Virus record (IMG/VR): IMGVR_UViG_3300027769_000061
Location: 1-39,655 of that record
DNA length: 39,655 nucleotides
Origin: a virus
Lineage: Duplodnaviria; Caudoviricetes
Direction: 5' to 3' (one strand)
Shown: positions 1 through 39,655 of the stretch, piece by piece
Position numbering within the stretch: position 1 is the first letter of the stretch
Layout: each line of letters opens with the position of its first letter
Position numbers and translations under genes: made by a program
The notes under the pieces: generated by a model
What the model was told of the DNA's origin: nothing
Database searches by the model: none
The model's input: the letters and a program-made list of their open reading frames with translations, nothing else

Positions 1-820
1 GAAGTCCTTGAGTACCTTGAATACCCTGAAGTCCTTGTGTTCCTTGGGAACCTTGAGTACCTTGAAGTCCTTGTCTACCCTGAAGTCCTTGAAGTCCTTG
101 AGAACTTTGTGTTCCTTGAATACCTTGAGAACCTTGAAGACCTTGAGTACCCTGAAGTCCTTGTGTTCCTTGAGTACCCTGAGTACCTTGAATACCTTGA
201 AATCCTTGAATGCCCTGAGTACCTTGGAGACCTTGAGTACCTTGAATACCTTGAAATCCTTGAATGCCCTGAGTACCTTGAAGTCCTTGAGTACCTTGAG
301 TACCTTGAATACCTTGAAGTCCTTGAGAACCCTGATTACTAAGACCTTGAAGACCTTGAAGTCCTTGTGTTCCTTGGGAACCTTGAGTACCTTGAAGTCC
401 TTGTCTACCCTGAAGTCCTTGAAGTCCTTGAGAACTTTGTGTTCCTTGAGTACCCTGAAGTCCTTGTGTTCCTTGAGTACCCTGAGTACCCTGAAGTCCT
501 TGAATACCTTGAATACCTTGAGTACCTTGAAGTCCTTGAGTACCTTGAGTACCTTGAATACCTTGAAGTCCTTGAGAACCCTGATTACTAAGACCTTGAA
601 GACCTTGAAGTCCTTGAGTACCTTGAGAACTTTGAGTACCCTGAGTACCCTGAAGTCCTTGAGTACCTTGAATACCCTGAAGTCCTTGTGTTCCTTGGGA
701 ACCTTGAGTACCTTGAAGTCCTTGTCTACCCTGAAGTCCTTGAAGTCCTTGAGAACTTTGTGTTCCTTGAATACCTTGCAGTCCTTGAGTACCTTGAGTA
801 CCTTGAGTACCTTGTGGACC
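1..820. repeat. 9-bp-unit tandem repeat encoding (Q-G-X)n, with higher-order blocks
   Basis: Units ccttgagta, ccttgaagt and ccctgaagt. An approximately 89-bp block recurs at 31, 361 and 682. Confidence 0.95.
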
Positions 821-2353
821 TCTAATAACTCCAACATTTACCCATGTAGCAGTTGGTGTTGCTCCATTAGATACCCATAGATTTCCATCTGGGTCGTTAA
901 TGACACCAGATCCAGGACCATAAGTAGATGACGGGAAATAATAATTTAGATATCCTTGAGGATTATTTGGCCCTCCACCAGGATAGGTAGCATTAACATC
1001 AGTAGCAAAACCTACAATAGTTACCGATGTTCCATCTTTACCTATTGAACCCTGAATGCCCCCCGAACCTTGAAGACCTTGAGTACCTTGAGAACCCTGA
1101 TTACTTAAACCTTGAGTACCTTGAAGTCCTTGAGAACTTTGAGTACCTTGAAGTCCCTGAGAACCCTGATTACTTAAACCTTGAGTACCTTGAGTACCTT
1201 GAAGTCCTTGAGTACCTTGAGAACTTTGAGTACCCTGAGTACCCTGAAGTCCTTGAGTACCTTGAATACCCTGAAGTCCTTGAAGTCCTTGAGAACTTTG
1301 TGTTCCTTGAGTACCCTGAAGTCCTTGAGTACCTTGAGAACTTTGAGTACCCTGAGTACCCTGAAGTCCTTGAGTACCTTGGAGACCTTGAAGACCTTGA
1401 GTACCTTGAATACCCTGAAGTCCTTGTGTTCCTTGAGTACCCTGAGTACCTTGAGTACCTTGAAGTCCTTGATTAGCTCCACCTTGAATACCCTGAGAAC
1501 CTTGAATACCTTGAAGTCCTTGAGTACCTTGAAGTCCTTGAATACCCTGAAGACCTTGTATTCCTTGGGAACCTTGAGTACCTTGAAGTCCTTGTCTACC
1601 CTGAAGTCCTTGAAGTCCTTGAGAACTTTGTGTTCCTTGAATACCTTGCAGTCCTTGAGTACCTTGGAGACCTTGAAGACCTTGAGTACCTTGAATACCT
1701 TGAAATCCTTGAATGCCCTGAGTACCTTGAAGTCCTTGAGTACCTTGAGTACCTTGAAGTCCTTGAGTACCTTGAATACCTTGAAGTCCTTGAGAACCCT
1801 GATTACTTAAACCTTGAGTACCTTGAGTACCTTGAAGTCCTTGAGTACCTTGAGAACTTTGAGTACCCTGAGTACCCTGAAGTCCTTGAGATCCTTGAAG
1901 ACCTTGTGTTCCTTGAGAACCTTGAAGACTTTGTGTTCCCTGAGTACCCTGAAGTCCTTGAAGACCTTGAAGTCCTTGAGTACCTTGAGAACTTTGAGTA
2001 CCTTGAAGTCCTTGTCTACCTTGAGAACCCTGAGTACCTTGAAGTCCTTGAGAACTTTGAGAACCTTGAAGACCTTGAGTACCTTGAGTTCCCTGAAGAC
2101 CTTGAGTACCCTGAATACCTTGAACAAGTAATTCTTCGGATGGTATCCAATACCTTTTTCCAGTGTATCCACCAACTGCAGTTAAAACATATTGTTCGCC
2201 AATTGGGTATGGGTTTACTCCAACAGAAGATACTCCAACTAAAGGATCTCCTAAATCGGGTTCTGCCTGCTCCAATCCTAGAAATTCATACCTGTCTGAA
2301 GTAATTCCAGATTGATTAAATCTTATAACTCTACCAGAATTATACTTAGTCAT
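1..2353 (-). CDS. Collagen-like (Gly-X-Gln repeat) virion fibre protein, partial (runs off the left edge)
   Basis: Not in the ORF track. ATG at 2353 reads [40 protein letters not shown]...[19 protein letters not shown]. The (QGX)n frame at the window's left end matches the start codon frame. A non-repeat insert lies at about 820-1050 ([12 protein letters not shown]...GNLWVSNG...[12 protein letters not shown]). Confidence 0.88.
1050..2126. repeat. 9-bp-unit tandem repeat encoding (Q-G-X)n
   Basis: Same unit family, with interruptions encoding QSSQG and LSNQG. Confidence 0.95.
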
Positions 2354-2358
2354 TTATT

Positions 2359-2718
2359 TTATTGTTTTGCTGTTTCCAAAATACTTAATAATAAATTAAG
2401 TACATTATTTGCATTTCCCTGTATTTTAATAACATCCCCAGTTTCAAGTGCCAATTTTCCATCACTAATTAAGTTAAAACTATCATTTGGGGGAATTGAA
2501 ACTGAATTAGCAAACTTATAATCACTTGGAGATTCTATACTTCTAGAATGTATTGCAGTTACTTTATATACAGAACTTCCTGCACCCGCAGAAATATTTG
2601 TTACTTGAGATAAAATTATTACCGATGCAACTCCAATAGGACAAGTATAAATACCAACATTTTCTGTTGTAATTCCAACTCGAATTGTTCTAAATTTATT
2701 AAGTGCTACAACTGCCAT
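2359..2718 (-). CDS. Hypothetical virion structural protein
   Basis: 119-aa beta-rich ORF tightly packed between fibre genes. The GKLALETGD.I motif is typical of small phage structural proteins. Confidence 0.7.
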   Translation of the reverse strand: MAVVALNKFRTIRVGITTENVGIYTCPIGVASVIILSQVTNISAGAGSSVYKVTAIHSRSIESPSDYKFANSVSIPPNDSFNLISDGKLALETGDVIKIQGNANNVLNLLLSILETAKQ

Positions 2719-2722
2719 TTAC

Positions 2723-5700
2723 TTATTTTGATAATGCTATTACTAAAGGTGTTACTGTATTTAATAAACTTTGACTAAAAGCTCTTCCAGAAATAGTGCC
2801 AGTTAACTGATTAATTACAACATCATCACCAATTTGGAAATTTCCAGATTGATTTGTGCTAGTATATACAACTTCTCCACCATTTCTCTTATCAACTTCA
2901 TTTTGTTGAATTGCTACTCCACCCAAAGCAGGTTTTGCTTTATTTATGTTTGTACCAGAACCTACCCATTCAAGAGATATTGAAGTTGCAAGTTGAAGAC
3001 TTAATCTAGAAAAATAAACTGTTGTTCCTGCACTTACATTATTGTTTAAATTTTGAGTGAGAACTATTGTAGATATTCCAGAACTAGGTAATGATGCACT
3101 TTCAACTTTATAATATGTTGGATATAAAACTGTTGTAGCAGCAGCACCAATTCCACCAGATGTATTTGTGAAAGAAATATTAGGGGAACTCGAATATTGA
3201 CTACCACCACTAATAACATCAATTGAAACTACAGATCCATTAATAACATTTGCAGATGCCTCTGCCGCAATCCCATCAGGACCTGTGGGAGAATCTATTA
3301 CAACTGTTGGCGGATTAGCATCAGAATATCCACTACCACCATTAATAACATCTATTCTAATTATATTATAATAAAGATCTCCAAAATAAATTGCCTGCCC
3401 ATCATAAGGTCTTAATGAACCAATACCAGAAACAACGACCGTATCAGTTTCTATTTTTGCAGTTGAAACTACATTTCCAGTATAGCGATAAATTGATCTC
3501 GTTTTATTATCACCAACTCCATTTGAAACTAGTCCATAATTTCCAAAAGAAGCGTTTGAATTAGTAATATCACACTGTCCTCCCGATTCAGTATAAATTC
3601 CAATATCATCACAAATTGTAAAAATAGAAACTAATTGAGCATAAGCACCATTACTAACTGATACGCCAATACCTCCCTGATTATATTGTGTATAAGAATC
3701 AACAGACATGGTTCCTGTTACGCCAATATCATCTTGATCTCCCGGCTCTGCGGCAAATCCATCAACCTTCATTCCTATACTGTTGGATATAAAATTAGTG
3801 CAATTTCTAACATAAGGACCCTGTGTAATTGGACCAACACCAGGAGAATAAGTATTTCCACCAATTTTTGTAGAAGACCAATTATTACTTGAGAATGCAT
3901 TATAATCTGATGGATATGTGGTATTAATTCCAGCACCACCAAGAGCACTTAATCCAGTATTAATAATTGTGGTCACAATACCAATACAACTGTTGACAGC
4001 AGAAAGAACATTTGCACAATTTCCAATACTATTATTTGTTGCTCCATCTGGTTGCATACTTAAATCTCTAATCTGCGTATAAAGACTTTGATTATTTCCA
4101 GTCCATACAACATTATTAATGCAAGAAAATGCAATTCCGATAGCATATTGCAATGTATCAATAGTGGCAGTTTTCACACTATATCCATTAATATCAGTTC
4201 CAGTAATATGTTGCAGTGCTCCTCCGGAGGTATAATAGGTTTTTCCAGCACCTACAGATTTTGAATTTCCACCACGAGTAATATCAAAACAAACCGCCTT
4301 AAAAATATCTTTTATATCATCTTTACAATCATTTGGATTTCCTGTTGGAACTACAAATGTCGGATTTTTATAATTTGTACTTGTTAAATATCCGACTGCT
4401 TCTGATGCAATAAAATCAAGATTCATACGAATTATTCTTGCACCATCAAAAAATCTATTAGAAGATACTCCAGATAATGGTTGAAGAGCAACAATTGCTG
4501 CGCCATTAGTTGATGATTGACCAGTAAAACTTAAATCTGTAATATGACATCCATTATTAAGATGAAACAAATCTAATCCAGAATTTTGAGGTGTAATCAT
4601 ACAATTTCTTAATTCTGTTCCCTCAACTGAAACTGTTTTAGACAAAATAATTGGATTATTTTCAATATAAACTCCAGGGAAAACCTTAATTGTATCACCA
4701 AAACTTGCAATTCCTGCAGCGTTTTTAATTGTTCTTTTTGGATGATTTTCTGCAAGACCTGTATTACTATCATTACCATTTTGCGAAACATAAATTGTTT
4801 TTCCAATTGGTCTATAAGAAACTATTGTAACTTGACCTTTATTTCCTGGAGTTTGTGTAGGGTAAAGATCTATTCCAATTCCGGAAATTAAATCTGTTAC
4901 AATGCCAACTAAATTTACACCACCACCATAATATTCTGTTGCGGTAGCAGTACCAACAACAGTTAATGTATTTGTTATTACACTTGTCCCAATACCTAAA
5001 CTTCCACTAGAAGGATTATAGACTAATTTTTCACTAGAAACATATGCTGTTGCGGCATATCCGGAAATATTTTTAGAGAATTGAGGATAACTAAGTTTAT
5101 TTGTTGAATTATCATTTACAATTTCAAATTGATTTATACCTTGAGATCCTTGAGTACCTTGAGTACCTTGAAGACCTTGTATTCCTTGAGTACCTTGAAT
5201 ACCTTGAAGTCCTTGAGTACCTTGAAGTCCTTGAGAACCTTGTGTTCCTTGAAGTCCTTGAGTACCTTGAATACCTTGAAGACCCTGAAGACCTTGTATT
5301 CCTTGAGTACCTTGAATACCCTGAAGTCCTTGAGTACCTTGAAGACCCTGAAGACCTTGTATTCCTTGAGTACCTTGAATACCCTGAAGTCCTTGAGTAC
5401 CTTGAAGACCCTGAAGACCTTGTATTCCTTGAGTACCTTGAATACCTTGAAGTCCTTGAATACCCTGAAGACCTTGAGTACCTTGAGTACCTTGAAGTCC
5501 TTGAGAACTTTGAGTACCTTGAATACCCTGAAGACCTTGAGTACCTTGAGTACCTTGAGTACCTTGAAGTCCTTGAGAACTTTGAGTACCTTGAATACCC
5601 TGAAGTCCTTGAGTACCTTGAAGTCCTTGAGAACTTTGAGTACCTTGAATACCCTGAAGTCCTTGAGTACCCTGAAGTCCTTGTATTCCTTGAGTACCTT

Positions 5701-7036
5701 GAATACCTTGAATACCCTGAAGTCCTTGAGTACCTTGAGTACCTTGAAGTCCTTGTATTCCTTGAGTACCTTGAGTACCCTGAAGACCTTGAGTACCCTG
5801 AAGACCTTGAGTACCTTGAGAACTTTGAGTACCTTGAATACCCTGAAGACCTTGAGTACCCTGAAGACCTTGAGTACCTTGAGAACTTTGAGTACCTTGA
5901 ATACCCTGAAGTCCTTGAGTACCTTGAGTACCTTGAAGTCCTTGAGAACTTTGAGTACCTTGAATACCCTGAAGTCCTTGAGTACCTTGAAGTCCTTGTG
6001 CTCCTTGTGCTCCTTGAGTACCTTGAAAATTACTTAATGCGCCCTGAAGACCTTGAGTTCCTTGAGTGCCTTGAAGTCCTTGTGCTCCTTGTGCTCCTTG
6101 AGTACCTTGAATACCCTGAAGTCCTTGAGTACCTTGAAGTCCTTGTGCTCCTTGTGCTCCTTGAGTACCTTGAAAATTACTTAATGCACCTTGAGTACCT
6201 TGAAAATTACTTAATGCGCCCTGAAGACCTTGAATACTTTGAACGCTTATACCTTGAAGAGAATCAATACTAACCCAAGAAACTCCACCACTATTATTCT
6301 TAAGTAAAATTTCATTTGGATTACCAGGATTATTATTATAATCATAAATTGTTCCTTTAAGTCTTATATTTCCAAATTCACAAGTTGTAAGAGGAATATA
6401 ATTAGGGTAAAGAGGAACTCCTTGATTCAAAATAAAAATTCCATCTGTAGAAATTCCAATTGAATCATTAACACAATTACCAAGATTTAGTTCTGCAGTT
6501 TGTGGAATCCAGCGAAGTCCTCCCTGATCTCTAACTAAATCATATCCATTTTTTCCAGGAACATTTACAGAATCATAAATTGTTACATCAATTTTTGCAC
6601 TTCCAGCAATGTCTATTTTTTGTTGAGGTATTGTACTACCAATTCCAACATTTCCAGTTAAAACATTTGCTCTTAAAGTTGTTCCTCCACATCCAACATC
6701 AAGACCATCTCTTACAGTAACAATTCCTACATTAATATTTTCTTCAACATAAACATTTTTACCAAAATAAGAATCACCATCAAAAATTGATTTCCCTAAA
6801 ACATTTAAATTTTTTACGGCAATAGAAATATTTTTTAGGAAAGAAAAATTTGCCTTTATTTCTCCATGAATTCTTACATCTTTATAAAAAATTACATCTT
6901 CATTAAAATGTGATTCAAGTCCATAAAAATTACTATCTTTTGCTGGTTCTTTATAAGGAACTTGATTACTTTTAGATTCACTACTTGTGTCAAAATCCGA
7001 AAGATCTGGTTTTGTTTGCTTACAATTTTCTGCCAT
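2723..7036 (-). CDS. Large tail fibre/baseplate-associated protein with an internal collagen-like segment and a pectin-lyase-like C-terminal region
   Basis: 1437 aa. GNVGIGST fibre motifs, about 375 aa of (QGX)n, then IYVSQNGNDSNTG...PKRTIKNA...GDTIKVFPGVYIE, a typical beta-helix start. GGSGYS..PTVVI repeats near the C-terminus. Confidence 0.8.
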   Translation of the reverse strand: MAENCKQTKPDLSDFDTSSESKSNQVPYKEPAKDSNFYGLESHFNEDVIFYKDVRIHGEIKANFSFLKNISIAVKNLNVLGKSIFDGDSYFGKNVYVEENINVGIVTVRDGLDVGCGGTTLRANVLTGNVGIGSTIPQQKIDIAGSAKIDVTIYDSVNVPGKNGYDLVRDQGGLRWIPQTAELNLGNCVNDSIGISTDGIFILNQGVPLYPNYIPLTTCEFGNIRLKGTIYDYNNNPGNPNEILLKNNSGGVSWVSIDSLQGISVQSIQGLQGALSNFQGTQGALSNFQGTQGAQGAQGLQGTQGLQGIQGTQGAQGAQGLQGTQGTQGLQGALSNFQGTQGAQGAQGLQGTQGLQGIQGTQSSQGLQGTQGTQGLQGIQGTQSSQGTQGLQGTQGLQGIQGTQSSQGTQGLQGTQGLQGTQGTQGIQGLQGTQGTQGLQGIQGIQGTQGIQGLQGTQGLQGIQGTQSSQGLQGTQGLQGIQGTQSSQGLQGTQGTQGTQGLQGIQGTQSSQGLQGTQGTQGLQGIQGLQGIQGTQGIQGLQGLQGTQGLQGIQGTQGIQGLQGLQGTQGLQGIQGTQGIQGLQGLQGIQGTQGLQGTQGSQGLQGTQGLQGIQGTQGIQGLQGTQGTQGSQGINQFEIVNDNSTNKLSYPQFSKNISGYAATAYVSSEKLVYNPSSGSLGIGTSVITNTLTVVGTATATEYYGGGVNLVGIVTDLISGIGIDLYPTQTPGNKGQVTIVSYRPIGKTIYVSQNGNDSNTGLAENHPKRTIKNAAGIASFGDTIKVFPGVYIENNPIILSKTVSVEGTELRNCMITPQNSGLDLFHLNNGCHITDLSFTGQSSTNGAAIVALQPLSGVSSNRFFDGARIIRMNLDFIASEAVGYLTSTNYKNPTFVVPTGNPNDCKDDIKDIFKAVCFDITRGGNSKSVGAGKTYYTSGGALQHITGTDINGYSVKTATIDTLQYAIGIAFSCINNVVWTGNNQSLYTQIRDLSMQPDGATNNSIGNCANVLSAVNSCIGIVTTIINTGLSALGGAGINTTYPSDYNAFSSNNWSSTKIGGNTYSPGVGPITQGPYVRNCTNFISNSIGMKVDGFAAEPGDQDDIGVTGTMSVDSYTQYNQGGIGVSVSNGAYAQLVSIFTICDDIGIYTESGGQCDITNSNASFGNYGLVSNGVGDNKTRSIYRYTGNVVSTAKIETDTVVVSGIGSLRPYDGQAIYFGDLYYNIIRIDVINGGSGYSDANPPTVVIDSPTGPDGIAAEASANVINGSVVSIDVISGGSQYSSSPNISFTNTSGGIGAAATTVLYPTYYKVESASLPSSGISTIVLTQNLNNNVSAGTTVYFSRLSLQLATSISLEWVGSGTNINKAKPALGGVAIQQNEVDKRNGGEVVYTSTNQSGNFQIGDDVVINQLTGTISGRAFSQSLLNTVTPLVIALSK
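5135..6260. repeat. 9-bp-unit tandem repeat encoding (Q-G-X)n inside the 1437-aa gene
   Basis: [11 protein letters not shown] repeats with QSSQG and GALSNFQG interruptions. Confidence 0.95.
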
Positions 7037-7039
7037 GTA

Positions 7040-7603
7040 TTACAATACCGAATTTAAAACTGCTTTAGAAACACCACTGATAAACCCACCAAGAAAATCC
7101 CCACCAACATAAGTGCCAGCAAAAACGCTCTTTAAGAATCCTTTTCCCAATTCATCAATTAAATTTCCAGTTTGTGCTGTTATATCAATTTTATTACCTT
7201 GTATTAGAGTTCGACCAGATCCACTTTTAAGATCAATATTTCTGCCTGCCTTTAAGTGTATATCTTCATCTGCTTCAAGCATAATAGAAGTTCCGCGAAT
7301 GCGAACCATTCCATTTGCAGTAATTGAAACATTTCCATTATTTCCAATAATAATTATATCTTCTCTTCCCTCTTCATGTTTTGATCCACCAGAAATTTGA
7401 ATGGTACGATCATTATAAATTGAAAATATTCCACCGCTACTTAAAGAAATTGATGATTGATTGTCTCCATTATCAGTTACACCATAAATTTTATAAACAT
7501 CCATACCAGATAAACCCATTTGTGGGTTTGCAGTATCAATTCTAAAATTCGGATTAAAACTGATTATTTGTCTCTTAAATATATTTTTATTTCTTTCTGC
7601 CAT
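7040..7603 (-). CDS. Baseplate spike gp5 C-terminal-like beta-helix protein
   Basis: 187 aa with short alternating beta-strand repeats (NVSITANGMVRIRGTSIMLEADEDIHLKAGRNIDLKSG), directly downstream of the gp5 N-terminal gene. Confidence 0.6.
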   Translation of the reverse strand: MAERNKNIFKRQIISFNPNFRIDTANPQMGLSGMDVYKIYGVTDNGDNQSSISLSSGGIFSIYNDRTIQISGGSKHEEGREDIIIIGNNGNVSITANGMVRIRGTSIMLEADEDIHLKAGRNIDLKSGSGRTLIQGNKIDITAQTGNLIDELGKGFLKSVFAGTYVGGDFLGGFISGVSKAVLNSVL

Positions 7604-7604
7604 T

Positions 7605-9548
7605 TTACTTAGGACATTGTACTACAGTTTGTATTTCGCCAGTAAATGTTGGAGTTCCTAATAATGGTCTGAGAATTGCTCCACTACCAGCATTAGATCC
7701 AGAAACCCCAGAAAATCTAGTATCAACAGTTAATATGGGTAAAGTCTGAATAACATTATTTAGAGGTTTAACTTGATAGATACTTCCATCAATTATTTGT
7801 GTTGTATACTCGTTACCAACATCATCAATAACAATATCTCCATCTACATAACCAGATCCACCATCTTCTACTATAACATCAAAGACTGAATATTCTGAAA
7901 TATCTCCAACTGAATAATTTTCACCTTCGGATACCATGTATATGGATTCAAGTTCACCATTCTCATTAATTAAAGATCTTCCAACTGCACCATAACCTTG
8001 CTCGTTATCATCAACAATCTCAATAAATGGTGGGAAAGTATATCCAGATCCTGGATTTGTAATCTGAACTCCAATAACACTTCCAGTAACATTACCATCT
8101 GGTCCAGTTACAACATTTCCAAAAATAGGAACTGCAGTTGCATTAGATCCTGTTCCTCCAAAAATGTTAATAATGGGTGGATTTGCAAATTGCAGGGCAC
8201 CAGAAAAACATTCAACAACTGAATTTGGATCAACTCCGGAATTTTCAATATCTACAAGATTTTTTACATTATTATATGGATTTACATTTCCATATTTTGG
8301 ACCACCACCAACAACCCATTCATTTGCTAGTCCTTGATAATTGCTGAAATTTTGTTTACAATCAAATGCTGCACCAGAAACTCCTAGTCCGTCAACAACA
8401 GATCTCATTGTCTTACCAACACTAAAATCAGAGAAGAATTGAAGTAATTTTGCAACTCCAGTAAGAGGTGAAGACATCAATGTTTCAAGATTATCAATAA
8501 TTGAATTTAAAAGTGATCCAACAAATTGGTCTTCTACACAACTTACAAACCTGTCTATATTCTCAACTGCAGATGTAATAATATTCGTAACAATATTTTT
8601 AAGTTTATCAATAACTTCTCCGGCAACACATGAAAATGAATCCTCAAGTGCCTTTACTGGACCTACCATTGCTTTTTGTGCGGCAACTCCAGCAGCATGA
8701 GCAATTATAGGATTTCCTGTAGCAGCAAGAACTGTAGCAAAAACAAGTTTGTATAATAACTTTAATCCTTGATTTAAAAGAGTTTTGAGTAATTTAATTA
8801 ATGGATTCATAAAAAGACCCACAAACTCATTAGAAAGAAGCACAATTTTATCAACTGCTTTTCTTATTTCATTTGTTATTTTTTGAGCATTTCCTTGAAA
8901 TCTTTTTACTCTTTTAATTAAATTCGTAACAACCGACTTTATTTTAGAAGTTTTTGCATTTTGTGCAGTATTTGCAAGAGGAATAATATCACCAATTGCA
9001 GAGTTTGCTGATATTACTTGATATCCAAAGATTGAAGATAGTTGTTTTCCTTGTTCTACACTAACATCTGGTGGAGTTGGCAGAGAACTTTGTGTTACTT
9101 CATTAGTCTCATTAGTATTTGTTCCCCCATTTTTTGGAACTAAACTGGAAAATCCAGTGAATGGTATAAATGGAGATTCATATGTCGTGGAAGGAACTGA
9201 ACTTGTTCTTCCAAATGTTGCCAGAATCACAGGTATTTGAGCATTATCACCATCTAAGAAAAATCCAAGAACAACATCACCTGGTTGCAATTGAACTCCC
9301 GTTGCAACATTAGCAGCACCACTGCCTGCTGTTGTTGGTATTAAGCATTGTGCCCATGGTAGATCTTCATTCGGAAGATCTGCTTCACTGTAAGGATGAT
9401 ACCCAAGAATTCTTACTTTAAATCGATTACCCCACCCACCACCAGTGAGTTGTTCTCCCATAGATTCAATTGGTGGAATTTGCCCAATCCACCAACGAAA
9501 TCCATCTCTACCAATAAAGTTGCTCTGAAGTAATGATTGATCTAACAT
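7605..9548 (-). CDS. gp5: Baseplate hub/spike protein, T4 gp5-like (N-terminal OB fold)
   Basis: FIGRDGFRWWIG...RFKVRILGYH...LPNEDLPWA...VLGFFLDGDNAQIPVIL is the gp5 OB-domain signature. Confidence 0.85.
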   Translation of the reverse strand: MLDQSLLQSNFIGRDGFRWWIGQIPPIESMGEQLTGGGWGNRFKVRILGYHPYSEADLPNEDLPWAQCLIPTTAGSGAANVATGVQLQPGDVVLGFFLDGDNAQIPVILATFGRTSSVPSTTYESPFIPFTGFSSLVPKNGGTNTNETNEVTQSSLPTPPDVSVEQGKQLSSIFGYQVISANSAIGDIIPLANTAQNAKTSKIKSVVTNLIKRVKRFQGNAQKITNEIRKAVDKIVLLSNEFVGLFMNPLIKLLKTLLNQGLKLLYKLVFATVLAATGNPIIAHAAGVAAQKAMVGPVKALEDSFSCVAGEVIDKLKNIVTNIITSAVENIDRFVSCVEDQFVGSLLNSIIDNLETLMSSPLTGVAKLLQFFSDFSVGKTMRSVVDGLGVSGAAFDCKQNFSNYQGLANEWVVGGGPKYGNVNPYNNVKNLVDIENSGVDPNSVVECFSGALQFANPPIINIFGGTGSNATAVPIFGNVVTGPDGNVTGSVIGVQITNPGSGYTFPPFIEIVDDNEQGYGAVGRSLINENGELESIYMVSEGENYSVGDISEYSVFDVIVEDGGSGYVDGDIVIDDVGNEYTTQIIDGSIYQVKPLNNVIQTLPILTVDTRFSGVSGSNAGSGAILRPLLGTPTFTGEIQTVVQCPK

Positions 9549-9551
9549 TTT

Positions 9552-10892
9552 TTATTTTTTTGCCTCTTTACTTATACCAAAAGTATCCCTTATAAGTTTC
9601 ATAGAAGTATAAGAATTTTCAGTATCAAAATGGTGACATAGTTCCTTAATCATATATAGTCCACTTGTCTCAGAATCAAATTCTTTTGCATCAGATTGTG
9701 TAATTTTTGGAAAATTACATTCAATCACATCACCAGCTCTTAAATTTGTATTTGATGGAACAACCATGCTTACCGTTTGAGTAAACATAGTATTATATCT
9801 CATCAAACTTTGTGATTGATATTGACCCTGATCAGAATTGATTTCTCTTGATGCTCCTTTTTCTAAAGTTCCAACGTCATAAATTGCAGTAATAATGCGA
9901 GTTGGAACATCACCTAAAGATTTGTCAGATCCCTCCGCAATAGGAGGAAGTTTTAATCTACTACCAAGAGTTTTTGCTTTTCCAGAATAATCTTTTGAAC
10001 TAAAAAGACCTTTTTCTGGACTTGAGAATGAAAAATCCAAAGGGTTAAAGAACATTCTTTGAGTTGCATAAGTTCCCAATCTAAGTTTTTCAATCAAATT
10101 TTGGTTTTTATCAGTATAATAATTCAAGATTTTAAAATCATTATTAACTTTTTTATCACTCTCATCATAAGATTCTGATGATTCTGTGTAAGTATAAGTT
10201 GCTTTAGGAGTTTGGACAATCAGTTCATCAAGAGATCTAAATTGAAATCCATCTTGGGTTTGATAAAATAAAAATCCAGCGGTGGGATTTCCAGAACTTT
10301 CTGGAACTGCTTTTGATGCTAACCAAATTAGAACAGTAAATGGTTTTCTTAGATTTCCAATAAATCCATACTTGTTTGAAGAAGAATCAATTTTTCCTAT
10401 TTTATTTGTTTTTAGATAATCATTTAAGATTCTTTGAACAGAATCACTAATTCTTAATGAAGTTGGAAATTTTTTTGAAACTCTTGATGTTTCATTGGTG
10501 ATTGCTTCTCTTGATGTTAAATGTAATGTAAATGTTTCTCTGTTTGTTTCTGAAATAACATCAGTAATACTTGAAACATAAAAGTAATCATCAGTTTTTT
10601 TAGAAAAATTTAAACCAGGATTAGTTGCAGAGTTTCCTGCGATTTTGAGTGAAAGTCTTTCACCACCTCTTAAAGGAAGTCCATTATAAATTGCTTGCTT
10701 ATTTCCATCTGGATTATCTTTAGGCGCAATGACATTACCATTGTCAACAACTTTAACTTTTGCAGTAATTGTTGGTGAAAAAATATCTTCATAGTATTCA
10801 AAAAGAATTACTCCAGTTGTAAGATCTATAGTTCTAGATCTATCATTAGATTCTAATATTAACTCTTCGTATATCGACTTTTTAATTGACAT
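9552..10892 (-). CDS. Baseplate hub protein (gp27-like)
   Basis: 446 aa. YYEDIFSPTITA, FLFYQTQDGFQFRSLD and SGLYMIKELCHHF motifs; lies directly upstream of gp5. Confidence 0.65.
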   Translation of the reverse strand: MSIKKSIYEELILESNDRSRTIDLTTGVILFEYYEDIFSPTITAKVKVVDNGNVIAPKDNPDGNKQAIYNGLPLRGGERLSLKIAGNSATNPGLNFSKKTDDYFYVSSITDVISETNRETFTLHLTSREAITNETSRVSKKFPTSLRISDSVQRILNDYLKTNKIGKIDSSSNKYGFIGNLRKPFTVLIWLASKAVPESSGNPTAGFLFYQTQDGFQFRSLDELIVQTPKATYTYTESSESYDESDKKVNNDFKILNYYTDKNQNLIEKLRLGTYATQRMFFNPLDFSFSSPEKGLFSSKDYSGKAKTLGSRLKLPPIAEGSDKSLGDVPTRIITAIYDVGTLEKGASREINSDQGQYQSQSLMRYNTMFTQTVSMVVPSNTNLRAGDVIECNFPKITQSDAKEFDSETSGLYMIKELCHHFDTENSYTSMKLIRDTFGISKEAKK

Positions 10893-12781
10893 TATAGGTA
10901 CGCAAGATCGATTAAAAGTTTGTTTTTAATAAAATTATTTAACAATTTAAATTCACTGATTGTTGGTGCGTATGATGGTTGTTCTGCTGGATAGGATACT
11001 TGGGATTGTTGTGGTTTTGTGTCATCTATAATTACAACCTGAGATCCTTTTCTCTGAGGAGTCATCGCAGCAGGTTGTGCCACTCTTGTTGGAGGTGCTG
11101 AAATTTGTGCTTGAGTTTTTGAATATTCGGATGATGTATTAAATGGTGCATATTTACTATACTTATTAAGAGCATCAAATCTTCCTGTTATTATTCCACC
11201 ATTCCACCCAGTTCCTGTTTCCCAATGAAGATGGGGTCCAGTAGTTCTTCCAGACATCCCTACCTTTCCAATTACTTCTCCTTTTTTAACTGTACCTCCT
11301 TTTTTATATCCAGATTGCATGTGAGCATATAAATGATAAATTCCAAGATTATCCTTCATCACCAAAAAGTTTCCCCATCCTTTTTCATAATCTGAGTCAA
11401 CAATTTGACCATCAGAAATTGCTCTCAATGGAGTTCCTGAAGGAACTTGCAAATCAACCCCACCATGATTTCTTCCAGCACCAAGACGATCACCAACTAA
11501 TGGTTTTATATTTCCTGCAGGAACTTGTACCATAGGTGATTGTGCTGCTGTGGAAGTAATTACAACATTATCAGAAATACCAAATTCTTTCTTTTTCTTC
11601 TGAATTCTTCCACCCATTTCAGCAATGGTTATTTTTCCATCCTGATTGGTATCAAGAGGTGCATTTGAAGCATATTCTCTAGAAGGTGAACTATAAAGAA
11701 CTTTATTGGGATCGCCGGAAGCATATGCTGGAGCAAAAACAGTTGCATATAATTGTCCAGCACCTGCTCCCTTTTTCAATTTTCTTGTTTCAAAATACTT
11801 ATCAACATATTTCATTTGCTCTGCTCTACTCATTTTCATTAGAGCAGATTGTGTTGTTCCTACTGATCTTGCTTCATTCGCCCCAAATTGAATTAAACCA
11901 ACATATCCACCAACTTGTCCCGCAGAAGGATCGAATCCGCTTTCGGATGCAATTAATCCTAGTAAATCTCCTTCTCGGATATTATATTTTTGTGATACTC
12001 TTTTAATTTCTCCTAAAAATGCTGCATCAGTTCCAACTCTTTGTCTTGCTACTCCAGATAATCCTGCTGTTGCGTATCCACCTTCAGTTGGAAACATCGT
12101 ATCAGGTCTTTCTTCACCAAGTCCAGGTCCTTCTTCACCCGTTTCTACTGATTTGTTTAGGGGAGTTGTAAAGAGTTCAAATGTTTTAGTAATATCATCT
12201 CCCAAACTCTGAACTGCAAGATTTAATCCATCAAAAGATTGTGCAACACTCCCATCACTAAATTCATCAAAATTTAAAGTAATAATAGCATTGAAAGAAT
12301 TTTTTAAAACAGATCCAAAAGAACTTATGATTAATTTCATATTATCAACCATATTATACATTGATCTACCAAACATTTCAATTCTGGAAATAAATTCCTT
12401 TCCCATAAAAATCCATGTGGGCAAATTTTCTACAATCCAACCAGCAAATGTAAATCCCAAAAATCCTAATAATCTGCTCAAAGGTCCTTTATCGCTTCTG
12501 TTAGCAAAAGCAAGACCTCTTGATGGAGATGTTGAAACTTTTGAGGATTCTATCTGATCTTCAAGTTGTTGTCTCTTTGATGCCTCTTCTCTTCTAATAC
12601 CAATAATTTTGGAATTTTCAAATAATTCTCTTTTAACTCTAGTATTTGTTGCAATGATTCTGGAAATATTATTCACAGAATCATTCACTGAAGAAACATT
12701 TTTCTTTGTTTCAGTCAGCGACTTGGAAATAGTATTGATATTAATTGATGACTTTTTAAGAGAATCTGCTATTGTTGCCAT
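10892..12781 (-). CDS. Tape-measure/hub-like protein with lytic transglycosylase and M23 peptidase domains
   Basis: Helical N-terminus; LIASESGFDPSA...YVGLIQF (SLT-like); HGGVDL and TTGPHLHWE (M23 HxxxD and HxH motifs). Confidence 0.8.
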   Translation of the reverse strand: MATIADSLKKSSININTISKSLTETKKNVSSVNDSVNNISRIIATNTRVKRELFENSKIIGIRREEASKRQQLEDQIESSKVSTSPSRGLAFANRSDKGPLSRLLGFLGFTFAGWIVENLPTWIFMGKEFISRIEMFGRSMYNMVDNMKLIISSFGSVLKNSFNAIITLNFDEFSDGSVAQSFDGLNLAVQSLGDDITKTFELFTTPLNKSVETGEEGPGLGEERPDTMFPTEGGYATAGLSGVARQRVGTDAAFLGEIKRVSQKYNIREGDLLGLIASESGFDPSAGQVGGYVGLIQFGANEARSVGTTQSALMKMSRAEQMKYVDKYFETRKLKKGAGAGQLYATVFAPAYASGDPNKVLYSSPSREYASNAPLDTNQDGKITIAEMGGRIQKKKKEFGISDNVVITSTAAQSPMVQVPAGNIKPLVGDRLGAGRNHGGVDLQVPSGTPLRAISDGQIVDSDYEKGWGNFLVMKDNLGIYHLYAHMQSGYKKGGTVKKGEVIGKVGMSGRTTGPHLHWETGTGWNGGIITGRFDALNKYSKYAPFNTSSEYSKTQAQISAPPTRVAQPAAMTPQRKGSQVVIIDDTKPQQSQVSYPAEQPSYAPTISEFKLLNNFIKNKLLIDLAYL

Positions 12782-12782
12782 T

Positions 12783-14438
12783 TTATATCACCACATTATA
12801 AGTTAATTGGGAGTAGAGAACATAAAAATTATCGGGGTTTGCAGAGTTGATTAAAGGAACATCAGATAATGCTCCACTTGTAACAGGAACATTTTGTTGT
12901 TGATTTGCATTGTTTGATGTTTTAATCATTGTCAATGATGGTTTTGGTTCAGGAAGTTGACCAACTTTTACGGGTTCTTTTGGCAATGCGGCAACTTGTG
13001 CTGGGGTAGACATTTGTGCGGGAACTGCACTTTCTTTCATAGATTGTGGAGTTGTTTGAGTCTGACTCATCATTGAAGAGGACTCTTTCAATTTCATTTC
13101 ATTCCAATTATATCCTTTTGATTTTGCCCATTCTTTTGCTTGTCGGCGTTCTTCATCACTCATCTTATCCCAAGCACCTTCTATTCTTCCTCTTGCTAAA
13201 GGATTATTCCTGTATTGCCATGCTTGTTCGAATTGAGAAACTCTTTCTGGACTTGGTGTGGGAGTTGCTGCTTCTTGTTTTTGCTCACCCATCATAGGTG
13301 TTTTTGGTTGCACCATAGGTTGCGGTGGTGCAGGAGGAGTTGATGATGGTACTGGTTTTGGTGAAGCAGTAGAAGTATCGGTCTTATTTTCTTTTTTAAA
13401 TACCTTTGCAATTTCATCAACTTTTTTATTTAAACTTTCATCATCAAATATATTTTTACCAAATGCTTCAGCAATTTCATCGGCAGTAAAAGCAATACCA
13501 GCAATCTTTCCAATTGCTCCGAGTGGTCCTGGTGCTCTGGCAGCAAAACTAAGAGCAGATAATGTAGCATCAGTAAATTCTTTATTTTTAAGATTCATCA
13601 ATGTGCTTAAAAATGTAACAAATTTACCAACTCCTCCAAGTATTCCTCCTGATTTTGGTCCTGTAGTTGCGGGTGGTTTTCCACCAGATCCCATTCCAGG
13701 AATTCTAAGTAACCCAGCAGCAAGTGCAAGTGGTTTTGCAATTAGTAATCTTGTCAATCCGGATGCAACTTTAGCAATTGTATTTTTAACTAAAGAAAAT
13801 CCTGTTTTAATTGCCAATAATCCACCACCAACAATTGCAAGATTTTTGAGAATATTGAATTTAATATCATTGAATAATTTTGTATTGCCCCCTTCAGATG
13901 CTTTTATTGCTTGAATAACTTGATTAGTTAACCAACCACCAAATAAAATTGTAAGTGCTTGTCCAATTTTTCCAAAGACATCATTTACTTGAGGAACCAA
14001 TCTTTGAACAGGTGCCACAAGAGCACTTTGTATTTTTTCTTCTATGTCACTTTCTTTACCAATTCTAACCTGACGCTCTGCAAGTCTCCTTTGTTTTTCT
14101 TGATCTGCTCTAAGTCTAGATTGTTCCTCAGCACCATCTTGTTGGAGAAGTAGTGCTATATTTGCAAGACCTGTTCCAAGTTTACCAATATCATTTCTTA
14201 GTGCTTGAATATTTGAATTAAACCCAATTAATACATTTTCTTGCTCACGAATAACATTTGTATTTTGTAAGTCTAATTCTCTTCTTCTACCTTCAACCGC
14301 TAATAATTCATTTCTAAAAACTGATGCATCAAATGTAGTCTTTTTTAGAAGACTATTTCTAACTTCCTGAGACAATATAGATCCTGTAATTGGATCAATG
14401 CCAGATTTTCCAACTTTTTCTGGATCTATCTCAGCCAT
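12783..14438 (-). CDS. Tape-measure-like (gp29-position) helical protein
   Basis: Coiled-coil N-terminus, Gly/Ala/Leu-rich amphipathic middle and Pro/Gln-rich tail. Follows gp26/gp51. Start taken at MAEID. Confidence 0.55.
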   Translation of the reverse strand: MAEIDPEKVGKSGIDPITGSILSQEVRNSLLKKTTFDASVFRNELLAVEGRRRELDLQNTNVIREQENVLIGFNSNIQALRNDIGKLGTGLANIALLLQQDGAEEQSRLRADQEKQRRLAERQVRIGKESDIEEKIQSALVAPVQRLVPQVNDVFGKIGQALTILFGGWLTNQVIQAIKASEGGNTKLFNDIKFNILKNLAIVGGGLLAIKTGFSLVKNTIAKVASGLTRLLIAKPLALAAGLLRIPGMGSGGKPPATTGPKSGGILGGVGKFVTFLSTLMNLKNKEFTDATLSALSFAARAPGPLGAIGKIAGIAFTADEIAEAFGKNIFDDESLNKKVDEIAKVFKKENKTDTSTASPKPVPSSTPPAPPQPMVQPKTPMMGEQKQEAATPTPSPERVSQFEQAWQYRNNPLARGRIEGAWDKMSDEERRQAKEWAKSKGYNWNEMKLKESSSMMSQTQTTPQSMKESAVPAQMSTPAQVAALPKEPVKVGQLPEPKPSLTMIKTSNNANQQQNVPVTSGALSDVPLINSANPDNFYVLYSQLTYNVVI

Positions 14439-14604
14439 TTGCACTGTGTTTTAGGTTTTCTTCTTCAATATATTGTTTAAGGAGAGCAATATAAATTTCT
14501 CTCTCCCATGGTATCATATTTTCTATCTCCGTCAATGAATATTTATGATGCTGTACCAGAGAAAAATTAGTTTTATAATATGACTCAAGATTTTCATGAG
14601 CCAT
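14431..14604 (-). CDS. gp51: Baseplate hub assembly catalyst, short cyanophage gp51-like (57 aa)
   Basis: Below the ORF-track cutoff: MAHENLESYYKTNFSLVQHHKYSLTEIENMIPWEREIYIALLKQYIEEENLKHSANG*. Confidence 0.85.
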   Translation of the reverse strand: MAHENLESYYKTNFSLVQHHKYSLTEIENMIPWEREIYIALLKQYIEEENLKHSANG

Positions 14605-14606
14605 GC

Positions 14607-15326
14607 CTAGGCGAAAAAACTTGATAATCCCTCCAGCAATACTTCACTCTCTACTTCTGTATTCGGATTTTTAACCTTAATGGTGTGAGAAAGTTTGGGC
14701 ATTGTTTCAAAAAACTTTTCAATCTGTTTAAATTGAGTTGAAGTCAATTGTTCAATAAATTCCGAAAGTTCTTTTTTTGTACAATCAACCGCTGACCATG
14801 ATTCTTCTTCACTATACACCTGCTCAATACAAGAAATAATTAAATCAAAAGTTTCGTCAACACTTATATTAAAGTCATTGCCAAAATTTGTTTTCACAAA
14901 TTCTTTCATTGATGGATATTTCATTCTCAATGTTAGATTATCATCCAAATTAATATCTCTAGAATGGTTTTCATCGATATTAATTTCAATATCATCTAAG
15001 TTAATACTTACAGGAACTTGAGTCTTTTCGTCATCGGGACATGTGATCAGAACATCAACTGCTTCTCCGACAGACTTTCCACGAATATTTAAAAATAGAT
15101 ACTCAATATCAAAAGTTGCAAGTTGTTCAACTTTGATTCCCTTTGATAAAATGCAATTTGAAATTACTGTCTTAACTGCTTCAGCAATTTGCTTAGAATC
15201 TTCACTTTCCATAGCAATAATTAATATTTTTTCTTCCTTAACAAGAAATGGGCGATATTTGATTTCTTTCTTAAGTGAAGGAATTTCTAGTGTATAGGAA
15301 GGCGTTGCAATTTTTGGAAGAACCAT
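14607..15326 (-). CDS. gp26: Baseplate hub subunit gp26-like
   Basis: LPKIATPSY...YRPFLVKEEKILIIA...FDIEYLFLNIRGKSVGE...FFETMPKL...LEGLSSFF. Confidence 0.9.
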   Translation of the reverse strand: MVLPKIATPSYTLEIPSLKKEIKYRPFLVKEEKILIIAMESEDSKQIAEAVKTVISNCILSKGIKVEQLATFDIEYLFLNIRGKSVGEAVDVLITCPDDEKTQVPVSINLDDIEINIDENHSRDINLDDNLTLRMKYPSMKEFVKTNFGNDFNISVDETFDLIISCIEQVYSEEESWSAVDCTKKELSEFIEQLTSTQFKQIEKFFETMPKLSHTIKVKNPNTEVESEVLLEGLSSFFA

Positions 15327-15351
15327 TTTTTTAATTCAAATCATTTAAACA

Positions 15352-15358
15352 TATTTAG
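15352..15358 (-). promoter_or_regulatory. T4-type late promoter (CTAAATA) for gp26
   Basis: TAAATA core about 25 nt upstream of the gp26 ATG. Confidence 0.6.
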
Positions 15359-15465
15359 TATTCAATTTTAATACGCAATGTAGTGTCGATATTTCTTTTT
15401 CTTTGATAATTTGAAAGTCCAGGAGCATTTGAAATATATCCAGTAACCAAACATTTCCAATTTAT
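15355..15465 (-). pseudogene. Probable relic of a homing endonuclease C-terminus
   Basis: Open frame without an ATG: INWKCLVTGYISNAPGLSNYQRKRNIDTTLRIKIEY*. From memory it resembles the C-terminal motif of cyanophage free-standing endonucleases. Confidence 0.5.
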
Positions 15466-16281
15466 TTATTGCCCTTTACCGTATAAATTCTCATATAAAG
15501 ATAAGTCAGATCTTAAAAATTCAACTCCATTTGAAGGTATTGATCCAGGAGATCTAGGTGTTCTTAAAACAGAAGTTGGATTTGTCTGATTTCTTGGTGC
15601 TGCTGCTGAGGGTTGAGTTGGTTCTCTGTTATTGTCTTCGACTCTTGCAATGTTAATACTATAAGATTTACCAATTACATATCGATCCATTTTAAATGAT
15701 GCTTGCATTTTCATGACATCTGACTGAGAATATGCAACAGGTATTGATGCAATACTGTATGGATATAAACCTATGAAAGTATATTCGATTTCTCTTTGAT
15801 AGTCACGGTCAAATTTTATAATACTAGTTCTATTTGATTTGTAATATTCAGGATACTGCATTCTTATAAAGTATCCCTGATCAATATTACTATTAATTGG
15901 CGCATTATTTCCATCAACAGGATTTGTAGAACCACTTGCAATGAATTCCATCCAATGCTCTAAAAATTTCAATGTATTATAATTTTTATCAACATAAAAT
16001 TCAAGACTTATATCTTGGTATTGTCTACGATGTGCAAATGTTTCTGTTATTCCTGTATAATTTCCGTCTACATTTACTGTGGCAAGTTGAGTTGTTGGAA
16101 GCACTGCATTATTACACAACAAACCAGCGTCCTCTGCAATAAATCTTGCAGTAATTCCCCTTTGACCTAGATATTTTTTTAATTGATCTGGAAGACCTCC
16201 AAACCTGACTTCATAGTGAGAAGTTTGTGCAAGATTGGTGAATAATGGTCTTATATCTGATATTTTACGGGGCGTTGCCAC
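15466..16281 (-). CDS. Tail tube initiator/tail tube-like protein (gp54/gp19 fold)
   Basis: 271 aa. LCNNAVLP...FAHRRQYQDISLEFYVD..Y..LKFLEHWMEFI...YTFIGLYP.SI.SIPV.Y motifs. Confidence 0.7.
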   Translation of the reverse strand: MATPRKISDIRPLFTNLAQTSHYEVRFGGLPDQLKKYLGQRGITARFIAEDAGLLCNNAVLPTTQLATVNVDGNYTGITETFAHRRQYQDISLEFYVDKNYNTLKFLEHWMEFIASGSTNPVDGNNAPINSNIDQGYFIRMQYPEYYKSNRTSIIKFDRDYQREIEYTFIGLYPYSIASIPVAYSQSDVMKMQASFKMDRYVIGKSYSINIARVEDNNREPTQPSAAAPRNQTNPTSVLRTPRSPGSIPSNGVEFLRSDLSLYENLYGKGQ

Positions 16282-16282
16282 T

Positions 16283-16321
16283 CTAAATACCTATTGTGAG
16301 TTTCTTATTGTAAGTATTTAG
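16283..16321. promoter_or_regulatory. Pair of oppositely oriented late promoters (CTAAATA on each strand)
   Basis: CTAAATA on + at 16283-16289 and on - at 16321-16315, in the 40-bp gap between divergent genes. Confidence 0.65.
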
Positions 16322-16759
16322 ATGTCATATAAAGGAAAATATCAACCATCCTTTCCTGAAAAATATAATGGTGATCCAACAAATATCATCTATAGGTCTT
16401 TATGGGAACGAAAGTTTTGTGTCTATTGTGATACAAATGAAAACATCATATCTTGGGAATCTGAAGAAAAAGCAATTCCTTATCGCTCACCAATAGACGG
16501 AAAAATTCACAGATACTACCCTGACTTTCTCATAAAAGTAAAAGAACCTAATGGTTCAATCAAAAAATATATGATTGAGGTTAAACCTAAAAAGCAAACT
16601 GCACCCCCTCCTAAACCTCAAAGACAAACAAAAAGATATATTAGTGAAGTTTATGAATATGCTAAGAATCAGGCAAAATGGGAGGCAGCAAAAGAATGGT
16701 GTGCTGATCGTGGTTATGAGTTCAAAGTAATCACAGAAAACGAATTAGGTATCAAATAA
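16322..16759 (+). CDS. gp4: Head completion protein gp4
   Basis: YKGKY.P..P.KY.GDPTNIIYRSLWE...HRYYPDF...IEVKPKKQT...NQAKWEAA...FKVITE. Confidence 0.92.
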   Translation: MSYKGKYQPSFPEKYNGDPTNIIYRSLWERKFCVYCDTNENIISWESEEKAIPYRSPIDGKIHRYYPDFLIKVKEPNGSIKKYMIEVKPKKQTAPPPKPQRQTKRYISEVYEYAKNQAKWEAAKEWCADRGYEFKVITENELGIK

Positions 16760-17340
16760 TGCCACTCACAGGATACGAAAAACCATTAGAGGATTATACC
16801 AAAGAACAATTAATTGAGATTGCAAAATTTCATAACATTTATTATGCAACTGCAAGTGGACTAGGAAAACTTAGTGGATATGATAGATTAACTAAAGGAC
16901 AATTGATTAATATTATCAGAACTGATCTTGATTATGTTGAAGCAAATCCACAATTACCAAGAAAAGTTGGTTCAAAGAAAAAAACAAATCAACTTAAAAA
17001 TTTAAAAGAATCTTTATTGGAAAATGAAAGACCAGAAGAACTTATGAATGAAATATTAACAAGATTAAGTGGAAGTGAAGTCTCTTTTCCAACTCCAGGA
17101 AAATATTATACTTACATCTATTATGCAAAAACACCAAGAATTCGTTATGATCAACATCCACTAATTCGTGCAGGAGATATTCTACCAAGAGGATTCAGAG
17201 GGTTTAATTTTCATCTTGGAAAAATCAGACAATATAATACACAAGATGGTGATCGATTAGTGAGTGGATTATATGAATTAAGTAGAGAAGAATTTAAAAC
17301 TCTATTAACAATTCCTTACGGAAAATTAGTTCAAAATTAA
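16759..17340 (+). CDS. gp2-like DNA end-protector-related protein with an N-terminal extension
   Basis: PGKYYTYIYYAKTP...YDQHPLI...GFRGFNFH resembles the gp2 core; adjacent to gp4. Confidence 0.55.
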   Translation: MPLTGYEKPLEDYTKEQLIEIAKFHNIYYATASGLGKLSGYDRLTKGQLINIIRTDLDYVEANPQLPRKVGSKKKTNQLKNLKESLLENERPEELMNEILTRLSGSEVSFPTPGKYYTYIYYAKTPRIRYDQHPLIRAGDILPRGFRGFNFHLGKIRQYNTQDGDRLVSGLYELSREEFKTLLTIPYGKLVQN

Positions 17341-17342
17341 CA

Positions 17343-17349
17343 ATAAATA
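17343..17349 (+). promoter_or_regulatory. Late promoter (ATAAATA) for gp48-gp53
   Basis: TAAATA core about 13 nt upstream of the ATG. Confidence 0.6.
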
Positions 17350-17362
17350 GTTAAAAAAATAA

Positions 17363-18268
17363 ATGGCACCCATACTCCGCTATCCACTTAATAATATTGA
17401 TAAAGGAGACGATTACTTTAAGATCCAGGTTATTGAATATAAAGCACCTAGTCTTAATTTGACGGGTGGATTTGCATTGTCAACAACAGAAGATGCATTA
17501 AGACAATCTGGAAATATTCAAAGACCAGAAGCAGTCATCATACTTCCAATGCCAGCAAATATTCAAGACAGTAATGCTGCAGATTGGGTATCTGGAAGTA
17601 TGAATCCTGTTGTTAGTGGTTTAGCAGTAGCTGCATCATCGGCTGTGCAAAGTGGTAATATAGGTGGTTCTATGCAAGAGTCAATACTTAAAGGATTTTC
17701 TAATTTAGGTGCTGCCATTAATACTGGAGAAGGTCAAAAGGCTGTTGCTGCAGGAACTGCCGCTGCAGCATTAGCAGCAGCATTAGGTCAAGGAGATACT
17801 AACCAAATCATATCAAGAGCAACGGGAATGGTATTCAATCAAAATGTTGAATTATTATTCAATGGAGTAACATTGAGACCAGCATTTAATTTTATATTTG
17901 ATTTAGTTCCAAGATCAAAAAAAGAATCTGAAAGAATTAAAGAAATTATTCGCACATTCAAAGTGAATATGACTCCACAAAAAGGAAGACCGAATGAACT
18001 TGGTGGAGGTCTCTTTGTCAAAGCACCCAATGTATTCAAATTAGAATATATGAGTGGTGGAACTGTTCATCCATTTTTACACCGTTTTAAACCATGTGCT
18101 TTAACCCAAATGAGTGTTAATTATAATGGATCTGCTCAGTATGCAACTTATCCCGATGCGACACCAGTTCATATGCAATTAACTTTACAGTTCCAAGAAC
18201 TCACACCAATTTACAAAGAAAGTTACGAAGAACTTGCAAATTCTGGAGACACTTCTGTAGGTTACTAA
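17363..18268 (+). CDS. gp48: Baseplate tail tube cap gp48
   Basis: LRYP...IILPMP.NIQDSN...NQNVELLFNGVTLR.FNF.F.LVPRS..E...CALTQMSVNY...L.FQELTPIY. Confidence 0.88.
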   Translation: MAPILRYPLNNIDKGDDYFKIQVIEYKAPSLNLTGGFALSTTEDALRQSGNIQRPEAVIILPMPANIQDSNAADWVSGSMNPVVSGLAVAASSAVQSGNIGGSMQESILKGFSNLGAAINTGEGQKAVAAGTAAAALAAALGQGDTNQIISRATGMVFNQNVELLFNGVTLRPAFNFIFDLVPRSKKESERIKEIIRTFKVNMTPQKGRPNELGGGLFVKAPNVFKLEYMSGGTVHPFLHRFKPCALTQMSVNYNGSAQYATYPDATPVHMQLTLQFQELTPIYKESYEELANSGDTSVGY

Positions 18269-18269
18269 A

Positions 18270-18956
18270 ATGTCATACTTTAGAGAGTTACCAAATCTAC
18301 AATATCAATCCTTTCTTTCCGATAGAAAGTCTGTTGATGATTATGTTCTTGTAAAAAATCTTTTTCGTAGAGTTAAACTTCGTGATGATTTGCAAAATGT
18401 ATTCACAATATTTGATAAGTATCAAATTCCTGATGGATCAAGACCAGATCTTGTAGCAGAAGAACTTTATGGAAGTGCTCAATATGATTGGGTTGTTTTA
18501 GTTACTGCAGGAATTACAAGAATTAGAGATCAATGGCCATTATCAGATAAACAAGTTTATGATTATGCCGAAGAACTCTATGGGGAAAATTTAAATGCAG
18601 TACATCATTATGAAACTATAGAAATAAAAGATTCTCAAAATAAATTAATTCTCCCTGCTGGTAAAGTTGTAGATCCTAATTTTAAGATATCTTATTACGA
18701 TAATGGAAATCTCTATACTAATGAAAATACATTAGGTTTAAACATTGTAAATATACAAAATCCTATAATTGGAATCAGTAACTATGAATATGAAGTTAGA
18801 AGAAACAATGAAAAAAGAGCAATCTATGTATTGAAACCAGTATACCTACAACAAGTTCTTAATGATACTAGAAAAGCAATGATTTATGATAATTCTTCAC
18901 AATATGTTGATGATAGATTAATTAAAACAGAAAATACAAGATCATTAATTTCATAA
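18270..18956 (+). CDS. gp53: Baseplate wedge subunit gp53
   Basis: MSYFRELPN...KNLFRR...RPDLVAEELYG...WVVL...QWPL...HHYET...YEYE...NEKR.I.VLKP. Confidence 0.9.
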   Translation: MSYFRELPNLQYQSFLSDRKSVDDYVLVKNLFRRVKLRDDLQNVFTIFDKYQIPDGSRPDLVAEELYGSAQYDWVVLVTAGITRIRDQWPLSDKQVYDYAEELYGENLNAVHHYETIEIKDSQNKLILPAGKVVDPNFKISYYDNGNLYTNENTLGLNIVNIQNPIIGISNYEYEVRRNNEKRAIYVLKPVYLQQVLNDTRKAMIYDNSSQYVDDRLIKTENTRSLIS

Positions 18957-18975
18957 AAAGGGGGGGGGTCCCCCC
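18955..18975 (-). terminator. Rho-independent terminator between convergent gp53 and gp32
   Basis: The minus strand reads GGGGGG-ACCC-CCCCCC-TTTTT. Confidence 0.7.
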
Positions 18976-18989
18976 ATTATAAGATTTAA

Positions 18990-19913
18990 TCAGTCTTCGG
19001 CAAGTTTTGCAAAGTAACTGAGGGCATCATCGTCCTCATCTTCCTCAACCACAGCAGCACGGCGGGTAGGTTTCAGATTACTCAGTTCACTGCGGAGACC
19101 ATCGTCAAGATCCTTCACTGGACCACGATAATCTTCTTCATCTTCAACCTCTTCATCAATCCGAGTTGAAGTCTTGGCACCAAGAACAGAATCAAGACGC
19201 TTCTTCAGTTCATCATAAGTCTTGTATTCGCTAGGAGAAAGGAATTCTGCCAGAGAATACTGCTTTTTCCAAATTGCTTCCATAGAATCATCATCGTCCA
19301 GAAGAGCACTCTGAGAAGCAAACTCACTAGAATCATAGTTACGATATCCAGCAACATTCTTTGCTTTCAGTTTGAAGTTAGCACCTTGCCAAAAATCAAA
19401 TGGATCAATAGGAGACTCATCTTCAAATTCAGGTTGCATTGCCTCAGTAAGTTTGTCAAAGATTTTCTTACCGTACTTGAACAGAAAGACTTTACCTTCG
19501 TTATCAGGATTTGCAGGATCCTTTACAACATAGATATTGCTTACATAAGTCAGTTTACGCTTTTGCTTACGAGCTACTTCTTTACCAGCATCAGTTCCAT
19601 TGTTCCACAGACCAGAATTATACTCACAAACAGGACACTTTTGTCCATTCAAAGTAGTCAGGCAATTATCAATCAACCAACCGCCAGGCCCTTGAAAGGC
19701 GTGAGAATAAACCTTCACAAAAGGAAGATCTTCACCATCGGGAGCAGGAAGAAAACGGATTACGGCATATCCATTACCGCTTTTATCAACATCTAACTTC
19801 CAAAGACGGTCATCAGAAGAACCGCTACTAGTATTCATTTTTTCAACTTCTTTCACCAGTTTGGCAGTGAGAGAACCAAGTTTAGATTGCTTTTTAAGAT
19901 CAGAAAACCCCAT
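18990..19913 (-). CDS. gp32: Single-stranded DNA-binding protein gp32
   Basis: DDRLWK..DKSGNGYAVIRFLPA...HAFQGPGGW...CPVC...PFDFWQGANFKLK...NYDSSEF, with an acidic tail ending ALSYFAKLAED. Confidence 0.96.
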   Translation of the reverse strand: MGFSDLKKQSKLGSLTAKLVKEVEKMNTSSGSSDDRLWKLDVDKSGNGYAVIRFLPAPDGEDLPFVKVYSHAFQGPGGWLIDNCLTTLNGQKCPVCEYNSGLWNNGTDAGKEVARKQKRKLTYVSNIYVVKDPANPDNEGKVFLFKYGKKIFDKLTEAMQPEFEDESPIDPFDFWQGANFKLKAKNVAGYRNYDSSEFASQSALLDDDDSMEAIWKKQYSLAEFLSPSEYKTYDELKKRLDSVLGAKTSTRIDEEVEDEEDYRGPVKDLDDGLRSELSNLKPTRRAAVVEEDEDDDALSYFAKLAED

Positions 19914-19956
19914 TTCGGATACCTCGGATAAATTTGATTTGTTGGATTACTTGGAT

Positions 19957-19985
19957 AGTATAGCGAAGATTGGTCGATTAGTCAA
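19957..19985 (-). promoter_or_regulatory. Sigma70-type early promoter for gp32
   Basis: TTGACT-N17-TATACT. Confidence 0.75.
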
Positions 19986-20307
19986 GGTACTTCTTGAGAG
20001 ACTCAATTGTTTTGTTCATACTACCGAATAATATATTGATATCAGTTTCCGGTGGGAATCCCATCAGAGCGACTGATTTTCTTAGATTCTCTTTCATTTC
20101 AACCGCCTCAGGGTCGTCTGAAAGAGACAAGCGTGTATACATTACACGCTGCTTTTCTAATAAGAGTTCAAGTTTTTCAATATGTTCCAGTTTAGTCTTA
20201 CGGCTCATCATACCAAAAGTGAGAATACTTCCGTAAATTTGTTCCTGAAGTTTATTAATCTCCTTTAATTCACCTTGAATAATATCAGAGTCAAAAAAAT
20301 TACTCAT
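19978..20307 (-). CDS. Conserved cyanophage/cyanobacterial protein (DUF1825-like)
   Basis: MSNFFDSDII...LLEKQRVMYTRLSLSDDPEA. Start reassigned to the ATG at 20307, which overlaps the gp59 stop. Confidence 0.75.
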   Translation of the reverse strand: MSNFFDSDIIQGELKEINKLQEQIYGSILTFGMMSRKTKLEHIEKLELLLEKQRVMYTRLSLSDDPEAVEMKENLRKSVALMGFPPETDINILFGSMNKTIESLKKYLD

Positions 20308-20896
20308 TGAATATTTCCCGTAAAATTTTTTTGAATTGAAACACATCAATATTTAGAAATGGATTATATTTTTTAATTTTCAAAGAAACACATTCCCACA
20401 CCGGATCATTTAGTTTCTTATCAAACTTCTCTACGATTGAAAATATTTTGTCGTAAATTACGAATGTTTCTGGTGATAATTTCCCACTTAGAAATTTTTT
20501 GAGGACTATAGGGTGCCCTTTTGCACAATTGAAGACATCGTTCAATTCAGTTTCCGAGAACAATTCTGTCGATTGCTCCTTGAACAAGTAACTCAAACTT
20601 TGCTGTCTTCGCATCCACTCTGCATATGTTCTTTCTCCAGAATTTATAATTTGCCCAATCCATAAGTTACCAGGAGAATCTGTTTCTACAAAGTTTGATA
20701 CTAAAAAATCTACTACTTCTTTATCAGAATATTTACGACTTGTTTTCTCAAACCAGTATTTATCGGTCCTTTTATTAAAGGATGTTACACTGGATCGGGT
20801 CTTTGCACCATATTTAAAAAAATCATATTTTGGATTTGTGAAATGATTTTTGAGTGACAAATAATGTTGATAAGTTTCAAAAGGAGTCACAATCAT
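20300..20896 (-). CDS. gp59: Helicase loader gp59
   Basis: YLSLKNHFT..KYDFFKY...F.KR.DKYWFEK...ETFVI.DKI. Conserved gp33-gp59-gp32 order. Start reassigned to 20896. Confidence 0.88.
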   Translation of the reverse strand: MIVTPFETYQHYLSLKNHFTNPKYDFFKYGAKTRSSVTSFNKRTDKYWFEKTSRKYSDKEVVDFLVSNFVETDSPGNLWIGQIINSGERTYAEWMRRQQSLSYLFKEQSTELFSETELNDVFNCAKGHPIVLKKFLSGKLSPETFVIYDKIFSIVEKFDKKLNDPVWECVSLKIKKYNPFLNIDVFQFKKILREIFNE

Positions 20897-21153
20897 AAAG
20901 GCAGTTTTGCTTTTGATGTTTGCTTCATAAAATTGAGACGAGTTGCATCCCATTTCAGTTTTTCTTTCAGAGGTTTTGAAATGAGTTTTGTAATTGAATC
21001 CACCTCAATATTATTTTCCTCACAATAATGACATATTGCATCAATATAATTCATTTTTTCAAGTGCCACAATACTTTCGATTTCCAGAGCAAATTTCGAA
21101 GGAGTTAAAAACTTATTTTCTATTGCCTGTTCTAGTTCTTTATTCTGTTCCAT
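20893..21153 (-). CDS. gp33: Late transcription coactivator gp33
   Basis: FALEIESIV...NYIDAICHYCEENNIE...KLISKPLKEKL..DA..LNF. Start reassigned to MEQNK. Confidence 0.88.
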   Translation of the reverse strand: MEQNKELEQAIENKFLTPSKFALEIESIVALEKMNYIDAICHYCEENNIEVDSITKLISKPLKEKLKWDATRLNFMKQTSKAKLPL

Positions 21154-21865
21154 ACTGTTCCAGTTTATCTCTAACAAACTCTCTAATGTATTCGGTGAGT
21201 AGTTTGATGTACTTTGATTTGTCATATTCTTCATAGACGACGCATTCTCCATTTTCGCAAGCCATAATGATTACCAGTTTTTTAACAGAAATACCTGTTA
21301 GTTCATACAGCATACAACCATATGCCATACATTGAACAAAATAATGTTCAATCCACTCGCGTGGTTTTGGTTTTTTAGAAGTTTTAAAGTCAATTATTGC
21401 CAGTTCACCATCAAACTCCCCTATACAGTCAACAGTACCTGCAATTCCAAGAACTTTGCTGTATAAAGACCCTTCAAGAGCATGAATATTATTTATACGA
21501 TTCAGATCTTTCTTAGCAATATCAAATAAAAACTGAGATAAAGGTTGAACTTCTGGAAGATCATCATTCTTCAAATGATGCTCAACTAGCGTGTGCATAT
21601 CTGTTCCACGACTAGTTGCTTGTTGCGTGATCTTGTCTGCTTCTTTGTCGCCAACCTTTTTGCGCCATTTAACAAATACCTGGCGATTTTTATGACTGGT
21701 AACAGAAGTAATCGAAACTAATCTTAAAAGTTGATCTAAATCTGGAACCTTATAATATCGAATGCCATCTATAGTCTCCCTTTCTAACTTAGGGAGTTCA
21801 ATATCAACATGATTAAATTTTTGACCATGAATTTCATTATATTTTTCAATCAAAGAGTTTGTCAT
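21140..21865 (-). CDS. PD-(D/E)XK exonuclease
   Basis: SITSV...W...RGT.MH...E...AGTVDCI...IIDFKTS...YFVQ..AY. Confidence 0.88.
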   Translation of the reverse strand: MTNSLIEKYNEIHGQKFNHVDIELPKLERETIDGIRYYKVPDLDQLLRLVSITSVTSHKNRQVFVKWRKKVGDKEADKITQQATSRGTDMHTLVEHHLKNDDLPEVQPLSQFLFDIAKKDLNRINNIHALEGSLYSKVLGIAGTVDCIGEFDGELAIIDFKTSKKPKPREWIEHYFVQCMAYGCMLYELTGISVKKLVIIMACENGECVVYEEYDKSKYIKLLTEYIREFVRDKLEQYGTE

Positions 21866-22617
21866 TAAAATCCAGCATCTATTTTTGCAATAATGTATTC
21901 TTTAACAAGTCCAGAACGAACAATGTCTTCTACACCAAATTCAATTATATCAAAAGAAGGCATTTTACGCAAGACTGTCATAAAATCTACAATACCATTA
22001 CGCTCATTGGTTTTTACAAGATCTGATTGAGTTCCGTCTCCACAAAAACAAATTTTTGTATTTTCACCAACGCGAGTGATAATAGAATCCAATTCATGGA
22101 AATTAAGATTTTGAAACTCATCTACAATAATAATTGAATTATCAAGAGTGGTTCCTCTTAAGAATGAGGTACTCCAGAACTTAATCGTTTCTTGTGATTT
22201 TAGATTGCCATAGAGCATTTCAAAGTCAACATCGGAAGGCATCTGAAACATATACTTCACCATATTCTTATAAGGAATTTGGTAGATATCTGCCTTATCA
22301 TCATGTGTTCCTGGAAGAAACCCGATCTCACGGGTTGCAACTAATGAACGAACAAGATAAATTTTTTCATAAGGAGTTCTTTCATCAAGAACATCTTTCA
22401 AAGCATTGAATAGAGTAATAAAAGTTTTACCAGTTCCGGCACACCCATAAGCAACAACATGTTTACCTTCGGCATAAGAATCAAAAAGTCTTCTTTGATT
22501 ATTAGTAAGAGGATCAATATCAATTAAATATTCACTACTTAATGGTTTTTTACGCTTTGATTGACGAGTGGTAAGACCAACACCGATTGGTTGATCTGCT
22601 CTTTTTCTTCTTGCCAT
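21865..22617 (-). CDS. phoH: PhoH family ATPase
   Basis: GCAGTGKT Walker A, IGFLPG, FLRGTT, IVDEFQN, GD..QSDL and DIVRSGLVK motifs. Confidence 0.96.
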   Translation of the reverse strand: MARRKRADQPIGVGLTTRQSKRKKPLSSEYLIDIDPLTNNQRRLFDSYAEGKHVVAYGCAGTGKTFITLFNALKDVLDERTPYEKIYLVRSLVATREIGFLPGTHDDKADIYQIPYKNMVKYMFQMPSDVDFEMLYGNLKSQETIKFWSTSFLRGTTLDNSIIIVDEFQNLNFHELDSIITRVGENTKICFCGDGTQSDLVKTNERNGIVDFMTVLRKMPSFDIIEFGVEDIVRSGLVKEYIIAKIDAGF

Positions 22618-22859
22618 TAGATTTTCTTTACAGTTGATTTTGGTGCTTTGCTTGCGCGATCTAGTACTTCATTCCATCCAGGATTTCTTGCGATGAGTTT
22701 ATCTTTCCATTCACCGACTTCTCCGGGAGTAGCACATCCCTGTGACCAATCACGGGACCAAGGTTTATTATTTTCATACCAATCCATAATATCATGGACA
22801 CTCATTTCAATAACTTTTTTTTCACCCGTTTCCGGATTATAAACTGGATATATTGCCAT
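22617..22859 (-). CDS. Conserved cyanophage hypothetical protein upstream of phoH
   Basis: MAIYPVYNPETGEKK...W...GEVGEWKDKL...PGWNEVL. Its start and stop overlap those of its neighbours. Confidence 0.75.
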   Translation of the reverse strand: MAIYPVYNPETGEKKVIEMSVHDIMDWYENNKPWSRDWSQGCATPGEVGEWKDKLIARNPGWNEVLDRASKAPKSTVKKI

Positions 22860-23410
22860 TAAACCAATCTCCATCCTTTATGTTGTTGTTGTCTTCCTCT
22901 ACGCAAATCATATATGCAAGAGGGTTTTAAATTGTGTAGTTCACAAAATTCATTAATATTGTCACCATTATATATTTCCCCCTTTGGAGACATCAATTTA
23001 AACGATTTAACATGTAAGGGAGGTTTTATTCCCATATCTTTATTTCGTTTAGAAAGACGATTTTTCGCATCTTCACTCATACCTGGACCCAATACTCTAC
23101 CCTTGCAGGAATTTCGTATCTTTTCTTTACTTTTTTCAGTATGTCCAGTAAAGATAGGAGGAGCATCTCCACCATTTGATTTATTGCGAAGAATTCCAGT
23201 TCCCAAATCTTTTCTACCAAAAACATTAATCATATAAATTTCATGTTTATATGCAGCATCTTCTGTAAGATTATTTTTAAGAATGAGTATTCTGTCTTTT
23301 GGTGGAGGAGAAAAGAAATCATGTTTTTGATATGCTCTTCTACCTTTACCTTTACCAATATACCATGGAGTTTTATCTTCTCGCAAATAAGCGTAAGTAT
23401 AATACTCCAT
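22859..23410 (-). CDS. Free-standing GIY-YIG-like homing endonuclease
   Basis: YYTYAY-x7-YIGKG..RR...E..MI...GR...ILRN...GGD catalytic-type region, HTEKSKEKIR (NUMOD3-like) and a C-terminal HKGW motif. Confidence 0.8.
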   Translation of the reverse strand: MEYYTYAYLREDKTPWYIGKGKGRRAYQKHDFFSPPPKDRILILKNNLTEDAAYKHEIYMINVFGRKDLGTGILRNKSNGGDAPPIFTGHTEKSKEKIRNSCKGRVLGPGMSEDAKNRLSKRNKDMGIKPPLHVKSFKLMSPKGEIYNGDNINEFCELHNLKPSCIYDLRRGRQQQHKGWRLV

Positions 23411-23434
23411 GAAGTTGCGAAATCAATACAAAAA

Positions 23435-23441
23435 TATTTAT
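23435..23441 (-). promoter_or_regulatory. Late promoter (ATAAATA) for the endonuclease, overlapping the thyX stop
   Basis: CCA-TAA-ATA, about 25 nt upstream of the endonuclease ATG. Confidence 0.55.
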
Positions 23442-24190
23442 GGACTCAACCGTGCTTTATGAAGACGCTTTTCTTCATAATAACCCCAAACATTTGGTGC
23501 CCACTTTTGAATTTCGGGAGCAATTTGTTCACTTAATGCCTGAATTTCAAGTTGAGCATCCAACTTAGCACGAAGATCAAGAATATGAAGAATAGAACGA
23601 AGATTGCAAGAAACTACAAAGTTTTGACGAATTCCTTGTGCTAGACCATCACGAATATGTTCTTCACACATTCCCCTTTCATACTTCACAGCATAACGCT
23701 TACATCCTTCTACATACCATTTCATCTCATCATCATAATCTTCTTGAGTCCATTCATACTTCTTACCCTTGCGATTGGTATAGAAACCAGGAGGACGAGA
23801 ATAGAAAACTTCATCAGGTTTCAATTCTCCTTGTGCCACCTTCACAACTCTCTTACCAGTGTATCGTTGAGATTGAACATCAAACGTCACACCTACCCTG
23901 TGAGTCCTTGCTTGCACCATAACGTTGTGGACATACCCAGACACCGAGAATGTAATGCCGGGGTGTTCTACAGGTCCCCAGTGCCCTCTCTCGTTGCTTA
24001 GAAGTTGCTCTACGATCCATTCACCACACTTCTGCGGTGTAGGAATTTCTTGATGATGAATAGGAATTTCTGAATAGTCACATTTTCCTGCTTGGTAAAT
24101 TACCTGCTCTGGAATTGGATATCCTTGAAGTTTTACTACTTCAAGTCTCTTATCAAGTTCAAGAAGATCTTTTGCTTTAATAGGTCTCAT
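23438..24190 (-). CDS. thyX: FAD-dependent thymidylate synthase
   Basis: GHWGPVEH, QARTHRVGVTFDVQSQRY, E..R..L, NLRSILH..DLR...AQLEI motifs. Confidence 0.92.
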   Translation of the reverse strand: MRPIKAKDLLELDKRLEVVKLQGYPIPEQVIYQAGKCDYSEIPIHHQEIPTPQKCGEWIVEQLLSNERGHWGPVEHPGITFSVSGYVHNVMVQARTHRVGVTFDVQSQRYTGKRVVKVAQGELKPDEVFYSRPPGFYTNRKGKKYEWTQEDYDDEMKWYVEGCKRYAVKYERGMCEEHIRDGLAQGIRQNFVVSCNLRSILHILDLRAKLDAQLEIQALSEQIAPEIQKWAPNVWGYYEEKRLHKARLSP

Positions 24191-24354
24191 TTCTTTCCAA
24201 ATCCTTTTGATGTTTTTGCTTCAAGTTCTGCAAGTTCTTGTTTTACAACTCGCAATTGTTGTTTCATTTCTATCAGTTGCTCATCAGAATAAAGATGGTC
24301 TTGTTTACTCAATCTTTCAAGCAACTTTACCAGTTCTTTTGCTCTATTCGTCAT
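24187..24354 (-). CDS. Small coiled-coil hypothetical protein (55 aa)
   Basis: Not in the track: MTNRAKELVKLLERLSKQDHLYSDEQLIEMKQQLRVVKQELAELEAKTSKGFGKK*. ATGA overlap with thyX. Confidence 0.75.
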   Translation of the reverse strand: MTNRAKELVKLLERLSKQDHLYSDEQLIEMKQQLRVVKQELAELEAKTSKGFGKK

Positions 24355-24517
24355 CTAAATCACTATCCTCAAAAATTTCGTCATAATCTAAAACTGCCCG
24401 TTTTCTCATCGGTTCCATAGGAGTATAAGCAGAAACATCAGAATAGATTTCTGCCTTTAATGAATCCACAAGCAATTCTATATTACGAACGATAAGTTTT
24501 AATTTTTCTTTGTCCAT
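24344..24517 (-). CDS. Small cyanophage hypothetical protein
   Basis: MDKEKLKLIVRNIELLVDSLKAEIYSD...DYDEIFEDSD; lies just downstream of a promoter. Confidence 0.75.
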   Translation of the reverse strand: MDKEKLKLIVRNIELLVDSLKAEIYSDVSAYTPMEPMRKRAVLDYDEIFEDSDLDDE

Positions 24518-24538
24518 ATCTTGTAATACTCTCATCTC

Positions 24539-24567
24539 ATTTTACATAAAAAAAGGGAGGATGTCAA
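24539..24567 (-). promoter_or_regulatory. Sigma70-type promoter embedded in a terminator
   Basis: TTGACA-N17-TAAAAT. Confidence 0.75.
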
Positions 24568-24574
24568 TCCTCCC
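24548..24574 (-). terminator. Rho-independent terminator
   Basis: GGGAGGAT-TGAC-ATCCTCCC-TTTTTTT (8-bp stem, 7 U). Confidence 0.9.
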
Positions 24575-24578
24575 AGTT

Positions 24579-24680
24579 TCAGGCAACTTGTGGTTTTTTT
24601 GCCATATTCAGTTGTGCTACTTGAAGGAGTTTTTCCTTCTTTGCTTTTGTTTTGAGATAGCGAACGAAATAAGTGTTCAT
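24579..24680 (-). CDS. 33-aa basic peptide, translationally coupled to the DUF4278-like gene
   Basis: MNTYFVRYLKTKAKKEKLLQVAQLNMAKKPQVA*. AAGGAGG RBS and ATGA overlap; ends just before the terminator. Confidence 0.7.
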   Translation of the reverse strand: MNTYFVRYLKTKAKKEKLLQVAQLNMAKKPQVA

Positions 24681-24814
24681 TTGTGCCCCTCCTTTACATA
24701 CTTAATACCACGATAGGTTTCGTTGTATTGTTGGGGTTGCTGCATCATTTGCTGTTGGTATTCAATGCGCTTTTGGGTATCATATTCAACACCACGATAT
24801 ACGACTTTGGACAT
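24677..24814 (-). CDS. DUF4278-like small protein (45 aa)
   Basis: MSKVVYRGVEYDTQKRIEYQQQMMQQPQQYNETYRGIKYVKEGHK*, with two YRG[VI]xY motifs and an AAAGGAG RBS. Confidence 0.85.
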   Translation of the reverse strand: MSKVVYRGVEYDTQKRIEYQQQMMQQPQQYNETYRGIKYVKEGHK

Positions 24815-24843
24815 TAGGTTTGCTCCTTTACTTTTTAGGTATT

Positions 24844-24890
24844 GGCGCGTTGCTTCCCAAATGGTACTTCCGTCGCTTATGCGATCAACG
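24844..24890 (-). ncRNA. Glutamine-I riboswitch (glnA RNA motif)
   Basis: CGTTG-A-TCGC-ATAA-GCGA-CGGAAGTA-CC-ATTT-GG-GAAG-CAACG-CGCC. It shows P1 CGUUG/CAACG, a P2 hairpin, the GGAAGUA/GAAG E-loop region and a short P3, and lies 5' of a DUF4278-like gene. Confidence 0.85.
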
Positions 24891-24898
24891 TACTGTAT

Positions 24899-24934
24899 AT
24901 ATTAGCATAAAATCAAAAAAGTAGCAACTGATAC
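24899..24934 (-). promoter_or_regulatory. Extended -10 promoter (TGcTAATAT) with an NtcA-type GTA-N8-TAC box over the -35 region
   Basis: GTAGCAACTGATAC at 24921-24934; TG-C-TAATAT at 24907-24899, 8 nt upstream of the riboswitch. Confidence 0.55.
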
Positions 24935-25017
24935 CAAAATTGTATCATACTGCTACCTTTTTGAAAAACTATCGCGTGAGAAATTTTTGGGGGAAATTTT
25001 TTGCCCCCTCAGGGAAA

Positions 25018-25365
25018 TCACTTTCGCTTTTTAGTTTTGGACGGTGAAGATTTATATCCCCAAAGTCTTGGATTAACTCTACCGTATCCCCAATCAATTT
25101 TTTTCACCGCGTTAGGTCCAAATTTATCGTAATACAAATCAAAGATGCGAACTCTTGTTCCTCTACAAAGATCCATGCATCTATTTCCATCAACTTCATA
25201 AACTACAATATAAGCATCAGTAGGAAAAGACGGATCCTTTATAGTTTCATTTGTAGCATTTTCTAGTAAAATTTCACATCCATATTTGGGAGGAATATCT
25301 TTTTTTTCTTCTGGTGTCCATTCCATTTTGAGTGTTTCCTCTTTTACACTACTAACTGTGCTCAC
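25018..25365 (-). CDS. Conserved cyanophage hypothetical protein
   Basis: CEILLENA...PTDAYIVVY...DLCRG...IFDLYYDKFG...IDWGYGRVNPRLWGY. Start uncertain (GTG 25365 or ATG 25326). Confidence 0.75.
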   Translation of the reverse strand: MSTVSSVKEETLKMEWTPEEKKDIPPKYGCEILLENATNETIKDPSFPTDAYIVVYEVDGNRCMDLCRGTRVRIFDLYYDKFGPNAVKKIDWGYGRVNPRLWGYKSSPSKTKKRK

Positions 25366-25967
25366 GAACGACCCCCCCATTGAATGTCGGGATATGCTTC
25401 AAAAACAATTTCCTTTGTAATTTTATACTTAGTTTGAAGTTTCTTATCCTTACAAAGACATAAAATTTCTGCTTCCAAGGGATGAAGACCTTCTAAAATG
25501 TTAATGAACATTGTTTCTCTACGAAGAGAACTTAATGAATCATTTCCTCCCTTTACGAAATTATAAAATTTTGTATATTCTTTACGAATTGAAGATCTTC
25601 CCTGATCCTGAGATCCAAGTGAATTACTTCCAATTTCTTGCATTTTTACTACAGCATCATCAATTTTCTCAGAAAGAGTTCCGCTGAAAGAATTTTGCTC
25701 ACCAACACTAGAATATGGAACTTCTCCCGGAGGAAGTACTGATATTACTGTTTCATCAAAATTCCAAATAAAAATTGCTTTTAAAGAACTATCTTCATAT
25801 TTCTTTAAAATTTCTACCTTCTTAGAATTTGTTCTTTGCTTAGAAACAAAATTTAGTACTTCGAAAATAAAGGGATTTTTTGGCAATTCTAAACTTTCAG
25901 AATTTACTACTTTTAACTGATTTGTTTTTGGTTTAGTAGTAGTTTTTTTTGTTACTGTCATACTCAT
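25362..25967 (-). CDS. Conserved T4-like phage hypothetical protein (DUF6433-like)
   Basis: LPKNPFIFEVL...WNFD...LPPGEVPY...RRETMFINILEGLHPLEAEIL...KDKKL. Confidence 0.75.
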   Translation of the reverse strand: MSMTVTKKTTTKPKTNQLKVVNSESLELPKNPFIFEVLNFVSKQRTNSKKVEILKKYEDSSLKAIFIWNFDETVISVLPPGEVPYSSVGEQNSFSGTLSEKIDDAVVKMQEIGSNSLGSQDQGRSSIRKEYTKFYNFVKGGNDSLSSLRRETMFINILEGLHPLEAEILCLCKDKKLQTKYKITKEIVFEAYPDIQWGGRS

Positions 25968-25999
25968 AAAAATCAAAATTTATATTAATTTAAAAATAT

Positions 26000-26230
26000 T
26001 TAGTCTTCTTCATCATCAAGTTCCTCATCATCAAAGAAGTCTGGATTGAAACTTATTGCAAGAACCTCATCAGGAATAACATTTCCATTATCATCAAAAA
26101 ATTCTGGATGAAGTTTTGGTCTATCTTGATAATTCATCATATATTCTCTCGCAACCCAACCAGCAATAAGTCCGACTATGAGAAACATTACAATTAAAAA
26201 AGAACCAAGAACTAAACTAACTGCTAACAT
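26000..26230 (-). CDS. Small membrane protein
   Basis: N-terminal hydrophobic helix, HPEFFDDNGN..PDEV motif and acidic tail; GGAG RBS. Confidence 0.75.
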   Translation of the reverse strand: MLAVSLVLGSFLIVMFLIVGLIAGWVAREYMMNYQDRPKLHPEFFDDNGNVIPDEVLAISFNPDFFDDEELDDEED

Positions 26231-26247
26231 TTCTTTTCTCCGGAAAA

Positions 26248-26433
26248 TTACTTTTTCTTGTTCCTAGACTTTAAGGAAAATTCAAAATAGATAGTTACTT
26301 CCCGATTTAGAAAGCAAAATATCTTTTCAAAAATAATATGAAATGGTTGAATTTGCTTTCTTTTTCCTCCATGGAGTAAAACTTCAACGCCACGATTTCT
26401 GTGGTTATTATTATTTAGGTTTGTATTAGACAA
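26248..26433 (-). CDS. Small hypothetical protein
   Basis: NRGVEVLL...PFHIIFEKIFCFLNREVTIYFEFSL. A probable TTG start overlaps the end of glutaredoxin. Confidence 0.55.
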   Translation of the reverse strand: MSNTNLNNNNHRNRGVEVLLHGGKRKQIQPFHIIFEKIFCFLNREVTIYFEFSLKSRNKKK

Positions 26434-26662
26434 TTTTTTGTTCTTTAAGATATTGAATAGTATCTGTACAACCACCTAGTTTCTTATCGTCACAAAGGAC
26501 TTGAGGAAATGTTGATCCTTCACCAAATTCGGAATAAAATTCTTCCCTGGTAAAATGCTCATTTAAATTATAAACCACAAAGTTACTTCCTGTCAACTCC
26601 AATACTTGTTTAACCTTATAGCAATATGGACAATTTTCTTTTGAATAGATTGTAAAATTCAT
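26426..26662 (-). CDS. nrdC: Glutaredoxin
   Basis: CPYC active site, TFPQV and LGGC motifs. Confidence 0.93.
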   Translation of the reverse strand: MNFTIYSKENCPYCYKVKQVLELTGSNFVVYNLNEHFTREEFYSEFGEGSTFPQVLCDDKKLGGCTDTIQYLKEQKIV

Positions 26663-26673
26663 AATTTTTTTAT

Positions 26674-29600
26674 TTAATTGAACATGTATTTTCTAACATC
26701 AGTAACATTAGAAATATTTTTCATTATATTAACTATTTCAAAACTAACTAAATCTGGGTGATACCACCAATCTTCAAATGGACAAAAATCATTAGCAGAA
26801 ACATTTGTTACAACGAGTTTATATCCCTTTGATTCCAAATATTCTCTTGACTTATTCCTATAGGAATTAGTCATATCTACATAATGATCATGTTCATAAG
26901 TAATAATAGCAAATTTATATTTTTCAAATGGAATCATAAGAAGAATTTCAAAAGTTGTTTTTGATGGTTCACAATCAATTTGCAAATAATCAAAGATATT
27001 ACCTTTTCCAAATTCATCTAACAAATATGTATAATCAATTGTAGTAGCATCTTGACAAATAATAGAATTTTTTCTTTGTTGTCTAAACATATTACAAAGA
27101 TCTTCTCGAATTTCAATAGAAATACCCTTCCAATCATATTCAGTTTCTAAAAGTGCAGTGTTATTTTGAAAGAATGGTTCTTGTGCCCCAATCTCTAAAT
27201 AAAGTCCATTTCTTTTTCCATTAAGTAGAGAAAGAATAAACATATCCTGGAATGCTTGAGAATAATTTCTTTCAATTTTTTCTAAACCACCAAATTTAAA
27301 TCGAAACTGATTGTACCTACTCTTATTATACTTTATTTCTTCTTCTGGAACATGACCACTGGCATATCCCATCAGTTTTTTCCCTATTATATCATAATAT
27401 TCTGAAGAAAGTTCATAATTTTCTTTTATTTCTTGAAGCAATTGTCTTGTTTCTTTTCCTTTACCCCACCACCAAGCGGCAACTGATTTTTCATAAAGCA
27501 GTCCATATTTTCCTGGATATTCAACATCTGTTCTTAAAGGTTTGCAATCAAATCTACAATATCTAAGAGCCAAATCGGCATTCATATAACAATCTTGCCA
27601 CCAATCTCTTTTTTCAGCAAAGCGACTCAGAAGAAAATATGCTTCTGGGCGGTGAGGAAGAAACGCTTGTGCTTGCCACAACATAGATCTTGAACTTCCA
27701 TCTCTTGTTCCTTGTTTTTCATAACAATAAGATCCGCGAATTAAAGCCTCATAAGCAAGATCCTCATCTTCTGCTCTCTCAGCACATCTTAGATAATATG
27801 AAAGTGCAGGTGCAGTATGACCTTTATTTTCATACCAAACTCCCAATGCAAAATTATGATCTGCATTTTCAGTATCTAAAGAATATTTCGTAAGTAATTC
27901 TTCAAATTCAGATTTTGATGAAATACTCGGCAATAAAAATTCTTTAACTCTTGGTAAATCAAAAATAATTTGAGGAAGAGTTTCATGTGGATATTTTTTC
28001 ATAACCGTTCCAATGTGCCCAGAAACACTAATATTTCCTTCCTCTGCTTTATGATTTTCTATAAATTCTTCCATCAACTTTCCAGAACATTTTTTATAAA
28101 TGATATGTTCAAATTCATGATCATAATGACTATAAGATAAAGATTTTAATTTCTTTCTATCAGTATCCCCCATCCAACTAAAATGCCATCCCATATCTTC
28201 ATATCTTAGATAATTTTCATTTTCATATTGACCAATATATGAAATTGGATAAGAAATATTAAAATTAGATCTAATTTCATTTGGTGTGTGAGTTTTTAAA
28301 TGATTTTTTGTCGCCAAGAACATAGAGCAGTCCCATTGAACTGGATTATTATTTGATTCATAAAACAATCTTAAATCTGCTCTACCTTCAAGATAGACTA
28401 AAGGAATCTTAAATATAATATTTGGATTACTTCTAATGATATTGGGAACATAAGTAAGATGTTCTGGATTAATAATTTCGTCACAATCACTTACAATGAA
28501 AACAGTTTCATCATCAAACTGATCAATGATAGAAAACAGTGCATCCTTTTGCAATCTATCCCTAGATCCAACTAACATTTTTTTATGATCATTATGATTG
28601 TAATACCTATCATGATCAGTAAAAACAACTTCATCATCATCGGAATGTAGGTTAAGTTCAATTACTTGAATTTTATTTTCATCCCACAGACCAAGTTCTT
28701 TAAGGGTATCTTTACAAGTAAAGGGTTTTACTTTTCCAGTATGAGATCTATTTGCATCAACAATTACAAATTTATCCACATGATCTTTAAGTAAATTAAT
28801 TCTCAATTCTAGAATTTCTTTCTCATTAAAATATGGAAAGTAATCAACGATTTTTGACTTAGGTTTGCGAGGTTTAATAGTAAATGATTTACTTTTAGGC
28901 ATTTTCTTCTCTTGCAAATTTCCTTTCCAATAATTCAACACTGTCTCATGAGCATAATAATGATCTCTCTTTTGTCCATCATTAACATCATCATCAGACC
29001 CAACAAATGTGGAACTAAATTCTATATTTTCAACAAATAAAGGAGCAGTATAAGTCTTACCAGAGAATAAAATATTTTCAATCAAAGGCATTACATCAGA
29101 ATTTGGCACCTCAAGATGATAAGTATCATTTCGAATGTAAATACCAATTAACATCTTCGCATAATCTCTAGTGATAATATATGCTGTTGCTGCCCAATCA
29201 TTCCACTGTCTCTCACGGAGTTCAAAGGTTTCAAAGTCACCACGAATAGTAAGAAGTTGAACACACTCAGCATCCAAAGGAATTTTTTTAATAAATTCTT
29301 CCCATGTAAAGTTCCAGTACTGAATAGTTTCAAGACTCAGATCATCCTCACAGAAGAATCCATAGTCTTCATCAGTGTTCTCATACCAATTTTTGATTGC
29401 TTTAAGATGAGATACTACACATCCTTTGGTGCCATCATTCAGAGTATAGGCATACTTACCAGTAACTACATCGTTTGATTCTGCAAATCTTTTTGAAATC
29501 ACAGAATTGATATTAGTAATTCCATGTTCATAGAATTGATTTACGAGAGTCATCTGGCGATCAATACTTTCTTCTAAACTTACATAGTTAACAGATGGAA

Positions 29601-31110
29601 ATTCTTTTAATTTTAGCATAATTGTATCTTCAGCAACATAATTTTGATCACCTATTTGATTAATTTTCCAACTTATTTTACGACCTTTTCTTCTAGAAGC
29701 ATCTCCATTTTTTTGCACTAAACGACTTACAACACCATAATAAGTTTGTGCATCTAGCATATCACCACTATAAAAATGAGAAAGATTATATCTTATTTGT
29801 TTTTCATCATTCAAATCATACTTACAATTTTCTATTCTTTTCTTATCAGAATGTGGAATATGAATTAAAGCGTGATCATAGGAAATCTTTTTATGCGATA
29901 ATCCCAAAGATTTTAGTTTAGTTTCCATATCACCATCTTCAAACCCATAAGTGTCAATTAATTCATTATATCCATTTACTTTTAAGAAATTATCTCTTGA
30001 TACATAGAGCATTCCTCTTAGATATCTAAAATAATGACTAAAACAATTTACATAGTCAACAACATTCATAAATTCATTCTTCGCCATGTCTATGGTATAT
30101 TCTCCATTCTGATCAGGTCCATAAACCAAATCCGGAGCATCATGAGCACCACTTACAAAGCATGTTTCATCTACTAAGTAAGATTCAAAGAAATTATAAT
30201 ATGGATTGATTATATAATCAGTATCAACCTTTAGAATGTAGTCTCCTGTTGCCTGACTTGCAGCAAGATTCAGTGGTTGTGCTAAATTAAAATATTTTTT
30301 ATTATTCACACGAATCACTTTGATTCTAGGATCCAACTGAGTCAGATTATGAATTGGTTCTTCAGAGTCCCAATCAACAATAATAATTTCTTTAATTGGA
30401 TCAAAGAGCAACCAAGAACTCAAAGAAACTCTAAGAGACTCAAGACGATTCTTACATACACAAATCAATGAAACATTAGGATTAGGATTAGATTTTTTTT
30501 CTTTCATATACAGAGCATCCCCCCATACCTCAGTATAATACCACTGAGTTTCTACCCTTTTAAATCCATATGTAGAAAGAAACTCATCAATTTCTTCAAC
30601 TCTTGCATTACCCTCATAAACTTCATCACGATTAACCTCACAATAAATGTAATCAATATTGTGCAATGTTTGTGTTGCTCCTTTTAGAACCTCAAGTTCA
30701 TATCCTTGAACATCGACAACGATCATATTATAATCCTTATAATCATAATCATCAAGTTTCTTCATCTCAACTTCTTCAGTTCCATTGAATAAAACTTCTG
30801 GATGTACAGTCAGATGAACCTTAGGAATAAGAATAGAACTACTCTGCGCCTCATTGCTACTAATGTTCATTATAACCTTTCGGTTATCATTTCCAAGAGC
30901 AACTTGATGGGCAACAATATTTCCACCAATATTCTTTACTGCCTCACTTAGTACTGAAAAGTTTGAAGACAATGGTTCAAACAAAACAATATTGTTTATA
31001 TTATGAGACTTATATTTCTGCAACTCACCACCATAATGTCCGCCAATATGAAGGAGTCCAGAAACATTCAAATTATATTTGTCATAGACATAATCAAAAT
31101 CTAGTATCAT
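26674..31110 (-). CDS. Multidomain glycan-modifying protein: FkbM methyltransferase + GT2/GT7C + GT25 + GT17 + TPR + second FkbM-like methyltransferase
   Basis: HIGGHYG/FEP/VDVQGYELEVLKG; EIIIVDW/KVDTD/GYNE..YGFED; GCVVSHL/CEDD/AYII; FNEKEILELR/VSDCDEI/GWHFSW; RPEAYFLL helical repeats; LEIGA/NNTALLE/YLQIDCE/FEDWW. Confidence 0.85.
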   Translation of the reverse strand: MILDFDYVYDKYNLNVSGLLHIGGHYGGELQKYKSHNINNIVLFEPLSSNFSVLSEAVKNIGGNIVAHQVALGNDNRKVIMNISSNEAQSSSILIPKVHLTVHPEVLFNGTEEVEMKKLDDYDYKDYNMIVVDVQGYELEVLKGATQTLHNIDYIYCEVNRDEVYEGNARVEEIDEFLSTYGFKRVETQWYYTEVWGDALYMKEKKSNPNPNVSLICVCKNRLESLRVSLSSWLLFDPIKEIIIVDWDSEEPIHNLTQLDPRIKVIRVNNKKYFNLAQPLNLAASQATGDYILKVDTDYIINPYYNFFESYLVDETCFVSGAHDAPDLVYGPDQNGEYTIDMAKNEFMNVVDYVNCFSHYFRYLRGMLYVSRDNFLKVNGYNELIDTYGFEDGDMETKLKSLGLSHKKISYDHALIHIPHSDKKRIENCKYDLNDEKQIRYNLSHFYSGDMLDAQTYYGVVSRLVQKNGDASRRKGRKISWKINQIGDQNYVAEDTIMLKLKEFPSVNYVSLEESIDRQMTLVNQFYEHGITNINSVISKRFAESNDVVTGKYAYTLNDGTKGCVVSHLKAIKNWYENTDEDYGFFCEDDLSLETIQYWNFTWEEFIKKIPLDAECVQLLTIRGDFETFELRERQWNDWAATAYIITRDYAKMLIGIYIRNDTYHLEVPNSDVMPLIENILFSGKTYTAPLFVENIEFSSTFVGSDDDVNDGQKRDHYYAHETVLNYWKGNLQEKKMPKSKSFTIKPRKPKSKIVDYFPYFNEKEILELRINLLKDHVDKFVIVDANRSHTGKVKPFTCKDTLKELGLWDENKIQVIELNLHSDDDEVVFTDHDRYYNHNDHKKMLVGSRDRLQKDALFSIIDQFDDETVFIVSDCDEIINPEHLTYVPNIIRSNPNIIFKIPLVYLEGRADLRLFYESNNNPVQWDCSMFLATKNHLKTHTPNEIRSNFNISYPISYIGQYENENYLRYEDMGWHFSWMGDTDRKKLKSLSYSHYDHEFEHIIYKKCSGKLMEEFIENHKAEEGNISVSGHIGTVMKKYPHETLPQIIFDLPRVKEFLLPSISSKSEFEELLTKYSLDTENADHNFALGVWYENKGHTAPALSYYLRCAERAEDEDLAYEALIRGSYCYEKQGTRDGSSRSMLWQAQAFLPHRPEAYFLLSRFAEKRDWWQDCYMNADLALRYCRFDCKPLRTDVEYPGKYGLLYEKSVAAWWWGKGKETRQLLQEIKENYELSSEYYDIIGKKLMGYASGHVPEEEIKYNKSRYNQFRFKFGGLEKIERNYSQAFQDMFILSLLNGKRNGLYLEIGAQEPFFQNNTALLETEYDWKGISIEIREDLCNMFRQQRKNSIICQDATTIDYTYLLDEFGKGNIFDYLQIDCEPSKTTFEILLMIPFEKYKFAIITYEHDHYVDMTNSYRNKSREYLESKGYKLVVTNVSANDFCPFEDWWYHPDLVSFEIVNIMKNISNVTDVRKYMFN

Positions 31111-31148
31111 ATTTTTATCTCCTTTTAAAAACTATCTTATTCATACTA

Positions 31149-31973
31149 TTATACCATGTTCGCAATATAATTTTGATCATCTAATTGAATTATGTCCCAG
31201 TTTATTTTTGGTTCAACATAGTAAGAAGTAGAATTATAGAATGTTTGTACATTAGAATTAATATGACTCTCAGCTAAAACATATTCAACATTCCATTCCA
31301 ATTCATTTCCACTCAAACCTTGAGATAACTGCCCCCTTATCGATTCATTCAAATCAGTATTAGAAGTATATCCCTTAAAGTTTGAAATTCTTTCCTTATT
31401 TGAATGTGGAATATGTATAAGTGTATAATCCAAGTTTAATTTTTGCTTGGTTAATCCATATAATTCCAATCTATTTTCTATCTCACCATCTTCTCCACCA
31501 TAATATTCTCCCATATTTTCATTCCATGCACCAACTGCTTCTAAAAACTTTCTTTTAATATAAAGAATTCCTCTCAGATATACAAAATAAGGTTGTACAG
31601 AACCATCTATATTACTAATACTAGGATCTCCACAAACAAAAGAATTATCATCAATCACATACCTATCAAAAAAATTCCAATAAGGATTAAAAACATGATC
31701 AGAATCGACTTTTATTACAGATTCTTGAGTACAAAGTTTTAATGCTAAATTTAATGGTTGTGGTTGATTAAAAAATTCTTGATTAGAGACTCTTATTACT
31801 TTAATTTTAGGATCCAAATTAGTAATATAATCAATCGGTTTATCCGAGTTCCAATCAACAATAATAATTTCTACAATCTCATCAATCAATAACCAAGATG
31901 CTAGAGAAATTAAAAGTGGTTTAATTCTATTTTTGCAGGCACAGATTAATGAAATTTTGTTATTTTTTTCCAT
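31149..31973 (-). CDS. Glycosyltransferase (GT2/GT7C-like)
   Basis: SLICACKNR...EIIIVDWNS...KVDSD...GAWNE...YGGED; paralogous to domain 2 of the 1478-aa protein. Confidence 0.85.
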   Translation of the reverse strand: MEKNNKISLICACKNRIKPLLISLASWLLIDEIVEIIIVDWNSDKPIDYITNLDPKIKVIRVSNQEFFNQPQPLNLALKLCTQESVIKVDSDHVFNPYWNFFDRYVIDDNSFVCGDPSISNIDGSVQPYFVYLRGILYIKRKFLEAVGAWNENMGEYYGGEDGEIENRLELYGLTKQKLNLDYTLIHIPHSNKERISNFKGYTSNTDLNESIRGQLSQGLSGNELEWNVEYVLAESHINSNVQTFYNSTSYYVEPKINWDIIQLDDQNYIANMV

Positions 31974-31981
31974 ATAAATTT

Positions 31982-32647
31982 TTAATTCATTGTTCTATAT
32001 ATTTGTTCATTTACCCACAATTTTTCTCTTCCAGAAGTTAAAACTTCAGTATATTTACATTCACTCAAAAAATTAGAAATTAATTCTACCGAAGGTATAA
32101 TTTTGTCTTGAAGACCATATTCAAATTGAATAAAAGATATTCTTTTTTCTTTAAGGAGTTTTTTTGCACCTAAAAGTATTTTATATTCTGCCCCTTCAGT
32201 ATCAATTTTTAAATAATCAATATGTTCCAAGTTCAATTCAAAACTTAATGTATCTAATGTTTTACATTCAATTTCTTTGGTTTGAACATTATATTGACTA
32301 AAAGATTCTTGTTTATAAAAACTGGAAATAACATGGTGTACTCCAGGAAAAAATATTGTTTCAAAACAATTTCTATCAGATAAACCTATTTTCAATAAAT
32401 CAACTCTATAATCATTTCCCCATCTATTTTCATAAGTTCCCCAATGCAGAGGTTCTATACCAATGCATTTTGAATTGGGCAATCTTTCTAATACAAGAAA
32501 AGTAAAATCATCATTCCAATTTTCAACCCATTCAGCATAGTTCATTTCTACTATTGGATCAATATTACAACCAACATCAATTACTGTTGAGTTTATAGGC
32601 AAATATGGAAGTGCAAAATTAATACAATTTTTATAATCTAAACTCAT
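31982..32647 (-). CDS. FkbM family methyltransferase
   Basis: VIDVGCN, IEP, TLD...IDYLKIDTEGAEYKILLGA...IQFEY. Confidence 0.88.
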   Translation of the reverse strand: MSLDYKNCINFALPYLPINSTVIDVGCNIDPIVEMNYAEWVENWNDDFTFLVLERLPNSKCIGIEPLHWGTYENRWGNDYRVDLLKIGLSDRNCFETIFFPGVHHVISSFYKQESFSQYNVQTKEIECKTLDTLSFELNLEHIDYLKIDTEGAEYKILLGAKKLLKEKRISFIQFEYGLQDKIIPSVELISNFLSECKYTEVLTSGREKLWVNEQIYRTMN

Positions 32648-33319
32648 TTATTTTACTACCATTAAAATAATTTTATCATTATTAAAGTCTCCTAATTCAA
32701 CATTTTCATGATCAAATTCAATGAAAGAGATTGATTCAAAAAATTTATCGTGTCCATATCTTTTAATTTCTAAAATATAATCATAATTTGAAATATTCTT
32801 ATCAATATCTTCAATAATTAAAAAAGATCCATTTTTTAAATAATCTACAGATAACCTAATAACTCTTATTTGATCCCAAAATAAATGACTTGCATCATCG
32901 AGTAAAACATCAAATTTCATACCACAATTTAAAAATGCATTTTGAATAGATTTTTCATATTCAGTATGCATATAACCATAAAAAACATCATTTAAATTAT
33001 TAACTTTTGCTTTTTCTATACATTCGACGGATCCATCCCAAGCATATATTTTAGCCCTTGAGAAATATTCTCTCCACATTTTGATTGAGGCATTATTAGC
33101 TATTCCAATTTCTCCAAAATTTATTTCTTGATTTTTTAAAGTAGAAAATAAAATAGAATAAAAGCAAGTATAAGAATGCCTATAATCTTTATTATAATAT
33201 AATTTAGTTAAATCACTAAACAGAGGAGATTTGTCAGTTCCATATTTAGAACCAATTTCACAAAGATCTGTTTTAGAATCATAGTAATTAATACAATAAT
33301 TATTAATTTTCATATACAT
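32648..33319 (-). CDS. Class I SAM-dependent (sugar O-) methyltransferase
   Basis: KYGTDK...HSY..FY...EIGI...SIKMWREYF...FDVLLDDASH...IIEDI. Confidence 0.8.
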   Translation of the reverse strand: MYMKINNYCINYYDSKTDLCEIGSKYGTDKSPLFSDLTKLYYNKDYRHSYTCFYSILFSTLKNQEINFGEIGIANNASIKMWREYFSRAKIYAWDGSVECIEKAKVNNLNDVFYGYMHTEYEKSIQNAFLNCGMKFDVLLDDASHLFWDQIRVIRLSVDYLKNGSFLIIEDIDKNISNYDYILEIKRYGHDKFFESISFIEFDHENVELGDFNNDKIILMVVK

Positions 33320-33322
33320 TCA

Positions 33323-34300
33323 CTATTCAAAAATAAATTCTTGAACGATTTTTTGTGGTACTCTAAGAAGATAAGCAGCATTATCTTGAAAACCAAAAGT
33401 GATCAAATAATCATCACCATATTCACACATACCTACAGCAAATTCAATTTCAGCATTCAAAAAAGAAAACCTTGGAGAAACCTTAACAATATTCCAATAC
33501 TTATCCCAAACCGTAAATCTATGGCGATAAGTACCATCTTTTCTATCCTGTTCACTTTTAAAGAGAAAGGTTTCATGATTAAGTGCTAAATGATATTCAC
33601 CAAAAGGAATAACTTGAGATCCTCCACGAAGATCAATACAACCAAGTTCTTTGTAATTAATAAGATTTACAGTTTCTGTTTTGCCATTTTCAATATTATA
33701 CTTAACAACTTCAGTCCCATTAGTCCATTTCACAAAATGATAGGGCATATTGAGAATTGGCATCCAGTTCTTTTCACAGTAAGAACTATTATCGCCTGGA
33801 GTTGGAATACGATGTTGACTTAATTCTTTCACATCGTTTTCAGTAATCTCAATTTCACAAAGTTCCATTCTACCCGTGCCGACAGTATCAAGATCTCTTC
33901 TGACGCCACAGGTATAAAGTTTTCCATCCCAGCGGACAATACGAGCATCTTCTAATCCAACAAATTCCCAAAGTTCTTTATCTGGGTGATTAGAAGTATC
34001 AATATGATGATACCATTTAATTCGCATATTTTCATCCAGTTCACATATAATGTTCCAAGTACGAAGACGAAGATCATTCTCAGGATGAATATAGATCAAA
34101 GGTCCCCAATGATGCTCAAACTTCTTTTTTTCCGAATGATATAAAGTATAGTTAATATTTCTGAGATTTACAAGAATTCTACCATTATCATTGTAAATGG
34201 AAGGATTTGTAAGTGCTGGTCCTTTTAAATCTGTCGAAGGAATAATTAGTGGATGTATAGTTCCACCATTTTCCAATGCAAGTTTAACAAAATTACTCAT
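33323..34300 (-). CDS. Five-bladed beta-propeller glycoside phosphorylase/transferase-like protein (GH130-related)
   Basis: NPSI, GLEDARI, EKNWMP, LRGGS, IEFAVG and FGFQD motifs. Confidence 0.7.
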   Translation of the reverse strand: MSNFVKLALENGGTIHPLIIPSTDLKGPALTNPSIYNDNGRILVNLRNINYTLYHSEKKKFEHHWGPLIYIHPENDLRLRTWNIICELDENMRIKWYHHIDTSNHPDKELWEFVGLEDARIVRWDGKLYTCGVRRDLDTVGTGRMELCEIEITENDVKELSQHRIPTPGDNSSYCEKNWMPILNMPYHFVKWTNGTEVVKYNIENGKTETVNLINYKELGCIDLRGGSQVIPFGEYHLALNHETFLFKSEQDRKDGTYRHRFTVWDKYWNIVKVSPRFSFLNAEIEFAVGMCEYGDDYLITFGFQDNAAYLLRVPQKIVQEFIFE

Positions 34301-34336
34301 AAAATTTTATATTGGCAGTGATCAATACTTTTTAGT

Positions 34337-34365
34337 ATTATAGTGAATTTATAGTTAAATGTCAA
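34337..34365 (-). promoter_or_regulatory. Perfect sigma70 consensus promoter for the glycan-modification operon
   Basis: TTGACA-N17-TATAAT, 36 nt upstream of the ATG at 34300. Confidence 0.85.
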
Positions 34366-34393
34366 CTACAATAAATTCTACCAAGATCCTCAA

Positions 34394-36052
34394 TCAAATA
34401 GAAGTTACAAGCAAACTCATGCCAGTAACGATTATACCAGTATCGGTTCCTTTGTTGCGAATATGAAGTTCAACATAATCATTTTGCTTATGATCGTGAA
34501 TGTCAGTCAAATGAACAGTATAAAATTGTCCATATGTTGTGTTATTAACTAAAGTTGCAGAAGACCTAAGAATTGTACCAATTCCTGCGGATGAATCATA
34601 ATCATAAATTCCAACCTCTACATCAAAATCAATAAATGGTCCAGAAGCAGGAACATCTTGAGTGAAAGTAACTGTTGCTTGAGATAAAAACTTTCTATCA
34701 GTTGCAACATTATAAGTTACTCTATTATCAGTTGCAGTAAATTTAGAATTGATTGCACCATCAGTGGTTGTGATTCCTGCAATTTTAGTCCAAATATCCG
34801 TAGATCCAATACCAATAACTGTAGGAGTAGAATTATTCTTCATATAAAATTGACCAGAAGGAAATGTATTGTCTATACCACGATTTCCTTCAAAGAAACT
34901 ATCTCTACCATTAATGTCGGTATGAGTACTCACTCCAATCTTAGTTCCAGGTCCTGAAAAATTACAAGTCTGTATAATAAAACTTTCAGGTTGAGAGAAT
35001 GTAACACCATCCTGAACGGTTATTCCAGTATAACCAGAAGGAACTACGAATGAACAAACTGTTGTACGAATTCTTCTAGTACAAATAAAGGTACTTGGAA
35101 AATTAAGAATAGATTTTGTTCCACCAAGTCCAAAGTTTCCACTAAACAAACACTGATTAAATCCTACGGTTCCTGTCGTTCCGTCAAAAGTCAAATCCTG
35201 AGAATTCAAAAATGCACCGTCAAGTAAAATAAAATTATTATAACTTGAGATAATTCCTACTTTTGCACAGTTGGTAAAATTAACTCCAAACCAATCAAGT
35301 GCTTGTGTTCCATATCCAGTTGCATCAAGATTGATTGCATAAGGTGCCTCAAAAGTGATGTTGCGAATTGGAATAGAATAATTACTACTTAAAAGTGCAG
35401 TAGTTGTGCTGATACCTGTGGATTTAATTCTACAATTTTCACTTGAACCACCAAGAATTGTTGTGTTCTGTCCTGCAACAAGACGATTTCCTTGCAAATC
35501 TACAGTAGTTGTGAAGAAATAAGTATAATTATCTTTAAGAGTAATTACTCCGTTTACTGCTGGAGGTAAATCATTCTTAGTTCCAACAAAAATAAAGTTT
35601 ACAACATCATCAAGAAACTTAAACTGAGTTTCACCACCTCCACCAATCGTTGCCATCTGCTGTTGGATACGATTAATAAACAATTGATAATGATCGTTGA
35701 GTTGATCAAATGTTACAAAGTTTTGGTCTAATGGTGTAAGAGGATCAGTATTTTTTACATTTGGAGGTTCATTCAATAAACCTTCGTTAAGATTTTTCTT
35801 TGGTTGTGGAATAGGAGTATTCTTAAGTTGCTGACGAAGTTCATAAACATCATCGTGTTGATTCACTACCAAGTTTTGCAAGAACTCAATATTCTCTGTA
35901 AGTTGTTGTGTTTGTTCTTTTAATCTATCAACTTCTGTTTTCTTCTGATCTGCTTCATATTCTTCATAAGTTCGCTTCTTACCAGAAGAACTCTTAGGAG
36001 TTGATGGATTCTTCGGACTAACATGATGTAAAATTTTAGAATATCTATTCAT
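34394..36052 (-). CDS. Probable virion protein: coiled-coil N-terminus and beta-rich C-terminus
   Basis: DPLTPLDQNFVT...RIQQQMATIGGGGE...LDDV junction, followed by a beta-helix-like and beta-sandwich-like region. Late promoter upstream. Confidence 0.65.
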   Translation of the reverse strand: MNRYSKILHHVSPKNPSTPKSSSGKKRTYEEYEADQKKTEVDRLKEQTQQLTENIEFLQNLVVNQHDDVYELRQQLKNTPIPQPKKNLNEGLLNEPPNVKNTDPLTPLDQNFVTFDQLNDHYQLFINRIQQQMATIGGGGETQFKFLDDVVNFIFVGTKNDLPPAVNGVITLKDNYTYFFTTTVDLQGNRLVAGQNTTILGGSSENCRIKSTGISTTTALLSSNYSIPIRNITFEAPYAINLDATGYGTQALDWFGVNFTNCAKVGIISSYNNFILLDGAFLNSQDLTFDGTTGTVGFNQCLFSGNFGLGGTKSILNFPSTFICTRRIRTTVCSFVVPSGYTGITVQDGVTFSQPESFIIQTCNFSGPGTKIGVSTHTDINGRDSFFEGNRGIDNTFPSGQFYMKNNSTPTVIGIGSTDIWTKIAGITTTDGAINSKFTATDNRVTYNVATDRKFLSQATVTFTQDVPASGPFIDFDVEVGIYDYDSSAGIGTILRSSATLVNNTTYGQFYTVHLTDIHDHKQNDYVELHIRNKGTDTGIIVTGMSLLVTSI

Positions 36053-36070
36053 TATTATGTTCTTTTTGAG

Positions 36071-36077
36071 TATTTAT
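36071..36077 (-). promoter_or_regulatory. Late promoter (ATAAATA)
   Basis: 18 nt upstream of the ATG at 36052. Confidence 0.6.
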
Positions 36078-36084
36078 TATTTTA

Positions 36085-37020
36085 TCACCAATAATATATG
36101 ATTACCAGACCATTACCTCCTTTTCCTCCAATAGAACTTCCATTTGATCCGGCAGAACCAGAACCACCACCTCCAGAACCAAATCCAGCATTACCTCCCG
36201 GACCTCCAGGTAATGTGGTTGAGGTTGAAGCACCACCTCCAGTTCCTCCGGTGGAAATTAAAGGTTGATAACGTTCTGTTCCAGTAAGCCCAGCAGTATC
36301 ATTTGCTCCACCAGATACAGTGGGCAATAAAATATTTGATGTTGGGGTGGTTATATTCCCTCCCGCACCACTTGCTCCACCGCCGCCACCAGATCCTCCA
36401 GAAAGTAATAATCCTGATGTTGGATAAGTAACAGAAAGACCGGCACCTCCTGTTTGGACTCCACCAGCAACTCCCGCAGATCCTGCATATGCAATAAACT
36501 CACCATAACCAGAAAGTAAAGTATTTGCTCTTGTGGCAACAGCAGCAGCAGGTCCACCAGTTCCTCCTCTGTTAGATCTTGCTCCATTACCGGGAGCACC
36601 GGCACCATTTGCAAAACAAAGAGTATAAATTGCAGTTAATGCAGTATAAGGAATAACGGAGACATAAGAACCTGTTCCTGCTTGACCATCGTTACCATTG
36701 GAACCATTTGCACTACTAGGAGCACCATTTCCACCTCTTCCTGCAGAAATATATAATCTATCTGGTATAAATTGTGCAGGAACACTTACCATAGTAAATC
36801 CACCAGAAGCACCACCTCCTCCACCACCTCTTGCGGTGGTAGTGGCAGATGCAAACCCTGTACCACCACCCGAACCACCACCAATGCAAATTATTCTTAT
36901 TTCAGTAATTCCTCTAGGTTTTTCCCAAGTTTCCCAAGATTGACCTAGAGAAGTTGATTTGCCAATAAAGTAATCAGCATTTCCAGTGGTTGGTTTTGGT
37001 AAATGTAGTAAATCAATCAT
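36085..37020 (-). CDS. Glycine-rich virion protein, paralog A
   Basis: WEKPRGIT.I..CIGGG.GG...GG.GGNGLVIIYYW, a typical phage glycine-rich domain. Confidence 0.8.
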   Translation of the reverse strand: MIDLLHLPKPTTGNADYFIGKSTSLGQSWETWEKPRGITEIRIICIGGGSGGGTGFASATTTARGGGGGGASGGFTMVSVPAQFIPDRLYISAGRGGNGAPSSANGSNGNDGQAGTGSYVSVIPYTALTAIYTLCFANGAGAPGNGARSNRGGTGGPAAAVATRANTLLSGYGEFIAYAGSAGVAGGVQTGGAGLSVTYPTSGLLLSGGSGGGGGASGAGGNITTPTSNILLPTVSGGANDTAGLTGTERYQPLISTGGTGGGASTSTTLPGGPGGNAGFGSGGGGSGSAGSNGSSIGGKGGNGLVIIYYW

Positions 37021-37031
37021 TTTTTATTTCT

Positions 37032-37952
37032 CTACCAATAATTAATAATAACTAAACCATTTCCACCAATACCACCTGCTCCACCACCATCAGTTCCTCC
37101 AGCACCACCACCGCCGCCTCCAGAACCAAATCCAGCATTACCTCCCGGACCTCCAGCAGTTGTTGTTGAGGTTGAAGCACCGCCACCACCACCTCCGGTA
37201 GAAAGTAGTGGTTGATAAAGTTCTCTTCCTGTACCACCAACACCTCCAGGACTACCATTCGTTCCTGCAGATATTGCTGGAAATAATAAAGATCCTGGTG
37301 TATTTATGGCAACTCCTGCAGTTCCTCCAGTTCCAGTTGCACCTCCACCTCCACCACAACCACCAGAAAGTAATAATCCTGATGCTGGATAATTTATAGC
37401 AGTAGCATTACCCCCAGCCACTGCCCCGCCAGCAGATCCCGCAGATCCTGCATATAGAATAAGTTCACCATAACCAGAAAGTAAAGTATTTGCTCTTGTG
37501 GCAACAGGGGCAGCAGCACCTAAAGCACCAACAGCGGCAGCAGTTCCATTACCTCCTGCACTTCCACCATTTGCATAACAGAGAGTATAAGTTGCAGTTA
37601 CTGTAGTTAATGCAGTATAATGAATAACGGAGACATAAGAACCTGTTCCAGCACCAGCAATTCCACCTCTTCCTGCAGAAATATATATTGTATCTGGTAT
37701 TAAAATTGCAGGAAGAACTACACTACTATATCCACCAGAACCACCACCTCCTCCACCACCTCTTGCGTTGGTAGTGGCAGATGCAAATCCATTTCCACCA
37801 GAACCACCACCACCAATACAAATAAATCTAACCATAGTAATTCCTCTAGGTTTTTCCCAAGTTTCCCAAGATTGACCTAGAGAAGTTGATTTGCCAATAA
37901 AGTAATCAGCATTTCCAGTGGTTGGTTTTGGTAAATGTAGTAAATCAATCAT
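37032..37952 (-). CDS. Glycine-rich virion protein, paralog B
   Basis: Same architecture as paralog A; the first 117 nt are identical. Confidence 0.8.
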   Translation of the reverse strand: MIDLLHLPKPTTGNADYFIGKSTSLGQSWETWEKPRGITMVRFICIGGGGSGGNGFASATTNARGGGGGGGSGGYSSVVLPAILIPDTIYISAGRGGIAGAGTGSYVSVIHYTALTTVTATYTLCYANGGSAGGNGTAAAVGALGAAAPVATRANTLLSGYGELILYAGSAGSAGGAVAGGNATAINYPASGLLLSGGCGGGGGATGTGGTAGVAINTPGSLLFPAISAGTNGSPGGVGGTGRELYQPLLSTGGGGGGASTSTTTAGGPGGNAGFGSGGGGGGAGGTDGGGAGGIGGNGLVIINYW

Positions 37953-38105
37953 TTATACTTCTTCTGGAACATACCAGGATGAATATTCTGTAAGTTCATT
38001 TCCATTTTCATCAGTAAATAATGTAATTTCATTATTCTCATTAATATGAATAAATCCAGTTGCAAGAGGTCCTTCATTAAAATGGATTTTTACAATTCTT
38101 TCCAT
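37953..38105 (-). CDS. Small hypothetical protein (50 aa)
   Basis: MERIVKIHFNEG...WYVPEEV; GGAG RBS and TGATG overlap with the upstream gene. Confidence 0.6.
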   Translation of the reverse strand: MERIVKIHFNEGPLATGFIHINENNEITLFTDENGNELTEYSSWYVPEEV

Positions 38106-38569
38106 CAGTAATCTCCACCAAAGGTAATTGCGTTCCAAACAGTGTTTGCTCCAGTTATTGCACTTACTCCAACTAAAACGTACTGTCCCGTAGGAATTGC
38201 AAAGTTAAGTGGAACCTCAATTGGATATGTTGCAGCAGTAAGTGTACCAATTACGTTTGGTGTTTGTGTTGGTGCTGCAACTTCCTGGTATAAGTAAGTA
38301 TTAGTCTGAGTTGTATTACCAGTGTTAACTGTAGATATATAAACTCTCAATACTGCAGCAATAGATGCGGTGTTTGCAGTTGCACCACCTAAAGTAAATC
38401 TCACTTTTTGCAGATAACTTCCATTTGCTCCTGCACTGAATGCAAGATAGATATTGGTTCCTACTGTTCCAGAACCTTGTGAGTTGCTTTGTGCTGATGT
38501 AATTGTTGTAAATCCAACTCTTGGAGTTCCTGTAAAAATTGGTGCTGTATTTAAATTAGTTAATGGCAT
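38105..38569 (-). CDS. Hypothetical virion protein
   Basis: 154 aa, Thr/Ala/Gly-rich. NTAPIFT..P and GANGS motifs, GGDY C-terminus, GGAGGA RBS. Confidence 0.75.
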   Translation of the reverse strand: MPLTNLNTAPIFTGTPRVGFTTITSAQSNSQGSGTVGTNIYLAFSAGANGSYLQKVRFTLGGATANTASIAAVLRVYISTVNTGNTTQTNTYLYQEVAAPTQTPNVIGTLTAATYPIEVPLNFAIPTGQYVLVGVSAITGANTVWNAITFGGDY

Positions 38570-38600
38570 TTATTTAATCCTCCTTTATATTATATGTATC

Positions 38601-39655
38601 TTATGGCATTGCCATACCATAAGAGTGTGCAAGTATAGATCCAGACAATGTAGTAATTGGGTTTCCATCCAAATATCCAGATGTTGTTATTCCAGTAATT
38701 ATAGAATTACCAAAAACAGTAAGATTTGATGTGGCAGTTGCAGTATTTATACCAACCCTTCCGTTATTATCAACTATAAATGGAGTGGTTCCTGCTACCT
38801 GATCATCAACTCTCAGAGCATTTCCAGTTCCGTCCTGAGTGATTCTTACTAAATCATTATTAGTGGTTCCAGAGAACAAACCAACAAAATCAGTAACATT
38901 CGTAGATTTAACTGTAAGTAGTGCAGTTGGATTTGTGGTTCCTATACCAACTTTTGAAAGAGTATTAATACCAACAATGGTTTGTTCCCAATAATTTACT
39001 CCCCCGCCACCGCCACCAGAACCTGTAGCACCTTGAACACCCTGGTTAGAAAGACCCTGAGCACCCTGGTTAGAAAGACCCTGAAGTCCTTGAGCACCCT
39101 GGTTAGAAAGACCTTGAAGACCTTGAGTACCTTGATTACTTAGACCTTGAAGACCTTGAGTACCCTGATTACTTAAACCTTGAAGTCCTTGAGTACCCTG
39201 ACCTCCACCACCCTGAAGACCCTGAAGACCCTGATTACCTGTTCCTTGAAGACCCTGAAGACCTTGAGCACCCTGATTACTTAAACCTTGAACACCTTGA
39301 GTACCTTGATCCCCACCACCCTGAAGACCTTGAAGACCTTGGAGACCTTGAGTACCTTGGTTAGAAAGACCCTGAAGACCTTGAGTACCTTGATTACTTA
39401 AACCTTGAAGTCCTTGAGTACCCTGGTTAGAGAGACCCTGAAGACCCTGAGTACCTTGGTTAGAAAGACCCTGAAGACCCTGAGTACCTTGATTACTTAA
39501 ACCTTGAAGTCCTTGAGTACCTTGAGTTCCCTGAAGACCTTGAGTACCTTGATTACTTAAACCTTGAAGTCCTTGAGTACCCTGGTTAGAGAGACCCTGA
39601 AGACCCTGAGTACCTTGGTTAGAAAGACCCTGAAGACCCTGAGTACCTTGATTAC
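38601..39655 (-). CDS. Collagen-like fibre protein, partial (start beyond the right edge)
   Basis: The frame of the listed 92-aa ORF stays open upstream: (QGLSNQGTQGL)n...GATGSGGGGGGVNYWEQTIVGINTLSKVGIGTTNPTALLTV...RVGINT. Confidence 0.85.
   Translation of the reverse strand, partial: NQGTQGLQGLSNQGTQGLQGLSNQGTQGLQGLSNQGTQGLQGTQGTQGLQGLSNQGTQGLQGLSNQGTQGLQGLSNQGTQGLQGLSNQGTQGLQGLSNQGTQGLQGLQGLQGGGDQGTQGVQGLSNQGAQGLQGLQGTGNQGLQGLQGGGGQGTQGLQGLSNQGTQGLQGLSNQGTQGLQGLSNQGAQGLQGLSNQGAQGLSNQGVQGATGSGGGGGGVNYWEQTIVGINTLSKVGIGTTNPTALLTVKSTNVTDFVGLFSGTTNNDLVRITQDGTGNALRVDDQVAGTTPFIVDNNGRVGINTATATSNLTVFGNSIITGITTSGYLDGNPITTLSGSILAHSYGMAMP
39030..39655. repeat. (Q-G-X)n repeat with periodic LSN and GGG interruptions
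   Basis: Recurrent ggttagaaagaccctga and gattacttaaaccttga units. Confidence 0.93.

Follow-up and report, generated by a model that had tools for sequence, protein, structure and literature searches.

Among the closest described systems is Synechocystis gifB, the gene of IF17 (Klaehn 2018, PMC6212724). In the parts of that source accessible to us, gifB has an NtcA site in its promoter, a type I glutamine aptamer whose G23-C60 linchpin adjoins a stretch pairing with the ribosome binding site (RBS), and a product with DUF4278, all of which have counterparts in the phage unit that we describe here, the RBS pairing as a weak prediction. Inhibition of glutamine synthetase (GS) by IF7 and IF17 is reported to depend on three Arg, and DUF4278 covers the N-terminal part of IF17, which is dispensable for this inhibition. 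The phage unit differs from gifB in the position of its NtcA site, centred at -7.5 in gifB and far upstream of that in the phage, and in its products, which are far shorter than the 17 kDa of IF17 and in whose profile matches (35 examined) no IF7-like C-terminal part carrying the three GS-inhibiting Arg was seen.

A second described system is the family of short DUF4278 ("IF17-like") genes of picocyanobacteria, for example PMM1846 of Prochlorococcus MED4 (PMC6212724, PMC6316151), in which both layers of control, NtcA and the glutamine switch, are ON in nitrogen excess. The function of these short proteins is left there as an open question, and the accessible text of the two papers does not show GS inhibition by them. 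The phage unit shares with these genes a GTA-N8-TAC box at the core promoter, a transcript that begins with a glutamine aptamer, YRG motifs and a basic helix. However, the aptamer is of type I in the phage and of type II in the host genes; the protein is split in the phage, with the YRG part first, whereas the host protein is one chain with the helix first; and the phage box lies about 10 nt further upstream than the host box and is doubled into a hairpin.

Parts of such a unit have been seen in phages. As a preliminary description of our locus had pointed out, glnA RNAs are in print for cyanophages. The phages reported are S-CREM1 and P-TIM68 (PMC9964418, Table 4, Table S7) and Melnitz, Mosig and AG-345-P14 (PMC9004378), and like the locus described here they are RF01739 matches in T4-like aquatic phages; the accessible portions of these reports state no link to an NtcA box or to DUF4278-like peptides. 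Predicted NtcA sites, 1-16 per genome, were described in marine cyanomyoviruses and read as activating many genes (Sullivan 2010, PMC3037559). These include intergenic GTA-N8-TAC sites like ours, and in the accessible part of that study they come with neither a conservation test nor a riboswitch link. The literature has predicted riboswitch action inside a lytic phage, and its accessible portions contain no test of it. Our search, mostly without subscription journals, found no published description of the combined phage unit or of a split protein, and the papers on DUF4278 that were examined do not place it in a phage. Each layer is known already from hosts, and the aptamer from phages; what is new is the split, reordered host protein.

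The locus lies in a 39.7-kb virus record (39,655 nucleotides, 17% complete), all of which was analysed and is called the window below. Genes of T4 type in the window include those for the tail, the baseplate, single-strand binding, a helicase loader and a late regulator, and the unit has genes for thyX, phoH and glutaredoxin next to it. The cultured phage that best matches the region, at 77% over 99% of 701 bases, is the reservoir phage S-SRM01 of Synechococcus; it shows the gene order of the window, and its annotation lists both peptides as hypothetical genes. Together with RNA runs from lakes, gene content and this match point to a freshwater T4-like cyanophage as the source. All parts named in the preliminary description were found on the minus strand where it had placed them, as judged by sequence, ORFs, Rfam and folds (Table 1).

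Table 1. Features of the unit, with positions in the window
Feature	Position	Strand	Basis or remark
Inverted repeat, A-run before and T-run after, holding both box-like sites	24912..24965	-	Fold -24.7 kcal/mol, z -7.4
Imperfect second site GTA-N9-TAC	24942..24956	-	Centre 21.5 bp upstream of main box
NtcA-type box GTA-N8-TAC	24921..24934	-	Centre about -36.5 from putative start
Extended -10 TG-n-TAATAT (24907-24899) and overlapping TATATA hexamer	24896..24907	-	Putative start near 24891
Compact single glutamine-I (glnA) aptamer	24844..24892	-	RF01739, 45.6 bits against a cut-off of 35, E 5.8e-7
Predicted expression platform	24815..24848	-	Aptamer 3' end pairs weakly with RBS when ligand-free (fold)
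RBS AGGAG	24827-24823	-	Sequence
45-aa YRG-x-YRG peptide, DUF4278-like, two YRGxxY motifs	24677..24814	-	ORF, profile matches
33-aa basic helical peptide	24579..24680	-	ORF joined to 45-aa ORF by ATGA overlap
Intrinsic terminator, stem 24574-24555 and T run	24548..24574	-	Fold, z -4.1
TTGACA-17-TAAAAT promoter of next gene	24567-24539	-	11/12 sigma-70 match

On balance we lean towards reading this unit as a phage copy of a host nitrogen-status cassette, in which a box, a glutamine-I aptamer and two coupled peptides forming a split DUF4278 mimic would be ON in nitrogen-replete cells. Related viral loci were collected with a pattern for the start of the 33-aa peptide (98 loci, a set thereby selected for the 4-base overlap), with a profile of the 45-aa peptide (at least 441 loci confirmed of 600 candidates, 80 of them used) and with a pattern for the compact aptamer (27 loci). 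A YRG peptide behind an aptamer end was collected from 194 loci, 126 of them distinct; in 105 of the 126 the first aptamer base and the 90 bases upstream could be placed, giving 90 distinct upstream regions. The unit is common in lake viromes, judging by the 441 or more confirmed loci, and S-SRM01 is a cultured carrier of both peptides. The layout is conserved in related phages: the box is exact in 89/90 distinct upstream regions (shuffles had a mean of 2.3 and a maximum of 9), a second ORF follows in 121/126 distinct loci, and a terminator-like structure is found in 67/92 distinct 3' ends. The unit probably works as a nitrogen-status switch.

The compact glnA aptamer was confirmed by an Rfam covariance search, in which it was the sole match in the window. 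It is built of helices P1 (5 bp), P2 (4 bp) and P3 (2 bp) with a linchpin pair G24870-C24847, and its non-helical and junction letters, the E-loop included, are those of the crystallised aptamer as printed in the accessible part of PMC5393176. In a set of 15 distinct single aptamers taken from viral contigs, pairing was seen in 98.8% of 165 cells, the G23-C60 linchpin (G pairing with the C after P1) was kept in 15/15, and two-sided changes were seen in 4/11 pairs, spread over P1, P2 and P3. The covariation score of this set was reached by 0/500 shuffles, a figure that is not a probability because the sequences are related. The 2-bp P3 counts against our reading, yet both of its pairs show two-sided changes. 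Identity as a glutamine-II aptamer was rejected, with no RF01704 match in the window or in 20 phage loci. It is very likely that the aptamer would bind glutamine.

Folding suggests how binding could be passed on to translation. Opening the region from RBS to start codon costs 4.4 kcal/mol in the free leader and 3.0 kcal/mol with P1 forced and the linchpin C freed, a modest gain of 1.4. Formation of P1 made opening of the RBS cheaper in 48/51 short leaders, with the opposite in 3/51. Forcing P1 takes away competing pairs by construction, so that the constraint favours an ON result. The predicted RBS release agrees with the ON model proposed for the gifB glutamine switch in the accessible literature, and glutamine binding would probably free the RBS and thus act as an ON switch. 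Single type I aptamers were also seen in other viral contigs with no nearby NtcA-type box or YRG peptide (L183, L187, L196, L197, L201 and L202), several of them with TAAATA before and a hairpin after.

Aptamer number varies among the relatives. In the 105 placeable loci we found 16 leaders with one aptamer, 85 with two and 4 unclassified, the window having the plain single form. Double leaders (for example L012, L022 and L064, in the range L004-L181, and L001 2200-2430) are interlocked with a shared P3: linchpin letters pair across the halves in 111/112 cases and within a half in 24/112, as counted in 56 distinct double leaders, with 4 of the 85 rows unparsed. Long inserts occupy one or both P2 loops in 34/105 loci and, where examined, hold an ORF of 50-70 codons with its start codon in the stem. 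The published phage glnA RNAs, at 95-99 nt, have lengths that suggest the double rather than the compact form; that listed for P-TIM68 (193968-194062) stops 28 nt short of a sequence (194090-194203) that matches the 45-aa peptide weakly (E 3). One relative, L111 (990-1610), agrees with the window (24500-25060) in promoter type, peptides and terminator but has a double aptamer, which argues that modules are exchanged among close relatives. The two are near-identical, differing mainly in the double aptamer, and offer a natural pair for asking what the double form adds.

A single GTA-N8-TAC was rejected as evidence by itself. The window holds 7 such sites against 5.6 expected, so a lone box is at chance level, and we counted only its conservation. 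By conservation, the NtcA-type box of the preliminary description stands out from chance. Apart from being exact in nearly all upstream regions, it is absent within 40 bases of all 68 other strong sigma-70-like sites in related loci; looser sigma-70-like sites have it in 6/138 cases, 5 of which are the cassette's own box on the other strand. This indicates that the box belongs to the unit. The genes upstream of the 90 regions differ (27, 26, 22 and 15 in four crude classes). The inner eight letters of the box vary with a bias like that of a protein site, with C at place 2 in 75/89, and the box of the window matches that of host locus L221, read on the + strand, in 13/14 letters. Binding of the box by host NtcA would be quite likely.

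The preliminary description had the box overlapping the -35 of an extended -10 promoter, and this arrangement is present, with a weak -35 (TTGCTA, 24927-24922, 17 nt before TG-n-TAATAT). A promoter scan of the window did not list the promoter of the unit, which was read from the sequence and from the conservation of TG-n in the clade. Distances from box to aptamer cluster at 24-25, 30-31, 44-49 and 55-56 nt in the 90 upstream regions, and in the 30-31 nt class the TG of the extended -10 is kept with n variable, and TATATA is found in 8/8 regions. Taking the base before the aptamer as the putative +1, the box centre falls at the table position in the window. Most regions have it near -50, whereas it is at -30.5 to -31.5 in 7 of them and near -62 in 5. 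In the 44-49 nt class (L012, L025, L031, L038) a 20-nt inverted repeat with covarying arms, centred on the -10 hexamer, sits between the TATATA/TAAATA hexamer and the aptamer, and its removal yields the 24-nt class.

What NtcA would do at this box is less certain. A box over the -35 does not by itself imply repression, since NtcA sites in that place are usually activating, according to the accessible text of Klaehn 2018 (PMC6212724). Repressing sites are given at -28.5 to -30.5 (also -7.5) and activating sites at -40.5 in the part of Bolay 2018 (PMC6316151) that was available; the centre in the window fits neither textbook position, which counts against our reading. Because that centre lies between the published repressing and activating positions, and because the box is an arm of a hairpin, repression can be put forward only with moderation: we somewhat favour the view that NtcA would repress under nitrogen shortage by covering -43 to -30. 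The opposite view, which we consider unlikely, is that NtcA activates, with transcription in nitrogen-starved cells and translation held back by the riboswitch until glutamine rebounds, or that NtcA fires a second start about 6 nt downstream, which would cut off the first strand of the aptamer. It draws on the weakness of the -35 and the usual activating place of a box that overlaps it, on a TAnnnT hexamer 23 nt after the box in 8/8 regions of the 30-31 nt class, on the location of the box upstream of an intact -35 in most relatives (centre about -50), and on the reading of phage NtcA boxes as activating in the accessible part of Sullivan 2010 (PMC3037559). However, TAnnnT is common in AT-rich DNA, transcription driven by starvation would oppose an ON glutamine switch, and the box centres of the host homologues (about -26.5) and of the 7 phage regions at about -30.5 to -31.5 are repressing positions.

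In the window the main box forms the 3' arm of the hairpin 24965-24912, the 5' arm being the GTA-N9-TAC site, and this use of the box as a hairpin arm also counts against the favoured reading. The hairpin may in addition end transcription from upstream genes. Moreover, TATATA, 5 bases before the aptamer, resembles a phage late motif and could serve the phage late polymerase. Taken further, these features would make the palindrome of the window's clade a mere terminator of the upstream genes, or a site for a phage factor, with the unit transcribed from a phage late promoter and glutamine as the sole input. The strong fold of the hairpin with its T run, the stem changes that are often G-U tolerant, and the TAAATA-like hexamers in the same slot in relatives would agree with this, NATAAATA being the published late motif. 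But the N9+N8 pair of sites occurs in only 13/90 distinct upstream regions, leaving 76/89 box-bearing regions without it, and among the 13 double-box variants the hairpin reaches -18 to -24 kcal/mol in 8 and only -3 to -13 in 5, so the motif in the DNA persists where the hairpin does not; its spacer stays at exactly 8 nt, and a host gene has a near-identical box. We therefore find the terminator and late-promoter account quite improbable and keep to a box read by NtcA. A separate GC-rich hairpin (24980-25015) stands right after the stop of the upstream gene and is kept with changes in relatives.

Turning to the products, the 45-aa ORF with two YRGxxY motifs and the coupled basic 33-aa ORF were found as described. 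Star comparisons with the window gave a dN/dS of 0.11 for the 45-aa peptide (91 sequences) and 0.13 for the 33-aa peptide (47 sequences, the first nine codons being partly fixed by the search pattern), and the 4-base ATGA overlap was present in 119 of the 126 distinct loci, part of which were selected for it. Both peptides are, on this sequence evidence, real genes under purifying selection. The preliminary description had called the 45-aa peptide DUF4278-like, which held in that it is related and failed in that it is not a formal member: it scores 20.7 bits (E 5.5e-4) against Pfam PF14105 (DUF4278), under the 25.3 cut-off, which one relative (L210) passes with 25.7 bits. The 45-aa peptide also matches phrog_5049 (E 2e-10) and has 187 homologues, and the clusters that neighbour it at 0.91-0.96 in the Atlas have a DUF4278 share of 16-60%. 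Twelve PDB matches of the 45-aa profile were dropped, at E 0.09 or worse. The longer 45-aa forms that were examined were set aside as mostly upstream start calls inside the RNA leader or read-throughs. For the 33-aa peptide, no family or structure was found in Pfam, PHROGs, NCBIfam, PDB sequences or the Atlas.

A close host copy of the 45-aa peptide was considered and rejected. Of 26 candidates in GTDB, 2 proved to be such loci; they lie on short contigs of a Bacteroidota and an archaeal MAG, which we read as probable binned phage DNA, and no match to the peptide was found on plasmids.

The Gln content of the 45-aa ORF (8/45 residues, in runs), together with the ATGA coupling, could also point to a leader peptide that senses charged tRNA-Gln and so controls the 33-aa ORF. 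This reading is very improbable and we have nearly rejected it: the Gln share in the family ranges from 0 to 27%, both YRG motifs are invariant in 34 sequences of the family, as expected of a working peptide, and two loci (L194 and L206) are without the 45-aa ORF. In these two, whose genomic position is unchanged, the box, the compact aptamer, the leader and the terminator are all present, but the sole product is a 27-aa helix; this points to the helix as the working part. Since the phages have split the short DUF4278 protein and some are helix-only, the helix is the part to test first.

The kinship of the second peptide was traced through proteins that resemble it. A profile of 30 second (33-aa-type) peptides retrieved 62 proteins among 1.84 billion, nearly all of 27-45 aa; two of the 35 examined, P0205 and P0218, have the helix and YRG motifs joined in one protein. 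P0205 scores above the DUF4278 cut-off. Related to it are 38 shorter proteins, about 59 aa long (the A4 family), with a basic helix followed by two YRG motifs; NCBI assigns some of these proteins to Prochlorococcaceae, Synechococcus and Cyanobium. The phage 33-aa and host A4 proteins have in common a basic helix ending in AQ-x-x-MAK. Comparison of the 33-aa family (A2) with the N-terminal helix of A4 by hhalign gave a probability of 95.9 (E 5e-9, 26 columns); this comparison was pairwise, and a hit of the same profile had led to A4. With the YRG part of A4 the match of the 45-aa family is weak (probability 13.6), which counts against our reading. The A4 layout, helix and YRG in one chain with the helix first, is not that of the phage, which has two ORFs in reverse order. 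One contig (P0079) carries an in-frame fusion of YRG and helix, which may be real or an error.

The control of the A4 genes completes the comparison. They were located in 50 metagenome loci, and the 20 scanned all had a glutamine-II switch; in the 36 distinct upstream regions, 17 had a GC content of at least 60%, and 15 of these have a box 20-21 nt before the aptamer. The host has the same two-layer unit of box and glutamine switch, as the accessible text of Klaehn 2018 (PMC6212724) described for Prochlorococcus. Since the 33-aa family matches the A4 helix and the A4 genes carry box and glutamine-II switch, the sequences indicate that the phage unit is a split, reordered copy of the host short-DUF4278 unit rather than of gifB. 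The preliminary proposal that the phage reproduces the two-layer logic of gifB thus stands as to anatomy, with conservation, covariation and codon selection behind it, and needs changing as to the closest host model, which is the short picocyanobacterial DUF4278 gene with its glutamine-II switch. In lower-GC loci of this host family (L236, L237, L239, L240, L241, L246) the P2 hairpin of the glutamine-II aptamer, some 70 bases ahead of the ORF, is itself formed by a perfect GTA-N8-TAC, so that one sequence could serve as both DNA site and RNA stem.

Under the favoured reading the two peptides would likely be made when the infected picocyanobacterium is nitrogen-replete, and jointly they would likely mimic the host short DUF4278 protein in split form. 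GS is a possible target. Tentatively, the basic helix could be the working part and bind an acidic host protein, most likely GS, thereby damping ammonium assimilation or competing with the host factor. More speculative still, and rather unlikely in full, is the idea of cyanophage-encoded GS regulators, in which a split DUF4278 copy, with the helix as inhibitor and the YRG peptide as stabiliser, answers to two host nitrogen signals and reroutes carbon and nitrogen only in nitrogen-replete cells. If true, a virus would here control the nitrogen assimilation of its host through a riboswitch, and the unexplained host DUF4278 family would gain a function.

It is also reasonably possible, though not the reading we lean to, that the regulation is as proposed and the peptides do not touch GS, acting on another host target or as decoys for a protease or partner of the host DUF4278 protein. 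The part of IF17 to which DUF4278 corresponds is stabilising and dispensable, and among the 62 profile matches of 33-aa-type peptides (35 examined) nothing like the inhibitory part of IF7/IF17 was seen. The 33-aa peptide contains a single Arg and 7 Lys, which counts against an action of the IF7/IF17 type, and an AlphaFold model of the host protein of about 59 aa shows one helix and an unpacked tail (pTM 0.36) with no packed fold. In addition, GS binding would not explain the third, hydrophobic peptide of many relatives. However, the control by box and switch is the same as that of the GS factors, and the peptides are basic, small and helix-prone like them. The third peptide is encoded by a short coupled ORF after the helix peptide in about 24/92 distinct 3' ends (for example L119, L121, L124-L129 and L132-L137), and in L118 a hydrophobic peptide replaces the helix peptide.

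The strong terminator that had been proposed to close the unit was found. Its loop and 3' arm carry the -35 of the next gene's promoter, and in 56/92 related 3' ends, too, the next gene has a near-consensus promoter whose -35 falls within the terminator hairpin. Part of the region 24300-25300 is present in 24 lake or freshwater RNA runs. In four mapped runs, from four lake metatranscriptome studies, RNA contigs cover 24590-24775, 24626-24859, 24590-24876 and 24576-24775; all lie inside 24576-24876, and none crosses the putative start or the terminator. Neighbouring genes also have RNA contigs in these runs. Uncovered parts are not evidence, and the libraries may contain DNA, so the contig limits are a weak hint of a separate transcript of the unit.

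Two other features of the window were seen. An ORF at 22859-23410, directly behind thyX, has weak GIY-YIG and NUMOD matches (E about 0.025) and is possibly a homing endonuclease. In the segment 26674-33319, the gene of a 1478-aa protein that matches methyltransferases and glucosyltransferases precedes two further genes of methyltransferase-like type.
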